Part shown: positions 1 to 64,000 of the stretch, piece by piece | Numbering within the stretch: position 1 is the stretch's first letter | Layout of the letters: every line of letters begins with the position of its first letter | Origin: a virus | Taxonomy: Duplodnaviria > Caudoviricetes | IMG/VR virus record: IMGVR_UViG_3300028805_000043 | Length of the DNA: 64,000 bases | Reading direction: 5' to 3' (one strand) | Made by a program: the position numbers and the translations under genes | Notes under the pieces: generated by a model | The model's input: the letters and a program-made list of their open reading frames with translations, nothing else | Database searches by the model: none | What the model was told of the DNA's origin: nothing

Positions 1-399
1 TATATGTCCTTGATTACCACGATAGCCTGTAGTTCCTATGCCACCTTGCTTACCGACTGGACCTTGCACACCAGTTACACCAGCTGTGCCTTGTCCACCT
101 ATGTGACCTTGGTTACCACGATAGCCAGATACGCCTTGGGGACCTTGTACACCACTAAATCCCTGGACACCACTAAATCCCGTCAATCCTTGATGACCTT
201 GTGCACCTTTAAGAAATAATTGTACAATATCTTCTTCAGTATATGTCGTATCAGTAAATTGTGCTCCAGCTGGAATAAATTCTTTATCTCTAACTTTTAA
301 TGATCCATCTTTATTAAATATAATAGCACCTTGACTACCTGTTATTTTTGAAGGATCATCTTCAACATAAATAAATTTTAATTCTTCATTATTAGCCAT
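1..399 (-). CDS. Collagen-like (Gly-X-Y) fibre protein, 5' part; runs off window start
   Basis: Manual translation from ATG at 399: MANNEELKFIYVEDD...KGAQGHQGLTGFSGVQGFSGVQGPQGVSGYRGNQG..., open to position 1; not in ORF track. Confidence 0.85.
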   Translation of the reverse strand, partial: MANNEELKFIYVEDDPSKITGSQGAIIFNKDGSLKVRDKEFIPAGAQFTDTTYTEEDIVQLFLKGAQGHQGLTGFSGVQGFSGVQGPQGVSGYRGNQGHIGGQGTAGVTGVQGPVGKQGGIGTTGYRGNQGHI

Positions 400-443
400 G
401 TGTTATAAGTTATCAAATAATATTATATATATATAAAAATAAA

Positions 444-471
444 AGAATTTGAGATTTAAATCCCAAATTCT
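444..471 (-). terminator. Intrinsic terminator after DNA methyltransferase
   Basis: Minus strand AGAATTTGGGAT-TTAA-ATCTCAAATTCT followed by TTTATTTTT. Confidence 0.6.
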
Positions 472-477
472 AATTAT

Positions 478-1773
478 TTAATACTTAATCTCTTCTTGTT
501 TAATATTATCAAAAAATCTTATTTTTTTAGTTTCTTCTAAATCATTTTCTTTATTATAAGATCTTAATGCTTCTGAAACAATCCAATATGCAGTTCTAAC
601 AGGAACGTTTTGACCAATTTTTGCATATTCAGTATAAGGATTTCCTTGTAATTCATAATCATGTGGATGTCCCATTAAATGAAGTAATTCGCGAATATTT
701 AAACACCTATCCTTTTCATAATGTAAGCAACTTTGAACCATTTTAAACATAACAGCAGGACATTTACCATCTTCTGTTAATAAATTAGGTAACGCATGAT
801 ATACACCTTTGCCTTGTGATGTTTTAAAATTAAAATGTTCTACAAAATGATATAGATATTCTCGTCTACCTTTATATTTACTTTCACATGTTTTTGTATA
901 TTCAATAATATTATTCCAAAGATTATTTTTTATTACAAATTTAAATATATCTGACCCAACAACATTTCTCCAATTATCTTTATAAGTATGTTTTAAATAA
1001 CTTATAATAAAATAATTAACACAATTTATAAATTCTAAATCTAATTCAGTTTCATTTTTATATATATTATCTGGAATTCTATTAAAATATTCTTTAATTG
1101 TTGTTTCTATATGTTCAAATCCCATTTGAGGAGAATAATCTTTCTTAAAGAATATAATAAATGTACGTTTACGTTTCTGACAATTATCATGATATTGTGT
1201 ATCTGTTCTATAATAAACAATAGAATAACCAGTTTCTTTTGCTAATGTTTCTAATTGTTTACGAACATATTCACCACGTGCTCCCATAAATGTAGGTGCA
1301 TTTTCAAAAATATAAATGTTAGGTTTAATTACACGTAATGCATATTTTGATATCCAAACCATGTTACAATTACGGGCATCTTTAGCTTCCTGTGTTCCAA
1401 TTGTAGCTGTAGATAATCCAGAACATACTGGAACTGCTACACATAAATCCATATTTGAATAATCTAAATCTTTATTTTCATTTAGTGTCCATCTAGAATT
1501 TAATATTTCAGGATTCATGTCGTCATCATTTTGGAACATTTTACGATTAAAGATTTTGTATTCTGGACGTCTTCCAACTTTATCCAAATAAGTCATTAAA
1601 TGATATTCATTACCACCACCTGTTAATTCATTGGTCTTTTTATTAAAAATTGGATCTCCTACTCCAGGATATGATAATATAAATTCAGCCGGGCAACCTA
1701 CTGCCTTTTCTGTACCTAAATACATACCACCTGTTAATGGTTGTATGGCACACCATTTTATTTTATTTGCCAT
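478..1773 (-). CDS. C5-cytosine DNA methyltransferase
   Basis: Motifs in canonical order: I-like QPLTGGMYLG, IV PVCSGLS, VI IFENAP, VIII QKRKRTF, IX RCLNIRELLHLMGHP, X YAKIGQNVP. Confidence 0.8.
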   Translation of the reverse strand: MANKIKWCAIQPLTGGMYLGTEKAVGCPAEFILSYPGVGDPIFNKKTNELTGGGNEYHLMTYLDKVGRRPEYKIFNRKMFQNDDDMNPEILNSRWTLNENKDLDYSNMDLCVAVPVCSGLSTATIGTQEAKDARNCNMVWISKYALRVIKPNIYIFENAPTFMGARGEYVRKQLETLAKETGYSIVYYRTDTQYHDNCQKRKRTFIIFFKKDYSPQMGFEHIETTIKEYFNRIPDNIYKNETELDLEFINCVNYFIISYLKHTYKDNWRNVVGSDIFKFVIKNNLWNNIIEYTKTCESKYKGRREYLYHFVEHFNFKTSQGKGVYHALPNLLTEDGKCPAVMFKMVQSCLHYEKDRCLNIRELLHLMGHPHDYELQGNPYTEYAKIGQNVPVRTAYWIVSEALRSYNKENDLEETKKIRFFDNIKQEEIKY

Positions 1774-1807
1774 CTATATATTAATGTATTTATTTTATAA
1801 TATAATA

Positions 1808-1883
1808 AAATAGTAAACTATTAAATATTGTTTAAAATTTAATAAAATTTATAAAATTAACAATAATTAATAGTTTACTATTT
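1808..1883. repeat. 25-bp inverted repeat (1 mismatch) around an AT-rich spacer
   Basis: aaatagtaaactattaaatattgtt (1808-1832) vs aacaataattaatagtttactattt (1859-1883). Confidence 0.85.
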
Positions 1884-1896
1884 ATGTTATAAATAA

Positions 1897-2517
1897 TTAT
1901 TGTTCAATATCAATAAATTCAAAATCAAAATCTGAATATTTAAATTCTATATTAAATGTTTGAGATTGAGCTATAGGTTGAGTATAATCAAATTCAAGCA
2001 TATCCATGGCATTAATCATTGGATAATATAAAACTATTTTTGAATATACTTCTCCCTTTTCATTAAATAATTCAACATTAAAACGTTGTGGTAATTCATC
2101 ATATTTCATATCTCTTGAAAATTGATACCAAAAATTTTCAAATAATATAAAATAATTAAGATAACCAAGTGAATGTCTAAATGTAACATTAAAAGTTCTA
2201 TCAGTTAATGCAATTGGAGATACACCAGCTCTATAATTAAACTCAGATCCTGCATAAAGGAATTTATTTTGCTCAACACGTTTTTCATCTAATGTTGGTT
2301 CTGAACCTCTTGTTGTTTGCTGTTGTTGCACTGTTCCATTTTGAAAACCTAAAACATTAACTTTTTGTATTGATTCATTAATAAAATCAATAGGTGTTAA
2401 ATAATATCCATGTTTATCTTTCAATATTTTTGAATATTTTTCTTCAACTTCATTAACTAAAAATTCTTTAGGAAATAGTAATCTAAATCCATCCTGTCTT
2501 CCTTTTAATCCAAACAT
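1897..2517 (-). CDS. Putative tail-tube-fold protein (T4 gp19/gp3/gp54-like)
   Basis: C-terminal pattern VELFNEKG...LYYPMINAMDMLEFDY...TFNIEFKYSDF resembles tube-fold proteins; lies downstream of tape-measure-like gene. Confidence 0.5.
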   Translation of the reverse strand: MFGLKGRQDGFRLLFPKEFLVNEVEEKYSKILKDKHGYYLTPIDFINESIQKVNVLGFQNGTVQQQQTTRGSEPTLDEKRVEQNKFLYAGSEFNYRAGVSPIALTDRTFNVTFRHSLGYLNYFILFENFWYQFSRDMKYDELPQRFNVELFNEKGEVYSKIVLYYPMINAMDMLEFDYTQPIAQSQTFNIEFKYSDFDFEFIDIEQ

Positions 2518-2519
2518 AA

Positions 2520-2696
2520 TTATATGATAATTGTTTTTACAAAATTAATTTCAGAAGTATTAATTTTTTCCAAATGATTATTAAGTGAATTCTTTTTATA
2601 GATTTCTTTAGATTTTATAACATTTAGTTTTTCTTCTTCTGTTATTGGCCTATTATTTAATTTTACATTTTTATAATATAAATTATAATATGTCAT
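2520..2696 (-). CDS. Small hypothetical protein (58 aa)
   Basis: Manual ORF MTYYNLYYKNVKLNNRP...KTIII fills the gap between co-directional genes. Confidence 0.5.
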   Translation of the reverse strand: MTYYNLYYKNVKLNNRPITEEEKLNVIKSKEIYKKNSLNNHLEKINTSEINFVKTIII

Positions 2697-2713
2697 ATCT
2701 CATCTATATATAT

Positions 2714-5700
2714 TTATCTTACTCTTTCTTCAATCTTATTAAGATATGTTGATTCCATATATGCTTTAAATTGATCAAATGTAAATGATTTTTTATCTGG
2801 TGAAAGTGATGGTTGTTGTTTATTACCAGTATTTTCTGGACTTTCTTCAGATTTATAATCACGTGCCTTATTCAAATCTGTTGTAGTATCTTCTTCAGCA
2901 CTAGCATTTGTTTTAACTATATTACCATTAACTTTACCAGCTTCAACATCTGTTTGTTCTGTTACATCTGGTTGTGCTTGCGATATTTCAACTATCATCT
3001 TCTTATCCATTAAGTCAGATATTGTCTTCATTGCTTCATCAATTAATTTCTTACGTTTTGCTTGTAAAACATGAGCATTCTTAATTGATGCATCAGCCTT
3101 TTGTAATTGTTGAACTAATTCAAATAATACTGCTGATAATCTATTTGCAATGGCATCTGTTAAATTATCCAAATTACCTAATCTTGAACTTAATTGATTC
3201 ATTGCATTAACAAAATTGGTAAGTGAATTTAATTTATTTAATTCAATAGAGTTAATAGATTGTATGTAATCTTTTAATGTAGCAGTATGTTGTTTAAATA
3301 TATCGTTTTGTTCAATAATACTTGTTATAGTATAAACATTTAAAATACCATCTTTTAATGAATTACATTTATTAGAAAATTCAGCATAATCATATATTAA
3401 ATCAATAACATTGATAAAATCATTTAAATATTTTACAAAATAATCTAATTCTTTTTTATTAGATAATATTATTGTTGAAAATGAACCATATATTGTACTT
3501 AATCCAGTTGATATTGAAGAATATGTATTACTGTCAATATTCTTTGCTAAATTTGTAATTTGTAATAATTTATTAACTACATCTAATATATCAGAAGCAT
3601 CACGAACTAATTGATGTAATACCAATGTATTTTTTTCATTTATTCCAAATTTTACTAAATTAGATAAATCAATATCCATAGAATTATCTTTAATTGTTCC
3701 ATTTAATACGGCTTTAATATTATTAATACATGTGATAAAATTAGTAACTGCAGTTTCAACATTTTTAAAATCAACATCTGTTAATTCATGATTTTTACTT
3801 GTTAAATATTTAACATCATTAATTATATTAGATAATGAACCTTTGAAATGATTTACTATTTTTTCTGTATTTTTTAATTTATCTTTATATGATTTTTCAT
3901 CTTTTAAAATACTAGAAGAATTATAAACAGTAACAATTGATTGTACTAATGCAGTTATAACAGCTTTAATACGTTTTTTCATTTCTTCAATGTTTTTATT
4001 ATCAAGAGTTATCATTGCACCAGGTACTAATTTACCTTTACTATCATATTTTAATGTAGGAAATTTACCATTTGCGTAAGCACCAATTACACCAGCAACA
4101 ACAGATAATGTATCACCAGCTAACTTAATTGATTCAGCAGCTTTCTTAACAGGACTATCTTTAGAATCAAATACACCAGGATTATTCTTTACAACAGTAC
4201 CAATTGCCATTCCTAATGTCGTTATGATTTTACCAATGTTATGTGTAGCTGTGTTAAAATCACCATCTGCTAATGTTTTATATCCAACTATTGTTAATTC
4301 ACCTTTATTATTCTTTCCATAAATCGGAACTTTAAGATCTGCAAAATTCTTAATGCCTTCAGCAACACTACTAACCATATTTCCCATAGGTTCTAATGAA
4401 GTCATTACTTTACTAAATGGTGTGCCTGATGACAACCAATTAGCTTTATCGAACCATTGTCCGGCTTGTGCTTCTTTATCAAAATAAAGACTGCCAATTG
4501 TTTTTGCTAATAATTTTACAATTCTTCCAATATTAACACCAGCTTTAACAATTTGATCGTCTGATAATGTATGATATCCAGTAATTATTGCTGCGCCATC
4601 TTTACCAATTCCATAGATAGGAATTTTAAATTCTGCAAATGCAGTAACACCTTCAGCTATACCTGCTACTACGTTTCCTAATGGTTCTATAGAGCCCAAT
4701 ACTTTTGCAATAGGTGAGTCACCAGAGAAGAATCCACCATCAAACCATTTTTCTTTTTTAGCTTGTGGATCAAAATATAATGAAGCAATTGAACTTACTA
4801 ATGATGTAACAACTTTATTTATATTTTTTGTTGCATTTTCAAAATCTTTACTTCCTAACGTTTTATATTCTGATATTTGTGGTCTACCATCTTTATCTAA
4901 TCCTCCATAAACAGGAATCTTAAAGTCAGCCCATGCTTGTACTGCATCAGCTATATCTTTTAATGTTTTTCCGAGTGGTGGTATAACACCTAATACTTTA
5001 CCAATAGGAGACTTACCTAATCCAAATATGCCGCTTCCATCAAACCATTCTTTATGTGGTTCATATAAACTTGCAACAGATCTAATTAATGAAGTAACAA
5101 CTAAATCAATATTCTTTGCTACTTTAGTAAAATCTCCACTACCTAATGTACGATATTCAGTAATCATTGCTCTACCATCTTTATCTGTACCACCATAAAT
5201 AGGAATCTTAAGGTCAGCCCATGATTGTACTGCGTCAGCTATATCTCCTAATGTTTTACCCATAGGACCTATAACACCAACTACTTTAGCAAACTTTGAA
5301 TCACCCATTCCTAAGAATCCCGTTGAATCAAACATAGTTGGATTTGCATCATAAACATCAATTATTGCTTGTGCTAAACAAGATACGACTTTACTTATAT
5401 TTTTACTAGCAGTTGTAAAATCACCATCCTTTAAAGATAAATAATGGTCTACTTCTTTTCCTTTATAAACAGGAATCTTAAGGTCAGTCCATTCTTTAAC
5501 TCCATTTGCAATACTACCTAATGCACCACCCATATTACCTAATGCGCGGCACACAATACTGAATTTAGATGATCCTAAACCAAACCAACCTTGAGCATCA
5601 AATAATTCAGGTCTTTCATCATATATATCTAAAACAGCTCCTGCTAAACAAGTTACAACTGATTTAATGTTTTCAGCAGCTGTTGCAAAATCATCATTTT

Positions 5701-8700
5701 TAATTGTAATATATCCAGATATTTCTGTACTATTCTTTTTATAAACAGGAATCTTAAGGTCTGCCCATGTTTCAATACCTTCTGCAACTACTGATAACAT
5801 ATCACCCATATTTTTAAGTGATGTGCAAACTTTAGAAAATTTAGAAGGACCAAATAAACCAAATGCAGCAGGTTCAAACATATCTTTGTCTGGAGCATTA
5901 TTATAAACATCTAATACAGCTTGTGCTAATGTCGTAACAACCGCTTTAATATTTTCACCAGCTTTTACAAATGCCCCATTATCAATTGTTTTATATCCTG
6001 TTATTTTTTCTCCAGTATAAATAGGAATCTTAAGTTCAAACCATTCTTGTACTGTTTTTGCCATCCATGAAAGCATTACAGCTAATCCTTTACCTGCAGC
6101 AGCAACTTTACCAAATACTGTACCACCACCTCCAGTTAATAGTGAAGATAATGAGAATTTAAACATTTCTGGATTTTTTTGATAAATTTCATTAATTGTA
6201 TCAAATAAAGTTGTAACAACAGATTTAATATTTTTTGTAGATTGGTCAATATCCTTTTGACTCATTATCATGTATCCTGTTATCTTATCACCTTCGTAAA
6301 TAGGAATTTTTAAATCAGCATATGCTTGAATAACTTCTGCAGTATCTAATAAGAATGATCTCATTGCTTTCATTGATAATGCACCCAATCCTATAGGTAT
6401 AATCATTGCACCCAATCCCATTAATGGACCAGCTAATGACATAACGCCTAAAAGTAATTTAATAAGATTACCGAAATCTAAATCCATGTGACTAACACGA
6501 GCCATTTCTTCCATACCTTTAGCAATTTCTTGTATACCAATACCCATTAAAGCTATACATCCTATTAAACCAGCTAATATTGCAGTAGCTGCAGCCATCA
6601 TTGCGACACCTTCAGCACCTGAACTAGCAATAGCTTTAGCTAATACATATAAACCTAATATTACAACTCCCATTATAACAACAGTACCTGCTAATGCTAG
6701 CCAGTTATCAACCATTTTAGATACTTTAACTAATGTACCAAATGCTAAACTTAATTCAAATATAAGACCACCAAGCATAGCCATTATTTTTGCACCTATG
6801 ATTAATCGTTTTGCATTTTGTGCTAATTTACCTAATACTTTAGACATCATTAATGTGAATCCCCAAAGTAATACACCAAATAATGGAATCATTAAAATTA
6901 ATTTAGGGTATGCTACTAGTAATCCACCAGCAAGTAATAATGTAAATGCAGATATTGCAGTAACTATTGCAAATGCTGAAGCTAATGGAATTGCTCTAGA
7001 AATATTCTTAGAATTCTTACTAAATACTTCCATTATACCCCAAACAAATAATCCTAAAAGTATAGCAAATGCAACGGCTCCTACAGCTCTATTTAAATCT
7101 TTCATAAATAGAGCACCTATCATTAATATAAATGCAGATACGGTAACTAATATAACAGCGCCAATAACTCCTTTCATTGCACGTTGCATTCCTTCACCAG
7201 CTACTCTAAATATTAATACTAATCCTAATAAGAATACTCCTAATGTAACTGCAAACATTATAAGTTGTCCAGGATTAATAAGTTTCATAAATAAACCACC
7301 AAGTATTAATATTCCACCTGATATGCTAACTAATAAAGCAGCTTCCTTTGTAGCTTTCATTGCCTCACCATTAATCTTACTAAATATCAAGAATATTCCA
7401 CTCATTACTAGTAAGAATCCAGCAAGTGTAACAGCAAACATAAATAATTCTTCAGGTTTAATTACTTTCATAAATAAACCACCAATTATAAGTATTAAAC
7501 CTGATACTGCTATTAATTCTACAGCTTCTCTTGCAACATATATTGAATTTTTAATTAACTTACTCATCAAAGCAAATGTTGCAGTTATAGAGAATAAGAA
7601 TAATGCTAATGTAGCAGTAAATAGAATTAAATTATCTGGCTTAATAATAGACATTAACATTGAGCCAATTATTAATGTTAAACCAGAAATAACAATTAAT
7701 GTGCATGCAGTTTTTGCAGTATCAATATCATTTATAATTGTCTTTGCTAATGCTTTAAATGTAAAAGATATTGTAAATAAGAATGTTGCTAAACAAACTG
7801 TAAATGCAATTAAATTTGCGATTTTAATTTTTGTTATTAAAATAGCACCAAACAATAATACTGCAGCACTCATCATAACTAATTTTGTAAATGATTCTAC
7901 AGCAGTAGTTGCTTTATCTATATCTTTTTGATCTAATTCTTTGAATTTTTCAATAATATTTTTAATTTTATCAGCAGTTCCTTCTAAAGCATTTAATCCT
8001 ATTTTTTGACCTTTAAGTAAAATTGAAAGTTTAGAAATTTTATTTAAAGCTACTAATATTTTTTCTACATCCTCAACTTTTTTAACATCATCTTTATTAT
8101 AATCAGCTGTTTTTAGTGGATTATAAATATGAGTTTGAATACTTTCTAATATTGATTTAATATTATTGAAATATGCATTAATTTTTTTCTTTTCAATTTT
8201 TGATTTTTGCCATTGTTGTATTGCAGATTCTAATATTAATAAAAATGTATTAACATTATTAATTGTATTAATTGCATCATTTGAAATATTGTTTAATTGA
8301 TTAATAGCAACTATTGTAGTATTTAAATTTTGCAAAATATTATTAATTTTGTTAAAACTTAATTTTGGTAATTTATTAATATTTTCAATTAATTTATGAA
8401 TTAATATTAATGTAATATTATCAATAAATGCTAATTTTATACCAGCAGACAATATTGTTTTAAATCCTGGCATTGCATTATACATAGATTCCATTAATTC
8501 AAATAAAGAATTAAGTAATTCTATATTTTTTCTAGCATTACCTAATTGAATTGACTTAATTTGAACCAATAATGAATTTTCACCAGAAATAATTTCTGAT
8601 TCAATAATGTCATTTAAAAAGGATAACTTAATATTAAGTTTAAATAATTGAATTAATGAAATATCTAATACTTTCATTAAATTTTCAATAAACGCATTAA

Positions 8701-10099
8701 TTGCGATTAAAGCATTACCACCTTCTTTTGTTAATTTATTAGAAGCATCAGCTAAACATACAATTATGCCATCTTTAGGATCTGTTAAACTTCCAATGAT
8801 AAAATCCTTAATATATATGATATTAGATCTTAATTGTCTACGATCTTCTTTACTAATATTTGCAATTTGAGCTATAGATACAAAGAAATTGCCGATAGCT
8901 CCCATAGCTTCATAATTCTTTTTATCCTGAATATCATCTTTAGCTTTATTGAGTTCAACTAAAATATTAGGAATTTCTTTTGTAATATATTTTGAAAAAT
9001 ATTTTAAATTTGATTTCATTCTCATACGCTGTATAAAACCAATATCAGCGATTTTAGCAATTCCTTCAAAGAATTCACTTAATGAATTAATATTTTTCCA
9101 TTCTATTTTAATGTCTTTTGTTATACCATCCAAATTTTTTAGTAATTGATCTATAGAACCATTTTTCTTTGTTAATCTTAATAGTGCATTAATTGATCTA
9201 ACATTAATATTTTTATTTTCTAATGTAATAACCTTAATTATAGAGTCAATTGCTACATCAAAATTATTTATATCTGTATTAATACCTTCAATGCCTTCAA
9301 ATAATTCAGATATATTTTCTAAAATTTTATGAATAGATGCACCATCTGTTCCAGATAATATATCACTAAATGCTTTTAAATTTTCATCACTTTCTTTTAA
9401 ATTTTTAATAAATTCAGTATTTGTTAAAGTTTCCAATAATTTTACGAATCCACCTAATGCAGTAAATTCTTTTATTTTTTGTTTATCTTTAGTAAGATCA
9501 ATAATATTTTGTATTAAGTCAGCTAATTTACCAGGATCATTAATTTGTATATCAATGTGTCCCAGTGCAGTATTTAATATGTTTTCATCAATTCCTGTTA
9601 AAATAACTTTTATAATATTTGCATCTTTATCATCTTTATCTGAAACAGTTTCTTGTGTTTTATTCATAATGGTATTTGCTTTTATGGCACTTTCAACACC
9701 ACCAAATCCATTAACTAATAAATCATAAATTGTTGAAGCTCCAGATAATTGTTTTGAAATTGATTCAACATGTAGTTTGATTATAGCAGGAGCCAAATTA
9801 CTATTAAATTCTTTAAATTGATCTTTAATTGAAGTAATTGAATTTTTACTATTATTTATTAAATCATAAATTGTATTACCTCTTCCAAGTAATGTTTTGA
9901 TATCTTGATCTTTGTCTTTACTTTTTACACCCCATATCATTGAAGCAAGTGACCCCATAATCATTTGCGAATATGATAATTCTTGTAATGTTTGTTCTTG
10001 CTCTTTGCTTTCATTACCTGGCATTTTTGTTCCAAAATGCTTTTTATTGTCGTCTCTTATTTGTTTAACTGCTTCTCTTAATGATTTAGTTTCTGACAT
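2714..10099 (-). CDS. Tape-measure-like protein, 2461 aa
   Basis: Very long and helical; central multi-TM hydrophobic block; about 9 repeats of (W/Y/F)ADLKIP(I/V)Y; next to tube-like gene. Confidence 0.65.
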   Translation of the reverse strand: MSETKSLREAVKQIRDDNKKHFGTKMPGNESKEQEQTLQELSYSQMIMGSLASMIWGVKSKDKDQDIKTLLGRGNTIYDLINNSKNSITSIKDQFKEFNSNLAPAIIKLHVESISKQLSGASTIYDLLVNGFGGVESAIKANTIMNKTQETVSDKDDKDANIIKVILTGIDENILNTALGHIDIQINDPGKLADLIQNIIDLTKDKQKIKEFTALGGFVKLLETLTNTEFIKNLKESDENLKAFSDILSGTDGASIHKILENISELFEGIEGINTDINNFDVAIDSIIKVITLENKNINVRSINALLRLTKKNGSIDQLLKNLDGITKDIKIEWKNINSLSEFFEGIAKIADIGFIQRMRMKSNLKYFSKYITKEIPNILVELNKAKDDIQDKKNYEAMGAIGNFFVSIAQIANISKEDRRQLRSNIIYIKDFIIGSLTDPKDGIIVCLADASNKLTKEGGNALIAINAFIENLMKVLDISLIQLFKLNIKLSFLNDIIESEIISGENSLLVQIKSIQLGNARKNIELLNSLFELMESMYNAMPGFKTILSAGIKLAFIDNITLILIHKLIENINKLPKLSFNKINNILQNLNTTIVAINQLNNISNDAINTINNVNTFLLILESAIQQWQKSKIEKKKINAYFNNIKSILESIQTHIYNPLKTADYNKDDVKKVEDVEKILVALNKISKLSILLKGQKIGLNALEGTADKIKNIIEKFKELDQKDIDKATTAVESFTKLVMMSAAVLLFGAILITKIKIANLIAFTVCLATFLFTISFTFKALAKTIINDIDTAKTACTLIVISGLTLIIGSMLMSIIKPDNLILFTATLALFLFSITATFALMSKLIKNSIYVAREAVELIAVSGLILIIGGLFMKVIKPEELFMFAVTLAGFLLVMSGIFLIFSKINGEAMKATKEAALLVSISGGILILGGLFMKLINPGQLIMFAVTLGVFLLGLVLIFRVAGEGMQRAMKGVIGAVILVTVSAFILMIGALFMKDLNRAVGAVAFAILLGLFVWGIMEVFSKNSKNISRAIPLASAFAIVTAISAFTLLLAGGLLVAYPKLILMIPLFGVLLWGFTLMMSKVLGKLAQNAKRLIIGAKIMAMLGGLIFELSLAFGTLVKVSKMVDNWLALAGTVVIMGVVILGLYVLAKAIASSGAEGVAMMAAATAILAGLIGCIALMGIGIQEIAKGMEEMARVSHMDLDFGNLIKLLLGVMSLAGPLMGLGAMIIPIGLGALSMKAMRSFLLDTAEVIQAYADLKIPIYEGDKITGYMIMSQKDIDQSTKNIKSVVTTLFDTINEIYQKNPEMFKFSLSSLLTGGGGTVFGKVAAAGKGLAVMLSWMAKTVQEWFELKIPIYTGEKITGYKTIDNGAFVKAGENIKAVVTTLAQAVLDVYNNAPDKDMFEPAAFGLFGPSKFSKVCTSLKNMGDMLSVVAEGIETWADLKIPVYKKNSTEISGYITIKNDDFATAAENIKSVVTCLAGAVLDIYDERPELFDAQGWFGLGSSKFSIVCRALGNMGGALGSIANGVKEWTDLKIPVYKGKEVDHYLSLKDGDFTTASKNISKVVSCLAQAIIDVYDANPTMFDSTGFLGMGDSKFAKVVGVIGPMGKTLGDIADAVQSWADLKIPIYGGTDKDGRAMITEYRTLGSGDFTKVAKNIDLVVTSLIRSVASLYEPHKEWFDGSGIFGLGKSPIGKVLGVIPPLGKTLKDIADAVQAWADFKIPVYGGLDKDGRPQISEYKTLGSKDFENATKNINKVVTSLVSSIASLYFDPQAKKEKWFDGGFFSGDSPIAKVLGSIEPLGNVVAGIAEGVTAFAEFKIPIYGIGKDGAAIITGYHTLSDDQIVKAGVNIGRIVKLLAKTIGSLYFDKEAQAGQWFDKANWLSSGTPFSKVMTSLEPMGNMVSSVAEGIKNFADLKVPIYGKNNKGELTIVGYKTLADGDFNTATHNIGKIITTLGMAIGTVVKNNPGVFDSKDSPVKKAAESIKLAGDTLSVVAGVIGAYANGKFPTLKYDSKGKLVPGAMITLDNKNIEEMKKRIKAVITALVQSIVTVYNSSSILKDEKSYKDKLKNTEKIVNHFKGSLSNIINDVKYLTSKNHELTDVDFKNVETAVTNFITCINNIKAVLNGTIKDNSMDIDLSNLVKFGINEKNTLVLHQLVRDASDILDVVNKLLQITNLAKNIDSNTYSSISTGLSTIYGSFSTIILSNKKELDYFVKYLNDFINVIDLIYDYAEFSNKCNSLKDGILNVYTITSIIEQNDIFKQHTATLKDYIQSINSIELNKLNSLTNFVNAMNQLSSRLGNLDNLTDAIANRLSAVLFELVQQLQKADASIKNAHVLQAKRKKLIDEAMKTISDLMDKKMIVEISQAQPDVTEQTDVEAGKVNGNIVKTNASAEEDTTTDLNKARDYKSEESPENTGNKQQPSLSPDKKSFTFDQFKAYMESTYLNKIEERVR

Positions 10100-10140
10100 T
10101 AATTATTTACAAATACAATTATTTATAAATAAAAATAACA

Positions 10141-10200
10141 AAAGGTTGGAACTAATCCAACCTTTATATAACAAAAAAGGTTGGATTAGTTCCAACCTTT
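10141..10200 (-). terminator. Tandem terminator hairpins downstream of the OmpA-family gene
   Basis: aaaggttgga-actaa-tccaaccttt (10141-10165) and its exact reverse complement (10176-10200); each is followed by a T-run on the minus strand. Confidence 0.75.
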
Positions 10201-10224
10201 ATGTAATAAAATTAATTTTAAATA

Positions 10225-11373
10225 TTACTTTGTTGTTACAACGGCTACACGACCAGTTGTTGGGCCGAATACTACACCAAGACCTTCAGCTTTATCAACA
10301 CGAGCACCACGACTTTCAAGGTATGCTTTTACCGCATCTGCACGACGTTGTGAAAGGGCCTTATTATATTCTGTATTACCTTCACTTGATGCATATCCTA
10401 GAACTTCATAAATTCCATTTTGACCAAGTTTATCAAGTGTTGCCTTAGCTTCATTACTCAATTCAGCACTATCAAAAGCAAAGAAAATAGTTTCTTTAAC
10501 ACCAAATCCGGTTGCACCAAGATTATTTACAGGTGCTGGGTTATTGTTATTGATAACAACGCGATCAATATACTTAATAACTTCTACTTCCTTAGGTTTC
10601 TTAGCTAATTCATCATTTAAACGATCAATTTCACCAAGCATTGCACCTACATCATAAGTCTTAAAATGACGTGTACCATTAGAAGTCTTGAAATGATATG
10701 TATAACCAATCATTACGCCAAATTGTGCATAATTCTTATTGAACTTAAGATTTCCCTCTTCATTAAGTCCCCAATAAACTCCTGGAGAAATAGTTATGGT
10801 GCTTGCCTTTGTCTTACCAAAATTAAATGCCAAATCAACGGCTGTCTTAGCAGTCAATATATTTAGCTTACCACCAGGTTTATAACCACCTACCTTATTA
10901 GTTGTAAATTCTCCAAAATAATGCATCCATCCCAATCCAGTATTTGTCTTTACTTCAAAGAAACGAGGAGTTCCTTGATATCCAAACAAAAGATTAGACA
11001 AATTAATTACACCATTTAAACCAACATTAGTTGCCTTAACAAATGTATTTACAGAACCATTGTCATGAACATTAAAAGGACCCTCTTCCCAAGCAAGAGT
11101 AGAAGAATCATATCCATAACGATATACATTATCGCCAAATACGGCAAAACCTTCAGCTTCAATAGCAAATACAGGAGTCAATTCCTTACCAAACTTTACG
11201 CCTGCAACAGGATTAACTGGAAATACTGAATTAAAATTAAGAGGAGTAGTAGTTCCAACTTCAACACCTACATAAGTGTTATCAAATAACTTTGCATTCT
11301 CAGTTGCGATCTGAGCATTCGCTGTAAAGATCATCATAAATGCGATGACCAATGTTAAAATAAATTTCTTCAT
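10225..11373 (-). CDS. OmpA-family outer-membrane protein, Bacteroidales type
   Basis: Signal peptide MKKFILTLVIAFMMIFTANA; beta-strand-rich N-domain; C-terminal OmpA domain IFFAFDSAEL...GYASSEGNTEYNKALSQRRADAVKAYL. Confidence 0.85.
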   Translation of the reverse strand: MKKFILTLVIAFMMIFTANAQIATENAKLFDNTYVGVEVGTTTPLNFNSVFPVNPVAGVKFGKELTPVFAIEAEGFAVFGDNVYRYGYDSSTLAWEEGPFNVHDNGSVNTFVKATNVGLNGVINLSNLLFGYQGTPRFFEVKTNTGLGWMHYFGEFTTNKVGGYKPGGKLNILTAKTAVDLAFNFGKTKASTITISPGVYWGLNEEGNLKFNKNYAQFGVMIGYTYHFKTSNGTRHFKTYDVGAMLGEIDRLNDELAKKPKEVEVIKYIDRVVINNNNPAPVNNLGATGFGVKETIFFAFDSAELSNEAKATLDKLGQNGIYEVLGYASSEGNTEYNKALSQRRADAVKAYLESRGARVDKAEGLGVVFGPTTGRVAVVTTK

Positions 11374-11456
11374 CTTAATTAATTTAAAATTAGTAAATAT
11401 ATTTAAATATTGAATTCAATCAATATAAATTTAAAATAGTTTAATGTTTTATTAAA

Positions 11457-11993
11457 TTAAAAAACTCTCGATAATTTATCAACCTCCTTTAACATAGTGG
11501 GTATTCTGTATTTACCATGCATGTATAGAATGTAATAATCTGCTACTTTAGGTGCACTAGTTGTCTGTACATACAATGGATTTTTAGATTCACCTCTATA
11601 TATTTTTCCAGATATTTTATCGCAATCTCCAAATTTAGATTTTGCAACACCATATACAATCTTAGGTTGTTCTATCTTATATAAGAATTTATGTACATAA
11701 GCACCTAATCCATCCCATTCTTTATCACCAACTTTTAATGTAACATAACTATCAACAATCACAGCATGAATTTGATCCCATAATTCAGGTTGTTCTTTGA
11801 TAAATTTTTTAAGTATCTTTTTAATTCCTGGGAGTTCTCGTTTATAAAATTCACCAGGAATATAATCAGATGTTACTTTTGTATAAATTGTATCTTTATA
11901 AATTGTAACGTCATCATCCCCATTAAATACAATTAATGATGTATTACAAACATCATCTTTATAATAAGAATCTAATGCTAAAAAGATTGTCAT
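11457..11993 (-). CDS. Endonuclease V-like protein
   Basis: LALDSYY, YIPGEFYKRELP, VIVDSY, GLGAY, GVAKS, RGESKNPLYV, YRIPTML. Confidence 0.8.
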   Translation of the reverse strand: MTIFLALDSYYKDDVCNTSLIVFNGDDDVTIYKDTIYTKVTSDYIPGEFYKRELPGIKKILKKFIKEQPELWDQIHAVIVDSYVTLKVGDKEWDGLGAYVHKFLYKIEQPKIVYGVAKSKFGDCDKISGKIYRGESKNPLYVQTTSAPKVADYYILYMHGKYRIPTMLKEVDKLSRVF

Positions 11994-12274
11994 ATCAAAT
12001 CATTAATATTTTTAAAATATGCATCAGGATGCTTAACTTTATATTCTGCATCTTTAATAACACCTTTTGAAAGACACATGCAATATTTAATATTATTTAA
12101 ATCATCTGCAAGTTTATCGCATTCTTTACATAAATCGCATAAATCACAAGGATGGCAACCCAACTGATATGCTCCTTCAATTTTATTTACTCCCCATTCA
12201 TCAAGATAAAAATTACGATATAATCTTTTCTGGTCCCATTTCTCTTTCATGTTTTTGTTCCAATAATTTTTCAA
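11990..12274 (-). CDS. Cys-rich hypothetical protein
   Basis: CHPCDLCDLCKEC cluster; ATGA-type overlap with downstream gene; start uncertain. Confidence 0.6.
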   Translation of the reverse strand: MKNYWNKNMKEKWDQKRLYRNFYLDEWGVNKIEGAYQLGCHPCDLCDLCKECDKLADDLNNIKYCMCLSKGVIKDAEYKVKHPDAYFKNINDLI

Positions 12275-12824
12275 CTTTCTTATGAAGCTTATTTGCTTTT
12301 GATTCAGCTTCCTGCCACATATTATGATATTTATTTAAATTTTTAATCTTTTCTTTTAATGATTCTATTTGTTTATCCTTATCTGTAATCTGATAATTAA
12401 GTTTTTCAATTTCTTTTTTATTTGCACATAATATAGAATCTTTTTTATTTACATCCTTTTTAATATCTTCATATTTTGTATCATCCATTGATTTAAATGT
12501 ATAACCATTTATAGATATTACGTTAAATGTAAAATAGATATTTTGAATCCATTGTTTAACTAGTCCTACATTTCCATAAATAACAATATTTCTACAAAAA
12601 ACACAAATATACTTGTGATATTTTTTTTCTTTTTGTATAATTATTTGTAAAAAGTCTGTTCTATTTTTACTACTTAAATGATCTGCAATCCTAATTTTCT
12701 TAATAGGTGACAAATCATAATATATAGAACCACTAGTAGCTTCAGAACATTTTTTGCCACCAAGTGATTCTATAAATTTACATATATCATTTACATGTTC
12801 ACGTGTTTTCTTTTTAAATTTCAT
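12213..12824 (-). CDS. Hypothetical protein with C-terminal coiled coil
   Basis: 203-aa ORF with heptad K/E-rich C-terminus. Confidence 0.7.
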   Translation of the reverse strand: MKFKKKTREHVNDICKFIESLGGKKCSEATSGSIYYDLSPIKKIRIADHLSSKNRTDFLQIIIQKEKKYHKYICVFCRNIVIYGNVGLVKQWIQNIYFTFNVISINGYTFKSMDDTKYEDIKKDVNKKDSILCANKKEIEKLNYQITDKDKQIESLKEKIKNLNKYHNMWQEAESKANKLHKKVEKLLEQKHEREMGPEKIIS

Positions 12825-12830
12825 ATTTAT

Positions 12831-12974
12831 TTAATGCCACCCATCATTACGTCTATCTACTTCATTAATATATCTTTCCCTATTTGTCATAGGTGTTCCA
12901 TCAGGACAACATCTATCAGAATATCCATTTGGATCTGAACATGCTTTAATAAAAAGATCTGCTTCGTAACTCAT
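12831..12974 (-). CDS. Small hypothetical protein (47 aa)
   Basis: Manual ORF MSYEADLFIKACSDPNG...DGWH fills a gap in the operon. Confidence 0.45.
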   Translation of the reverse strand: MSYEADLFIKACSDPNGYSDRCCPDGTPMTNRERYINEVDRRNDGWH

Positions 12975-13000
12975 TTTACTTCTAAATTTTCTTTAATATA

Positions 13001-13234
13001 TTATTCAATAACTACCTGAATATAATTATTTGTTTCCCAGTCAAGAACAATATCTGGACGTTTAGCTTCAGAACGTCTTTCATGTGGCAAAAGAAATGAA
13101 TTAAGATATTCATCAGTTTGTTCCTTTGCCCAGTTGTTCATTTTAAGAATAGCAGTTACTTTATCATCAGCCTTAATAAGACCAATTGGATGAAATGTAG
13201 TTCCTATGCCTTGTGCACCAAATCTCCAATACAT
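13001..13234 (-). CDS. Hypothetical protein
   Basis: 77-aa ORF tightly packed in operon. Confidence 0.65.
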   Translation of the reverse strand: MYWRFGAQGIGTTFHPIGLIKADDKVTAILKMNNWAKEQTDEYLNSFLLPHERRSEAKRPDIVLDWETNNYIQVVIE

Positions 13235-13235
13235 A

Positions 13236-13553
13236 TTAATTAATTTTATTAGTTACATTTTCCCAGCCAAAACTATCACAGAAGAAATATTCATTATCAA
13301 GTTTTACAATATCTGATGTTGAAAGAGAATGACCACGAAAGTTTTTTGGATGATGAATATTAAATATATTGAAAATTACATCAAGTTTATCATTGGTATT
13401 TTCAGGAATTTCATCAACCAAATTTTCAAATGTACCACTCCATACTTTTTTATAGTTTTTAAAATTAAAAAAATCCTTTACACGTTCCCAACCTCTAAAA
13501 AGAAACATAACACTCTTAGTATTTTCTTTAATTTGATAAATTGTTACGTTCAT
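13236..13553 (-). CDS. YodL-domain protein
   Basis: IYQIK...Y.KVW.G...IFNIHHPKNFRGHSLSTSDIV...FFCDSFGW matches the YodL signature. Confidence 0.8.
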   Translation of the reverse strand: MNVTIYQIKENTKSVMFLFRGWERVKDFFNFKNYKKVWSGTFENLVDEIPENTNDKLDVIFNIFNIHHPKNFRGHSLSTSDIVKLDNEYFFCDSFGWENVTNKIN

Positions 13554-13557
13554 AATA

Positions 13558-13854
13558 TTACTTATTTGAAATTTTCATTAATTTATTAACCAAACTCTTA
13601 ACAGCTGAATCGTTATTTAGAATATCGTAATTATAAAGAATATCACGGACGGATTTTGCAATATTTTTACGAACCTTTTCACCATAAAGTGCATACTGTG
13701 CAGAAAAATTAGAAATTGGCGTGGAAGATATTCCAAATTCATCTTTCTCAACTGGGAAATAATCATTTGTTAAATCTCTGATTGCTCGGAGTGTTTTACC
13801 AAACTCATCATTACTGCGAGTTTCCCAAAGCTTCATTTCGTCGTCGAGTTTCAT
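13558..13854 (-). CDS. Hypothetical protein
   Basis: 98-aa ORF directly downstream of promoter motif. Confidence 0.7.
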   Translation of the reverse strand: MKLDDEMKLWETRSNDEFGKTLRAIRDLTNDYFPVEKDEFGISSTPISNFSAQYALYGEKVRKNIAKSVRDILYNYDILNNDSAVKSLVNKLMKISNK

Positions 13855-13896
13855 ATATTTATTTGATTTAATTAACTAATGTTATTTTACATATAT

Positions 13897-13924
13897 AATA
13901 TAGAATATTATTTTAAAAATTCAA
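13897..13924 (-). promoter_or_regulatory. Early-type promoter TTGAAT-N16-TATATT
   Basis: Same two boxes and 16-nt spacing at six intergenic sites. Confidence 0.7.
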
Positions 13925-13974
13925 ATAATATTAAATTTTTTATGTAAATTTAAGATACATAAATATTATATAAA

Positions 13975-14172
13975 TTAATCTTCATCATCTTCTAAATCAT
14001 TTTCAACACCATAATTTATTTCAGCCTGTGTATATCCATCAGACCAACCAACTACATAAATTTCATTAACTGTATCGCGAATAGCTTTATTACGTTCATT
14101 TTCATTATCATAACAACTATTCAATACGTTGTGAAGTTCAGTTACTAAATTTTCTATTTTTACCTTATCCAT
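13975..14172 (-). CDS. Hypothetical protein
   Basis: 65-aa ORF with acidic tail. Confidence 0.6.
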   Translation of the reverse strand: MDKVKIENLVTELHNVLNSCYDNENERNKAIRDTVNEIYVVGWSDGYTQAEINYGVENDLEDDED

Positions 14173-14174
14173 AT

Positions 14175-14423
14175 TTATCTATATGTTGGTGAATATTGCC
14201 ACCCGTTAATTTTATTTCCTTTCGTATTATAAATACTTACATTAAAAGTTTTTACTGGAATGTATTGTGTTAAGTCTTTATCAGACAAAAAATTTAATCT
14301 TTTTTCAATGTATGAATTAACCTTTTCAATAATATTTTCTTTAGTACCAATAATAGTATGTGGTATAGCTAATCTACCAGACCAACTTCTTCTTGCTAAA
14401 CATTCACAAATTATTGCTTTCAT
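14175..14423 (-). CDS. Hypothetical protein
   Basis: 82-aa ORF immediately after promoter motif. Confidence 0.65.
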   Translation of the reverse strand: MKAIICECLARRSWSGRLAIPHTIIGTKENIIEKVNSYIEKRLNFLSDKDLTQYIPVKTFNVSIYNTKGNKINGWQYSPTYR

Positions 14424-14448
14424 ATTTTATTTGTTTGATTACAAATAT

Positions 14449-14476
14449 AATATAGAATATTATATAAAAATTTCAA
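14449..14476 (-). promoter_or_regulatory. Early-type promoter TTGAAA-N16-TATATT with GTAATCAAACAA leader
   Basis: Recurrent motif; region closely similar to 39510-39611. Confidence 0.75.
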
Positions 14477-14589
14477 ATATTATATGTAATTCTTATATCT
14501 AAATGTAGTATAATATTAGAAAAATACTGTAAAGTTTCATTTATAATATCATTATAAAGTTTATTTTTATTAAATTATTAAATAAAATT

Positions 14590-15600
14590 ATGAAAAGTTT
14601 TAATAGATATATAAGAGAACAACGTACATTAGATTCTGCTGAACTTGTAATGGAAGGCAAAATTAAGAATATGAGTGATACTGAATGGCTTAATTCTTTA
14701 TATGGTGGATCTGGAAGATATATTCAAGATGTATTTGATAATGTTCAAACACATGCACTTTATGGAATACATAAGGATGAACTTGAAAATTGGAAAGAAA
14801 AATTATCAAAAAATAAAGGTATCAATAGATTTAGAAAGGTAAATGCAAATAGTAAATATTACGTAATTCTTTGTTTCAAATATGATAAATCTAAAGATCA
14901 ATCATATCAAGATGCATTGAATGGTGAAGCTGAACGTGAAAGAAAAGAAGCTGAAAAATTTGCTGATGATGTTAAAAATGCAGATACATCAAAATATTCA
15001 ACTGATGATAAGCATATTAAGAAAATGAAAGATTATTTTAATAAACGTTCAGATCCTGAAAGATTAGTTAAATCTATTAAAGATGATAAGAAATTAGTTG
15101 CACGTTGGATTGCTGCAATGCTTATTGGTTGGCCTGAAGCCGTTTCAGTATTTGGATATGAAATTAAAACTAAGAAACTTTTATCAGAAGCAGAAATTGT
15201 AGCATACACAGAAAAGTATAAAGATCAAAAAGTAGATGATTCTGATATGAATAGATTAGATAAAGAAACAAAGAAAATAGCAGAAAGTTGGATTACAAAA
15301 TCTTTATATAAATATTTTGAATCATTAAAAGACTATACTATTGAATGGAAAGAATCATTTAAGAATGCAAAAACTCAAGCCGGTAAAGAAGCTATGAGAA
15401 GAACAGGTAGAGCTTGGACAGAAGGATTTGTTGTAACTGTTACTAAAGGTGAAAAATCTATAGATGTAACATTCGATGTAGTAACTAATGAAGGTGGTGG
15501 TCTTTATGGTTATGTATTATCTGGATTTGACTATAAAGTTATTAACCTAAAAACATTTAAGGAAAACTTTGAAAATTTGATAAAAGATAAATTAAAATAA
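14590..15600 (+). CDS. Hypothetical protein with capsid-targeting-like leader (MKSFNRYIRE)
   Basis: 336-aa ORF; TTATTTTTA motif at 14561; leader resembles T4 IPIII MKTYQEFIAE. Confidence 0.7.
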   Translation: MKSFNRYIREQRTLDSAELVMEGKIKNMSDTEWLNSLYGGSGRYIQDVFDNVQTHALYGIHKDELENWKEKLSKNKGINRFRKVNANSKYYVILCFKYDKSKDQSYQDALNGEAERERKEAEKFADDVKNADTSKYSTDDKHIKKMKDYFNKRSDPERLVKSIKDDKKLVARWIAAMLIGWPEAVSVFGYEIKTKKLLSEAEIVAYTEKYKDQKVDDSDMNRLDKETKKIAESWITKSLYKYFESLKDYTIEWKESFKNAKTQAGKEAMRRTGRAWTEGFVVTVTKGEKSIDVTFDVVTNEGGGLYGYVLSGFDYKVINLKTFKENFENLIKDKLK

Positions 15601-15602
15601 AT

Positions 15603-15629
15603 AAAGGAGAGGTTATTCCTCTCCTTTTT
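15603..15629. terminator. Terminator between convergent genes
   Basis: AAAGGAGAGG-TTATT-CCTCTCCTTTTT. Confidence 0.7.
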
Positions 15630-15954
15630 TCATATAAAGTATTTCTTTCCCATAAGTTTCTGCAGTAAATTTTTCAACCTTACAGCCTTTTGAATTTTCC
15701 CACCCAGGACACATTAATATTGCATCACACAATATAACCTGTTCAATATCTTTACCCATATAATATGCAGTTCTTTCAATTGCCAAATGATTACCTAATG
15801 CTTCATCATCAATATGATTTGAATCAATTGGAGATACATATTCATATTTTCTAAAATGATCTCTTACATAAACTTTTGCATCATTATTACGTTGATATAC
15901 AGTATCTTCTTGAAATGCAATAGGTAAAGATATATAAATTTTCTTCTTATTCAT
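15613..15954 (-). CDS. DUF4406 / nucleoside 2-deoxyribosyltransferase-like protein
   Basis: KKIYISLPI...CDAILMCPGWENSKGCKVE. Confidence 0.75.
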   Translation of the reverse strand: MNKKKIYISLPIAFQEDTVYQRNNDAKVYVRDHFRKYEYVSPIDSNHIDDEALGNHLAIERTAYYMGKDIEQVILCDAILMCPGWENSKGCKVEKFTAETYGKEILYMKKGEE

Positions 15955-16120
15955 GTATTAATATTTCTAATAATTTCCCATAAGCTAGCATTTCTCCTGA
16001 ATGAACACACATCTCCTTAAGATAATCAATGTCATCAGTTTTTAACCAATCATATTCAGCTAACTCATAATTAACTTTTGCCTTATCATATAATTCTGAT
16101 AATAATCCTGGAGTAATCAT
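15947..16120 (-). CDS. Small hypothetical protein (57 aa)
   Basis: Manual ORF MITPGLLSELYDKAK...LIHE overlapping both neighbours. Confidence 0.5.
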   Translation of the reverse strand: MITPGLLSELYDKAKVNYELAEYDWLKTDDIDYLKEMCVHSGEMLAYGKLLEILIHE

Positions 16121-16263
16121 AATTCAAGAATATTTATTATTGGAAAATGTTCAATACCATATTCATCTTCAAAATGTTCAAAAGCTTCTGTTTTTGACAT
16201 GTTAGTATATATTACATTTTGAATATTACCATTATTCCAGTAAACTATAACATATGTAATCAT
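16117..16263 (-). CDS. Small hypothetical protein (48 aa)
   Basis: Manual ORF MITYVIVYWNNG...ILEL; ATGA overlap with next gene. Confidence 0.5.
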   Translation of the reverse strand: MITYVIVYWNNGNIQNVIYTNMSKTEAFEHFEDEYGIEHFPIINILEL

Positions 16264-16265
16264 AA

Positions 16266-17039
16266 TTAATGTTTAATATCTTGTGAACCAAAACCAGAAT
16301 CACCACGTTGTGATCCAATCATATATTTATTATATTCTTCTTCAGAATCTGTTTCAACATACTCATCATGGAAAACTGGTATTAACATCATTTGTGTTAA
16401 CTTATCCCCACAATAAACTATATTTTGTCCATCTTTAATTAATTCTTTTGTATATGATTGAGATAAATGAACAAAACCTGCATAATCTTCATCAACTAAA
16501 CATGCTCGTACATCCCATCCTGCATTACCTTTTCCTGACTTATTAACATATAATCCAGCAACACCAATACCGAGCATTCGTAAATAATCTACAGCTTTTG
16601 AAGGGTTTGGACCAACCTTTTCGGATAATACTGTATCTAATGCAACTTTAATACCTGAGTTAATAAATAATGTATCATTAAGTTCAGCCTTAAGTCCTAC
16701 GACATCTTTACTTGCATCATAAATAATAAAATTTTCAATAAAATCTAAAATAGCACCCTTTTCATTAATTACTTTTTCTGCTTCTAAATCTGCATCATAA
16801 AATGCTAAATATAAATGAACTAAATTAATTATATTATTACTATAATCTTTTGGTGAAAGAACAGTAAATATATTAATTAATTCATTGATTTCTTCTGTTG
16901 TTTTATTATAAGATTTTTCAAATGCTTTTAAAGCTAATTTTATTTGTTTTTCTGTTTTAATATTTGGTATATAATAATCAGATCCCGCTGATGTAAAACT
17001 ATTTGTTGGCTTTATGCCAAATGCATTATAACATTTCAT
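16266..17039 (-). CDS. dut: Trimeric-type dUTPase with large insertion
   Basis: Motifs 1-5: SAGSDYY, NKSG, LVDEDYAG, GDKLTQ, RGDSGFGS. Confidence 0.85.
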   Translation of the reverse strand: MKCYNAFGIKPTNSFTSAGSDYYIPNIKTEKQIKLALKAFEKSYNKTTEEINELINIFTVLSPKDYSNNIINLVHLYLAFYDADLEAEKVINEKGAILDFIENFIIYDASKDVVGLKAELNDTLFINSGIKVALDTVLSEKVGPNPSKAVDYLRMLGIGVAGLYVNKSGKGNAGWDVRACLVDEDYAGFVHLSQSYTKELIKDGQNIVYCGDKLTQMMLIPVFHDEYVETDSEEEYNKYMIGSQRGDSGFGSQDIKH

Positions 17040-17096
17040 TAAACTTTATTAACATATATTTATATAAATATAGATTTATAGAAAATCCTATTCAAC

Positions 17097-17159
17097 ATTC
17101 ATTATCAAAATTAAGTTGTAACATTATATGTAAATCAACTAAACATCTATCATATATTG
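17097..17159. repeat. 63-bp copy of an internal segment of the GT2 gene (17653-17715)
   Basis: 60/63 identical by manual alignment. Confidence 0.9.
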
Positions 17160-17176
17160 TTTTTTAAAAATTTTAA

Positions 17177-17548
17177 TTATATCTTTGAAATGTCAACATA
17201 TCGAACTTTAGGAATGTTTAATTTTCCATATAACACTTCCCAATCACTTTGGAGTATATGGTCTGGCTTCTTTAATGGTTTTATAATATACGATTCATCA
17301 TTTTCAATAAATGACATAACCATTTTGTATAAAGTATCTGTTTCAGTATCTCCCTCAAATATTTCGTGATGAATATCATAAACAGCACGATACATTGAAT
17401 TTTTTAACTTTATCAAATAGACATTTTTAGTATATCTTGTCATTTCAGCCAAAGCATCATAAAGTGTAAGGTCTGGTAATACATTTATTTTAGATAGCTC
17501 TAGATGTAAATATTCAATATCTTTTGTTATAAAATCAGTCATAAACAA
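17177..17548 (-). CDS. Hypothetical protein
   Basis: About 120-aa ORF, co-directional with neighbours. Confidence 0.65.
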   Translation of the reverse strand: MFMTDFITKDIEYLHLELSKINVLPDLTLYDALAEMTRYTKNVYLIKLKNSMYRAVYDIHHEIFEGDTETDTLYKMVMSFIENDESYIIKPLKKPDHILQSDWEVLYGKLNIPKVRYVDISKI

Positions 17549-17563
17549 TTTGAATTATATTGC

Positions 17564-18478
17564 CTAGTCAATATCATAAGTTATTTCTGTATATTTATCA
17601 GGAAATATAAAACTAAGCATATATGTATTTAGTTTAGATAATTTTTTAAAATATTCATTATCAAATTTAAGTTGTAACATTATACGTAAATCAACTAAAC
17701 ATCTATCATACATTGATTTTAATATTTCTTTATCATCTTTAAAATATTCAAATAAACTTGCAATTGCTTCTACTGTTCCTATTCTTGTTTCTAATATATT
17801 ATCACGTATTATTGATTTTTCAGTCATTCTATAATTAATTTCAATGCTATTCATTATAATAACATAATTTGAATTATACACCCAAAAAGGAGTTGTCCGA
17901 ATATCTTCAAATTCACGTGAAATATCATATGATTTTGTTTCGACTATTGATCTTTTAATAATTTTTGTCCATGGCATAAATTTTATTGTTGATTCATAAA
18001 ACATTTTCATTAATGCTTCATGTCCACTTTTTATTTCTACAATATCTTTTGATTTATTACTTATATGTACTCCAGTTTGATCAATAAATTTTATTCCATA
18101 TTCAACAATATCTGCACCATGTTCAGTAATCATATTATAAGCTCTTAATACAAAATCATTATTAATATAATAATCATCAGCATCTAAGAACATAATATAG
18201 TTTCCTGTTGAATTTGCTATACCAAAATTTCTTGCACCCCCACAGCCAAGATTTTTTGGAGTCTTTATAATTTTATATTCGCAACTTCCATATTGTCCAT
18301 ATTCTTTAAAGAATATATCAATAATTTCGCGGGTTTTATCTTCAGAATGATCATCTATTAAAATATATTCAATGTCAAAATTATCTGAATTTTTTTGATT
18401 CCATACACTATCAATACATTTTAAAATATAGTTTTCACAATTATAAAAAGTTGTAATAATACTTACTTTATCTTTCAT
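17564..18478 (-). CDS. Glycosyltransferase family 2
   Basis: VSIITTFYN, IDDHSED, NLGCGGARNFG, DxD motif in YIMFLDADD, FED. Confidence 0.9.
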   Translation of the reverse strand: MKDKVSIITTFYNCENYILKCIDSVWNQKNSDNFDIEYILIDDHSEDKTREIIDIFFKEYGQYGSCEYKIIKTPKNLGCGGARNFGIANSTGNYIMFLDADDYYINNDFVLRAYNMITEHGADIVEYGIKFIDQTGVHISNKSKDIVEIKSGHEALMKMFYESTIKFMPWTKIIKRSIVETKSYDISREFEDIRTTPFWVYNSNYVIIMNSIEINYRMTEKSIIRDNILETRIGTVEAIASLFEYFKDDKEILKSMYDRCLVDLRIMLQLKFDNEYFKKLSKLNTYMLSFIFPDKYTEITYDID

Positions 18479-18514
18479 AATTACTTAAAAATATCATTTA
18501 TGATATGAATATTT

Positions 18515-19120
18515 TTATTTAAAAAATATCATTATAGTATTTTCAGTCAACCTATCAAGTACATACCAATTATTAACGTAAGGCATTCCGTGACTTAATA
18601 TCATTGGGTCAGATGGTTTTGCAGTTCCATTGTTATCAATTGTACAAAATTTTCCAGGCTGACATTCACCATTATCAACAACAATACATTTACCTAATAG
18701 ATTAACTCTTATCCATTCTTGACGTTCAGAACGTTTTTTATATTCTAAATTTTTATTAAAACAATCATTAATAACAGGAATTACTTCTGTATCTTTAATT
18801 GTTGCTATATAAGGTATTTCTTCAATATCATCATATGCATTAATAGCAGTTGCTTTTTCTTTTTCTTGTAATAAGCAATCTCCAAATTCGTTACATATAT
18901 ATTTACCTTGCCATTCTTCAGGATCATCTGAAGTTATTGTACTATTAATAGTTGTAACACCAATAATATAATCAGCAGGATGTGCTAATCTTATTTTTCC
19001 ATTTGAATTTCTATCAAATGTTACAAATCTACCAAATGGTACAATATCGAACTTAAAAAGTTCGGACCATTCGTACATTTCCGAATATCCGAACTTATTC
19101 ATTAATTTATCTATAAACAT
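18515..19120 (-). CDS. Stand-alone Peptidase_G2/IMC autoproteolytic chaperone-like domain
   Basis: GYSEMYEW, GRFVTF, IIGVTT, WQGKYICNEFG, RSERQEWIRVNLLGK..VDNG. Confidence 0.7.
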   Translation of the reverse strand: MFIDKLMNKFGYSEMYEWSELFKFDIVPFGRFVTFDRNSNGKIRLAHPADYIIGVTTINSTITSDDPEEWQGKYICNEFGDCLLQEKEKATAINAYDDIEEIPYIATIKDTEVIPVINDCFNKNLEYKKRSERQEWIRVNLLGKCIVVDNGECQPGKFCTIDNNGTAKPSDPMILSHGMPYVNNWYVLDRLTENTIMIFFK

Positions 19121-19123
19121 AAT

Positions 19124-19603
19124 TTATCGATTATAATCTTTTGGATTTTTACCTTCTGCTAAAATCTCTTGCTTAGTTTTAATAAACTCAAGATTCATAG
19201 TAGATAAATACATCTCAACAATATCTTTAAATCTATAATAATTGAACTTACCTTGAACTTCAATCATTATAATTGGGTTATTAATGGCATTTTCAGCAGC
19301 TACTTCATAACCTATTTCTTTATTTACTTTAGTATCGTAAGGGTGCTGCTTAGACATACCAATAACTAATAAATATTTTTCATTCTTAATTTCTGACTTA
19401 CCGTCATTCTTAAGATATCCTTCTCCCTTTACATTTGTTTTATACAAATTACCAACAAAGGTTACAGCTTGCAATGTTCCGTACTTTGTATATTTTCTAC
19501 CGTTAATACTTACATCTGTATATGCCTCCCTATCTTGGGTTGCTGTGGTATATCCAAATGTGTTAACTCTCTCCTTAAATAAAAAATCTTTTGAAAAATT
19601 CAT
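19124..19603 (-). CDS. Hypothetical protein
   Basis: 159-aa ORF in operon. Confidence 0.7.
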   Translation of the reverse strand: MNFSKDFLFKERVNTFGYTTATQDREAYTDVSINGRKYTKYGTLQAVTFVGNLYKTNVKGEGYLKNDGKSEIKNEKYLLVIGMSKQHPYDTKVNKEIGYEVAAENAINNPIIMIEVQGKFNYYRFKDIVEMYLSTMNLEFIKTKQEILAEGKNPKDYNR

Positions 19604-19616
19604 ATTCTTTATTAAT

Positions 19617-20099
19617 TTAATCGTTGTTATAATATGTTTTAATCTTATTGTAATATGTTAATCTACTCATTTTTATATCTTCCTGTGGTACAGGTGGTTG
19701 TTTGATAAAATCAAATGTTAAACTTGATATATCTTTTAATTTATATTTTTTATATGTCATATCTACGACATCTTCGTCAAGATAATTACATAAAAATTTT
19801 GAAAACCCTGAACTATAAACAGATATTTCAAATGATTCAATAATGAAATTATCATTAATATCTTTAAATTCCTGTGGTGTTAAATCTACTTTATTGTAAA
19901 GTAAAAATGTATTAATTGCAGACAAAGAAACAAATGCAAACTTACTATTTTTATAATAAGGAATACAATGTTTCCAAGGTTTCATTTTACTAAATAATTT
20001 ATTAATACGTTTTTCTCCATCTAATTGATTATAAGGAAATGGTAAACCAAATACAACATCTCCTTTATATTGTTTATGTCTTAATCTATAAACTCTCAT
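19617..20099 (-). CDS. Hypothetical protein
   Basis: 160-aa ORF with ATGA overlap. Confidence 0.7.
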   Translation of the reverse strand: MRVYRLRHKQYKGDVVFGLPFPYNQLDGEKRINKLFSKMKPWKHCIPYYKNSKFAFVSLSAINTFLLYNKVDLTPQEFKDINDNFIIESFEISVYSSGFSKFLCNYLDEDVVDMTYKKYKLKDISSLTFDFIKQPPVPQEDIKMSRLTYYNKIKTYYNND

Positions 20100-20479
20100 A
20101 CTTCTTTTTTATCTAACGGTTCACAATGCGTCCAAAATCCAAATAAATCCCAATGATCTTCATCTTTTAATTTGTCAATATCATAAACATCATTAATTGA
20201 ATGAATCTTAATTTCTTTTCCTTTATTATCGAAAACATAGTAAAATGCTACTCCATTTTCAAATTCAGAATCAAAATCAACCCTTATAAATTTACAATCT
20301 ATCATTGGAATAGTATGCATTACAGACATTTCAATATCTGACAATTTATATGGCCACATAATTCTAAACATATCTCCTTCTTTAGGATCAGGACGATTAT
20401 TAAAATCTGTCCATAAATCTTTAATGAAAGGAGCCATTATACTGACAAATTTGTAAAATTCTTTAAAAGTACCAACCAT
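20096..20479 (-). CDS. Hypothetical protein
   Basis: 127-aa ORF in operon. Confidence 0.7.
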   Translation of the reverse strand: MVGTFKEFYKFVSIMAPFIKDLWTDFNNRPDPKEGDMFRIMWPYKLSDIEMSVMHTIPMIDCKFIRVDFDSEFENGVAFYYVFDNKGKEIKIHSINDVYDIDKLKDEDHWDLFGFWTHCEPLDKKEV

Positions 20480-20504
20480 ATATTATTTACATTCATTAAC
20501 AGTT

Positions 20505-21506
20505 TTAATATAGAAAGTTTGTAGTTTTTAATTCAATATTAAAATAATCAATTGTCTTTTTTAATCCATCTTCTAATTTAATTTTTGGTTTATATCCAAA
20601 CATTTCATATGCTTTAGATATATCAGCTTTACGTTGAATTGGATCATCCTTAGGCAATTCTTTATAAATAATTTTAGAAGTTGTTTCAGGTATTAGTTTT
20701 TTAACTAATTCTGCTAATTCATTCATTGTAAATTCACTTGGGTTACCAATATTTATTGGACCAAATTCATCAGTCTTCATAAATTCTGTCATCCCATATA
20801 TTAAATCATCAACATATTGGAATGATCTAGTTTGTGTACCATCTCCATAAATTGTTATATCTTTATTCAATAATGCTTGACAAACAAAATTAGAAATTAC
20901 ACGCCCGTCATTTGGATCCATGTAAGGTCCATAAGTATTGAATATTCGAATGATTTTACATTTTACACCTAATTTGTGATATTCATACAATATTGTTTCA
21001 GCTATACGTTTGCCTTCATCATAACAAGAACGTGGACCAATTATATTTACATTACCATGATATTCTTCTTTTTGGGGATGATGCTCAATATCCGGATTTC
21101 CATAAACTTCTGAAGTTGACGCATGTAATATCTTTGCATCGTATTCATATGCTAATTTACATAACCAATCAATTGCTAATGATGTTCTAATTGTATGCAA
21201 AGGATTCTTCATATATTTTGGTGGAGATGCAGGACACGCTAAATTATAAATTTCATTTATTTTATTATCAAATGTATTCATAACAATTTTTTTCAAACTT
21301 TCATAGATATCGTGATGGCTAATATCTAAATTATGAAATATAAAATTTGAATCGTTAATAAATTCTTTTAAATTAGATCTTCGTCCAGTTTGTAAACTAT
21401 CTACACATAATATTTTATTATTTGTATCTTGTAATAAAAATTTAATTAAATTGGTTCCAATAAAACCAGCTCCACCAAATATTATAATATGTTTCACTAT
21501 GTTCAC
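20505..21506 (-). CDS. UDP-glucuronate decarboxylase (UDP-xylose synthase), extended SDR
   Basis: GGAGFIG, IYNLACPASP, STSEVYG, GPRSCYDEGKR, RIFNTYGP, DGRVISNF, GDGTQTRSFQYVDDL. Confidence 0.9.
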   Translation of the reverse strand: MNIVKHIIIFGGAGFIGTNLIKFLLQDTNNKILCVDSLQTGRRSNLKEFINDSNFIFHNLDISHHDIYESLKKIVMNTFDNKINEIYNLACPASPPKYMKNPLHTIRTSLAIDWLCKLAYEYDAKILHASTSEVYGNPDIEHHPQKEEYHGNVNIIGPRSCYDEGKRIAETILYEYHKLGVKCKIIRIFNTYGPYMDPNDGRVISNFVCQALLNKDITIYGDGTQTRSFQYVDDLIYGMTEFMKTDEFGPINIGNPSEFTMNELAELVKKLIPETTSKIIYKELPKDDPIQRKADISKAYEMFGYKPKIKLEDGLKKTIDYFNIELKTTNFLY

Positions 21507-21528
21507 TTATATATATTTAATAAAATAG

Positions 21529-21565
21529 AAAAAGGATTAGCAATATTAATATTGGTAATCCTTTT
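21529..21565 (-). terminator. Hairpin/terminator closing the 21.6-28.4 kb cluster
   Basis: AAAAGGATTAGCAATATT/AATATTGGTAATCCTTTT, flanked by A/T runs. Confidence 0.6.
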
Positions 21566-21583
21566 AATAATATTTTTTTAATT

Positions 21584-21781
21584 TTATTTTTCAATATTTT
21601 TACGAGGTTCTTTCTTATAGAATGCGTTATTACTTGCAACTTCTTTATTTAATTTATCAACCTCAGCTTTAGCTTCATCTTCTTTGTAGTAAAAATTTTG
21701 CATTGTCTTATCTCCAAAATAAACTACATATACATCATCAGAAGATTCAGCTTCTGTAATAAATTCTTGTAATGATTTCAT
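21584..21781 (-). CDS. Putative internal head protein (leader MKSLQEFITE)
   Basis: Closest match here to T4 CTS MKTYQEFIAE. Confidence 0.65.
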   Translation of the reverse strand: MKSLQEFITEAESSDDVYVVYFGDKTMQNFYYKEDEAKAEVDKLNKEVASNNAFYKKEPRKNIEK

Positions 21782-21801
21782 TATATCGTTCTATATATTT
21801 A

Positions 21802-22161
21802 TCATTTATTTACAACTATCAACATTGTTTCTCCTTTTTCTAATAATTCAAGAAGTTCTTCATATGTGTATTCTTCTTCATTATCATCATATTCAATAAA
21901 ATCACCATTAGGTCTCCATGTATTAAGTTTAAATTCTTTATCCATGTCAACAACCCATGTTGATTTATTCTTTAATGTTGCAAGGAAGAATCCTTTGTCT
22001 ATCCAATATTTGCCAACATGCTCATATTGTTTTGATATTTTATCTAATGATTCTTTATCATAACAATAATAAACAACATCAACTTTTTTATTTGTTTTAA
22101 TGTCTTTTACTGTTATTTCATCAATAGTTCTACCTTCTAAAAATACTTTAAGGTCTTTCAT
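21802..22161 (-). CDS. Putative internal head protein (leader MKDLKVFLE)
   Basis: CTS-like leader; in cluster. Confidence 0.6.
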   Translation of the reverse strand: MKDLKVFLEGRTIDEITVKDIKTNKKVDVVYYCYDKESLDKISKQYEHVGKYWIDKGFFLATLKNKSTWVVDMDKEFKLNTWRPNGDFIEYDDNEEEYTYEELLELLEKGETMLIVVNK

Positions 22162-22163
22162 TA

Positions 22164-22391
22164 TTATTTTTCATTTAATGCGCTCAAATCAGTTATACAA
22201 AGATAAATTATATTATCTTCTCTCAATGATTCACCTAATTTAAGTTTTTTAACTTTTTCATCTTTAACTTCTTTAACCGCAAGATATTCAATTGAATCTG
22301 CACCAATATCAACTTTTAAGAAATCTGCCCATGGTTCAATTGTAACCATAGTGTCATCTTTACGTTCTAAAATTGTTTTTAAATCTTTCAT
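22164..22391 (-). CDS. Putative internal head protein (leader MKDLKTILE)
   Basis: CTS-like leader; in cluster. Confidence 0.55.
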   Translation of the reverse strand: MKDLKTILERKDDTMVTIEPWADFLKVDIGADSIEYLAVKEVKDEKVKKLKLGESLREDNIIYLCITDLSALNEK

Positions 22392-23539
22392 TATAATAAA
22401 TTTTCTTTATTTTTATCGTCTTTTTTATTAGACTTTTTATCGTCTTTATTATTTTCATCACTATTTTGGTCATCTTGATTTTGGTCATCTTGATTTTGAT
22501 CATCTTGATTTTGATCTTCATCATCATTTAATTTTTGACCCTTGAATGTAAAGATATCAGGTTCATTAGTTTTTTCTGCCCCTAATATTTTCAATATATT
22601 ATCAATAAGTGTTTGTACTTCTTTTGGTAATTCAACTATTGAATCTTTAGAAAAATCTTGTACCCAAATCTTTTTGTCTTCACCCGTAAATATATGTATT
22701 AATGAACGTGTATTTTCTGTTGAATTTCCTGTTGGTAATTTTTTAGTATATTTCCAACGTAAAGCAATAGCTTCATCTTCATTTTTAAACTTAATAGCTG
22801 CAAAATAATAATCACGAGGCAATGACATCTTTTGTGATATAATTATTTCTAATTGTTTTGCTGCTTTAACTTTATCTTCATTATTTAAAATTTCTGAAAT
22901 TTTATCGTCATTGTCACCTGATGGTTCTGAAGAATTATTATCTTTGTTTTGGTCATCTTTATTTTGATCATCTTTATTTTGATCATTTAAATCATCTTGA
23001 TGTTGATCATCTTGTTTCTGTTGATCATCACCTTCAATTATTCTATTAAATTCAAATTCATCGTATAAAGATTCTTTCATTTCTTTAGGACATGGACAAC
23101 ATTCACCTCCTTGTTCACCAGTGCTGACATATGATTTAGCATCAGGCTCCATGTTAACTGGATTCTTCGCTGCTTTAATATCTTCAGGTGAAAAATAAAC
23201 AACAAAACAACCACCAAGATTAATTGAAGTTACCTTTGTTAATCCTTGGGCTGTTATATAACCTTGTAATGAACTAGTTCCATAAGTAAATACATCATTA
23301 TAAAGTGATCTCCATAATAATTCATTAATCTTTTCTTGTGATATAAATTCAGAGCTAGTTAATTTAATAGAGAATCCATCTTCACCAATTGTTGCAACAA
23401 TACCTAAAGGTAAACAAAATAAATTTTTAATATTTGTTAAAATGTTTTGAACTGGTGTATAATGATTAGTTACTCCTAAGTTAGTTTGCTCATTATTATT
23501 TAATGCTTCTTTTAATATACATTCAGAAAAACGTTTCAT
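22391..23539 (-). CDS. Putative head/core protein with DDQN(Q/K) repeats (leader MKRFSECILKE)
   Basis: 382 aa; two tracts of 15-nt repeats; TTATTTTTA motif at 23562-23570. Confidence 0.65.
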   Translation of the reverse strand: MKRFSECILKEALNNNEQTNLGVTNHYTPVQNILTNIKNLFCLPLGIVATIGEDGFSIKLTSSEFISQEKINELLWRSLYNDVFTYGTSSLQGYITAQGLTKVTSINLGGCFVVYFSPEDIKAAKNPVNMEPDAKSYVSTGEQGGECCPCPKEMKESLYDEFEFNRIIEGDDQQKQDDQHQDDLNDQNKDDQNKDDQNKDNNSSEPSGDNDDKISEILNNEDKVKAAKQLEIIISQKMSLPRDYYFAAIKFKNEDEAIALRWKYTKKLPTGNSTENTRSLIHIFTGEDKKIWVQDFSKDSIVELPKEVQTLIDNILKILGAEKTNEPDIFTFKGQKLNDDEDQNQDDQNQDDQNQDDQNSDENNKDDKKSNKKDDKNKENLL

Positions 23540-23580
23540 TATTAATTTATATATAGTTATTTAAAAATAAATTATGTTTC

Positions 23581-24429
23581 TTAATTTTTTATATCTTTTA
23601 ATAAATCATCTACATTAAAGTTAAATGCCATATAAAACTTTTTTACTGCTCTTTTCCATTTTTTAGTATCTGATTGTTTAAGAGCATTAAAAAATTCATC
23701 AGTTTCAATATCATTATCATTTATAGCTCCCACATATCCTGCTAAATATTTAAGTATATCTTTACTATTAATATCGTATTTCTTTTTAAATTGAAATATT
23801 TTTGTTTTAATAGTTGGATCATATTCAACGTTACTTGTTAAATATTCTCTTCGTCTATCTTCTTTTGATGAATTTGGGTCGTCTCTTATAACACGAGACT
23901 TATGTATTTGATTTTTATTTAACCATTTTAATGCACCATGTTGTACTGCATGTGAAGATTCGTGCCAAATTGAATATTTAAGTTTTTCAATAATATCCTT
24001 AATATTATCTATATTACATCCATTATTTACTTCTTCAATAAATTTTAATGGATTAATAGTAAAACAATCTATACACCCGTGTTCATTTGATTCTTCAAAG
24101 CTTGCATTTACTGTTGGTCTTTCACCCCAAATTTTTCCTTCCCAATCAATAATAAGTTTTAATTGTCCAATTTGAAACTTCCAATTATTTCTTATTTTTT
24201 CTGGCAGATCATCTAAAATATAATTTAAATCTATTTTTTTATTTTGAGGTTTAAAATTTTTTATTATTTCAATTTTATTGTTTCCTATAATTTCTTTTGC
24301 TTCCTTTTCATACCCCTTTGAATATATATAAGAAACATATTCTTCAAGCACATGATTAAATAAACATTGTAATAAAGACTTAGGAACTTTTATTAAATTT
24401 TCATTTATATATAGTGTTAAATCTTTCAT
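23581..24429 (-). CDS. HExxH (zincin-like) protein with CTS-like leader
   Basis: MKDLTLYINE; SIWHESSHAVQ followed by EYLTSNVE. Confidence 0.6.
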   Translation of the reverse strand: MKDLTLYINENLIKVPKSLLQCLFNHVLEEYVSYIYSKGYEKEAKEIIGNNKIEIIKNFKPQNKKIDLNYILDDLPEKIRNNWKFQIGQLKLIIDWEGKIWGERPTVNASFEESNEHGCIDCFTINPLKFIEEVNNGCNIDNIKDIIEKLKYSIWHESSHAVQHGALKWLNKNQIHKSRVIRDDPNSSKEDRRREYLTSNVEYDPTIKTKIFQFKKKYDINSKDILKYLAGYVGAINDNDIETDEFFNALKQSDTKKWKRAVKKFYMAFNFNVDDLLKDIKN

Positions 24430-24431
24430 AA

Positions 24432-25097
24432 TTAAAACTGTCTCCAGAAATGGAATATTTGTTGTAATGTAGCTTTAGAGAAGTGACCTTCTGTATACAT
24501 CGCTGTTGATAATAATCTTGTTGGTAATAACCAAGAAGCTTGTCGTAAAACTGGTATATACATCTTAATACCAAATCCTATCTTAAGATTTGATTTCATT
24601 AAATGCTTAAGTCGTTTATAAGAAATAAAAGTATTTGGTTTACCAGTTACTTCATTAAAGTTTTTATCAAAATATGGCTTAAATACATTATATGTATGAG
24701 TCAATATTCTTGCACGAGCAAAAGGTGGATAATAGTGAAGATTCAAACCAACCTCACGAATATTACCATCATTTGTTCTCGTAATACCTAAGAATAATGT
24801 TAAAGGAGTTCTATCATAATATTCGAGTTCTTCTTTAAATTTAGGTTCAGCATAATGGAATAATACAACTTGTCCAGGAAGCAAATATTTTTTAGTTACT
24901 TTGGTATTATGTATTATTTCTTTATAAGCTAACTTTGATCTTATGTTTGTAGGACGTCTAACTAATGGATGATTATTAATAGCCTCATCCAATTGATATT
25001 CGTTTATTTCTTCAGGATCATAAATTTTTGATGCTAACTCTTTTAGATTTAAAGGACTACCTATTGTTGCCTTTTCAGATTTTTGTATTATTGCCAT
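24432..25097 (-). CDS. T4 gp2-like DNA end protector
   Basis: PGQVVLFHY..PKFKEELEYYDRTPL.LFLG...GLNLHYYPP.AR. Confidence 0.75.
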   Translation of the reverse strand: MAIIQKSEKATIGSPLNLKELASKIYDPEEINEYQLDEAINNHPLVRRPTNIRSKLAYKEIIHNTKVTKKYLLPGQVVLFHYAEPKFKEELEYYDRTPLTLFLGITRTNDGNIREVGLNLHYYPPFARARILTHTYNVFKPYFDKNFNEVTGKPNTFISYKRLKHLMKSNLKIGFGIKMYIPVLRQASWLLPTRLLSTAMYTEGHFSKATLQQIFHFWRQF

Positions 25098-25102
25098 TTA
25101 AT

Positions 25103-25570
25103 TTATAAATCATCATTAAAGTATTTTTGTATATAATGAAAAACATCTGGCATAAATTTACGATTACGTTCTTTAGTTTCTTCTGGGCCAACCCATTCAT
25201 ATTTTGAATGTTCTCTTGATATTTTAATTTCAGGAGTTGTTTCTAATTTAATCAACCAATATTCTGTATCTGAACCTATTGATCCATCTTCTTTTTCATG
25301 ACCTTGCTTATCAATAGATTTCATATTTTGTTTTTCATTAAAAGTCAATTCTAAACCTGTTTCTTCTTTAATTTCTCTTATTATTGCTTCTTTTGAATCT
25401 TTATCTTTTTTATCAATTGATCCACCAACAAAACCCCAATGACCACCAAACATTTTCATATAATTAGCACGACGTAATATCAATATCTTATTATCTTCAG
25501 ATACTAATATGCCATCTACATAATGTTTTATCTCATCTTTGTTCTCAAATAAATCTGAGTATCTTTTCAT
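25103..25570 (-). CDS. Nudix hydrolase with CTS-like leader
   Basis: Nudix box GGSIDKKDKDSKEAIIREIKEETGL; ISREHSKYEW; leader MKRYSDLFE. Confidence 0.85.
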   Translation of the reverse strand: MKRYSDLFENKDEIKHYVDGILVSEDNKILILRRANYMKMFGGHWGFVGGSIDKKDKDSKEAIIREIKEETGLELTFNEKQNMKSIDKQGHEKEDGSIGSDTEYWLIKLETTPEIKISREHSKYEWVGPEETKERNRKFMPDVFHYIQKYFNDDL

Positions 25571-25572
25571 TA

Positions 25573-26061
25573 TTAATCTTCAAGTTCTATTTTTAACTTT
25601 TTTAAAATTTTTTGTTTTTCTTCATTTAAATCATTAATTTGATTTTGTAATTCTAATATTTTATCATCTACTTCTTCTAATTGTTTATGATATTTAGAAT
25701 CTAATGCACTAATTACTGCTTCTTTAGAAATGCCAGCAAAATACCAAGTTCCATCACCATGTATACGTTGCATAAAAAATTCTTTCTTACCTTCATTTCG
25801 TTTATCAAATATCAAGAAACCAGTAATTTTAAATGGATTAGATTCTATGCTAACATAAGTAGTATTAATTTTACCTCTAGCAAATAATTCCTCTGGACCT
25901 CTATTTTCAATATTTCTAATTTTTAATTGATAACATTTATGTTTTCCATTATCTGTCCATTTGTCATAATCAGGTGTTATATACAATATTGTACCTTTTT
26001 CTAAATTGGTATATATGTTTTCTAATTTTTCTTCATTTATAAAACTATTAATTGTTTTCAT
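25573..26061 (-). CDS. Putative internal head protein (leader MKTINSFINE)
   Basis: CTS-like leader; C-terminal coiled coil. Confidence 0.6.
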   Translation of the reverse strand: MKTINSFINEEKLENIYTNLEKGTILYITPDYDKWTDNGKHKCYQLKIRNIENRGPEELFARGKINTTYVSIESNPFKITGFLIFDKRNEGKKEFFMQRIHGDGTWYFAGISKEAVISALDSKYHKQLEEVDDKILELQNQINDLNEEKQKILKKLKIELED

Positions 26062-26068
26062 AACGTAA

Positions 26069-26461
26069 TTATATTTTTTTAAGTGATTTTTCTAATTCGT
26101 CATCATTCATTATTTTACCTTTTGTTAACCAATCTGGACATTTTAAGTTAATACTATAATCTTTCCATGTTTCTTTAGGATCTTCATCATTGTCATAAAC
26201 AGTTAACATCATCCATCCTTCATCAGATAAAAAATAATCTTGATATTTATGCTTATTATTAGGATCATTAATAACAATTACTGATTCATCATTTCTCAAT
26301 TGATTTAAATCATTAACTGCATATATAACATTAACTTCAAAATTTCCATATCCTCCATTTAAATAATCTGGTATAGAAATTTTATGTACTCCTTTTTCTT
26401 TAATAGGTGTATGATATTTAGGTCCTGTTGATTCAATTATAAAATCATTTAAATTTTTCAT
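26069..26461 (-). CDS. Putative internal head protein (leader MKNLNDFIIE)
   Basis: CTS-like leader. Confidence 0.6.
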   Translation of the reverse strand: MKNLNDFIIESTGPKYHTPIKEKGVHKISIPDYLNGGYGNFEVNVIYAVNDLNQLRNDESVIVINDPNNKHKYQDYFLSDEGWMMLTVYDNDEDPKETWKDYSINLKCPDWLTKGKIMNDDELEKSLKKI

Positions 26462-26676
26462 ATATTATTAATTTTATTTTTTATTCCTATATGCCATTTT
26501 CCACAGACCTTACATATATATGCAGTATACTTATACATTTTATGTTTTTTAATAAATGATAATGCCTCTTGTTCTGTTTCAAATTTTTGTTTTGGTTTCC
26601 ATTCACCATTTTTTCTGGCATAGTGTTCACGTTTAATTGTATGTTTATTACAATCAGATCTAGTTGTTTGTTTCAA
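26458..26676 (-). CDS. Small basic Zn-finger protein
   Basis: AYICKVCGKWHIG; TTG start. Confidence 0.6.
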   Translation of the reverse strand: MKQTTRSDCNKHTIKREHYARKNGEWKPKQKFETEQEALSFIKKHKMYKYTAYICKVCGKWHIGIKNKINNI

Positions 26677-26677
26677 A

Positions 26678-27421
26678 TTAATTTAATGTATTAATTTCGT
26701 ATGGGAATTTATCAGGTTCACAAGTAACAGTTATTACAAATGAATATACATCATCAGCATTATCAATAGACACATCTAATACTTGTGCCCAATCAATTTC
26801 ATCATGCTTCTCTAATTCTGATAATGTTTTTGCTACTCCAGTTAAAGAAGTTTTAATAGATCCTTCTTTACCATTTGAACCAGTAAACTTAACGAAATAT
26901 AATTGAATCTTATTATCTATTCTTTGTAAGCATATAGGATATTGTAACTTATGTACTTCACAAAGTTCTTTAATAAAATTGTATAGTTTTTCATTGCTGT
27001 TTACGTGATTGAATCCACTTTGTAATTGCTGCATGATCTCAATATTCATCCATTCCTTAAAATATAATGGTTCAATTTCACCAACTTTATTTACATATTT
27101 AAATTGATTAAATTGCTTATTAATATTAAGTATATCAGTAACTTTTACAACTGTTTTTAATCTTTCAACAATTTCATGTTCACTGTAGAAATATACTATT
27201 TGGTTATATGAAGGATTATCTGAACATACACATGATGGCTCACAGCATTTTAGATCACATGAATCACCACAACATCCACAACATTCATTAATTTTATATC
27301 CTTCTAAATTTTCCAATTTTGATTTAGAATCCTCATCTAAATCAACAAGACTAATAATATTTTTATTAATCTCCTTTTTTACTTTGTTTTCATTTAATAA
27401 AACACTTGAAAATGTTTTCAT
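26678..27421 (-). CDS. Hypothetical protein with Cys cluster and CTS-like leader
   Basis: MKTFSSVLLNE; CCGCCGDSCDLKCCEPSCVC. Confidence 0.65.
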   Translation of the reverse strand: MKTFSSVLLNENKVKKEINKNIISLVDLDEDSKSKLENLEGYKINECCGCCGDSCDLKCCEPSCVCSDNPSYNQIVYFYSEHEIVERLKTVVKVTDILNINKQFNQFKYVNKVGEIEPLYFKEWMNIEIMQQLQSGFNHVNSNEKLYNFIKELCEVHKLQYPICLQRIDNKIQLYFVKFTGSNGKEGSIKTSLTGVAKTLSELEKHDEIDWAQVLDVSIDNADDVYSFVITVTCEPDKFPYEINTLN

Positions 27422-27888
27422 ATATGAGATACTATTTTTTTAATAATTATATCAATGTCATTACTATTGAATAAAGGTATCTTGTATTTTTCACACGTAA
27501 GACGGACATTATCATATCTCCAGAAGTTATCAGTACAGAATACGATAAGTTTTCCTGATGTTGCATATAAGCCCATTTCTAATAGTGTAATAGGTGATTT
27601 TGAATTATCTGTAAAAACCATACAAATCAAATCAGCTTTATCTAAATGCTTTTGTTCCCATTTGATTTGTTTTTCCATATCTTCTTTAGTTGGATTAAGA
27701 TCCCAATTAGCACGTCTTGGACTATATATTTCCAATGATAAATCTAATTTAGAAAGCTTATTGATTATCTCCTTTTGCCAATCAATAGAATTACCATTAT
27801 CAATAGTACCTGCTAAAAATATAGATTTTGTTTTTGAAATATTATTAGCAGACTTATTAATTACGTTATCTGGTGTAATTATTATCAT
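27418..27888 (-). CDS. Nucleoside 2-deoxyribosyltransferase-like protein
   Basis: SIFLAGTID..WQ..SPRR..QIKWEQKHLDKAD..SPITLLEMGLYA. Confidence 0.8.
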   Translation of the reverse strand: MIIITPDNVINKSANNISKTKSIFLAGTIDNGNSIDWQKEIINKLSKLDLSLEIYSPRRANWDLNPTKEDMEKQIKWEQKHLDKADLICMVFTDNSKSPITLLEMGLYATSGKLIVFCTDNFWRYDNVRLTCEKYKIPLFNSNDIDIIIKKIVSHI

Positions 27889-27905
27889 CTCTTCCCCATA
27901 TTTAT

Positions 27906-28373
27906 TTATTCAAAAAATTTCTCTGTTACGATTATGAACTTAGCATTATTCTTGTGAGCAAATTCATTAGCTGCTTTCCATTTATCGCAATTTTTAATCC
28001 ATGATTCTTTAAGCCAAACAGAATCCATTGCAGAAGGCTTAATAGTTTGACTATATGGTTTTACCTCAACAATTATCTTATCACCATTAATTGTTTCTAT
28101 AACATAATCAGGATAATAATCATGTACCTTATCATCTAATCTACATACATATTTAATGTTAATAGGTTCAGATGCCCATTGTTTAATCTTAGGATTATTC
28201 TCACAAAATTGGATAAATTGTAATTCTAAACCTGAACGATAAATAATAGGTTCATTCTTTACAGACCTAAATAACTTATGACAAAATTGTTCAGGAACAT
28301 ATCCTTGGTGATATCTTGAATTCTTTTTAGGTTTATTATTCTTAATTTTATTTTCGTAAATTTTATTGCCCAC
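27906..28373 (-). CDS. T4 gp4-like head completion nuclease (TnsA-like)
   Basis: YHQG..IIYRSGLE..FCENNP.IKQWASEP..Y..YYPDY..VEVKPYSQT..KWKAA..FIIVTEK. Confidence 0.8.
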   Translation of the reverse strand: MGNKIYENKIKNNKPKKNSRYHQGYVPEQFCHKLFRSVKNEPIIYRSGLELQFIQFCENNPKIKQWASEPINIKYVCRLDDKVHDYYPDYVIETINGDKIIVEVKPYSQTIKPSAMDSVWLKESWIKNCDKWKAANEFAHKNNAKFIIVTEKFFE

Positions 28374-28588
28374 TTCTATGATTTATCCTTTTAGTAAAAA
28401 TAAATTTAGTTTTTAATTATTTTTATAAAATGACTATTTTATTTAAATAGGTTTAGCAACTAGATTTTCAAGAGTCAAATGAGTGACCTTTGCTAACAGA
28501 ATGTTAAGTGAAGTTTTGGCTAAGTCGAGTTATTTATATGTGACAGATATATTTAACGAGGCGACAAACTAAAAATAAACTAATAATT

Positions 28589-29236
28589 ATGGAACAAACT
28601 AAATTCACAAGATTCAAGAGAATCGTTAACAAAAAATTATTATCAATACTTATTGTATTAATACTATTCTTTGGTGCTTTATCATATTTATATATATGTA
28701 ATGCTGCACCCACTGAGCAAAAATCAACAATTGAATATGTATCACCACAACAGAACATAACAAAAATAGATACAATTCAAATTAAGGATAGTATACAAAA
28801 TGAATTGATTAATGAGGTAAGCCAATATGTTAAAACACAAGCTCCAAAATCTCATGAATTTATTCCTATGTATTTAGTACAAGCAGGATTAGATAATAAT
28901 ATTGACATATGCTTTATGATGGCACAGACTCAAATTGAGACTTGCTATGGAACTACTGGTGCAGGAAGAGAAATTTCTAGAAGATCTATGTTTGGTGTTA
29001 TAAAAAGACATTACCCAAATTATGAAGAATCAATTAATCACTACTGTGAAGTTCTAAAGAAATATTATTTAGTAAAGGGGAGAACTGAACAACACCTTAT
29101 GACAAAATATGTAACAGGAACGGGTGGAAGATATGCAGAAAATCCTCGATATGAAATAGAATTACGTACGGCATATAATCAAATTAAAAGAACTACAAAT
29201 ATTCATTCTTTACAGGAAGAATATAATAAGTTCTAA
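28589..29236 (+). CDS. Membrane-anchored glucosaminidase/lysozyme-like peptidoglycan hydrolase
   Basis: N-terminal TM helix; FMMAQTQIETCYG with putative catalytic Glu; RYAENPRY resembles the GH73 YAT motif. Confidence 0.7.
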   Translation: MEQTKFTRFKRIVNKKLLSILIVLILFFGALSYLYICNAAPTEQKSTIEYVSPQQNITKIDTIQIKDSIQNELINEVSQYVKTQAPKSHEFIPMYLVQAGLDNNIDICFMMAQTQIETCYGTTGAGREISRRSMFGVIKRHYPNYEESINHYCEVLKKYYLVKGRTEQHLMTKYVTGTGGRYAENPRYEIELRTAYNQIKRTTNIHSLQEEYNKF

Positions 29237-29260
29237 TTGATAAATATATTCAGAAAATGA

Positions 29261-29968
29261 ATGAAAGATTATTTGCATGAACTATGGATTAAATTTAAAA
29301 CACATGTCATATATATATTGATTATATGTATTCTTTTAGGATTTTTAAGTATCTCTGTTAATAAATGTTCAAATGTTAGTGACGAATATAAACATAACAT
29401 AGAGGCCTTGAATGATACTATTAAGTATTATCGAGACAAAAATGGAAATTTAGTTGCTACGAAACTTGCATTTGAATCTGATGTTAAAACACTTAAGTTA
29501 TTAAACGAAAAATTATATAATCAAATTGATAGTTTAAAACTTAATCCTAAAGTAATAAGTCAAATAGTTTATGTAGATGGAACAATAGATAATGGAAAAA
29601 AAGATACGGCTTATATAGTATCTCATGATACAATTAGTCGTGGTTTTTCTAAGGACTTTAACTTCAATAATTCTTATAGATTATTAGAAGGAAATGTAAA
29701 TTACAAAAATGATAGTTTGGATTTGAGAATTAATAAAGATATAGTTAAATTTGACTATACTTTAGCTATTGATAAAGATAATAAAATTTATATAAAATCA
29801 ACAAATCCTTACGTATCATATAATGAAATTTCAGGTTTTACAGTACCAAAGAAAAAAGAAAAATATTGGTATACGGGACCTTCATTTAATTTAGGATATG
29901 ATCCTATAAATAATAAAATTACACCTACTATAGGTTGGTCAATAGGATTTGGTTTTATTAGATGGTAA
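29261..29968 (+). CDS. Putative spanin-like lysis protein
   Basis: N-terminal TM, coiled coil, C-terminal amphipathic beta hairpin ending in W; follows the hydrolase. Confidence 0.45.
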   Translation: MKDYLHELWIKFKTHVIYILIICILLGFLSISVNKCSNVSDEYKHNIEALNDTIKYYRDKNGNLVATKLAFESDVKTLKLLNEKLYNQIDSLKLNPKVISQIVYVDGTIDNGKKDTAYIVSHDTISRGFSKDFNFNNSYRLLEGNVNYKNDSLDLRINKDIVKFDYTLAIDKDNKIYIKSTNPYVSYNEISGFTVPKKKEKYWYTGPSFNLGYDPINNKITPTIGWSIGFGFIRW

Positions 29969-29974
29969 ATTATT

Positions 29975-29998
29975 AAGCAGTACTTCGGTACTGCTTTT
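29975..29998 (+). terminator. Intrinsic terminator with cUUCGg loop
   Basis: AAGCAGTAC-TTCG-GTACTGCTTTT. Confidence 0.85.
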
Positions 29999-30106
29999 CT
30001 TATTATATTATTTTATATGTATTTATTTATTTTTATTAAAAATAGTATTCATAAATTTTGATGAATACTAATAAGAAATACTTAAATAAATACATAAATT
30101 TTTACA

Positions 30107-31075
30107 ATGGCAAATTTAAAGAAAATTAATATATATGTTGGTGTTGTAGGCCAAGCATATGTAGATAAAGCAACAGCACAAATAAATTTGGAACATGCAA
30201 GACAAAATGTACTTGATTGGAAAGAAATTGTCAATATTGCAGATCGTTATAAGAATATAGCTGAAGAAGTTAGAATCGGTGCTGAAAATGCACTTACAAA
30301 TGCTCAAGAACTTAACAACAGAATTAATGAAGCTATATATCAATATAATGATAATGATGAAATTCGTAACCAATTAGAAGCATTAAAGCTTAACTTAATT
30401 ACTAATGATAATGATGCAGATAACACAAATGGTGGTAATGTTAATACTGCTAATATAAATGTTGATCGTATTAATAATATCATTAATGAATTAATTGAAC
30501 TTTATAATGGTGCATTAAACTATAAGACATCTGCTGAAGAAGCTGTTAGTAGATATGAAGAAATCTATAACAATGCAGTAGAAGCATTTAATTCATATAT
30601 ACCAGAAGGAGATCAACAATCTGACTTAGATGAGAGTGACGAATTAGAAGCTCAATATAAAGAAAGATTAGAAGAACTTTATGATAACATTCAAGATGTT
30701 ATTGAAACAACAAATAATGTTAATACAACAACTTCTGAAGTTAATGAACAAGTTAATAACATTACAGGTAACGAACAACCAGAAGAACCTGTAGTTGAAG
30801 GCAAATTGTTTGCAATTGGTCCAGATGAAATTACAGCTGATAATTACACAACAGCAAATGGTGCACAACGAGTAACATCATATCCAACATCATATGAATC
30901 TGTTGAACGTAAATATTTATATTGTTTATTAGCTAATGATAAATCAATACAATTTATTGAACCAACACTTAATGCACCAATTGATATTGATGAATTAGAA
31001 ATCAATATTGATGGATATAAAGTATATAAATCAACTAGCAAAATTATGGGTGTTATCAACCTCAACATTGCCTAA
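30107..31075 (+). CDS. Coiled-coil virion protein with shared C-terminal domain B
   Basis: Long heptad region, then IGPDEIT..NYT..QFIEPTLNAPI..YKVYKS domain also found at 61.3-62.5 kb. Confidence 0.7.
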   Translation: MANLKKINIYVGVVGQAYVDKATAQINLEHARQNVLDWKEIVNIADRYKNIAEEVRIGAENALTNAQELNNRINEAIYQYNDNDEIRNQLEALKLNLITNDNDADNTNGGNVNTANINVDRINNIINELIELYNGALNYKTSAEEAVSRYEEIYNNAVEAFNSYIPEGDQQSDLDESDELEAQYKERLEELYDNIQDVIETTNNVNTTTSEVNEQVNNITGNEQPEEPVVEGKLFAIGPDEITADNYTTANGAQRVTSYPTSYESVERKYLYCLLANDKSIQFIEPTLNAPIDIDELEINIDGYKVYKSTSKIMGVINLNIA

Positions 31076-31116
31076 TATTGTTTTAGTGATTAATTTAAAT
31101 ATATATTAAGTAAATA

Positions 31117-32970
31117 ATGGAATACATAAATAATGGTATAACATTTAATAATGTCAAATCTAATGGATTAAAATTAACAACTGGTCCATTATTAATTAAT
31201 GGTTTAATTGGAACAGATGAAGATGATGGAACTGGTATTATTAATGCTATAGATATTGACTGGAACGGTGCAAAAATAGATGAAAACACTGTTATAAATA
31301 CAACTAGTGAATTACTTAGTTTAATTAAAACAATTAAGGAAACCTCAGGTGGTGTTACTGAAGATTATGTTAATTCTCGTATTGCTGCATTAGTTAATGA
31401 AGCTCCTGAAGCTTTAGATACATTAAAAGAAATAGCTGATAAACTTAGCGATAATGATGATGCTATTTCTGTATTATCATCTATGATTTCTGAAAAAGCA
31501 AATTCTTCTGATTTAGATAATTTAATTAATGATGTAAATAATGCTAATGAAGTTGCAACATCTGCATTACAAGCGTTAAATGAATCTAAAGCCAATGCAG
31601 CTGATGTTTATAATAAATCAGATGTGGATAATATGATTGCTGCTATTGAAACAGTTAAAGGTGATCAAGGAGAACAAGGTCCACAAGGTGCTCAAGGTGC
31701 TGATGGCGTTCAAGGTCCACAAGGTGCTCAAGGTGCTGATGGCGTTCAAGGCGCTCAGGGTGCAACTGGTTCATTTAATTCATCTGATTTAGAAAATTAT
31801 GCAACTAAAACTTACGTAGGAGAAAAAATAGCTGAAATTGTAGGTGAAGCTCCAGAAACATTAGATACATTAAAAGAAATTGCAGATGTTTTAAATAATG
31901 ATGAAACTAGATTAGGTGAAATATCTGGTGCTATTTTAACAAAAGCTAATGCTGCTGATGTTTATAATAAACAAGAAGTAGAAGATAAAATAGCAGCTGC
32001 AACTCTTTCAGGTCCACAAGGTCCACAAGGTGCTAAAGGCGACCAAGGAGAACAAGGTCCTAAGGGTGACCAAGGAGAAACTGGTTTATTAGATAATTCT
32101 ACATTAGCTGGTTTACTTGCACGTATTAAGATTCTTGAAAGTCAAAATGTTTCTAATGTTTATGCCTATGATGCTGCTGGAGTTGCTGCGATTGCAGATC
32201 CTGTAAATGCTAATGTAATCTTAACATCAGCTGAAGCAATGAATGCATTAACTACAGGTGTTACATATAAAGAATTAACATTAGCTGGTGGAGAAATTGA
32301 TAATACTGTTACTCTTGCAGCTACAGACAAGATTACTGTTGATGGTTTGAATATTTCTGGTGAGAAAGGTTCTATAAATGGTAAAATTACATTTAAGACT
32401 CCTGATTTAGAAATTAAGAACGTTTCTATTGAAAATGGTTCAACTGTATATAATGCATTTGAAGGTTCTCAAGTAACTAATGATCCAACATATACAGGAT
32501 TAGATAATTTAGTTGTTTCTGATATGCATGTTGATAATCCTTCAATGGCTCATAACGTAATTAATGTATATACACCAGCAAATAATGCAACCATAACTAT
32601 TAAGAATTCTGAATTTAATTTAGCTGTTGATAATAGTAATGTATTAAGACTTGCTAATTATCTTAATTCTGAAAATGTTAATGTTGTATTTGAAAATGTT
32701 AAATGGACATATGAAAATGTTCCAGGTAATGATTGGAAATGGGCTGGTTTAATAATTTTCCAACCTGCTTCTTCAGACATTGCATTAACTGGTGATTTAT
32801 CTAAACTTACTACATGGACATTTACATTCAGAAATTGCGAATACAATGGTGAAAAAGTTACTGCTAATAACTTTGGCGAACATAACCAAGTATTTTACTT
32901 ATATAATGTTGGTGGAACTAAAGCTGTTACAGATCCTACAACAAATGGTTTGCAATTATCTTTTGAATAA
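31117..32970 (+). CDS. Tail-fibre-like protein
   Basis: N-terminal DIDWNGA domain; two APE(A/T)LDTLKEIA repeats; two collagen tracts; beta-rich C-terminal head. Confidence 0.75.
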   Translation: MEYINNGITFNNVKSNGLKLTTGPLLINGLIGTDEDDGTGIINAIDIDWNGAKIDENTVINTTSELLSLIKTIKETSGGVTEDYVNSRIAALVNEAPEALDTLKEIADKLSDNDDAISVLSSMISEKANSSDLDNLINDVNNANEVATSALQALNESKANAADVYNKSDVDNMIAAIETVKGDQGEQGPQGAQGADGVQGPQGAQGADGVQGAQGATGSFNSSDLENYATKTYVGEKIAEIVGEAPETLDTLKEIADVLNNDETRLGEISGAILTKANAADVYNKQEVEDKIAAATLSGPQGPQGAKGDQGEQGPKGDQGETGLLDNSTLAGLLARIKILESQNVSNVYAYDAAGVAAIADPVNANVILTSAEAMNALTTGVTYKELTLAGGEIDNTVTLAATDKITVDGLNISGEKGSINGKITFKTPDLEIKNVSIENGSTVYNAFEGSQVTNDPTYTGLDNLVVSDMHVDNPSMAHNVINVYTPANNATITIKNSEFNLAVDNSNVLRLANYLNSENVNVVFENVKWTYENVPGNDWKWAGLIIFQPASSDIALTGDLSKLTTWTFTFRNCEYNGEKVTANNFGEHNQVFYLYNVGGTKAVTDPTTNGLQLSFE

Positions 32971-32989
32971 ACTAAAGCTATTATATAAT

Positions 32990-33020
32990 AAAAAGGAAGT
33001 ACTTAGGTACTTCCTTTTTT
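32990..33020. terminator. Bidirectional terminator between convergent genes
   Basis: AAAAAGGAAGTAC-TTAG-GTACTTCCTTTTTT. Confidence 0.85.
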
Positions 33021-33042
33021 ATTTTATAATTTTAAATCAAAA

Positions 33043-33516
33043 TTAAGATTCAGTTTCAATTTCTACTTCAGAAGCTTTAGTTACATCATCAGCATCAATA
33101 TCTCCATCTTTATCTAAATCATATTTCTCTAAATCTTCAGTAACTTCTGAACCAATATGTGATTCAATTTCTTCAGGTGTTACTGGAGTTTCTTCTGGAG
33201 TTGGGTCTGGAGTTGGATCTGGAGTTGGGTCTGGAGTTGGGTCTGGAGTTGGATCTGGAGTTTGACCACCCTGTTGTCCTTGTTCTCCTTGTTGTCCTTG
33301 TTCTCCTTGTTGTCCTTGTTCTCCTTGTGGACCTTGAGGACCAACTGGTGCAGTTTCAATTTTAACATTTGCAGCACCACCTGGTACATACCATGGATTA
33401 GCTGCAGTATTAGCATCATAATGAGTTAAACCTGTTGCTGTTGTAAATTTTTGTTCAGTAGTCATTTCTGAAGTATCAACACCCATTACTTCTAATCTAT
33501 CATCTATTCTACTCAT
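33043..33516 (-). CDS. Small protein with collagen-like and (PDPT)n repeats and an EF-hand/dockerin-like loop
   Basis: GPQGPQ(GEQGQQ)n; TPDPTPDPTPDP; DLDKDGDIDADD. Confidence 0.75.
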   Translation of the reverse strand: MSRIDDRLEVMGVDTSEMTTEQKFTTATGLTHYDANTAANPWYVPGGAANVKIETAPVGPQGPQGEQGQQGEQGQQGEQGQQGGQTPDPTPDPTPDPTPDPTPDPTPEETPVTPEEIESHIGSEVTEDLEKYDLDKDGDIDADDVTKASEVEIETES

Positions 33517-33582
33517 TTTATATATAACGTTATATTTTTCTTTTTAATGGTTAAAAACCATATATATAAAAATAAATTTTAA

Positions 33583-34557
33583 TTAGAATAATGATAATTG
33601 AAATGCTGTACCTGCATTAACTTTAGGAATATCCATTACTTCCAAGAATCTATTAATAGGATCAATAACATTCTTCTCCCATTGTGTTATCTTTGACATT
33701 TGTGGAGCCCATGTTGGTAATTCACCTGCAGGATATCCAAAATATCCATTTTTATCTCCTATCATTATGTTATAATATTTAATTTTTCCAGAATATTGTA
33801 ATTTATTATCTTCTCCATTCTTATGAGCTAAATAATTATATCTTGCAATAGCCTGTACAGAAACTGGGCATTGTTTTCCTAAAACTAAATCTTTTTTATC
33901 TTCTATAACATATTTCTTATAATCACCAACCCCTATAGATTGTGATATATCTTCAATTGGTGATTTATAGAATTGTTTTCTATATTCTTGTATTTTATTA
34001 TTAAATGAAAGTATATATTCTTCCTTATGTTCTTCATCATAATCAAACATAAGACTATTCATTAAATCAGTTAATATTGTTCTACAAAGTTTTGGTGTTG
34101 TAGATTTAACTAATTCAATACCTGTGCCAGATACCTTTGGTTTTTCATAATACTTTCCTTTAACGAATGCATATCCTTTAAGATATTTCTTTTTCTTTAC
34201 GCAAATCTGTGCATAAGATACAGTTTCCAATTCAAATTCATGTACGTTCTTACCATGTCTAGGATCATATATATCTCTACACCATTGATTATTCTGTCCA
34301 TCCAAAAATTCTTTATTAAATCTAAGTATCCAATCAACTTTATTTTTTCTACCTATATATTTATCTCTATATTCTTTTGTCATACATCTGAATAAAGATC
34401 CATAAGTAGTATATACAGAATTGTGTACTAATATATCATTTGCTATAAAAGTATGAGAATCATCTTCAACTTCTATATCATAAACTTCTTCATTATCAAA
34501 ATCTTCTAATTGCTCAATACTTTCTATTTCTTCTATTATATAATCATTATTATTCAT
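33583..34557 (-). CDS. DNA polymerase B C-terminal half fused behind the split-intein C-fragment
   Basis: 46-aa IntC ending VYDIEV..SHTFIANDILVHN|S, then PolB motifs FELE, KKKY, GIELVKSTTP. Confidence 0.92.
   Translation of the reverse strand: MNNNDYIIEEIESIEQLEDFDNEEVYDIEVEDDSHTFIANDILVHNSVYTTYGSLFRCMTKEYRDKYIGRKNKVDWILRFNKEFLDGQNNQWCRDIYDPRHGKNVHEFELETVSYAQICVKKKKYLKGYAFVKGKYYEKPKVSGTGIELVKSTTPKLCRTILTDLMNSLMFDYDEEHKEEYILSFNNKIQEYRKQFYKSPIEDISQSIGVGDYKKYVIEDKKDLVLGKQCPVSVQAIARYNYLAHKNGEDNKLQYSGKIKYYNIMIGDKNGYFGYPAGELPTWAPQMSKITQWEKNVIDPINRFLEVMDIPKVNAGTAFQLSLF
34420..34557 (-). mobile_element. Split intein C-fragment (46 aa, blocks F and G)
   Basis: VYDIEV...HTFIAND (block F); VHN plus Ser(+1) (block G). 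Confidence 0.92.
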
Positions 34558-35816
34558 AATTCAATCTTTAATGTATTTTTTATAAAATCTTCAACATTAA
34601 TTCCATTTCTATAATCACTTTCCCAAACAATAATAGTATCAATGTTTCTTATTTCTTTTAATAGTTTATATCTATTATTATCATTTTCCCAAATTTGTTT
34701 TGCTGTTGTTACTTTATTATGTGGGTTAGGATAATCATCTGCTTTAAATATTCTGGGATCACCATGATAATATGTCCCATTAAATTCAATACATAAATTC
34801 AATTCTAATATAAAATAGTCTAAACGAATATATGAATCAATTAAATTAATTCCATATTCACCATTTTTATTTGCATAATATGTAGTATATTTATTTCCTA
34901 AATATTTGTCTAATTCATTAAAAAACTTTTGAGAAATTTTTGAATAAAAATTATGATGTTTATTTAACATTATTTCATATTGTTTCAACCCTTCATCTTT
35001 TCCATATTTATTTATAAAATTTTTTAATGTTAAAGCTTTAGATTGATTAATTTGATTAGTTTTTTCTTCACCATATTTTTTAATCATATATTCTTTTGAT
35101 TTTGTTAATTTTTGTTTATTAACATAATCTTCAAAATATTGTTTTCCTAATTCTTCTCCATATTTATTTTGTAAATTTTCTAATGTAACTCCTCTACTTT
35201 TATTAAATTGTTTAAAATCTTCTTCAGACCAATTATATTTTTTCTTTTTATATTTAAATGTATTTGTTTCAGCTTGTTTATTACAATAATCATTCCATCT
35301 TTTTACACCATCTTTTTCTCCCCATTTTCTTATCATGGTTTCTTTAGTGATACCAGTGATCATTGAACATATTTTTTTATAATCATCATAAGAATATCCA
35401 TAAGAATACGCTCCATATTTATTTGCTTTCATAAAATAATATTTTGGAGCTTTTGGTGGATTATCTTTAAAATGATTTAATAAACAATTTTCACAACAAC
35501 TTAAATAATATTTTTCTCCATTTATTTCTCTATAATAAATTTGTGGAACAGCTAACATTAAATAATTATTTTTCTTATTATATTGAATTAAAAAATTAGA
35601 ATTAACAATTATATTTCCACAAAATCTACAAACTGCAAATAAGTCTTTTGGTAGTTTTAAAGCTATTTGATATTTTTCTTCTTTATTATTTGATTTATTA
35701 AATAAATTAACTAATTCAATAATTTCATTTATATTATCATATTCATTTAAATATAATTTAGGAAAACTATATTCTTTTAATTCAACGCTTGTATGATAAT
35801 ATTTATTAATTTTCAT
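34554..35816 (-). mobile_element. Free-standing Vsr/EDxHD-like homing endonuclease between the intein halves
   Basis: C-terminal LDYFILELNLCIEFNGTYYHGDP...IIVWESD; K(W/Y)GxxxG helical repeats; CxxC and CCxxC motifs; overlaps both pol genes. Confidence 0.8.
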
Positions 35817-38136
35817 TCTTAACTGATAATATTTTATCTGTATTTTTATTAATATCTTTGGCTTTAATTGTTAATTGCTTACCATTTCTAAATACAACAC
35901 AACTATGATCACCAGTAACAATAATTTCTTTACCTGATTTTGTTTTTATTTTAAATTGTGTTTTAGAAACTTTATGTTTCATAATATATTTAATTGGTAC
36001 AAAATGTAATCCTTTTTCTTTAGTATAATTAAGTACCTCAATATCTTTTAATCCTGGTGTTATTTCTTTAGAAGAATCTTTTGAATCATAATTAAATACT
36101 CCAGTAAACTTATAATTATAATTAAATAAATCTTTAATTGTTACCTTTAAAAGTTGTTGTTGGTATTTAATTAATAATAAACTATTTTCTCTAATACTAT
36201 CTGTATCTGAATATACACTAATAGGTTGTTTGCGATACCAATCATGTTTAGATTCATCTAATTTAAAATCAAATTTTTCCCAAAGATCTTTACGTTCCCA
36301 AAGTGTTTCATGGAAGAAATATTCAAGATTATTCCACATAGTCTTTGTAAGATTACGACATTCACCAGTAATATCACCAGCTAAAGCCATGTTATAGAAA
36401 TAGAAGAATCTATTTGCACAACAACCATAAAGACCATTACCTAATAATTTCATAGCTAGCTCAAGTAATGAATATTCATGTCGTAAATCTTCAACATCTA
36501 TTCTGAATTTCTTTAATTCATCAATAGACATGTTATATATATTCTTACCTGGGAACTTTTCATTCATAAGATTAATTACATCATCATGGAACTTCATTGG
36601 TTCTCCTTCCTTGCCTGCAATTAATCTATCAATCTCTACAAGCATTTCAGAATCTAACTTCTGACCTGTATATTTATATTTATCTCTATTAGCCTTAAGT
36701 TTTGCTTGCACGATACGGAATGTATAGTCTTTATCATTCTTATATACATTACCCATAACAGTAACAAAGTAATTAGGATCTTTTCTAAATTCATCTAATT
36801 CTTGTTCTGACCATTTAGCTATTGTGTATCTACCAAAACTATCTGGGCCAACTTTCTTTTCATATAAATTCTCAAATGAAAGATTACAAGTACGAACCTG
36901 TGAAGGATATAGGGATGCAAAATCATCACAAACAGTAAATTCATAACGACCTGGTACACATCCACAGAATGCACCTTCATAAGGTACTTTTACTCTTTCA
37001 ATAGCATCATAATCCCAAACAATTTTCTTTCCTTGAGAATAGAATTCTTCAAATACATTTGCAGTACCTAAAGCAACCTGTCCAAATGCTCCTTGTAATG
37101 ATACCAATGTTACTGATGACACTGCACAAGGAGATTCAATAGCCTTTAATTTATAATGAATTAATTCACCGATACAACTATCAATTGCGTTATAGAAATA
37201 ATACCACTCAGGATCCCTTTCATATAAATCTTGCAATGATCCCTTATACTTAATCTTATGAGCTTTAACTGCAGCGTTACCAACCCAATCCAAAGAATAT
37301 GATTCGTATGGCCTTAATATATAATCATATTGTTTTACAATCTCCATGTAGTCCAATAATATTGAGTGTGCAGGACCAAAGAAATATTTCTTTTCACCAG
37401 AAATATCTTCCCATGAATATCTTTTAATTTCACCAGTTGGAGATGACTTACGAATAATATTCATTGCCACATTTCTTCCAAATAACTTATTAAGACGTGT
37501 CGTCATATACAGCATATCGAATCCATATGAATTCCATCCTGCTAAACAACCAATTTTTGGTATTATAATCGTAAAGAAATGCTCAAGCATTGCTTCCTCA
37601 GTTGGAAAATATTGATATAATACTTTAGGTTTCCAACCATTATTTTGTATTAAAGTTGAAGCAAATTCATTTTCAGAAAGCCAATCTAAATAACGTTTTT
37701 TAAATAATTCTACTTGTTCCTGCGACAAATTATGTAGTCCATATACAATACAGCTTAAATCTGGACCAACTAAAGATATAGCTGTAACCTTTTGATCTGC
37801 TTTCTCTGGATCAGGAAATTCAGAACTTATTTCTGTCTCAATATCAAAAAAATATAATTTTGGAAAATATTGTGCATGTAATTGTTGATTAATATCTTTT
37901 GGTAATTCATACATAAATTCCAAAAGTTCAAATTCATTAGGTGTATAATCTAATGTATCTTTAAAAATTTTATTACAACGTTTTCCATCCCATGTTTCAT
38001 ATTCACCATCATTTGCATATTCATAAGATTTAATATGATGAATATATTTTTGAAAAAATTGTCTATTTCCTAATTTATCAATGTATGAAATAACTAATTT
38101 TTGTTCCTTCTTGTTCCATGTTCTATCAAGTATCAT
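35806..38136 (-). CDS. DNA polymerase B (gp43-like) N-terminal half with split-intein N-fragment
   Basis: ExoI FFDIETE, ExoII GWNSYGFD, ExoIII YNAID, region II DFASLYPS, region III KLLGNGLYG, region I YSDTD. Confidence 0.95.
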   Translation of the reverse strand: MILDRTWNKKEQKLVISYIDKLGNRQFFQKYIHHIKSYEYANDGEYETWDGKRCNKIFKDTLDYTPNEFELLEFMYELPKDINQQLHAQYFPKLYFFDIETEISSEFPDPEKADQKVTAISLVGPDLSCIVYGLHNLSQEQVELFKKRYLDWLSENEFASTLIQNNGWKPKVLYQYFPTEEAMLEHFFTIIIPKIGCLAGWNSYGFDMLYMTTRLNKLFGRNVAMNIIRKSSPTGEIKRYSWEDISGEKKYFFGPAHSILLDYMEIVKQYDYILRPYESYSLDWVGNAAVKAHKIKYKGSLQDLYERDPEWYYFYNAIDSCIGELIHYKLKAIESPCAVSSVTLVSLQGAFGQVALGTANVFEEFYSQGKKIVWDYDAIERVKVPYEGAFCGCVPGRYEFTVCDDFASLYPSQVRTCNLSFENLYEKKVGPDSFGRYTIAKWSEQELDEFRKDPNYFVTVMGNVYKNDKDYTFRIVQAKLKANRDKYKYTGQKLDSEMLVEIDRLIAGKEGEPMKFHDDVINLMNEKFPGKNIYNMSIDELKKFRIDVEDLRHEYSLLELAMKLLGNGLYGCCANRFFYFYNMALAGDITGECRNLTKTMWNNLEYFFHETLWERKDLWEKFDFKLDESKHDWYRKQPISVYSDTDSIRENSLLLIKYQQQLLKVTIKDLFNYNYKFTGVFNYDSKDSSKEITPGLKDIEVLNYTKEKGLHFVPIKYIMKHKVSKTQFKIKTKSGKEIIVTGDHSCVVFRNGKQLTIKAKDINKNTDKILSVKNEN
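35809..36198 (-). mobile_element. Split intein N-fragment (130 aa, Ser1)
   Basis: Starts SIRENS right after YSDTD; block B IKTKSGKEIIVTGDHS; ends DKILSVKNEN-stop. Confidence 0.9.
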
Positions 38137-38163
38137 TCAAATTGTTAAATATATTTATCGTAA

Positions 38164-38199
38164 ATCTCTTTATATAAGAGATACGGGAGAACATCCCGT
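38164..38199 (-). promoter_or_regulatory. Two adjacent hairpins in the polB leader
   Basis: atctctt-tatat-aagagat and acggga-gaaca-tcccgt, about 28-63 nt upstream of the ATG. Confidence 0.45.
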
Positions 38200-38427
38200 T
38201 TTAAAAATTCTTATTAATTAAATATAGTACATTATAATATAGAAATAAACGATTAACATAATAATATTTAATCAATCATGTTATGAAATATTTAACAATA
38301 TTTAGCTGCATTAATTGGTTTTGATACAATTTATAATACTGAAGATTCTTTATATGAATATATTGAAACAGAACATCCAGAATATTTAGAAAAAATCATA
38401 GAATATGATCCAGAATAATAAAAAAAC

Positions 38428-38459
38428 AAAACCTAGTAATCATGAGATTACTAGGTTTT
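38428..38459. terminator. Terminator hairpin
   Basis: AAAACCTAGTAATC-ATGA-GATTACTAGGTTTT, perfect 14-bp stem. Confidence 0.8.
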
Positions 38460-38488
38460 ATTATACTATATAATTATATTTAATTGAC

Positions 38489-38770
38489 TTAATAATTGAA
38501 AATTACATCAGCTTTAACTGAATAAGCAGCACCTCTAAATTCACGGCATAGAGTTTGCTCATCAGTATGCCAAAACATTTTCTTTTGTAGATGTGGTCCA
38601 ATATATTTCATTGGAATATATTTCTCAAATTTCTTTCCATTAATTTCATAAATAAATTTGATAATATCCTCAAACAGATAATCCTGTGCAATAATAAAAT
38701 TATTAAAACGTGGATTGTAAGTTACTTTGTATACGTCTACCCTCTTGTGATTCAAATTTCTCTGTTTCAT
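38489..38770 (-). CDS. Hypothetical protein
   Basis: 93-aa ORF. Confidence 0.65.
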   Translation of the reverse strand: MKQRNLNHKRVDVYKVTYNPRFNNFIIAQDYLFEDIIKFIYEINGKKFEKYIPMKYIGPHLQKKMFWHTDEQTLCREFRGAAYSVKADVIFNY

Positions 38771-38783
38771 ATTATTTTATTTA

Positions 38784-39509
38784 TTAAAAGATATATTCTG
38801 TTGCCTTAATACTCTGTAATTTATTCATCAGTTCAATATTATTCATAAATCTGCCGCGAAGATTTCTATAGCAACTTCTCTTAGCAGCTAATTTCTCATC
38901 TTCAAATGTATAAAATTTTGCCGAACGGAATTCACCGATTCCGTAGAAAATATAATGTGGAAGTTCTTTATGAAGATTCTTTACTTTATAAATATCAGTC
39001 TTAAACAGAAAATTCATTCCATTTGTACCACGAATTACACAAACCAAAGCATTATTCTTTTTATTTTCTATACAACGAACAGAATTATCAGAAAGCTTTG
39101 ACATACCCATCTCCTCTTTAGTAACATGATTTGTAATTTTGTAACCAGATTCCCTTGACAGACGAGCAGCTTCACCTCTGAAATAATAACCATGAGCATC
39201 ATATTCGCGAGCAGTAACCTTACGATGATTACGAATATAATGCTCAGGATGGAATGTATAATCTGCGATATGAATCATTTCATGAAGAAGTGTTTGAATC
39301 TTAACAACCTCATCAGAATCATAATAGTTAGACATTGCGATCATTGTGGGAATAATTGTATCGTTAGCAAAATCATAACGATAATACGCGCAACCCCATG
39401 TATGCTTTGTGCGAGAAGTCTTAAACTTAATATTTGGTAATAAACCGTTCCAATACAGATTATTGAACTTGTTGTAATTCTTCTCAATCCAAGCAGTTGT
39501 AACTATCAT
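38784..39509 (-). CDS. SprT-like zinc metalloprotease
   Basis: YNKFNNLYWNGLLP...TLLHEMIHIA...DAHGYYF. Confidence 0.85.
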   Translation of the reverse strand: MIVTTAWIEKNYNKFNNLYWNGLLPNIKFKTSRTKHTWGCAYYRYDFANDTIIPTMIAMSNYYDSDEVVKIQTLLHEMIHIADYTFHPEHYIRNHRKVTAREYDAHGYYFRGEAARLSRESGYKITNHVTKEEMGMSKLSDNSVRCIENKKNNALVCVIRGTNGMNFLFKTDIYKVKNLHKELPHYIFYGIGEFRSAKFYTFEDEKLAAKRSCYRNLRGRFMNNIELMNKLQSIKATEYIF

Positions 39510-39538
39510 ATTGTTTATATTTGTTTGATTACAATATT

Positions 39539-39566
39539 AATATAGTACATCTAATAAAAAATTCAA
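39539..39566 (-). promoter_or_regulatory. Early-type promoter TTGAAT-N16-TATATT
   Basis: Recurrent motif with GTAATCAAACAA leader. Confidence 0.75.
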
Positions 39567-39635
39567 ATAATATATGTATTTCTTACATCTATAATGTAAT
39601 ATAATATTAGATTTTTATGTAAAAATTAGAATAAC

Positions 39636-39666
39636 AAAATAGGGCTACCTTCACAGGCGACCCTAT
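39636..39666 (-). terminator. Intrinsic terminator
   Basis: Minus strand ATAGGGTCGCCT-GTGA-AGGTAGCCCTAT-TTTG. Confidence 0.65.
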
Positions 39667-39712
39667 CCAAATTTATATAAATTAAGTATTATTACAAAGT
39701 CTCATTTACTTT

Positions 39713-40015
39713 TTATACAGCTTCATTAGATGCATTATATTTATTTTTGTTATAGTAATTAAGTAATTCTTGTTTGGATTTCTCCAACCAATAATTTCTC
39801 TCTTCATCATTATCGAAGCATCCTTTGTATTCGTCATTTTCAAATATATGATCAACTAATTTAATATCATTATCTGATAAATTTTCTGTTGGTAAATAAT
39901 GACATGTAAAATTACCCCATCTCAATCTGATATAACCAATTCGATGCTTTCCTTTATATGCCCAATATTGTTCAGGACATGCTTCACAAGTTTGTTCTAA
40001 TATAATTTGATTCAT
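39713..40015 (-). CDS. Hypothetical protein; likely start at MNQII
   Basis: TCEACPEQY...RLRWG; the longer ORF call runs through a terminator. Confidence 0.6.
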   Translation of the reverse strand: MNQIILEQTCEACPEQYWAYKGKHRIGYIRLRWGNFTCHYLPTENLSDNDIKLVDHIFENDEYKGCFDNDEERNYWLEKSKQELLNYYNKNKYNASNEAV

Positions 40016-40030
40016 ATTGTTATATAATTT

Positions 40031-40065
40031 AAAAATAAGCAGGAGTGTTTCACAACATCCCTGCT
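40031..40065 (-). terminator. Terminator after mdh
   Basis: Minus strand AGCAGGGATGTT-GTGA-AACACTCCTGCT-TATTTTT. Confidence 0.7.
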
Positions 40066-40093
40066 CCAGTGTAATCAAAATCAATAAACTGTA

Positions 40094-41017
40094 TTAAAGT
40101 GCGGAATTTACATTCCTAACAGCTTCAATGGATACATTATACTTATTTTTTGTTTCGTCTGAAAGTACTACAGGAACCAAATCTTTAATTCCATTTTTTC
40201 CAATTGTTACAATAGTACCAATACATAGATCAAACTCCTTGCGGTAAACTGAAGAAGCAACAGGAGTATTCTCATCAAAAGCAATCATCTTTACAGTTTC
40301 ACAGATTCCCTGCGCGGGTGCCTCCCAAGCAGAAGTTCCAAGCATCTTCGTAAGAATAGCTCCACCCTTCATCGTATTCTCAACAACATCCGCAATCTCC
40401 TCATCAGTAAAGAAACTTGTAAGAGGTTTACCATTAACAGTTGCCTTCTCAACAAGAGGAATCATTGTAGTATCACCATGTCCACCAATTACCTTTGCAA
40501 CAATATCATACTTACCAAATCCAAAACGATTAATAAGCTTCATACGAATATTGTATTCAAATCGAGCTGAGTCAAGCATACCGCCCATACCAATAACCTT
40601 ACGCCAATTCTCCTTACCAAGATAATTGACAGCCATCATAGTCATCGTATCCATAGGATTAGATACTACTACAAAGATAGCATTAGGAGAATACTTAGTC
40701 GCACCATCAAGAACCATTGTCATTACCTTTGAATTGACACCAACTAGTTCCTCGCGTGTCATACCAGGCTTACGGGGTATACCAGAAGTAATAACAATAA
40801 CATCAGAATTAGCAGTCATTGAATAATCTCCAGTAGTACCACGAACAATAGTGTTAGAATCAGTCATCATCAATGACTGCATAATATCCATTGCCTTACC
40901 CTCTGCAACACCCTCCTTGACATCAAGCAGTACTACATCATCTACAAAATCAGCAGCAGCAATCTTCATAGCTGCAGTTGCGCCTACATTACCAGCTCCA
41001 ATAATTGATACCTTCAT
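40094..41017 (-). CDS. mdh: Malate dehydrogenase (LDH-like MDH), Bacteroidales type
   Basis: IIGAGNVGAT, LDVKEGVAEGKAMD, TSGIPRKPGMTREEL (MDH-type specificity loop), VSNPMDTM, LDSARF, IGGHGDTTMIPL. Confidence 0.92.
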   Translation of the reverse strand: MKVSIIGAGNVGATAAMKIAAADFVDDVVLLDVKEGVAEGKAMDIMQSLMMTDSNTIVRGTTGDYSMTANSDVIVITSGIPRKPGMTREELVGVNSKVMTMVLDGATKYSPNAIFVVVSNPMDTMTMMAVNYLGKENWRKVIGMGGMLDSARFEYNIRMKLINRFGFGKYDIVAKVIGGHGDTTMIPLVEKATVNGKPLTSFFTDEEIADVVENTMKGGAILTKMLGTSAWEAPAQGICETVKMIAFDENTPVASSVYRKEFDLCIGTIVTIGKNGIKDLVPVVLSDETKNKYNVSIEAVRNVNSAL

Positions 41018-41170
41018 ATTTTAATTATTTTTACGTTTATTATAATTATTAAGTTCGTACTGAATCATATCGAAATAAGTGTAATTATTTTGTTTACAAA
41101 CATTCCAATTGATTGTATTGTGAATAATATTTCTAAGAAGTTTAATTATGTTTAAAATCGTATTCATATT

Positions 41171-41506
41171 TTAATTATTATATGACCTCATTATCTTTCT
41201 CCATTTTTTCTTTCTACAATCAGGAGTAATATCTCTCCACCATTTATCACCCTCATTAGCCCACATAATTTCAAATACTCTATCATATTTACCCAAGAAC
41301 GGATAATTATATCCTACACGAATTGACATTTTAGTTGTAGGGTTATGATAAAACAAATAATTTGAAAATGTGAATGGTGGATCCTCAGGGCGAAAACCGC
41401 CATCTCTTACATATTCAAACCCATCATCTAAAATTGCCTGTTTAAGCAATTCTAAATTAATATCGTTAAATCTATCGCGAATTTTTTTAGGATAAATAAT
41501 TGGCAT
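41171..41506 (-). CDS. Hypothetical protein
   Basis: 111-aa ORF after promoter motif at 41543-41570. Confidence 0.7.
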   Translation of the reverse strand: MPIIYPKKIRDRFNDINLELLKQAILDDGFEYVRDGGFRPEDPPFTFSNYLFYHNPTTKMSIRVGYNYPFLGKYDRVFEIMWANEGDKWWRDITPDCRKKKWRKIMRSYNN

Positions 41507-41542
41507 GTTATTTATTAATTCAAATTTATTAATTACAATAAT

Positions 41543-41570
41543 AATATAGTATCTTTATGAAATAATTTAA
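41543..41570 (-). promoter_or_regulatory. Early-type promoter variant TTAAAT-N16-TATATT
   Basis: Same spacing and context as the other copies. Confidence 0.55.
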
Positions 41571-41585
41571 ATAATATATGAATAA

Positions 41586-42062
41586 TTACATTCCTAATTT
41601 TTCCTTTAATCTTTTATATTCTTCAATATCCTTTTGTTTTTCTTCTTTTTCTCTTTTTTCCTTTAATTGTTTATTAAATAGATTACATACTTCTTGTGCT
41701 TCTTTTAATGTTTCAAAAATAGCAACATTATATGCCCAATCAACTTTAAAGTAGTTTTTAGATATTTTATCACCATAATAAGGAACAAAATCTTGAAGCC
41801 ATTGAGATGCATATCTATGATTTTTTACATATTCACCAGTAACTCCAGTCCCACCTATTTCTTTGCTAAAATTAACATAACCACATACTATTCTGTATAC
41901 ACCATTCTTTTTCTGTGGTGCTTCAATAAAATAATACTTTGAACCATATTCACAGTATTTTTTATATTCGTCATTTGCTAATACATAATCATATAATGGT
42001 TCACCTCTATAATCTTTTTGGCCATTTAATACTCTTGTAAGTTTAAAATTTCCAATTATCAT
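41586..42062 (-). CDS. Hypothetical protein
   Basis: 158-aa ORF. Confidence 0.7.
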   Translation of the reverse strand: MIIGNFKLTRVLNGQKDYRGEPLYDYVLANDEYKKYCEYGSKYYFIEAPQKKNGVYRIVCGYVNFSKEIGGTGVTGEYVKNHRYASQWLQDFVPYYGDKISKNYFKVDWAYNVAIFETLKEAQEVCNLFNKQLKEKREKEEKQKDIEEYKRLKEKLGM

Positions 42063-42067
42063 ATTGC

Positions 42068-42442
42068 TTAATTAAAATTATAAAATCTAATATCTTTAGC
42101 TTCACCTCTAAATTTTTTGCCAACTTCTAGTTTACGGTATTCTTTATATTGAACTTCATCATCTTCTTCTCCATCCCCATAATATTCTTTTTCTGCTTGC
42201 GGTGTTAGAGGAGTAACTTTATATACTACATGATATTCTTGTTCAGATGATCGTCCACCTACTAGATGCCAATTGCTCCCAATACAGTCATACTTATCAA
42301 TAATTTCAATTTCATATCTAACATTACGTTCATGATCTGCACGATTCTTATCTGCACATTTATTCATAAAGTAACAAAATACAATGGAAATTGGTAATAC
42401 AATAATCATTGTTTTCAAAAATCCTTTCCAATCGTCTTCCAT
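42068..42442 (-). CDS. Membrane-anchored hypothetical protein
   Basis: N-terminal TM segment MIIVLPISIVFCYF. Confidence 0.7.
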   Translation of the reverse strand: MEDDWKGFLKTMIIVLPISIVFCYFMNKCADKNRADHERNVRYEIEIIDKYDCIGSNWHLVGGRSSEQEYHVVYKVTPLTPQAEKEYYGDGEEDDEVQYKEYRKLEVGKKFRGEAKDIRFYNFN

Positions 42443-42453
42443 ATTAATTAAAA

Positions 42454-43323
42454 TTAAAAGTTATCTAAATCATCATCCTCAACAGGAGCAAGCTGTTTTT
42501 TTGAAAAGATTGCTTTAATATGAGTGAAATCATTAAGCTCAATATTGAAGTCTTCTTTAATACATTTATCAAGGAACGGAACTCTAAATCTATCAAGATA
42601 ATCAATCTTATATCCTGCACCAGTACATGTAATCTTTTCAACAAGATCCTCTACATAAATAGGAAAATAGTTTTCATGTACTTCACGATCCCAGTTTACC
42701 TTCCAACGATATTTTAGAAGGAAATGAATAGCATTTTTATTATTTGTTAATGTTCCCCAAATCTCTGAAAATTCTTTAACTTGTCCAATTGATATATTAC
42801 AATTTCTTTCAATTGCATTTGTTAAACTCTTTTTAGCATCCCTGTTAATATCCTTAGCTGGACACATATCTCTAATAATGATATAATCAAAACCAGAATA
42901 TCGTACATGATCCCAAAACTCACATATTGTTTCTTCAGTACCGTATGAATATACTTCGTGGATTACTGAAGATAAAATAAGTACTTTCTTACGATTAACA
43001 AATACAGAACTGCCACTCTGTCTACATTCATCCCAATTAGTTGTAAACCTTACATTAGCATTAACTGGTCCATTATAATTGGTCTTTGCCAACTTAATCA
43101 TTTCATCTGAAATATCGTAGCCAACATAAACATTATTAGGATTGTCTTTATAAATAGATGCCAATGCATTAATCATACTACCATCAGCACATCCAAAATC
43201 AACAAACATATAATTCTGATTCTTCGGTAGTCGTTCTACGAAAAATAATTTATCTGCCATACCCTTTTGCATTTCTTTATTATAATACTCGATGTTTGAA
43301 AATTTAATTCCTATTTCACACAT
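42454..43323 (-). CDS. Class I SAM-dependent methyltransferase
   Basis: FVDFGCADG, VGYDIS, ILSSVIHEVYSY; start moved to ATG at 43323, downstream of the promoter motif. Confidence 0.8.
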   Translation of the reverse strand: MCEIGIKFSNIEYYNKEMQKGMADKLFFVERLPKNQNYMFVDFGCADGSMINALASIYKDNPNNVYVGYDISDEMIKLAKTNYNGPVNANVRFTTNWDECRQSGSSVFVNRKKVLILSSVIHEVYSYGTEETICEFWDHVRYSGFDYIIIRDMCPAKDINRDAKKSLTNAIERNCNISIGQVKEFSEIWGTLTNNKNAIHFLLKYRWKVNWDREVHENYFPIYVEDLVEKITCTGAGYKIDYLDRFRVPFLDKCIKEDFNIELNDFTHIKAIFSKKQLAPVEDDDLDNF

Positions 43324-43351
43324 ATTATTATTTGTTTGATTTAACAAATTA

Positions 43352-43379
43352 AATATAGTACATCTTTATTGAAATTCAA
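43352..43379 (-). promoter_or_regulatory. Early-type promoter TTGAAT-N16-TATATT
   Basis: Recurrent motif; overlaps upstream stop codon. Confidence 0.7.
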
Positions 43380-43654
43380 ATATTATATGTATTTCTTACA
43401 TAATTATTGAGCATTTCTGCTGCATCATCTAATGAACGTGCATTACCAACATATTCATTAATAGTGCCAATTGTATGTTCAATTTTAACAGGTTTATTTT
43501 CTGGTTCTACACATACTGAACATAGAATTTTACGATTACCTAGCATTTCTCTATAACAGATACAAAGTCTATTGAATGCAGTTACATGCATTGACAATGT
43601 ATACATTGTTTCATTATAGTTAAATGTCTTTGGGAGTGTTTCAATAATATTCAT
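43376..43654 (-). CDS. Hypothetical protein
   Basis: 92-aa ORF. Confidence 0.65.
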   Translation of the reverse strand: MNIIETLPKTFNYNETMYTLSMHVTAFNRLCICYREMLGNRKILCSVCVEPENKPVKIEHTIGTINEYVGNARSLDDAAEMLNNYVRNTYNI

Positions 43655-43667
43655 AATCTTTAATTAT

Positions 43668-44309
43668 TTAAATTCCAAAATTATAATTATTAGTAAATAC
43701 TGTGTTAATTGATTCCTGCATTGAAATTACATCTGCCTTGCATTCTTTAATATCATAATTAAGCTCCATGAACTTCTTTACAAAATCAAGTGTAAAATAA
43801 TCTTTACAGTCTTCATAATACTTCTTCCGCCATTCATGAGTAGAAAAATCTGTTACCTTATTGAAAAGTACCCCAGGATCCTTTTCACCTTCTTCAATCT
43901 TCATCTGTAAATCTTCAAGAAGAATACGAATTTCACCAAGTTCAATTAGTTGTTCATATGTAAGTCCAGTATAAATCTTTCCAAACTTACCAAAGGCAAT
44001 AATTCGTGTTGCCCACATATAATCATGTTTATTATTCTTTCTCCACCCACGAATATATTTTGAAAACCATTCATTAAGATTGTACCTCTTAGTAAAGAAT
44101 CCACTCCATGCAGTTGGACGAAACATTGAATAACCTTCAATACCCTTCTTTCCATCTACAATCATATTTGAAATCTCAGATACCCATCTCCAATGATCAT
44201 AAGGGCGTGAATTTTCATATTTACCATCTGAAATCTGACCAGACATTTCCCACTCATACAAACACATTGCAGATACATTCTCAAAATGAATCGTAAGATT
44301 TTTTTCCAT
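43668..44309 (-). CDS. Hypothetical protein; start at MEKNL
   Basis: EMSGQISDGKYENSRP; the longer call would span a promoter and a terminator. Confidence 0.7.
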   Translation of the reverse strand: MEKNLTIHFENVSAMCLYEWEMSGQISDGKYENSRPYDHWRWVSEISNMIVDGKKGIEGYSMFRPTAWSGFFTKRYNLNEWFSKYIRGWRKNNKHDYMWATRIIAFGKFGKIYTGLTYEQLIELGEIRILLEDLQMKIEEGEKDPGVLFNKVTDFSTHEWRKKYYEDCKDYFTLDFVKKFMELNYDIKECKADVISMQESINTVFTNNYNFGI

Positions 44310-44335
44310 ATTTAATATTTGTTTGATTACAATAT

Positions 44336-44363
44336 AATATAGAACATATTTAAAAAAATTCAA
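44336..44363 (-). promoter_or_regulatory. Early-type promoter TTGAAT-N16-TATATT
   Basis: Recurrent motif with GTAATCAAACAA leader. Confidence 0.75.
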
Positions 44364-44386
44364 ATAATATTTAAAAAATATATAAG

Positions 44387-44425
44387 AAAAAATAAAGGTA
44401 GACTTGTTTCTCAACAAATCTACCT
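44387..44425 (-). terminator. Terminator after S1-domain gene
   Basis: Minus strand AGGTAGATTTGTT-GAGA-AACAAGTCTACCT-TTATTTTTT. Confidence 0.75.
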
Positions 44426-44481
44426 CTCGCCTCATAATAAAAATATATTTTTTAATTATGATTATGACTATAGTCCTATAT

Positions 44482-45570
44482 TTATGCTAATTCAAAAACT
44501 GGTCTTACATTACTTTTTAGAATTTGACCCTTCTTATTATAAATAAATGGATCCTTTCCTTCTTGTACCTCAAATTCAGAAATTCGTACCTTAATATGAT
44601 CTCCAGGTTTATATTCCAACAAATCAATTGCATCTATTGGCATAAGACCAGTTATAAACTTATCATCCAATTCAACGAATATACCAGTCTTATTAGATGA
44701 ATTAATAATACCTGTTACTGTACCATTATAAGTTTCTTTAGTATATGTAACACGTTCATCCTTTTGAGCAAGTAACCATTTTCCATAAATCTCATGAATA
44801 TTATTAGTTCCATAGATTTGGAGTACTTTCTTACGTGAACCAACTAATGAGTTCTCAATTAAACCTGTCTTAATATCCTTTCTAAATTCTACGAACTTTT
44901 GTGGTACAATCATTACCTCCTGGCCAATCCACTTTTCAAAATCATGCTCAATATTAAGAACAATATGTGAACCTGGAATGAATACTGAATGTGTATATGT
45001 TTTTCCGGTTAATTGACATATAGGAGTAATATCAGTATGACAAATATATCCTCCTTTTACAAGTGAATCAATATGAACTTTAATACCTTGCTCAAATTGA
45101 ATTGCTTTATTAATTGTATTTGTCCATTGATTATAATAAGCACTGATTACAGATACAATGTACTTATTATCTTTATGTTCACGTACTTCAAAAAGTAACT
45201 TATTGTTATGTTGTGCTAAATAATTATTAATAGCTGTTGCACAATCATTAAAGTTTTCCTTAGAAATAATTTCATCCTTTACACCAGGTACATCGAATAC
45301 AATTCCATTCTTTCCAAATGACTTAACTGTTCCAGAATAAATCTTTCCAAGTTCAATAAGTTGTACGTTATTAATTGCTTTATTTTGCTTAACTTCCGGA
45401 GATATTTCCATTCCATAATAAATTGCGAATGACTTTGCTAATGACATATTTCCATAAGCTTTCTTCATATAACGAATACGTTCAGCATCATTCTTGAAAA
45501 ATGGAAATTCACTATCACTATTAATATCTGCGTAAGTTAAAAGACGTTGTTTATTTGTATTATTTGCCAT
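44482..45570 (-). CDS. Ribosomal protein S1-like protein (three S1/OB domains)
   Basis: GKIYSGTVKSFGKNGIVFDV; IKVHIDSLVKGGY..VFIPGSHI; YNGTVTGI..TGIFVELD..TGLMP..YKPGDHIKVRI. Confidence 0.75.
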   Translation of the reverse strand: MANNTNKQRLLTYADINSDSEFPFFKNDAERIRYMKKAYGNMSLAKSFAIYYGMEISPEVKQNKAINNVQLIELGKIYSGTVKSFGKNGIVFDVPGVKDEIISKENFNDCATAINNYLAQHNNKLLFEVREHKDNKYIVSVISAYYNQWTNTINKAIQFEQGIKVHIDSLVKGGYICHTDITPICQLTGKTYTHSVFIPGSHIVLNIEHDFEKWIGQEVMIVPQKFVEFRKDIKTGLIENSLVGSRKKVLQIYGTNNIHEIYGKWLLAQKDERVTYTKETYNGTVTGIINSSNKTGIFVELDDKFITGLMPIDAIDLLEYKPGDHIKVRISEFEVQEGKDPFIYNKKGQILKSNVRPVFELA

Positions 45571-45678
45571 GTATTTTTATTTTTTGAGCCTAGCAAATTA
45601 AGCTCGGTTAAACAATATGTTAATTAAATCTCTATGTTAAAATATATTAATAATATAGATACAGTTTTAACAAAAATT

Positions 45679-46017
45679 TCAATTTGCCTTAACTAAATTA
45701 TCTGATTCAACTGGTTTTTTAGGATTACCAAATTGATCTATGGCTTTTTGACAAGTGCCATCATCAAGCCATTCATATTCTACTAATTTAGATTGTATCT
45801 TTACTTTACCATGTATAATATTTGGAACCTCATCTAAATCAATTTTTGTTACAATAACTTGACGACCATCTTTTGTCATTACTGGTTTTTCATCATTAAG
45901 CCATTGATCATCAATAGGTTCTCCTTTTTGTTCAAAATATTTCTGTAAAGCTATTTCTTCTTTAATTCTTTCTTCTTTTAATATAAAATCTATGATTGAT
46001 TGCATATCTGTTTGCAT
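45679..46017 (-). CDS. Hypothetical protein (TKDGR motif; CTS-like MQSIIDFILKE)
   Basis: 112-aa ORF. Confidence 0.65.
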   Translation of the reverse strand: MQTDMQSIIDFILKEERIKEEIALQKYFEQKGEPIDDQWLNDEKPVMTKDGRQVIVTKIDLDEVPNIIHGKVKIQSKLVEYEWLDDGTCQKAIDQFGNPKKPVESDNLVKAN

Positions 46018-46019
46018 AT

Positions 46020-46241
46020 TTATTTTGAAAATTTATATTCGTCTTCTACTCTTTTTTGAGCTTCATCAACCTTTTGTAAAGTTTTTAAAGCTTTATCAGA
46101 TTTTCTTTTATCTATATTAAGCTTAAGTCCACAAGTTGGACAAAACAAACAACCAGAAAATAAAATCTGTTGAATGGAAGTTGGAATAAAGTTTCCACAA
46201 TGTGGGCAACGAATGCCTGGTATTTTTTGCTGTTGTTTCAT
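46020..46241 (-). CDS. Zinc-ribbon protein
   Basis: CPHCG...CPTCG. Confidence 0.7.
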   Translation of the reverse strand: MKQQQKIPGIRCPHCGNFIPTSIQQILFSGCLFCPTCGLKLNIDKRKSDKALKTLQKVDEAQKRVEDEYKFSK

Positions 46242-46293
46242 TTTTGATTTTGTAAAAATTATATTTAATAAATTGTTTTATTAAAAATAATTA

Positions 46294-46884
46294 TTACGAA
46301 TTTTTAAATTTGTCAGCATACTTCCTAAAATAAATATATGTATCTGCACTATTCATTTTATTTTTTATAGCATGTTCATTATATAAACATTCCTTTAAAC
46401 ACCATTCATCAATAGATTGCCAATTTACAATTTTACAGGTTTCACCTTTTGAATTTTTGACAAATAATCTATCTGTTCCCATTGCATGATCATCAATCAA
46501 ATAATCCATGAATACTTTACGTGAATTATCTCCAGTATATTTTTCCCATTGACTATTTGCGTTAATACCCCATAATGATATTCCATTATCTGTAAATATT
46601 TTAATAGCTGGTGATAATATATCTACAACACCCATATCCATTCCATAATTTTGTTTTGAATATTCAACTAATTCATTACAACATATTGGATATGAATGTG
46701 AACGTTGTGTATATAATATTATTTTGTGACCTTCTGATTGTAAAGCTTTTAAAACTTCTATAGCTCCAGGTATAATAGGACCAACATAAGGCCATTCATC
46801 AAGGCAAACAGTATTATCAAAATCTACACATATAACTTTTTTGCCATTTAATACTTCATAGTATTTATTTGTTGCATATCTCAT
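46294..46884 (-). CDS. HAD-superfamily phosphatase
   Basis: DxD motif in VICVDFDNTV; ILYTQR; RKVFMDYLIDD. Confidence 0.8.
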   Translation of the reverse strand: MRYATNKYYEVLNGKKVICVDFDNTVCLDEWPYVGPIIPGAIEVLKALQSEGHKIILYTQRSHSYPICCNELVEYSKQNYGMDMGVVDILSPAIKIFTDNGISLWGINANSQWEKYTGDNSRKVFMDYLIDDHAMGTDRLFVKNSKGETCKIVNWQSIDEWCLKECLYNEHAIKNKMNSADTYIYFRKYADKFKNS

Positions 46885-47198
46885 AGTCTAAAATTACTTT
46901 CAAATACTTCCATTAATTTATTAAATTGTTCAACACTATCTAAATCAGCAGAACCTATTGAACAACAATCACAATTATCAATATGAATATGCCAAGCACG
47001 ACCACTATTTGTTAATCCATTATCAATATCAAGTTTCAATACTTTGCCAGGATTATTATCGACGTCATTTGTCCAACGTCTTAATAATACATAATCATCT
47101 AAACCATCATATTTTTTATGAAATTGTTTTTCATAATCATAAGTAATATCTTCAAATCCTGCTGATATTAATTTTTCTTTACTTATTATTTCCTGCAT
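46881..47198 (-). CDS. Hypothetical protein
   Basis: 105-aa ORF overlapping both neighbours. Confidence 0.7.
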   Translation of the reverse strand: MQEIISKEKLISAGFEDITYDYEKQFHKKYDGLDDYVLLRRWTNDVDNNPGKVLKLDIDNGLTNSGRAWHIHIDNCDCCSIGSADLDSVEQFNKLMEVFESNFRL

Positions 47199-47991
47199 TC
47201 TCTTCTATCTTTTTTAATAATGCTTCGTATTCGGCTTTCTTTTGAGCTTTTTGATCTTCCCATTTTTTATTCCATTGATCCTTCCAATTATTTCCATATT
47301 CTTCTTCCATTACTTCTTCAAAGTTATCTCCATAATAATCCATTTCCCAAAGAAGCAAAGGATTACGTTCTTCTATTTCAATATCAACATTATAATGATC
47401 TTTCCACCATTTCTTAACAGTTTCTGCATTTGGTGTTGGTGTTGCTCCCATTGTTAATGTATTTATAAATTTTTGTTCATCTATATTAAATGAATAAAAA
47501 TCTTGACAGGCATTAATAAGTTCAATAACTTTGTTCAATACTTTATCTGTAACACCCTTAGCTATTTCACCATTACCATCATATTCTCCATATATGATAT
47601 CGTAAATATGTTTCTTTAATGGTTTTACTTTTTCATATCCGCGAGTTCCTGGGTGGTAATTACCATATTTATCAGTATAAGATTCAATGTATTTATCTTT
47701 TGATCCACCTTTTAGCAAATAACTTTTTAGAATATCAATATCTTCCTTAAATTCAGGAGCAATACGATAAGCATCAATATATTTATCTATTATATACTTA
47801 TATTCTTCATGTGATAAATAATGTCTATCATATATTGGGCCATCATTTTTTTCATCAATTTTACCTGCTTTATATTCTGCAATAAGACAATCCCAATCTG
47901 CGGTTGGTTGAGCTTTTGCAAACATTTCTCTATAACAATCTTTAACTGCTTTAGCTAATACGTCTTCTCTTGTTAAATCAAAATTATTCAT
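47179..47991 (-). CDS. Hypothetical protein
   Basis: 270-aa ORF. Confidence 0.75.
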   Translation of the reverse strand: MNNFDLTREDVLAKAVKDCYREMFAKAQPTADWDCLIAEYKAGKIDEKNDGPIYDRHYLSHEEYKYIIDKYIDAYRIAPEFKEDIDILKSYLLKGGSKDKYIESYTDKYGNYHPGTRGYEKVKPLKKHIYDIIYGEYDGNGEIAKGVTDKVLNKVIELINACQDFYSFNIDEQKFINTLTMGATPTPNAETVKKWWKDHYNVDIEIEERNPLLLWEMDYYGDNFEEVMEEEYGNNWKDQWNKKWEDQKAQKKAEYEALLKKIEENAGNNK

Positions 47992-48066
47992 TTATATTAT
48001 AGTTTAAATTTAATTTAAAATAGAAATTTATTACTATTATATATTATTAAAATTTGTTAAAGAATA

Positions 48067-48504
48067 TTAACGATATTTGTTAACACAATCTTTTAATGCT
48101 GATTTAATATCTTCATCAACGTTAAAATTTTCAGATTGCATTCGTTCTTTTATATTTTCTATTAAATCTGGTGCAAATTCGTTTTCTATCCAATCTTGTA
48201 CAGTTCTACTAAAATCTTCAACTATCCAGTCTCGCATACTTTCTAATGCATTGGTTAATTTAGCATCAATATATTTTTCAATATTTCTATAAATTCTATC
48301 TTCAGTATTTAAATTAACATCACTAATATATGTCCCTATAGCACGAATAGCTGTTGAAGATTCTAATGTACCCCATTCATTATAATTACATTCATTTCGA
48401 ATGCGATTTAGAATTCCTTCGCCGTCATGTGCAAATATATTTAATTGTTCACGTTTTGGTAAATTTACAGTATTACCTACTTCTATTTGTGTTAAAGTTT
48501 TCAT
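48067..48504 (-). CDS. Hypothetical helical protein
   Basis: 145-aa ORF. Confidence 0.7.
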   Translation of the reverse strand: MKTLTQIEVGNTVNLPKREQLNIFAHDGEGILNRIRNECNYNEWGTLESSTAIRAIGTYISDVNLNTEDRIYRNIEKYIDAKLTNALESMRDWIVEDFSRTVQDWIENEFAPDLIENIKERMQSENFNVDEDIKSALKDCVNKYR

Positions 48505-48597
48505 ATTATAAAGTTATTAAATACCAAATTAAACCAAGTATAGCCCAGATACAAAGTACCTGAGCTATGGCTTTTATATGTGTTTTATTTTCATTTA

Positions 48598-49059
48598 TCA
48601 TATTTTAGAAAATTCTTTAATAAGTTCATTTTCTAATTCATAATATTTTTTTCCAAATTCAGTACGTTCAACTTTTGGAATAAAATACTCTGATTTATTA
48701 AATTTAATATCATTTGTAGGATGTTTCCAAAGACCATTAGTCATTTCAATATATTCATCAATCTTTTTTCTAAAATCTCTATCAGATTCATATTTGACAA
48801 TATATCTATCTAAAATTGTAAAATAATGTTCGTCAGGAATACGATTATGAAAACGTAACTTTAAAAATACATTTTTATACTCCTCATCCTTATAATTTTC
48901 TGGAGATGGACCTTTCCAATTTGATGGTTTCCATTTTTTAAGACCAGTTTCAACAATAGGCTTAATATATGGAGCTTTTGTTAAAATATCAAGCCAAGGT
49001 GTATCTTTTGTAACATTTGTTGTTATCTGCACTGGATAACCATTTGAATAATCAATCAT
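48598..49059 (-). CDS. Hypothetical protein
   Basis: 153-aa ORF with ATGA overlap. Confidence 0.7.
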   Translation of the reverse strand: MIDYSNGYPVQITTNVTKDTPWLDILTKAPYIKPIVETGLKKWKPSNWKGPSPENYKDEEYKNVFLKLRFHNRIPDEHYFTILDRYIVKYESDRDFRKKIDEYIEMTNGLWKHPTNDIKFNKSEYFIPKVERTEFGKKYYELENELIKEFSKI

Positions 49060-49499
49060 AACAATTCCGAATTATTAGGTTTTATATTACTTATATTATA
49101 TTTATTTGTTAATTTTCTCATAGGTATATCATGTGTTAACGATGATTTAATTTTTAAATTACTAATCTTCATATATCGATATCTATCATCCCAATATGCA
49201 ACTTTAAGCATTTCATAAACTATATCTTCGTTAAATTTTGCATCACATATAAATGTGTCATGTCTAATAGCATCTAAATCTTCATAATTACTATTTCCAT
49301 AATCGAATTCCCAAATATTTGCATAAGGCCATTCAATAATCATTTCAGTAATTGGATTAGTTTCATGACCTTCATAAGGATCGTCGATAGTAATCATTAA
49401 ATCACCATCTTCATCTTTAAAAATATCTATAATAGGACCTCTATCATACATTTGGCAATCAGTCCTAGCAATCATTCCAATTAAATCTTCCTTTTTCAT
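49056..49499 (-). CDS. Hypothetical protein
   Basis: 147-aa ORF. Confidence 0.7.
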   Translation of the reverse strand: MKKEDLIGMIARTDCQMYDRGPIIDIFKDEDGDLMITIDDPYEGHETNPITEMIIEWPYANIWEFDYGNSNYEDLDAIRHDTFICDAKFNEDIVYEMLKVAYWDDRYRYMKISNLKIKSSLTHDIPMRKLTNKYNISNIKPNNSELL

Positions 49500-49502
49500 T
49501 CT

Positions 49503-49775
49503 TTATTGTTTTTCATCTTCCTCTAAATCATACTTATCAAGGTCATACTTAGGAATTTCTATTTGTAATTGTAAAGTTCTTAAGATAGGCCAAAATTTAT
49601 CATTATGCGTATAATCCCAATTAGATGGTTTATTTACATATGTCTTACCAACATAAGCACGATTAACTACATTTGCATATCCAATACAAGGAGAAGTACA
49701 ATAACAAGTTACTAAGCAATTATCATATTCATCCCCATATTCATTTAAAATATCTTTAAGTTCTTTTACTGTCAT
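49503..49775 (-). CDS. Hypothetical protein
   Basis: 90-aa ORF starting MTVKELKDIL. Confidence 0.65.
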   Translation of the reverse strand: MTVKELKDILNEYGDEYDNCLVTCYCTSPCIGYANVVNRAYVGKTYVNKPSNWDYTHNDKFWPILRTLQLQIEIPKYDLDKYDLEEDEKQ

Positions 49776-49966
49776 ATTGTTTTCTTTTTATTTATATACA
49801 TATCATAATAAAATGCTGATTCTTTGAGACCTAAATCAGTATTTTCTTTTATATATTTTATTGCTTGGGGTTTTAATTTTATAGTTTTTACATATTCAAA
49901 TTGCTCACTTGTTAAAAGAGATTTTGGTAACCAATCTTCTTCCATAATTTTATCAATATTTTTCAT
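49772..49966 (-). CDS. Small protein with L7/L12 C-terminal-like motif
   Basis: KPQAIKYIKENTDLGLKES resembles K..AIK..R...GLGLKEA. Confidence 0.5.
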   Translation of the reverse strand: MKNIDKIMEEDWLPKSLLTSEQFEYVKTIKLKPQAIKYIKENTDLGLKESAFYYDMYINKKKTI

Positions 49967-50130
49967 TAAAATTTTATGTCATGGTTACAATTTGGACAAA
50001 CAACACACATACCCATTGCATCAATAATAATTTCTGTATCAAAAAATTCAACTATTGCTCCACAATGCGAACAAATCTTTCGGTGTTTATAACTATTTTG
50101 TTTTTTAACGAATCCAATTACTTCTGGCAT
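49966..50130 (-). CDS. Small zinc-ribbon protein (54 aa)
   Basis: Manual ORF MPEVIGFV...CSHCG...CPNCNH. Confidence 0.6.
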   Translation of the reverse strand: MPEVIGFVKKQNSYKHRKICSHCGAIVEFFDTEIIIDAMGMCVVCPNCNHDIKF

Positions 50131-50139
50131 AATGAAAAT

Positions 50140-50304
50140 CTATTCTAATGTTAATTTACCATCTTTAATCATATCCAACATTGTAAAGATTTCATTACGA
50201 CTCATTCCATAATCATCAACATAACCTTCTCGGCTATATCCCCATGATTCAAAATGTTGTCCAATTACTTTACAATTTTTCCAAATATAATCTCTTGCAG
50301 TCAT
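50140..50304 (-). CDS. Small hypothetical protein (54 aa)
   Basis: Manual ORF MTARDYIWKNC...LTLE ending in TAG. Confidence 0.5.
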   Translation of the reverse strand: MTARDYIWKNCKVIGQHFESWGYSREGYVDDYGMSRNEIFTMLDMIKDGKLTLE

Positions 50305-50311
50305 ATTATTT

Positions 50312-50515
50312 TTAACTTTCTGGATTACACATCGTTATAAATAATTTTGATGAACGATATTTTTCAGGATTTGTATCTACGCCATCACCATCATCACCAT
50401 CCCATCCTAAATGCTTTCTTGATAAAGCCTCATAATCACCTTTCTTATCTTGTACATATACTTCACAATAAGGGTCAAAATGAGTTAACTCACAAATTAA
50501 ATCAAATACTTTCAT
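50312..50515 (-). CDS. Hypothetical protein
   Basis: 67-aa ORF. Confidence 0.6.
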   Translation of the reverse strand: MKVFDLICELTHFDPYCEVYVQDKKGDYEALSRKHLGWDGDDGDGVDTNPEKYRSSKLFITMCNPES

Positions 50516-50901
50516 TAAATATACTCTATATTATTATCTATCCAATTAAATACTTCATCTTCAGTAAAATCTTGACTTAAAAATTGTTCAATTTCAGCCA
50601 ATGATTTGGTATCAGGTAAAGAACCAATTACATCTCCAGAACGAGTTTCATATACATAAACTGTATAATCGTCATCAGTTGTTTCAACATAAAATTCCCA
50701 ATGATAAATTTTAAATCTATTATTATCAATGTGTTGTATTTTATTTGAAGATTTAATTAAGTTAGATAAATCACAAACAATGTCAATACAAGTATCCCCG
50801 ATATCTGAATAGTCATTTGCTCCATTATCGAGCATTTTATCATATTCATCAGCTAATGAAACAATTCGTTTAACCAAATTATCATCAATATTTAATGTCA
50901 T
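50515..50901 (-). CDS. Hypothetical acidic protein
   Basis: 128-aa ORF. Confidence 0.65.
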   Translation of the reverse strand: MTLNIDDNLVKRIVSLADEYDKMLDNGANDYSDIGDTCIDIVCDLSNLIKSSNKIQHIDNNRFKIYHWEFYVETTDDDYTVYVYETRSGDVIGSLPDTKSLAEIEQFLSQDFTEDEVFNWIDNNIEYI

Positions 50902-50903
50902 AA

Positions 50904-51524
50904 TTAGGCAATTTTAGATTTTACACATTCAGCAACAAGTTGTCCATTAACACGTTCAAAAGCTTTCTTAACTTCACCAATTGTCTTACCCATCAACTTT
51001 TGATCAACACCATTAGGATAATGTTCATTAATATAATTCAAAATATCTTCCTTTGTTGCTTCCTTTGGTAAGAATTGTTCAAGTACTTGTAATTCAAAAG
51101 CTTCTTTACGAAGTGCATCCTCATAACCAGGCTTGTTATAATTATTAAGATTTTCTTTATGAGCTTTTACCATTTTTTCAATCACAGTTCTCTGGAACTT
51201 CTCAGGAAGATTATCAATCTGATAGTCCATAGATTCATTAACTACTGTAACTTTAATAGTCTTACCATCCTTCTCTGCATCTTCTTGATGGGTAGTAATA
51301 AGTTTTTCTGCTAACATTACCGGAAAAACTTCCTTATTCTTTGTGATTTCTTCCATAAAAGCTCCCTTAAGAATCTTATAAAGCTCAAGAGTAGTATTTA
51401 ACTCAAAATAAGTTTGCTCATCTGTAACTGATAATGTAAGACCTTCTCTTTGTGCCTCCATTACCTTCTTCTTGATAGGCATATAATCCTTTGTTACTGC
51501 CTTAATTAATTCATTAATTTTCAT
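50904..51524 (-). CDS. GatB/YqeY-domain protein
   Basis: E.FELQVLEQFLPKEATKEDI...MGKTIGEVK...GQLVAECVK. Confidence 0.7.
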   Translation of the reverse strand: MKINELIKAVTKDYMPIKKKVMEAQREGLTLSVTDEQTYFELNTTLELYKILKGAFMEEITKNKEVFPVMLAEKLITTHQEDAEKDGKTIKVTVVNESMDYQIDNLPEKFQRTVIEKMVKAHKENLNNYNKPGYEDALRKEAFELQVLEQFLPKEATKEDILNYINEHYPNGVDQKLMGKTIGEVKKAFERVNGQLVAECVKSKIA

Positions 51525-51565
51525 AAACTTGAAATTATTACTATTTTATATGGTTTTCTAATTAA

Positions 51566-52309
51566 TCATTTAATATAAGTTTTAATAAAATCTTTTGTTG
51601 AATTCATAAAGTTACACTTATCAGATATGCACCATTGCAAATAATTTTGATCATGTTGTGCAACATATTCCAATGAAACATTACGATATTTGCCAAGATT
51701 AAAACATGGTGTTAATTTTCCATCAAAATCTATTTCAGAAATTACATTATCTTCTCCATACATTTTTTCTGGTCCATATTCTTGTATCTTTTGTTGTGCA
51801 AAAAATACGGCGTATGTGGCTTTAATATCTGATAATGCGTTATGAGCTTCAAGACCAGATTCAACCATGGTCTTTCCTTTATACCGTTTATATGTATTTT
51901 CAAGATTGATTCCATTACGACGTTTCTCTTCTAAGAATGCATCATAACACTTACGTTTAGTAAAATCAATATCATATCCATATTTATTCAATTCAGCTTT
52001 CAGAAATGGAATATCAAAACCATTTCCATTATATGTTAATACTGCATCATCACCAAAGAATCCAATAATATCATTAGCAACTTCAGATAAATGTGGTTTA
52101 TCTTTTAAAAATTCTGGTGTAATATGATGTTTTGCATAAGCCGCAATAGATATTGAATAACTTCCTACTGGTTGAATATACAAATCCAATGTTTTTAGAA
52201 TTTCATTTGTTTCAGTATTTATCTTAATTGCTGAAAATTGTATAATTTGATCTTTTGTTCTGTCTAATCCTGTTGTTTCTAAATCAAATACTGTTAAAAT
52301 CATAGTCAA
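51566..52309 (-). CDS. DEDDh 3'-5' exonuclease (Pol III epsilon-like)
   Basis: VFDLETTG, YNGNGFDIPFL, AHNALSDI; C-terminal FNLGKYRN..DQNYLQW. Confidence 0.9.
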   Translation of the reverse strand: MTMILTVFDLETTGLDRTKDQIIQFSAIKINTETNEILKTLDLYIQPVGSYSISIAAYAKHHITPEFLKDKPHLSEVANDIIGFFGDDAVLTYNGNGFDIPFLKAELNKYGYDIDFTKRKCYDAFLEEKRRNGINLENTYKRYKGKTMVESGLEAHNALSDIKATYAVFFAQQKIQEYGPEKMYGEDNVISEIDFDGKLTPCFNLGKYRNVSLEYVAQHDQNYLQWCISDKCNFMNSTKDFIKTYIK

Positions 52310-52415
52310 TTTCTTATTAATAAAATTTAATATTAAATAGTTTTATAAGTAAGTATTTTCAATTTATAGATATTTAAATAATTGTTAAAAATACTATAAA
52401 TTTATATATCCAATA

Positions 52416-52430
52416 TTATTTTTATATATA
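52416..52430 (+). promoter_or_regulatory. Putative late promoter TTATTTTTATATATA
   Basis: Exact 15-mer also at 428-442(-), 33561-33575(-) and 63126-63140(+), each just upstream of a virion-type gene. Confidence 0.55.
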
Positions 52431-52452
52431 AATTATAAAGTATGTTATTGTA

Positions 52453-53712
52453 ATGAAACGTAAAACAAATTTATTTTATACTTCAGGACCTGATAGTAAA
52501 TTTTTAACATTTAGCAATTATACTGAAGCATTAACAGGAAATTTTTTAAGTATTAATACAAAATTATTTCCTGATAAATTTTTATGTTTAAAAATTAATA
52601 ATTTAAATGCAAATACAAAAGCTAATTTTATTAAATATTTATCAGCATATTATGAAAATAAATTAGCAACATTAAGAGATGATTTAGTAAACAAAGATAA
52701 AAATATTGAATCTATATATCCTTTATCATATTTATTGGAAGCAATTACTAAAGTAGTATCATATAATAATGGAGAATATACGTTAAATGAAAATTGTGAA
52801 GTAAATACTGAAGATAATAATGATTCAATTGAAGGACTAATCAGATATATTGGAGATGTTACTGAATATGATTATAATGGTTCTTATACTGATATTATAT
52901 GTAATATAAATACAAATCAATATTATGAAGGAATAATTAAGCCTTATAGTTCTGATAATGTTTTAACTTGTACTACAAGCGAAATAAATAAGCTTTATGG
53001 TTGGGAAAACGATAATATGACATTAAGTGAATATGCGGATGTTACACCTATATTTGACAGTGAACACACATATTCATATAACCCAAAATATTCTAGAATT
53101 GAATATAAGAAAATAAATGAAGAATCATCATCTAAAACATTGTCATTTAATGTAATTATTCCTTTATTTAGTTATATAAATGTTGATAAAGAATCAAACA
53201 TAAATATTTTAGATCCAAAAATTGATGAAAACGATGTTCAATATTTAGATATTGTTAATAACTATAATAGTATTTATGATGTTCCATTTGGAATATGGAT
53301 ATATGCTGATTTTGAAAATGACACATTTATTGATTTAATAAAAGATGTTGAATTAAATTTATATCCATCATGGTCATTATTAATAAGTACTCAATTCAAA
53401 CCATTTCCTTATTCAAATATTTTAAATAAAGATAATGATACAAGCAAAAGTTCATTAAATGAATTTAGTACATTTGCTGAAGTATTATCAAAAATGAATA
53501 ATGTTCTTAATAAGTTTGGAGATATATCTTATAATATTAATGCATTAAACGAACGTATAAACAGTTTAGAAACAAAAATAAATAACATTGCTACAGATAG
53601 TCGTATGGATTCATTTGATAATAGATTATTACAAATGGATTCAGAATTAAAAGCAGAAATTACTGCAATAAAACAAAGTTTGATTAATCTTAAATGGTCA
53701 AGTGTAGGTTAA
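52453..53712 (+). CDS. Putative virion structural protein
   Basis: 419 aa; first gene of a + strand structural operon; C-terminal coiled coil. Confidence 0.65.
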   Translation: MKRKTNLFYTSGPDSKFLTFSNYTEALTGNFLSINTKLFPDKFLCLKINNLNANTKANFIKYLSAYYENKLATLRDDLVNKDKNIESIYPLSYLLEAITKVVSYNNGEYTLNENCEVNTEDNNDSIEGLIRYIGDVTEYDYNGSYTDIICNINTNQYYEGIIKPYSSDNVLTCTTSEINKLYGWENDNMTLSEYADVTPIFDSEHTYSYNPKYSRIEYKKINEESSSKTLSFNVIIPLFSYINVDKESNINILDPKIDENDVQYLDIVNNYNSIYDVPFGIWIYADFENDTFIDLIKDVELNLYPSWSLLISTQFKPFPYSNILNKDNDTSKSSLNEFSTFAEVLSKMNNVLNKFGDISYNINALNERINSLETKINNIATDSRMDSFDNRLLQMDSELKAEITAIKQSLINLKWSSVG

Positions 53713-53733
53713 ATATATGTACGAATTTAATTA

Positions 53734-56700
53734 ATGGAGAACAATAATTCTATTAAAGAATATTATATAAAATTAGAAAAAATGATGTCAAATGCAGTTA
53801 ACATGATAACTGCATTAAATACTGCGTTATCATCTACTGCGTCTGATATATCAATTAATTTAATAAATACAAATAATGACGCTGTATCAACGGTTAAAAT
53901 TCCATCATTATTATATCTTGAAAATAAAGTAGAACAATTAGATAACATTATATCTAATTTATTCACTATTCCTAAATCTGGTGAAGCTTGGTTTGAAAAG
54001 ACTTCAAATATGTATAAGCTTTCATTAGTTAAATCTAATAATGCTCCTTTACAGCCTACAATTGATAATATTAACAATATAGGATTTAATGTTAAAGACA
54101 ATAACATATTTAAAGATTTAGTTAATCCTAAAACATATATTAGATTGAATTTAGCAAACTTACCAGATAATATTAATAAAGTCTTAATGAAAAAAATTGT
54201 ATTGTTTAATCAAAGCGATGCAACTTATTTAAAAGACTATACTTCATATGCAGATATTAAAAGTGCATTATTTAATAAAAGTGTTGGAGTTGATTATGAG
54301 GAATATGATACAATTATTGATTTGCCTTTAAAGATTGATAGATATAAATCATTTTTTAAAATTAATGAAGTTAATAAAATCTATAATGAAAACTCATCAA
54401 GTTATGATTATCAATTAAGATTAGATACTTTAACATATTATGATAAGGATGATCAATCAATTCAATATATAATTCGTAAAGGTGATTTCTTATGTCTATC
54501 TAATGAATATGCTGTATATAAAGTAAAAGATGTTAAAACAATTTATAACAGTTCAAATAATAATGATCAAAATGAATATGTTGTTACTTTAGAAGAATAT
54601 ATAGGACATATCAATTTACAGAAATATGACGATAATTCTGAAATGTTTTTACAGATATATAATGAATCTTATTCAGAATATCATTATATAGATGTACCAT
54701 TAGAAGAAAATCCAAATATAATTTTATTCATTTCAACAATTTATAATAATGTTCGCAGTACATATTCTGATGCTATTCATTTAGATTTGAATACAATCTA
54801 TATGAAAGATGAAAATAATAATTTCATATTAGATAATGATGGTAATAAGATTACATACATAGAATATTATAATACATATTGTAAGAACATAGGCGATATG
54901 ATGGTTGGATTTACAAAACTATCATATCCACAAGTATCTAATTTTACAAACAGCGAATTACGTAGATTAACAGATAGTGATGAACTTAAAGAAATTGTAA
55001 CAAGTTCATTATATTCTAATGATGAATTAGTATTAAATGTATCAAGAATTAATTCACATTTAATTGATGACGATACATCTAAAGACATTATTAATTTACA
55101 TTCACAGAAAAATGAAGTTAATTCACAGTTAAGAGCTATACAAGATAATGTAGACCAAATATATTCTCAATTAACTACGACTGATTTTAGCCAAGAATCT
55201 TCTGTTTCACAAGAATCATTAAGATCAAAATTAGCAGATTATTATAATGAAAGACTTGAATTAGAAAAACAATTATTAAGTATTGTTGATAATATCAATC
55301 AAGCAAAATCTGGTGTCATTGGTTTAGATTCTTCAAAATATAGAGTTAGAGGATTGACTGATGTTAATGATAAATATGATTCTTCAATAGAATCACCAAT
55401 TGTAAGTTTCTTACATACTACATTCGGATATAACTGTGATTTAATTGGTTTAGAAATTGAATATAAATATAAAACAGCAAATAAAAATTCAACATCAATA
55501 TTGAATAATAATGATGGCTTATTTACTGATTGGAATCGTCAATCAAATATCGAAAGAGAAAGATATTTAAAATTTGATCCAATTACAAATAAGTATGAAA
55601 TTGCATATGCAAATTATAATGCATTGTCTAACATTATTAAATGGAATCAAATTGATATCCCAATTAATCAGGGTGAAGATGTTGTCGTTAGAATAAGATA
55701 CAAATATAATATTGGACAACCATTTATCAATTTATATACACCTTGGTCAAATGAAATAACTATTTCATTTCCTACAGAATTTACAGAAACTACAGAAATA
55801 TCTTCAATCTTAGATACAAACGATGATGATGTAGTTAGAGCAAAATTCATTAAGACTTTAATTAATGATGGATATGAAGAACACGTAACAAATAAAATAA
55901 TTGATAATTCACAAACATTCTATCATATGCCAGAAAACATATATTCTGGTTTTAATACTGCTGAAAATAACTTGATATCGTTAAAAGATAAACTTATTGA
56001 TATGAATAACGAAATCACATCATATAAAGCAGCAATTGATAATGAATTAAATTCAAATTACATTGTATTACTAGAATGGGATAATACAACTATTGAATTA
56101 TCTAGTATGACAAATAATAATGTTGTTATTAATGAACTTATTAATGGTTCATTCGATACATTTATTAAAAAGAAAATGAACTTAATTATAAAAAATGTTG
56201 GATCATCACCAATTAAGTTATATAGTTTATTCTCAGGAAATATAGATACAACATTATTAGAATCAACTAATAAATATTTTGATGATATAATAGGCAATTA
56301 TGAACGTGTTCCATTATTAATTGAAGGTTCTTCAATACCTTCTGAAAGTATATCTCCTCAATATATGGGTCAATGGATTTACTTTAGACAAAATAATCCA
56401 TTTACAAATAAGCCTCTATATTATGATGATAATTCACAAAATAGCTCAGATACACAATATATATCTATGGGAGAAAATCCAATATTTACAGGATCTTTAT
56501 TAAAATATTTAGGAGTAAATAATGTGCAAGCATTATTACCTTATCGTAATAGAACCAGTATAGTAAATTCATCTACATATTGGGGATATTTAAGTGCAGA
56601 TGCAAATAATAATGTTGTTTATCAAACAGCATCATTAGAATCATCAAATTCAATGTATTCAAAGATTAATAATTTACATCTTTATAAAAATTGCGATAAT

Positions 56701-57144
56701 TCTAATAATCAGTATATTCTTAAATATGAACATTTCTTAAATTCAAATTCATCTGAATCTAATTCATATTTAAGCAATATGATTTCTATGAGTTCATTCA
56801 TATCTAAATTATCAAGAAATAATATAAATGATTATAATGGAGCTTTCTTAATTCCTGAATTAATTAATAGAAATCAATTATTATGTGATAGCAAAGAAAC
56901 AAATCAATATAAATTATTAGATGTTGGCAAAACTTTGTCAGTACCTTTACTTTTTGAATATTTCTTAGTTCCTGATGATAATTCATCAAATGTATCAATA
57001 TCAAAAACAATAGCATTTGATTTAAGATCTTCATTAATGAGAGAGCCTGAACATTATTTATTAACAGTAACTGCTAAATATGATTATAGTCAAACAGTTG
57101 CTTCTTCACAATCATATTCAAATTTGGTTGATGGCATTAGTTAA
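53734..57144 (+). CDS. Large putative virion (baseplate/tail) protein
   Basis: 1136 aa with internal coiled coil; structural context. Confidence 0.65.
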   Translation: MENNNSIKEYYIKLEKMMSNAVNMITALNTALSSTASDISINLINTNNDAVSTVKIPSLLYLENKVEQLDNIISNLFTIPKSGEAWFEKTSNMYKLSLVKSNNAPLQPTIDNINNIGFNVKDNNIFKDLVNPKTYIRLNLANLPDNINKVLMKKIVLFNQSDATYLKDYTSYADIKSALFNKSVGVDYEEYDTIIDLPLKIDRYKSFFKINEVNKIYNENSSSYDYQLRLDTLTYYDKDDQSIQYIIRKGDFLCLSNEYAVYKVKDVKTIYNSSNNNDQNEYVVTLEEYIGHINLQKYDDNSEMFLQIYNESYSEYHYIDVPLEENPNIILFISTIYNNVRSTYSDAIHLDLNTIYMKDENNNFILDNDGNKITYIEYYNTYCKNIGDMMVGFTKLSYPQVSNFTNSELRRLTDSDELKEIVTSSLYSNDELVLNVSRINSHLIDDDTSKDIINLHSQKNEVNSQLRAIQDNVDQIYSQLTTTDFSQESSVSQESLRSKLADYYNERLELEKQLLSIVDNINQAKSGVIGLDSSKYRVRGLTDVNDKYDSSIESPIVSFLHTTFGYNCDLIGLEIEYKYKTANKNSTSILNNNDGLFTDWNRQSNIERERYLKFDPITNKYEIAYANYNALSNIIKWNQIDIPINQGEDVVVRIRYKYNIGQPFINLYTPWSNEITISFPTEFTETTEISSILDTNDDDVVRAKFIKTLINDGYEEHVTNKIIDNSQTFYHMPENIYSGFNTAENNLISLKDKLIDMNNEITSYKAAIDNELNSNYIVLLEWDNTTIELSSMTNNNVVINELINGSFDTFIKKKMNLIIKNVGSSPIKLYSLFSGNIDTTLLESTNKYFDDIIGNYERVPLLIEGSSIPSESISPQYMGQWIYFRQNNPFTNKPLYYDDNSQNSSDTQYISMGENPIFTGSLLKYLGVNNVQALLPYRNRTSIVNSSTYWGYLSADANNNVVYQTASLESSNSMYSKINNLHLYKNCDNSNNQYILKYEHFLNSNSSESNSYLSNMISMSSFISKLSRNNINDYNGAFLIPELINRNQLLCDSKETNQYKLLDVGKTLSVPLLFEYFLVPDDNSSNVSISKTIAFDLRSSLMREPEHYLLTVTAKYDYSQTVASSQSYSNLVDGIS

Positions 57145-57163
57145 AATTAATAAAAATTAAACT

Positions 57164-58684
57164 ATGAACGAAATAAATACAGATATTACTAGATTTAATA
57201 ACAAATATTTAAAATGTATAGTAACTAAATATTTATCTACAATAGACTATTTAGGTAATAGCGGATCATTAATTGTATATCAACCAGGTTCAAATAGTCA
57301 AATAAATAAAAATTATGTATATCTTGGTAATGAATTTTTGGCATCAGGATATGGTTTCTCAAATGAAACTACGCAAATTAAAGCAGAAAAAATTGTAAAT
57401 AAATATGATAATGACATCAATTCATTAAAACAAAAAGATCAAACATTAAACGAAAAAATAGAATATGATGTCAATAATCTTGCAAAAAATGTTGAAACAT
57501 ATTATGTGAAGAAAAAAGGTGGTCCTATTGGTGAAACTACAATAAATATAAATGGTTATGATATTTTAACAAAAAATATTATATTATATGGAGAAGAAGC
57601 GCAATATAAAAATTTAGAAATACTTGATGTCAAAATTCGTATTAATAATAATGAAGCAATTGATAACGACATATTTTTACCAGTAGGATATCTCATTAAA
57701 GAAATCACTGTAATAATTAAATTTAGAAAAAATGATTCTGGTGGATTAGATAAATTGTATATTGAACATAAGAATATTAATGATAACGAAACTATAATTG
57801 TTAAGTATGATGACGTAAGAAATGTATTAGATAGTTCTGATGAATATGGAACAATAACATATGTTAGATCATTAGAAGAAAATGAACAAATATATGTAAA
57901 TAAATATTTAGAAGATATTATATCAAAATGCTATATATATGTTAAAGGAACTCCACAGTTGTCATATAAAAACTACCCTGGTTTAGAAAAGAATTTTGGT
58001 ATTAAAATCCCTTCTTCAGGTAATGCAATTAAAGATAATGTTATTGAGTTAATTAATCATATTAATGTACGACCACAATTTTATTTACATTATGGTTTTA
58101 ATTATGATGAAGAAATTTATAAGCATAATATTTCTTTAAATAGTTTTAATGATTATGATAAAACTACTGTTATATTAGAAAATATTGACACTAAGCACGA
58201 AGATGATACATATTTCACAGAAATATATATAGCTATACCTTCAGTATTTTCTGTTCAAAAAATTTATGTAATACAAAATAATTCTGAAAAATTCAATTGG
58301 ACTGGCACAGTTAAAGTACAAAAAAATATTAATATGATATCATATAAAAATATTGTTAATACTGAAAATAACTGCATTTATTATAATGTTTATAAATTAA
58401 CTTCAGCTGCTGGTGGATTTGACCAATATAATGGAAATGATATAAAAATTGAATTAGATATCATGTATAATTTAAAAAAGGATCCACAAATTATTGATGG
58501 GGAATATAATATTTCTTTTTCAACTTATGAAGAATTAACAGAATTTACATCAAATGAATTATTAAATGATGAAGACTTTAATAACTTATATTGGGTTAAT
58601 GGAAATATAAATATAAATAATAGTTTTGATCATTTAACTAATAAGTTAAACAATTGTGGTAAAAATGGAAATAAGCAAATATAA
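57164..58684 (+). CDS. Putative structural protein
   Basis: 506 aa, beta-rich; structural context. Confidence 0.6.
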   Translation: MNEINTDITRFNNKYLKCIVTKYLSTIDYLGNSGSLIVYQPGSNSQINKNYVYLGNEFLASGYGFSNETTQIKAEKIVNKYDNDINSLKQKDQTLNEKIEYDVNNLAKNVETYYVKKKGGPIGETTININGYDILTKNIILYGEEAQYKNLEILDVKIRINNNEAIDNDIFLPVGYLIKEITVIIKFRKNDSGGLDKLYIEHKNINDNETIIVKYDDVRNVLDSSDEYGTITYVRSLEENEQIYVNKYLEDIISKCYIYVKGTPQLSYKNYPGLEKNFGIKIPSSGNAIKDNVIELINHINVRPQFYLHYGFNYDEEIYKHNISLNSFNDYDKTTVILENIDTKHEDDTYFTEIYIAIPSVFSVQKIYVIQNNSEKFNWTGTVKVQKNINMISYKNIVNTENNCIYYNVYKLTSAAGGFDQYNGNDIKIELDIMYNLKKDPQIIDGEYNISFSTYEELTEFTSNELLNDEDFNNLYWVNGNININNSFDHLTNKLNNCGKNGNKQI

Positions 58685-58732
58685 TCATATTTTTTTTATT
58701 ATTAAATATATAAATACGAATATAATAATACG

Positions 58733-60205
58733 ATGAATACATCATTAACAAATATGTCAGATTTACAAAAAATTATCTTTGTTAATAATATTAATGAAGA
58801 TGATTTAGCAAATTATGGCACATCTATTTCTGCATTATCTTCTGAATATCCTTTTGCTGTATTCTTTACAGAAAAGAATGGAGATATTAGAAATATATGG
58901 CATCAAGGTTATAGATATACAAGATTTATCGGAGTTGATGATTTACATAAAACTATTACTATAGGAGATCATACATTAAAACTTAATTTTGATTATGAAA
59001 CTGGATTAATAGGTATTTATGATACAAATGTTTTATCATCAATAACTCCAATTGCATTATATTGGACAAATTTTGAAGGTACATTAATTGAAAAAACTTA
59101 TACAGAGGACACATCAGATGAAACATATATTATTGATTCAAAAAATAATACATTTGATGTTATATTTAAATTTACTTCAAATGATACAAATACATCTATA
59201 TCACAAATATCTACTGCATTAACAACATATTATAATGGAGCAACAACACAAGTAATTAATTTGCAAAATAAAACCATTGAAAATAATGGATTAAATGATG
59301 ATCATAATATTTATTATAGATTTACATACAAAATATTGGAAGATACATTTAATATCAATAATGGTAAATATTTATTTAAATCAAATTATTCTAATGATAT
59401 AGATACTTCTTTAAATTTAAGATTATTTGTTAATCCAATTAAAATTACAAATATTAATATTTTTAATACTACTGAAAATAAATTATTTACATTATTAGGT
59501 GATAATAATATAAATCAATTAAGTCAAAACTGTGTATATGAATTAGCTGTATCAATAAATCCTAATAATGCAACTTCACAAATTGGTAAATATTTATATG
59601 TTAAATTATTATCAAATAGTGAACATGTAAATATTATAAATGGAATAGGACAAATTAATGAAGGATATGCAACATTAAAATTCTCAATAGGAATTATTCC
59701 ACCTAATACAACAATTGAAGATTTATTAACATTTAAAATATTTAGAAGATTAAATAATATAGAAGAAGCACCAGTTGAATCATTAACAAAAGAATATAGT
59801 ATTAAAGTTTCTGGTATATCATCAAATAAATTCATTTATTATGGATTTAAAGATCCTTCAAATATTATGCAATCTGATTTAACTGATTTTAATAATCCAG
59901 GTGAAGAGATCATATATGATTGGCATGATTATGTTAATGGTAATAAAAATTGGAATACTGAAGAACAATCATTAATTGATGCCAATCCAAATCGTCCATT
60001 CTATATCGCTATACCAGAGGAATATAAAAATATTATTTTACCTCGTATAGATTGTTGGACTGAAGAGGAAAACAAAGAAGATGTATATGTATCTAATATT
60101 AATGCATTTACTTACTTATCAGAAATAGAAATAGGTAATGTCGGTACATTTATAATTTATAAATCAAATGCATTCAATGGATTCTATTATGGAAAAATAC
60201 AATAA
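58733..60205 (+). CDS. Putative structural protein
   Basis: 490 aa; VSINPNNAT Ig-like remnant; ends FYIAIP..IYKS like a degenerate domain B. Confidence 0.6.
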   Translation: MNTSLTNMSDLQKIIFVNNINEDDLANYGTSISALSSEYPFAVFFTEKNGDIRNIWHQGYRYTRFIGVDDLHKTITIGDHTLKLNFDYETGLIGIYDTNVLSSITPIALYWTNFEGTLIEKTYTEDTSDETYIIDSKNNTFDVIFKFTSNDTNTSISQISTALTTYYNGATTQVINLQNKTIENNGLNDDHNIYYRFTYKILEDTFNINNGKYLFKSNYSNDIDTSLNLRLFVNPIKITNINIFNTTENKLFTLLGDNNINQLSQNCVYELAVSINPNNATSQIGKYLYVKLLSNSEHVNIINGIGQINEGYATLKFSIGIIPPNTTIEDLLTFKIFRRLNNIEEAPVESLTKEYSIKVSGISSNKFIYYGFKDPSNIMQSDLTDFNNPGEEIIYDWHDYVNGNKNWNTEEQSLIDANPNRPFYIAIPEEYKNIILPRIDCWTEEENKEDVYVSNINAFTYLSEIEIGNVGTFIIYKSNAFNGFYYGKIQ

Positions 60206-60217
60206 TTAATAATTATA

Positions 60218-61552
60218 ATGGGACAAATTTTTACAGGATTTAATCATTCTCAAGAACCAGGTAAGTATGAACGCACACATATTCAATATCCTATTTATAA
60301 TGATACCCCTGGTGGTAAGATAGGATCAATTGAAAATATTGATTTTGGATCATTAGTTGGATTTGGATATAAGACACAAGAATATAATAATGCTGATTCA
60401 TTAGCTTCATATAGTGAAGTAATAATGGCTATTCATACATTATTAAATGATTTAAATACAAGAATTAAGAAATTTGAAGAAACTGTTGCTGTTACAGGAG
60501 TTTCAATTGATATTGAAGGTGGCGTATTGACATTAAATGCACAAAATGCAACACGTCGTATTGTACCAACTATAACACCAAGTAATGCAACAAATACATC
60601 AGTTCGTTGGTCAACAGCAAATCCTGATGTTGTAACTATTGATGAAAATGGCACAGTTACGGCTATTGGTACTGGTACAACAACAATATCATGTACGACT
60701 ATAGATGGTGGATTTAGTGCATCTTGTGCAGTATCATGCTCATGGGATACTTCAATACATGTAACAGGTTTAACTCTTTCAACAAATACATTAGCATTTA
60801 CTAGTACAAATTCAAATCAAACACTTATAGCTACAGTAAGTCCATCTAATGCTACAAATAAAAATGTTACATGGTCATCAAATAATACAAATGTTGCAAC
60901 TGTTAATTCATCAGGTTTAGTTACTGCAGTTGCTCCTGGTGATGCTATTATTACATGTAGAACTAGTGATGGTGGATATACTGCAACATGTTCAGTACAT
61001 TGTGAATGGAATACTAATGTTGCTGTAACTGGAGTTTCAATTTCACCTGTAACTAAAACATTTACAAGTGCTGGTTCAACACAACAACTTACAGCTACAG
61101 TAAGTCCATCTAATGCTACAAATAAAAATGTTACATGGTCATCAAATAATACAAATGTTGCAACTGTTAATTCATCAGGTTTAGTTACTGCAGTTGCTCC
61201 TGGTGATGCTATTATTACATGTACAACATCAGATGGTTCTAAGACAGCTCAATGTAATATATCATGTTCATGGAATTTAAGTTGGTTCTCAATTGGTCCA
61301 GATGCAATTACAGTTGATAACTATACAACTGCTAATAATGCACAACAGGCAACATCATACCCATCAACATATACATCTGATTCACGACAATATATTTATT
61401 GTTTAATACCTAATACGAAAACAATACAATTTATTGAACCAGCACTTAATGCTCCAATTGAACTTTATGAACAAGATATAAATATAGCTGGACATAAAGT
61501 ATATAAGTCAAGTAGTAAAATCATGGGTACAATTAATATTGTAGTTTCTTAA
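60218..61552 (+). CDS. Ig-like (Big_2 x3) virion surface protein with domain B
   Basis: Three VTG(V/L)..PSNATN..V.WS..N..V.T....G.VTA...G...I.C units, then domain B. Confidence 0.85.
   Translation: MGQIFTGFNHSQEPGKYERTHIQYPIYNDTPGGKIGSIENIDFGSLVGFGYKTQEYNNADSLASYSEVIMAIHTLLNDLNTRIKKFEETVAVTGVSIDIEGGVLTLNAQNATRRIVPTITPSNATNTSVRWSTANPDVVTIDENGTVTAIGTGTTTISCTTIDGGFSASCAVSCSWDTSIHVTGLTLSTNTLAFTSTNSNQTLIATVSPSNATNKNVTWSSNNTNVATVNSSGLVTAVAPGDAIITCRTSDGGYTATCSVHCEWNTNVAVTGVSISPVTKTFTSAGSTQQLTATVSPSNATNKNVTWSSNNTNVATVNSSGLVTAVAPGDAIITCTTSDGSKTAQCNISCSWNLSWFSIGPDAITVDNYTTANNAQQATSYPSTYTSDSRQYIYCLIPNTKTIQFIEPALNAPIELYEQDINIAGHKVYKSSSKIMGTINIVVS
60829..61223 (+). repeat. Identical 131-bp direct repeat (60829-60959 and 61093-61223)
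   Basis: Manual alignment; offset 264 nt, equal to one 88-aa Ig unit. Confidence 0.9.
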
Positions 61553-61572
61553 ATATAAGATATAATGTTAAT

Positions 61573-62484
61573 ATGCAATATACAAATAATAACATAATAT
61601 TTAATAATGTAAAAACACAAGGTATTAAATTAAGTGCTAGTCCTATGTTAGTAAAAGGATTAGTTGGAACAGATCCTGATGATGGTACTGGTATTGTTAA
61701 TGCAGTGGATATTGATTGGAATGATGCTAATTTAGAACCATTAATTACTAATGAAGCTATTAAAAGCAAAATATCAAATTTAAAAATTAATACAACGGGT
61801 GATTTATTAAAATTAATAATTGAATTAATTAATTTAATAAAAATTGAAACATATTGGTTTTCAATTGGTCCAGAAGAAATCACAGCTAGCAATTATACAA
61901 TCGCTAATGGTGCCCAACAAGTAACATCATATCCAACATCATATGAATCTGTTGAACGTAAATATTTATATTGTTTAATACCTGATACAAAAACAATACA
62001 ATTTATTGAACCAACACTTGGTGCGCCAATTGAATTTTATGAACAAGATATAACTATACCTGGTTATAAAGTATATAAATCAAGTAGTAAAATCATGGGC
62101 ATTATCGATATCGCTGTTGAAGAAAAATCTGAGCCTATAAATGAAAATGAAACTGAAACTGAAAATGAAAATGAAAATGAAGAAGAACAAATAATACAAA
62201 ATAAGTTTTGGTATTCAATTGGACCTGATGAAATTACTTTAGATAATTATACTACAGTTAATAATGCACAACAATTAGATGAATATCCAGTAAATTCATC
62301 ATATTCAACAGAAACACGTCAATATATATATTGTTTAATTAGTGAAAATAAAACAATACAATTTATTGAACCAACATTTAATGCGCCAATTGAACTTTAT
62401 GAACAAGATATAAATATACCTGGATATAAAGTATATAAATCAAGTAGTAAAATCATTGATACAATCAATATAAAAATATCATAA
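61573..62484 (+). CDS. Virion protein: domain A followed by two copies of domain B
   Basis: GTDPDDGTGIVNAVDIDWN N-terminus; two IGP(E/D)EIT domains joined by an ENET/ENEN linker. Confidence 0.75.
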   Translation: MQYTNNNIIFNNVKTQGIKLSASPMLVKGLVGTDPDDGTGIVNAVDIDWNDANLEPLITNEAIKSKISNLKINTTGDLLKLIIELINLIKIETYWFSIGPEEITASNYTIANGAQQVTSYPTSYESVERKYLYCLIPDTKTIQFIEPTLGAPIEFYEQDITIPGYKVYKSSSKIMGIIDIAVEEKSEPINENETETENENENEEEQIIQNKFWYSIGPDEITLDNYTTVNNAQQLDEYPVNSSYSTETRQYIYCLISENKTIQFIEPTFNAPIELYEQDINIPGYKVYKSSSKIIDTINIKIS

Positions 62485-62503
62485 ATTTATTTAAAAATTA
62501 ATT

Positions 62504-63052
62504 ATGGAATTAAATATTAATGGAATAGCATTTACTAACGTTAAAACTGGTGGTATAAAAATTTCATCTAACCCTATAAATGTTAATGGATTATCTAGTA
62601 CAGATCCTGATGACGGTTCAGGTATTCTTAATATAGTTAATATTGACTGGAACGGAGCAATTATTCCTAATGGTGATTTAGCTAATGGTACTTCAAAGAC
62701 AATTAATACAACTGGTGAATTATTAAGTCTTATTAATGAAATGCAGCAAGAAATCTATGTTCTTTCTGCAGCTGTTGTAGCATTGTCTAATAATACATCT
62801 TCTAGTGTTGATTAATCACAGCTAGATTTTGGTGATAGCATGCTTCGAGTATCAGGAGAAACATATTCAATTAAACATGGATTTAACGGATATGCATTTA
62901 GCGTAGATACTAATTTGGTAACAGTATCAGATACATCATTTACAGCAGGTCAACAAATTACTTTTAGATGTGTTGCTGGAAAAAGTGAAGCAGTACCTGT
63001 TCTTCTAGTAAATACTGATAATAATTATGAAACTGTTGCAATACATGTATAA
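62504..63052 (+). pseudogene. Domain-A protein interrupted by one in-frame TAA (62813-62815), or two small genes
   Basis: ORFs 62504-62815 and 62840-63052 share a frame, bridged by 8 sense codons SQLDFGDS. Confidence 0.5.
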
Positions 63053-63070
63053 AGTATAATAAGTTCATTT

Positions 63071-63100
63071 AAAGGATATTCAATAGAATATCCTTTTTTT
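63071..63100 (+). terminator. Intrinsic terminator
   Basis: AAAGGATATTC-AATA-GAATATCCTTTTTTT. Confidence 0.8.
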
Positions 63101-63158
63101 ATGCATAGAATTTAAATATCTTAAATTATTTTTATATATAACATATTAAAAACGTATT

Positions 63159-63620
63159 ATGCTTGATTATAAACTTTTAAAATATAAGCCAACTATAACA
63201 TATAATAACGAAACATACACAGATTTATTGGCAAGAACATTTAATGAAAATGCAATGTATACACCAATTCCTGTTGTTGTTAATGAATATTATGTGGCAC
63301 GTCCTGATTTAATTTCATTAACAATGTTTGGTACAGATCAATATGCAGATATAATTTGTAAAATAAATGGAATATCTAATCCTTTTGAAATGAATGAAAA
63401 TGATGTGTTAGTTGTTCCTAATGTAGAATATCTTACTCAATGTTTAGCAAAAACTAGAAATGCATCTGAAATGATTAATGATCCTGATAATGAAGTAATT
63501 CAAAAATTAGATAAGAATAATAAGCAAAAACGTAAAAATGAATTAAGATCTCCAAACGAACAATTAATAGGAGATTCTAATTATGTTATTGATAAATCAT
63601 TAGGTTTAGTATTTTATTAA
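63159..63620 (+). CDS. T4 gp53-like baseplate wedge protein (LysM-like)
   Basis: ARPDLISLTMFGTDQYADIICKINGISNPF. Confidence 0.75.
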   Translation: MLDYKLLKYKPTITYNNETYTDLLARTFNENAMYTPIPVVVNEYYVARPDLISLTMFGTDQYADIICKINGISNPFEMNENDVLVVPNVEYLTQCLAKTRNASEMINDPDNEVIQKLDKNNKQKRKNELRSPNEQLIGDSNYVIDKSLGLVFY

Positions 63621-63638
63621 AATTAGTTAATATATAGA

Positions 63639-64000
63639 ATGTCAGATATACAAAGTATAACATCACAAACTCAAATATCTAATTCAGTTCAACCTGGTGT
63701 TAATAAAGATAATGGTAATTCAAAACAAAATGAACAAACTCCTAATCAACAAGAATCTGTAGGAAAAGAAAAAAATTATACAGATCCTAAAGTTTGTCAT
63801 GACCCATCAATATCATTAGAAAGTATTGCTAGAAAGTATACAGATCAAAATAAGGTAATGATGGAAAATGGAGAAGATATATCAGCAAATAATATGTATG
63901 ATGCTACATTAATTGATGGTATTGAATATCCATTAGTTGTAATTAACAATCGTAATATTGAGAATAATGAAATTATTAGTATGACAATTAACTATAATTC
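63639..64000 (+). CDS. Partial CDS running off window end; probably baseplate-related
   Basis: ATG at 63639, MSDIQSITSQ..., appears open to the end. Confidence 0.65.
   Translation, partial: MSDIQSITSQTQISNSVQPGVNKDNGNSKQNEQTPNQQESVGKEKNYTDPKVCHDPSISLESIARKYTDQNKVMMENGEDISANNMYDATLIDGIEYPLVVINNRNIENNEIISMTINYN

Follow-up and report, generated by a model that had tools for sequence, protein, structure and literature searches.

Internal proteins of phage T4 that carry the capsid-targeting sequence (CTS) and are processed by gp21 include IPI, IPII, IPIII, and Alt, the last of which is the T4 precedent for an enzyme as cargo. Prohead entry of internal proteins, and even of foreign ones, is directed by the CTS, and gp21 cuts the propeptides off after Glu (PMC5694885). 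Across the T-even phages, internal proteins are diverse, have only the CTS in common, and are located in hotspots (PMC3012670; PMC12373910). All three T4 internal proteins are now known as inhibitors of host restriction enzymes, and the replacement of T-even ip genes has been read as an arms race with host defences (PMC12373910). Here, we describe an array of genes in an uncultured rumen phage whose products begin with a leader of the same ten-residue N-terminal pattern as the T4 CTS, including the hydrophobic-x-Glu end.

Source phage and organization of the array

The phage is a large, distant relative of T4, and its host is probably a member of the rumen Bacteroidota. The contig is 199.7 kb in length, has 290 ORFs (greedy calling) and no end overlap, and is estimated to be ~70% complete. 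T4-like homologues of portal, TerL, gp2, and gp4 were identified on it by sequence comparison. Positions refer to the window, which is the whole 64,000-nucleotide stretch of DNA analysed, unless the contig is named. Nine leader genes lie at 21584–27421, all on the minus strand, and each N-terminus quoted in the first-pass annotation was found there. They run in the same direction as the gp4-like and gp2-like genes at spacings of 2–41 nt, and no terminator was found within the run. The features are:

28395–28403, minus: TTATTTTTA motif, 22 nt before the start of the gp4-like gene; candidate late-type promoter element at the head of the run
27906–28373, minus: gp4-like head completion gene, no leader, first of the co-oriented run; 38% identity to the 'head completion protein' of Chryseobacterium phage MA9V-2 (tblastn, E 3e-22); Pfam TnsA-like endonuclease N domain (2.4e-16)
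27418–27888, minus: nucleoside 2-deoxyribosyltransferase-like gene inside the array, no leader; Pfam PF15891 (4.6e-28); homologues (family F14) among the leader genes of relatives
26678–27421, minus: leader gene, 247 aa; 11-residue leader and Cys-rich mature part
26458–26676, minus: ORF of uncertain coding status, 72 aa; TTG start, CxxC pair, no leader
26069–26461, minus: leader gene, 130 aa; cargo unique among the 11 loci compared
25573–26061, minus: leader gene, 162 aa; cargo family common to two relatives
25103–25570, minus: leader gene, 155 aa, NUDIX hydrolase; Pfam PF00293 (family F13)
24432–25097, minus: gp2-like DNA end protector, no leader; phrog_429 (7.1e-19); 35% identity to T4 gp2 over half its length (E 3e-12)
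23581–24429, minus: leader gene, 282 aa, with an H-E-x-x-H...H motif; unique among the 11 loci; phrog_38692 (3e-10)
23562–23570, minus: second copy of the TTATTTTTA motif, 22 nt before the 382-aa gene, within the one sizeable spacer of the array
22391–23539, minus: leader gene, 382 aa; directly after gp2 in all relatives (alignment A3)
22164–22391, minus: leader gene, 75 aa; 9-residue leader, unique cargo
21802–22161, minus: leader gene, 119 aa; 9-residue leader, family found in five loci
21584–21781, minus: leader gene, 65 aa, last of the array; conserved in all relatives
14590–15600, plus: outlying leader gene, 336 aa; lies at a second variable site, where relatives have one or two leader genes; TTATTTTTA 20 nt upstream (14561–14569)
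45679–46005, minus: outlying leader gene, 108 aa from the second ATG, following a 73-aa gene with TTATTTTTA ahead of it at 46282–46290

The array had been described as surrounding the gp2-like gene and abutting the gp4-like gene. It does surround the former, but the leaderless deoxyribosyltransferase-like gene intervenes between the latter and the first leader gene. Its placement behind TTATTTTTA was also examined across the genome. The motif, TTATTTTTA(TATATAA), stands ahead of the array run and of four other leader transcription units, and also of the portal gene and large genes of virion type. It occurs in sense orientation, at a distance of 8–74 nt, before the portal gene, genes of 2461 and 1480 aa, and several leader genes. 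This placement is non-random, although the motif is not in excess by number (16 copies versus 14.5 expected).

Leader pattern and enrichment

All nine flagged ORFs in the array, the gene at 14590–15600, and the ORF from 46005 match the pattern M-K-x-(L/I/F/Y)-x-x-(F/Y/I)-(I/L)-x-E. The two outliers proposed earlier are real, the second being an ORF at 45679–46017 (minus) whose leader starts at the second ATG. Genome-wide, the leader occurs on 16 of the 290 ORFs, compared with ~0.3 expected, which is far beyond chance. The counting pattern was drawn up from the observed leaders, a dependence mitigated by a leave-array-out matrix and by the T4 score below. The bearers are unrelated proteins, nine of them in the one array. 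Shuffled N-termini gave means of 0.30 and 0.36 and a maximum of 3–4 (2000 shuffles). On a matrix built from the nine array leaders, 13 of the remaining 281 N-termini exceeded the 99.5th percentile of an internal-Met null, where 1.4 were expected.

The pattern matched two of 1038 internal Met sites and, in any frame, 17 of 1864 ATGs followed by at least 30 open codons; all 17 are gene starts, of which 16 coincide with the first ATG of called ORFs and the other is 46005. All nine array leaders and seven others finish in (F/I/L/Y)-x-E, that is, hydrophobic-x-Glu. The consensus for 120 leader proteins of the lineage is M-K-(N/S/D)-(L/I)-x-(D/N/E)-(Y/F/I)-I-(N/L/K)-E, followed by S, G, K, A, or N. 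Conserved leader residues use varied synonymous codons, indicating that selection acts on the peptide. A profile search with the 65-aa family recovered 70 distant clusters, nearly all starting with the same leader type, with conservation of the hydrophobic residues at positions 4, 7, and 8 and of Glu at position 10. In other T4-like Bacteroidota-type phages, the leader was matched by only five of 1249 ORFs from 80 head-gene loci.

The array-only matrix recognizes the T4 leaders (sequences from NC_000866). IPII and IPIII scored 17.4 bits and IPI 14.4 bits, compared with a null maximum of 11.7, and T4 NudE and gp2 scored −1.5 and 2.3 bits. The IPII/IPIII leader outscores every other N-terminus of the phage genome on this matrix, and the T4 leader and that of the 65-aa array member are identical at 7 of 10 positions. 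With these scores and the hydrophobic-x-Glu ends, the proposed T4-type capsid-targeting leader is borne out by all sequence tests available.

Cargo proteins

After the leader Glu the proteins share no similarity, as had been claimed (best pairwise BLASTP of mature parts, E 0.17). Mature parts are mostly acidic, with a median pI of 4.9. One NUDIX hydrolase, one Pol-beta nucleotidyltransferase, and one conserved HExxH protein were identified among the cargo on the contig, and an AAA ATPase is also counted among the leader-bearing folded enzymes. Searches of Pfam, PHROG, and cultured phages found no homology between cargo and IPI–III or any named anti-defence protein. The 247-aa protein has no Pfam or PHROG match, and its homologues in three relatives have a leader-like start without Glu at position 10. 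No homologue of the 336-aa protein (14590–15600) was found in cultured phages.

The NUDIX protein (25103–25570) scores 57.8 bits against PF00293 (cut-off 21.1, E 1.5e-15), contains the R-E-x-x-E-E-x-G core of the Nudix box, and has MutT-type PDB matches at 1e-7. In 7 of 10 non-redundant loci, its gene is conserved as the immediate upstream neighbour of gp2. By our own judgement, the upstream part of the Nudix box is slightly non-canonical. In the 282-aa family, H156, E157, H160, and H164 are invariant (six sequences); the AF2 model is poor (pLDDT 61) with no PDB match, and Atlas neighbours are weakly metalloprotease-like. This family also marks the module boundary, as five homologues with 50%–54% identity have differing leaders, each ending in Glu right before the conserved block. 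Other cargo families have indels and leader duplications at the same joint between leader and cargo. The 382-aa protein is predicted to have two small alpha/beta domains (AF2 pLDDT 70–85) with a disordered, long acidic linker and tail, and no informative fold match was found for it.

Cargo turnover among relatives

The frame of gp4-like gene, array, gp2-like gene, and array is retained in ten related metagenomic contigs, while most leader-bearing genes have been exchanged. Each locus has 6–15 leader genes. The 10 loci contain 40 leader cargo families, 23 of which occur in a single locus, and the flanks are syntenic. The view of the array as a plug-in locus thus stands for its syntenic flanks and exchanged cargo but not for three leader genes that form a conserved backbone in all or most relatives, namely the 65-aa family, a ~350-aa acidic family beside gp2, and the NUDIX gene. 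These three proteins may be core or structural.

The cultured relative MA9V-2 has two leader ORFs, one between its head completion and gp2 genes and the other between a 'capsid assembly protein' gene in the portal position and the protease gene. Its major capsid protein has a junction of the same kind, F-I-N-E|A, in the N-terminal region.

Probable packaged internal proteins and alternative explanations

The leader, its statistics, the match to the T4 CTS, the Glu at the module boundary, cargo turnover, and head-gene linkage were observed directly. They suggest that the shared N-terminal peptide is probably this lineage's counterpart of the T4 CTS, and it is likely that the leader proteins are T4-type capsid-targeted internal proteins trimmed by a prohead protease. 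Because nine leader genes lie in one fast-changing array, their products are probably packed in the virion and delivered with the DNA. From these observations we infer head retention, ejection, and cargo roles. Leader genes would be expressed late, along with the head genes, and the leader would dock each protein on the prohead scaffolding core. The prohead protease would then take the leader off after its terminal Glu, at hydrophobic-x-Glu, and the mature proteins would stay inside the filled head until they passed into the host together with the DNA. The region around the gp2-like gene would be the main insertion site, with the NUDIX, ~350-aa acidic, and 65-aa genes as backbone and the remainder varying from phage to phage. 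One leader gene, at 181994–182368 of the contig, directly follows uvsX and not a virion gene, which counts against this explanation. Neither a major capsid gene nor a prohead protease of gp21 type (Peptidase S77) was found on the contig or three related contigs (four contigs, 55%–83% complete), where the sole protease trace was a 143-aa S77-like ORF in related contig G002; the leader-cutting enzyme is therefore assumed.

It is also conceivable, if improbable, that the leader targets the prohead yet most of its bearers are parts of the assembly core or scaffold, degraded or expelled at maturation like T4 gp22, gp67, and gp68, and not injected effectors. Consistent with this, three members of the array belong to the backbone that all or most relatives retain, most mature parts are acidic, the 382-aa protein resembles scaffold proteins in its long disordered acidic stretches, and gp21 also cuts T4 core proteins (PMC5694885). 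However, families restricted to a single locus (23 of 40) behave as accessory genes and not as assembly parts, and a scaffold role is unlikely for folded enzymes (NUDIX, Pol-beta nucleotidyltransferase, AAA ATPase). The acidic prohead core proteins of T4 are degraded and leave the head, and with mature cargo that is acidic as well, some members may therefore not be delivered.

A role as recognition tag for a non-capsid machine, such as a radical-SAM/RiPP-type modifying enzyme or a secretion or sorting pathway, is highly unlikely. No radical-SAM domain was found on the contig by a search whose control was positive in 14 of 14 genomes. A Sec or lipoprotein signal would be longer and less polar than the leader, and genuine lipoprotein-type signals are present on other genes of the genome. 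The leader is also near-identical to the experimentally defined T4 CTS and linked to head genes. We give least weight to the leader likeness being a by-product of a shared translation-initiation region or of recombination joints copied between neighbours, with no role for the peptide, since, although the genome is AT-rich with many genes starting Met-Lys and leader duplications show that recombination occurs at the joint, codon use at conserved positions is varied, the four key positions are kept across the 70 clusters, and the leader is rare at the head-gene loci of other T4-like Bacteroidota-type phages.

If the leader proteins are capsid-targeted internal proteins, a bolder extension, which we regard as possible but doubtful, is that the T4 CTS has been made into a general delivery system. 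Some 5%–9% of genes would be pre-loaded in the head as proteins and injected as a first-minute effector set that includes enzymes (NUDIX, Pol-beta nucleotidyltransferase, HExxH protein, AAA ATPase) and small acidic proteins that might be DNA mimics, with the conserved NUDIX destroying a nucleotide-based host alarm or cap before phage expression. In that case, injected anti-defence proteins of uncultured Bacteroidota phages could be mined with the leader as a sequence handle. Proteins injected with the DNA work ahead of any phage gene expression, and the leader marks at least 16 candidates in one rumen phage and about 40 cargo families over ten relatives. This set is a candidate list for counter-defence functions in gut and rumen Bacteroidota phages, where few are known. 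With gp2 sharing just 35% identity over half its length, the T4 targeting peptide is conserved across a very large evolutionary distance, which is useful for annotation and for the engineering of packaging tags.

Comparison with known systems

In T4, the gene order is 4, 2, 3, 1, 57A, 57B, ipI, with ipI on the same strand and ~2 kb beyond genes 4 and 2; leader genes in the rumen phage likewise share the strand of the gene 4 and 2 counterparts and lie near them. Mature parts of the T4 internal proteins are unrelated to each other, as in this phage. T4 IPII and IPIII are basic, whereas mature parts in the rumen phage are mostly acidic. Its cargo of NUDIX, Pol-beta nucleotidyltransferase, and HExxH proteins has no homology to IPI–III. 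The giant phages phiKZ, 201phi2-1, and SPN3US also have many head-internal proteins that are cut after Glu by a gp21-like protease and delivered to the host (PMC5694885). Their propeptides are long (often >100 residues), are not a short shared leader, and have the motif A/S-x-E, whereas the rumen leader is of the short T4 type.

In T-even phages, the hyperplastic ip loci (Repoila et al. 1994, as cited in PMC12373910; Silas et al. 2025, PMC12373910) are hotspots where genes sharing only the leader replace each other from one related phage to the next, as here. Known targets of T-even internal proteins are GmrSD-type restriction enzymes of glucosyl-hydroxymethylcytosine DNA. A T-even locus has one to a few ip genes, compared with 6–15 leader genes in the rumen lineage, and T4 has three internal proteins, compared with at least 16 leader genes on the ~70%-complete rumen contig and 29 on a relative. 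The principle is not new, having been established for T-even phages, but here the T4 strategy would be in use on a much larger scale.

Occurrence of the leader and its match to T4

The N-termini quoted in the first-pass annotation were all found at their positions in the window. Nine consecutive minus-strand ORFs (21584-27421) begin M-K-x-(L/I/F/Y)-x-x-(F/Y/I/L/V/C)-(I/L/F)-x(0-1)-E, a series broken only by a gp2-like gene and a single 72-aa ORF of doubtful status. Across the whole source contig (G000), 16 of 290 greedy ORFs match this pattern. Shuffling of residues 2-12 gave a mean of 0.30 matches and draws from the pooled N-terminal composition gave 0.36, with a maximum of 3-4 in 2000 trials. 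Internal Met sites matched in 2 of 1038 cases, one being the true start of the 46005 gene. Of 1864 ATGs with 30 or more open codons after them, counted across all frames, 17 match the pattern, and each of the 17 is a gene start. In a control set of other T4-like Bacteroidota-type phages, covering 80 head-gene loci, the pattern matched only 5 of 1249 ORFs. The leader set of G000 is as follows.

Leader genes of G000
21584-27421 (-): nine array genes
14590-15600 (+): leader gene
46005 (start): leader gene
70875-71845: trio of leader genes
164762-165205: leader gene
181994-182368: leader gene
194020: doubtful leader ORF

Because the pattern had been derived from observed leaders, a position matrix was built from the nine array leaders alone as a counter-check. 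The genome-wide enrichment held: 13 of 281 non-array N-termini exceeded the 99.5th percentile of the internal-Met null, compared to 1.4 expected. The best scorers that also have the Glu are 164762, 71304, 70875, 14590, and 181994. When this matrix was applied to proteins from the T4 record (NC_000866), IPII and IPIII scored 17.4 bits, compared to 17.2 for the best non-array N-terminus of G000 and a null maximum of 11.7. IPI scored 14.4 bits, T4 NudE -1.5, and T4 gp2 2.3. The leader of the 65-aa array protein shares 7 of 10 residues with that of IPII/IPIII. Hydrophobic-x-Glu closes every leader, and in 120 leader proteins of the lineage the residue following the Glu is mainly S, G, K, A, or N. 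In T4, the capsid-targeting sequence (CTS) brings internal, even foreign, proteins onto the prohead core, and gp21 cuts the propeptide off after the Glu (PMC5694885; PMC9391042).

Source phage

G000 is an IMG/VR virus contig of 199,701 bp, and the window makes up its first 64 kb. It has a GC content of 26%, is ~70% complete (CheckV estimate), and has no overlap between its ends. No near-identical record was identified among GenBank phages. Its gene content indicates a distant T4-like myovirus.

Marker genes of G000
24432-25097: gp2-type DNA end protector (phrog_429, 7e-19; T4 gp2, 35% identity over 109 residues, E 3e-12)
27906-28373: gp4-type head completion gene (protein of Chryseobacterium phage MA9V-2, E 3e-22)
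76392-78158: portal
79791-81749: large terminase
180935-181987: UvsX

By gp2, the closest cultured phages are Chryseobacterium phages MA9V-1 and MA9V-2, Tenacibaculum phages PTm1, PTm5, and pT24, and Sphingomonas phage PAU (25-34% identity). Genes in the window lack Shine-Dalgarno sequences and have A/T-rich upstream regions, consistent with a Bacteroidota host. At the contig start (window 1-220), the minus strand encodes a Gly-x-y collagen-like triplet repeat, probably a fibre gene truncated by the contig end.

Conserved backbone and variable cargo

Ten IMG/VR contigs with a gp2 of 60-71% identity have a common gene order: gp4-like, variable leader genes, a NUDIX gene with leader, gp2, a ~350-aa leader protein, variable leader genes, the 65-aa leader protein, and a conserved leaderless block. 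The NUDIX gene with leader is present in 7 of 10 non-redundant loci; the ~350-aa protein, which has acidic tails, and the 65-aa protein are present in all of them. Each 20-kb locus carries 6-15 leader genes. The cargo, meaning the residues after the Glu, falls into 40 families across the loci, 23 of which are confined to one locus, and the 130-aa, 282-aa, and 75-aa members in the window are unique among the loci compared. Downstream is another small variable site, occupied here by 14590-15600. These comparisons argue for the plug-in locus proposed in the first-pass annotation, organized around a conserved backbone. In a collinear relative of 236 kb (G001), 29 of 325 ORFs are leader genes, eight of them consecutive.

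Paralogous leader genes occur in runs of six to eight with a common N-terminus of ~16 residues at three places (L008:4981-7338, L008:10700-14086, and L032, G001 228088-232245). The genes of the two L008 runs and a DUF285 repeat protein from a relative are members of one family. Such runs are local expansions of one cargo family. Inside the array, 27418-27888 (-) is a leaderless nucleoside 2-deoxyribosyltransferase-like gene (PF15891, 4.6e-28) that is likewise found in relatives. The 72-aa ORF at 26458-26676 (-), between two leader genes, has a TTG start and a CxxC pair, and its coding status is doubtful; relatives have a 40-aa ORF in this region.

Some of the cargo is enzymatic. The product of 25103-25570 is a MutT-like NUDIX hydrolase (PF00293, 1.5e-15), and that of 181994-182368 is a Pol-beta-type nucleotidyltransferase (PF18765, 1.7e-8). 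The NUDIX protein was rejected as an orthologue of T4 NudE, to which its similarity is only generic (E 0.018). The 282-aa protein has an invariant H-E-x-x-H...H motif, and its AF2 model was too poor for a fold search. In relatives, cargo behind the same leader also includes an AAA_5 ATPase and DUF285 repeat proteins. In its AF2 model, the 382-aa backbone protein has two small alpha/beta domains linked by disordered acidic stretches, for which a structural search returned just generic ferredoxin-like matches (Z <= 6.5). No homologues of the 382-aa and 336-aa (14590-15600) proteins were found in cultured phages, and an Atlas search on cargo function gave no usable lead. Mature parts are largely acidic, with a median pI of 4.9. 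If the leader proteins were scaffold components only, the three conserved acidic backbone proteins would be accounted for, but the rapid turnover of cargo and its enzymes would not be.

Modularity of the leader

The absence of similarity after the Glu was borne out: mature parts are mutually unrelated (best pairwise E 0.17), and the leader is a separate module. Synonymous codons vary at conserved leader residues, which places the constraint on the leader peptide. This variation, together with conservation of the leader across distant clusters, argues against leader similarity being an artefact of nucleotide sequence or recombination alone. The reading as a radical-SAM tag is also disfavoured, as G000 encodes no such enzyme and the control search matched 14 of 14 genomes.

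Five metagenomic homologues of the 282-aa protein (50-54% identity) have leaders unlike in length and sequence, and in each the Glu directly precedes the first invariant block. Other cargo families have indels, and even tandem leader duplications, where leader and cargo meet. At L011:6683-7660, L011:9327-9641, and L008:14088-14477, the leader or its last residues are tandemly duplicated at this joint, which suggests that it is a recombination site. Searching 1.84 billion representatives with a profile of the 65-aa family identified 70 clusters, almost all of which begin with the same leader type. At least eight are longer forms in which the 65-aa domain follows another module of ~80 residues and the two meet at hydrophobic-x-Glu. 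Forms with the 65-aa protein as C-terminal module include P0032, P0035, P0037, P0042, P0056, P0063, and P0069, all of which look like two-part cargo polyproteins.

Expression context

The gp4-like gene, the 65-aa gene, and all genes between them are co-oriented with spacers of 2-41 nt, in which no terminator-like site was detected. The first-pass annotation had placed the array behind the motif TTATTTTTA. Its number is not enriched (16 copies in the window versus 14.5 expected), but its placement is non-random: 33 of 62 copies in G000 are intergenic, versus 12% of the contig. Twenty copies are in sense orientation no more than 100 nt ahead of a gene. The genes behind them include the portal, 2461-aa and 1480-aa genes, and leader genes 14590, 23539, and 164762, and these copies also head transcription units containing the 46005 gene and the 70875-71845 trio. 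The copy at 28395, 22 nt upstream of the gp4-like start, is outside the twenty, the gp4-like ORF being missing from the gene list counted.

Sites of TTATTTTTA
28395-28403, 23562-23570, 14561-14569, 10130-10138, 52416-52424, 63126-63134: window
76375, 109463, 119918, 164729: G000

The motif is often extended to TTATTTTTATATATAA. Sense-oriented copies precede the portal, giant virion-type genes, and several leader genes at distances of 8-74 nt, and the motif is a candidate late-type promoter in this lineage. A sigma-70 promoter scan of the AT-rich window was uninformative.

Prohead protease and major capsid genes

A Pfam search for Peptidase S77 in G000 and three relatives identified no full-length prohead protease. 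The Gp23 search of the same contigs returned no match and was uninformative because the model matched nothing anywhere. Neither gene was found when the protease and capsid proteins of PTm1 and MA9V-2 were used as tblastn queries on G000 and G001, or in PHROG scans of ~30 large ORFs. No capsid gene was identified with a capsid-protein profile against G000-G003 or in PDB sequence searches with three capsid-sized ORFs. None of 80 capsid loci from IMG/VR overlapped the lineage (L117 comes from the same sample but represents another phage), and a protein look-up beyond the contig ends for the missing head genes found nothing.

The sole trace of a protease is a 143-aa ORF in the related contig G002 (L017:1402-1833, -) that matches the N-terminal half of Peptidase_S77 only (33.5 bits). 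It is surrounded by small early-type genes, distant from head genes, and may be a truncated prohead protease paralogue. Against an estimated total of 285 kb, G000 and G001 jointly cover ~273 kb, and the protease and capsid genes are therefore probably in the unassembled remainder. All four contigs (G000, G001, G002, and G003; 157-236 kb) are without a detectable T4-type major capsid gene or full-length prohead protease, reflecting either a systematic assembly break at that region or very divergent genes.

In MA9V-2, the protease and major capsid genes adjoin gp2 and the portal-position gene. The N-terminal region of its capsid protein has an F-I-N-E|A junction, as do its two leader ORFs. This junction is the best pointer, if an indirect one, to the leader and protease site going together in the wider clade. 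No virion proteomics of cultured relatives was found in the open literature.

Comparison with T4

As far as sequence goes, the evidence supports the array proteins as T4-type capsid-targeted cargo, with putative packaging, cleavage, injection, and anti-defence roles. The principle of leader-tagged internal proteins is already established. T-even internal proteins are diverse, have only the CTS in common, and are located in hotspots (PMC3012670), and at least 10 have been recognised through the leader (Repoila 1994, as cited in PMC12373910). Ip1-3 each inhibit a different GmrSD restriction enzyme (PMC12373910). This locus adds the distant lineage, the larger set, the enzyme cargo, and the comparative picture of a conserved backbone with exchangeable members.

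In T4 (NC_000866 62000-78000, L035), genes 4, 2, 3, 1, 57A, 57B, and ipI are on one strand, with ipI ~2 kb beyond genes 4 and 2. T4 nudE adjoins e, ipIII, and ipII. The T4 ip hotspot thus has the same gene neighbourhood as the array, and this position may be ancestral. The leader set is five to ten times that of T4 per genome, and the T4 leader is almost unchanged in this distant, probably Bacteroidota-infecting rumen lineage.

Follow-up and report, generated by a model that had tools for sequence, protein, structure and literature searches.

A probable Vsr-like homing endonuclease between the halves of a cysteine-less split intein in a phage polB

Where a split intein divides the DNA polymerase gene of a phage, a reading frame of 420 codons lies between its halves. 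What is the frame doing there, and does it travel together with the intein? The question is raised by a stretch of 64,000 nucleotides from a virus of the Caudoviricetes (IMG/VR record IMGVR_UViG_3300028805_000043), which will be called the window in the following. It is probable, in our judgment, that the product of the ORF is a free-standing homing endonuclease, intact and of the Vsr-like (EDxHD) family, located in a Ser1/Ser+1 split intein at motif C of polB, and that it homes together with the two intein halves (IntN and IntC) as one cassette. The features of the locus are collected in Table 1.

Table 1. Features of the polB split-intein locus in the window, by coordinate range and strand; junctions within motifs are marked by a slash in the text.
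Feature	Coordinates	Strand	Details
Upstream ORF (polB-N + IntN)	35806-38136	-	776 aa
polB N-extein	36199..38136	-	646 aa, ends YSDTD; Pfam DNA_pol_B_exo1 + DNA_pol_B
IntN	35809..36198	-	130 aa; Ser1, block B T95-x-D-H98, His75; Pfam Intein_splicing (ORF residues 662-765)
IntN stop codon	35806-35808	-	
11-nt overlap, endonuclease start / IntN stop	35806..35816	-	sequence read
Endonuclease ORF	34554..35816	-	420 aa, ATG start
Predicted N-terminal helices and beta-rich four-Cys zinc ribbon, endonuclease residues 1-130	35427..35816	-	invariant Cys, AF2 model
Five K(W/Y)G helix-Gly-helix units, ~26 aa each, endonuclease residues 131-290	34947..35426	-	presumed DNA-binding array
Predicted Vsr-fold nuclease domain, endonuclease residues 291-420	34557..34946	-	D333, E344, N346, H351, D379
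Endonuclease stop codon	34554-34556	-	TGA
ATGA overlap, endonuclease stop / IntC start	34554..34557	-	sequence read
Downstream ORF (IntC + polB-C)	33583-34557	-	324 aa
IntC	34420..34557	-	46 aa, ends VHN; Pfam Intein_splicing (residues 3-46)
polB C-extein	33583..34419	-	278 aa + stop, starts SVYTTYG (Ser+1); PHROG 262 DNA polymerase

The host element is a cysteine-less (Ser1/Ser+1) split intein that interrupts motif C (YxDTD/S) of a phage family-B DNA polymerase. Its upstream junction reads YSDTD/SIRENS, with Ser1 and the block B sequence TGDH, and its downstream junction reads ILVHN/SVYTTYG. Among 33 IntN sequences no variation is seen at S1, H75, T95, D97 and H98; a histidine of the NX motif is known from Ser1 inteins (PMC10189870). 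The type of this intein is the PolB1 intein of Aeromonas phage Aes123, which has been characterised experimentally and with which the window shares Ser1, Ser+1, the terminal His-Asn, the block B TxxH, the conserved His and the insertion at DTD/S. The IntN of the window is 52% identical to that of Aes123 over residues 69-124, and the IntC is 53% identical to its Aes123 counterpart. Inteins homologous to this one are found in two insertion registers, DTD/S and YGD/TDS.

The first-pass annotation of the locus had described an ORF that overlaps the IntN stop by 11 nt and the IntC start by an ATGA, and both overlaps can be read directly in the sequence. The endonuclease ATG (35816-35814) is embedded in the AAG AAT GAA AAT TAA that closes the upstream ORF, while at the other end its TGA and the ATG of the downstream ORF form a common ATGA (34557-34554). 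The frame is full length and has no frameshift. It has 405 homologues of nearly the same length and matches 2,616 representative clusters (E <= 0.001), which places the ORF far beyond a chance open frame. All of the motifs ascribed to the protein at first reading, the CRFC and CCENC cysteine motifs, the K(W/Y)G repeats and a D..IEFNG.YYH..VWE core, were found in it. In the structural model the endonuclease is made of three modules: an N-terminal helical region that carries a four-Cys zinc ribbon, an array of five KYG units and a nuclease domain with a predicted Vsr fold.

The assignment to the Vsr-like family is best followed from the nuclease core, which reads D333 ... I-E344-F-N346-G-T-Y-Y-H351 ... 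V-W398-E399. Among 34 homologues, down to ~41% identity, D333, E344, G347, H351, P354, R382 and W398 are invariant, and conservation is at least 90% at N346 and D379. The spacing of D333/E344/N346/H351/D379 is 11/2/5/28, identical to that of Vsr D51/F62/H64/H69/D97 in a mapping that was made by spacing and not by residue-level superposition. The equivalents of these Vsr positions are the ones that define the Vsr-like homing endonucleases (PMC2677866, PMC3239194). The conserved Asp, Asn or His, His and Asp positions are all present in the window protein, together with two substitutions: a family-specific Glu at the Vsr Phe62 position (E344) and an Asn at the His64 position (N346). The first helix (293-306) has its own set of invariant residues (S292, S295, Q296 and F299), and no invariant Glu is seen in it that could be matched to the first position of the EDxHD signature (I-Bth0305I E170 / Vsr E25). 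When the predicted fold was compared with known structures, the top match was Vsr itself. Sequence searches do not reach so far. Neither Vsr nor I-Bth0305I (3R3P) was reached when PDB was searched with the single sequence (phmmer) and with a profile of the endonuclease, and no family rose above threshold when Pfam, NCBIfam and PDB sequences were searched with the whole protein and with each of the three parts. The signals closest to a family are a short match of the core to the Hef-like protein of Pseudomonas phage PA5oct (E 2e-4) and a score of 20.5 bits, against a cut-off of 20.6, of the Aes123 homologue with DUF559. The family assignment therefore rests on the predicted fold and the spacing of the motifs, and on these terms the Vsr-like nuclease suspected at first reading holds up: structure prediction returns a Vsr fold with the Vsr catalytic spacing.

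The 290 residues in front of the nuclease domain are modelled, with a confidence equal to that of the nuclease domain, as a short helical region, a beta-rich ribbon with four cysteines and five helix-Gly-helix units. In the zinc-ribbon part (residues 1-130, AF2 pLDDT > 90) the CRFC motif supplies C63 and C66 and the CCENC motif C107, C108 and C111; C63, C66, C108 and C111 are invariant in the same 34 homologues. This part has a weak match, below cut-off, to Pfam TRASH (E 8e-5); the searches with the protein and its parts gave a weak zf-BED match as well. The repeats, of which about four had been counted by eye, are confirmed as KWGEKDG (164-170), KYGEELG (218-224), KYGEEKT (247-253) and KYGKDEG (270-276), besides a degenerate KYNWSEE; an HMM of the unit, with the consensus ..L..MI.KYGEE.G...W..Y..KQ (~26 aa), gives five, at residues 156-181, 185-208, 210-235, 239-260 and 262-287. 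We infer from the model that the ribbon and the KYG array may be the parts that supply DNA recognition. A kinship of the KYG units with the NUMOD modules was considered: no NUMOD family appeared in a Pfam search at E <= 10, and one BFVD match did carry the name “Nuclease associated modular domain 3”, but with an rmsd of 15.9. The earlier suggestion that this region is a new architecture is half right. No solved structure was found to match the N-terminal and repeat region, but the claim of novelty was overstated, as the repeats are also present in the Aes123 protein, in PHROG 22677 (“unknown function”) and, as related units, in proteins of Pfam DUF7487.

The evidence that the three parts form one insert comes from the relatives of the phage. 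The N-extein was used to find 14 close-relative loci: one has the full cassette, seven have precise empty sites and six have a polB that ends near residue 511. In the seven relatives with empty sites (L093-L097, L103 and L104), polB is contiguous, is 73-78% identical to that of the window and lacks exactly IntN, endonuclease and IntC, with residue 1 of the C-extein following in frame directly after residue 646 of the N-extein. In the other six, the polB stop near residue 511 is followed by unrelated genes, and the insertion site is thus not visible. Sporadic presence combined with precise empty sites, the mark of a homing gene, is therefore what the close relatives display. The three parts are also alike in composition. 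Their GC contents are 0.20 (IntN), 0.20 (endonuclease) and 0.22 (IntC), compared with 0.30 and 0.27 in the N- and C-exteins, and their GC3 is 0.06-0.07, compared with 0.18 and 0.14. In distant phages the intein is ~38-48% and the endonuclease 33-54% identical to that of the window, while the exteins are only 17-31% identical; between the window and its close relatives the order is reversed. Such a reversal requires horizontal spread. IntN, endonuclease and IntC make up a discrete low-GC insert, missing precisely from close relatives and found again at this site of polB in distantly related phages. Taken together, the empty sites, the shared low GC and the horizontal spread support the entry of the three parts as one cassette.

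The cassette is, however, not indivisible. A scan for allele forms with an alignment of 12 IntN sequences found 35 loci that carry a KYG-type endonuclease, 15 non-redundant contiguous mini-inteins, each in one ORF, 10 split inteins that have no endonuclease and whose halves are separated by a non-coding spacer of 43-450 nt, and three split inteins that hold another insert of 1.1-1.5 kb. The comparison of related phages thus yielded all three of the allele types that had been looked for, intein-less, contiguous and split. It is worth setting these forms against a second reading of the locus, in which the elements are nested: the natural target of the endonuclease would be an endonuclease-less intein and not the empty polB gene, the enzyme would invade inteins as in the gene-breaking model of Dassa et al., and the intein would spread separately or not at all. 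In its favour stand the 15 contiguous mini-inteins and the 10 split inteins without endonuclease, homologous to that of the window, and the location of the endonuclease at the point of the intein where such enzymes are canonically inserted. A related IntN in PA5oct is paired with another, Hef-like endonuclease, and in a mosaic pair of loci (L008 and L009) the IntC is 94% identical but the endonuclease merely 47%. Endonuclease and intein divergence are only modestly linked once the extein is controlled for, with a partial Mantel r of 0.25 in a type of test that is inflated by shared descent. On the other side, an intein-only allele was found in none of the 14 closest-relative loci, six of which lack a visible insertion site, and one composition is common to IntN, endonuclease and IntC. 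In one locus (L013), moreover, a 50%-identical endonuclease lies in a polB without any intein, at a break 13 codons upstream of DTD/S with the DTDS in the C-half, suggesting that the enzyme recognises polB DNA. We regard the nested arrangement as possible but unlikely. The intein-less L013 locus, together with the absence of intein-only alleles among the close relatives, would favour an enzyme that recognises polB DNA. The proposal that IntN, endonuclease and IntC are one homing unit is thus upheld by the precise empty sites and the common low GC, and it is qualified by the intein homologues that occur without the endonuclease and by the endonuclease that occurs without the intein.

Some hints of how polB DNA could be recognised come from the joined flanks of the insertion. 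Those of the window contain the sequence ATACAGA-T-TCTGTAT, whose central base is the last one of the N-extein. This position was the best dyad centre in five of seven sites (the reconstructed window site and six empty alleles found in nature), where 6-8 of 10 positions match. Much of this symmetry comes from the codons for D-T-D-S-V. The EDxHD enzyme I-Bth0305I forms a stable dimer and cleaves a pseudo-palindrome that adjoins its own insertion site (PMC3239194). By this analogy, it is plausible that the endonuclease of the window acts as a dimer as well.

The first-pass annotation had also argued that the overlaps would tie the translation of the endonuclease to that of the essential C-half of the polymerase and might help to keep the two halves stoichiometric. 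At the 3' side the overlap is a property of the family: in 46 of 54 non-redundant loci the endonuclease ends within the IntC ORF, with 4-31 nt in common, and the ATGA of the window is the shortest form. The 5' overlap with IntN is limited to 12 of the 54 loci and to a few lineages, including that of the window, in which 11-14 nt are kept in the near relatives L106, L107, L108, L006 and L008. Only the 3' half of the argument can thus be extended to the family. In 15 fractured loci described earlier, overlaps of 6-69 bp were reported (PMC2677866), and the 3' overlap of the present family agrees with that range. No special RNA structure was seen at the junctions, where the folding of both was no better than that of shuffled sequences (z +0.36 and +0.42); hairpin control as in other fractured genes is therefore absent here. 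No terminator-like sites were found inside the three-ORF block, and a promoter scan gave fewer promoter-like matches than the shuffled expectation. Judging from the arrangement of the ORFs, a reasonable reading would be translational coupling, in which synthesis of the C-half depends on ribosomes that finish the endonuclease.

Another reading treats the endonuclease as a passenger, inactive or in decay, whose frame is kept open only because the polymerase C-half needs its translation. The overlaps on both sides of the ORF are compatible with this, and the split inteins with spacers of 43-450 nt suggest that the endonuclease gene has been lost in some lineages. Against it stand the invariant or nearly invariant state of the proposed catalytic residues and of the four cysteines across the 34 homologues and the full-length frame, and the presence and absence among close relatives is the pattern of an active mobile element; we consider the passenger idea improbable. 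Still harder to credit is a non-selfish role, be it as a nickase of mismatch repair like Vsr or as some other nuclease domesticated in association with the polymerase, since, for all that Vsr is the top structural match with an identical catalytic spacing, the gene lies inside an intein and not next to one for a cytosine methyltransferase, it is lacking in close relatives whose polB is intact, the protein has a putative DNA-binding region of 290 extra residues, and the Vsr zinc site, to which Cys66 belongs, appears to be absent, with Thr348 at the Cys66 position.

As a probable homing endonuclease, the protein can be placed next to several known systems. The arrangement itself is that of a “fractured gene”, which has already been described (Dassa 2009; Taylor 2011) and is annotated in GenBank phages. 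At the same polB site, Aeromonas phage Aes123, Campylobacter phage CP21 and Tenacibaculum phage PTm1 each have a homologous endonuclease between homologous Ser1/Ser+1 split-intein halves, and an alignment of the endonuclease found 80 viral metagenomic loci, nearly all of which have an IntN upstream and an IntC downstream. The polB split-intein endonucleases of Aes123 and Aes508 are annotated as such.

The nearest of these is Aes123 (JN377899; relatives Aes508 and AS-gz), which has a “putative VSR endonuclease” between gp43B1 and gp43B2. Like the window, it has the DTD/S polB site, a Ser1/Ser+1 split intein and the order IntN-endonuclease-IntC, and its overlaps, of 16 and 17 nt, are likewise on both sides, where the window has 11 nt and the ATGA. 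Its protein is the top BFVD structural match (E 1.3e-16) and is 34% identical over residues 155-402 of the window endonuclease, a range that includes the KYG units and the nuclease core. The differences are that the Aes123 endonuclease (353 aa) does not have the zinc-ribbon N-terminal domain, and that in Aes123, a T4-like Aeromonas phage, polB is divided into three pieces, in contrast to the single ORF of the N-half in the window.

The prototype of the EDxHD family, I-Bth0305I (PDB 3R3P; PMC3239194), comes from a group I intron in recA and not from a polB split intein. In place of the zinc ribbon and five KYG units it has two NUMOD2-like helix-turn-helix motifs at its N-terminus, a comparison made by description. 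Its His-to-Asp spacing is 9 residues, in contrast to the 28 that the window endonuclease shares with Vsr, and no sequence similarity between the two proteins was detected by phmmer and profile. In the fractured genes of Dassa et al. 2009 (PMC2677866), as in the window, a free-standing Vsr-like endonuclease is enclosed by the halves of a split intein within a replication gene of phage type, and the 3' end of the endonuclease overlaps the downstream half; the published loci have, however, an untranslated spacer on the 5' side of the endonuclease, which bears a hairpin and an element resembling a late promoter, a spacer that the window does not have.

Proteins of the DUF7487 type have the same order of modules, with N-terminal helices, a CxxC...CxxC ribbon, ..KYG.. 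units and a D...IE.xG..FH nuclease; an example is a 353-aa gene that adjoins polB in L108. An N-terminus of this type aligns with the zinc-ribbon module of the window with an hhalign probability of 82%. Their units are shorter than those of the window, and their genes stand free beside polB, outside inteins. Residues 128-292 of the window endonuclease score 12.5 bits against Pfam DUF7487, whose cut-off is 27, so the protein is not a member, and no DUF7487 match was found in the genome record of the window. At the level of sequence comparison, the relationship is apparently one of remote homology only. Vsr of E. coli (PDB 1CW0/1VSR), finally, is a single-domain mismatch nickase of 156 aa whose nuclease domain holds a zinc site, to be compared with the 420 aa, three modules, 290-aa N-terminal extension and Glu and Asn substitutions of the window protein. 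There is no Cys in the NGTYYH stretch of the window that is equivalent to xGCFWH of Vsr.

How the cassette might spread can be outlined on this basis. During co-infection, the endonuclease would cut polB alleles that are free of it at or near the pseudo-palindromic DTD/S site, probably as a dimer in the manner of I-Bth0305I. Repair by recombination would then transfer the complete cassette to the allele that was cut. Trans-splicing by the two intein halves would keep the polymerase functional, and the occupied allele would be a target no more. The three overlapping ORFs would be read as a translationally coupled unit, and a loss of endonuclease translation would be expected to lower the output of the essential C-half of the polymerase.

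A bolder proposal can be attached to this outline, which has two parts that would both have to be true: that the ribbon with 3-6 KYG units is a new modular, nuclease-associated DNA-reading domain, with one 26-aa unit per short stretch of DNA, and that an obligatory translational relay replaces the hairpin and late-promoter control. We hold this combination to be doubtful. If it were true, the relay from polB-N/IntN to the endonuclease and on to IntC/polB-C would make translation of the endonuclease indispensable for the production of the polymerase. The KYG subfamily is large, as its representative clusters indicate, and its presumed DNA-binding region is modelled with high confidence while having no counterpart among solved structures.

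The locus is a clear new example and not a new kind of system, and the understanding of such elements is unchanged by it. Its split intein and those of its relatives are natural variants of the Ser1/Ser+1 type, related to the Aes123 PolB1 intein that is already in use for protein chemistry, and they could serve as new cysteine-less split inteins. Together with its relatives, the locus also forms a natural series of the stages proposed for the fracturing of a gene by an intein and a free-standing endonuclease: the empty polB, the contiguous mini-intein, the split intein with its endonuclease, the split intein after loss of the endonuclease, and the endonuclease in an intein-less polB.

The split inteins of the viral loci L059, L060, L066, L076 and others form one clade that is homologous to the split intein of the window, and their endonucleases are homologous as well. 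Their insertion site lies two codons upstream of the site in the window, and the same polB motif has therefore been used in two insertion registers. Since the junctions in this clade read YGD|S...HN|TDS, the +1 residue is Thr. Three further loci (L115, L122 and L172) have homologous split inteins with inserts of 1.1-1.5 kb that gave no match to the endonuclease family of the window; these inserts may hold endonucleases of other types in the same slot.

It is worth pointing out that residue His75 of the window IntN, located in YIMKHKV, is invariant among 33 IntN homologues. An NX-motif histidine is reported to be specific to Ser1 inteins (PMC10189870), and His75 is probably its counterpart.

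Genes of the Pfam family DUF7487 were also found in free-standing form beside polB in two loci (see table). These are probably paralogous free-standing homing endonucleases aimed at the polB neighbourhood. The contig of one of them, the metagenomic phage L010, also has a RecA-like gene with an intein match, which is thus the second replication/repair gene there to bear an intein.

Coordinates of the features discussed
Feature	Locus	Coordinates	Strand	Remarks
IntN	window	35809-36198	-	
DUF7487 gene adjoining polB	L108	1073-2134	+	zinc ribbon, KYG units, Vsr-like core
DUF7487 gene adjoining polB	L010	6077-6988	-	zinc ribbon, KYG units, Vsr-like core
Intein match in RecA-like gene	L010	9059-9158		
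polB ORF ending near residue 511	L100	4417-6048		
Separate polB piece	L008	3211-4014		267 aa
Split polB and endonuclease	L013	1381-5498		IMGVR_UViG_3300028832_000094

In some close relatives, L098-L102 and L105, the polB ORF stops near residue 511 of the window protein and is followed by unrelated genes. In L008, polB residues 516-646 and IntN are on a separate piece, and polB is thus three-part, like gp43A/B1/B2 of Aeromonas phage Aes123. The polB of L013 has no intein; an endonuclease of 376 aa, with 50% identity to that of the window, interrupts it and leaves two ORFs of 657 aa and 303 aa. The break is 13 codons upstream of DTDS, which is kept in the C-half, and this polymerase would be required to assemble without splicing.
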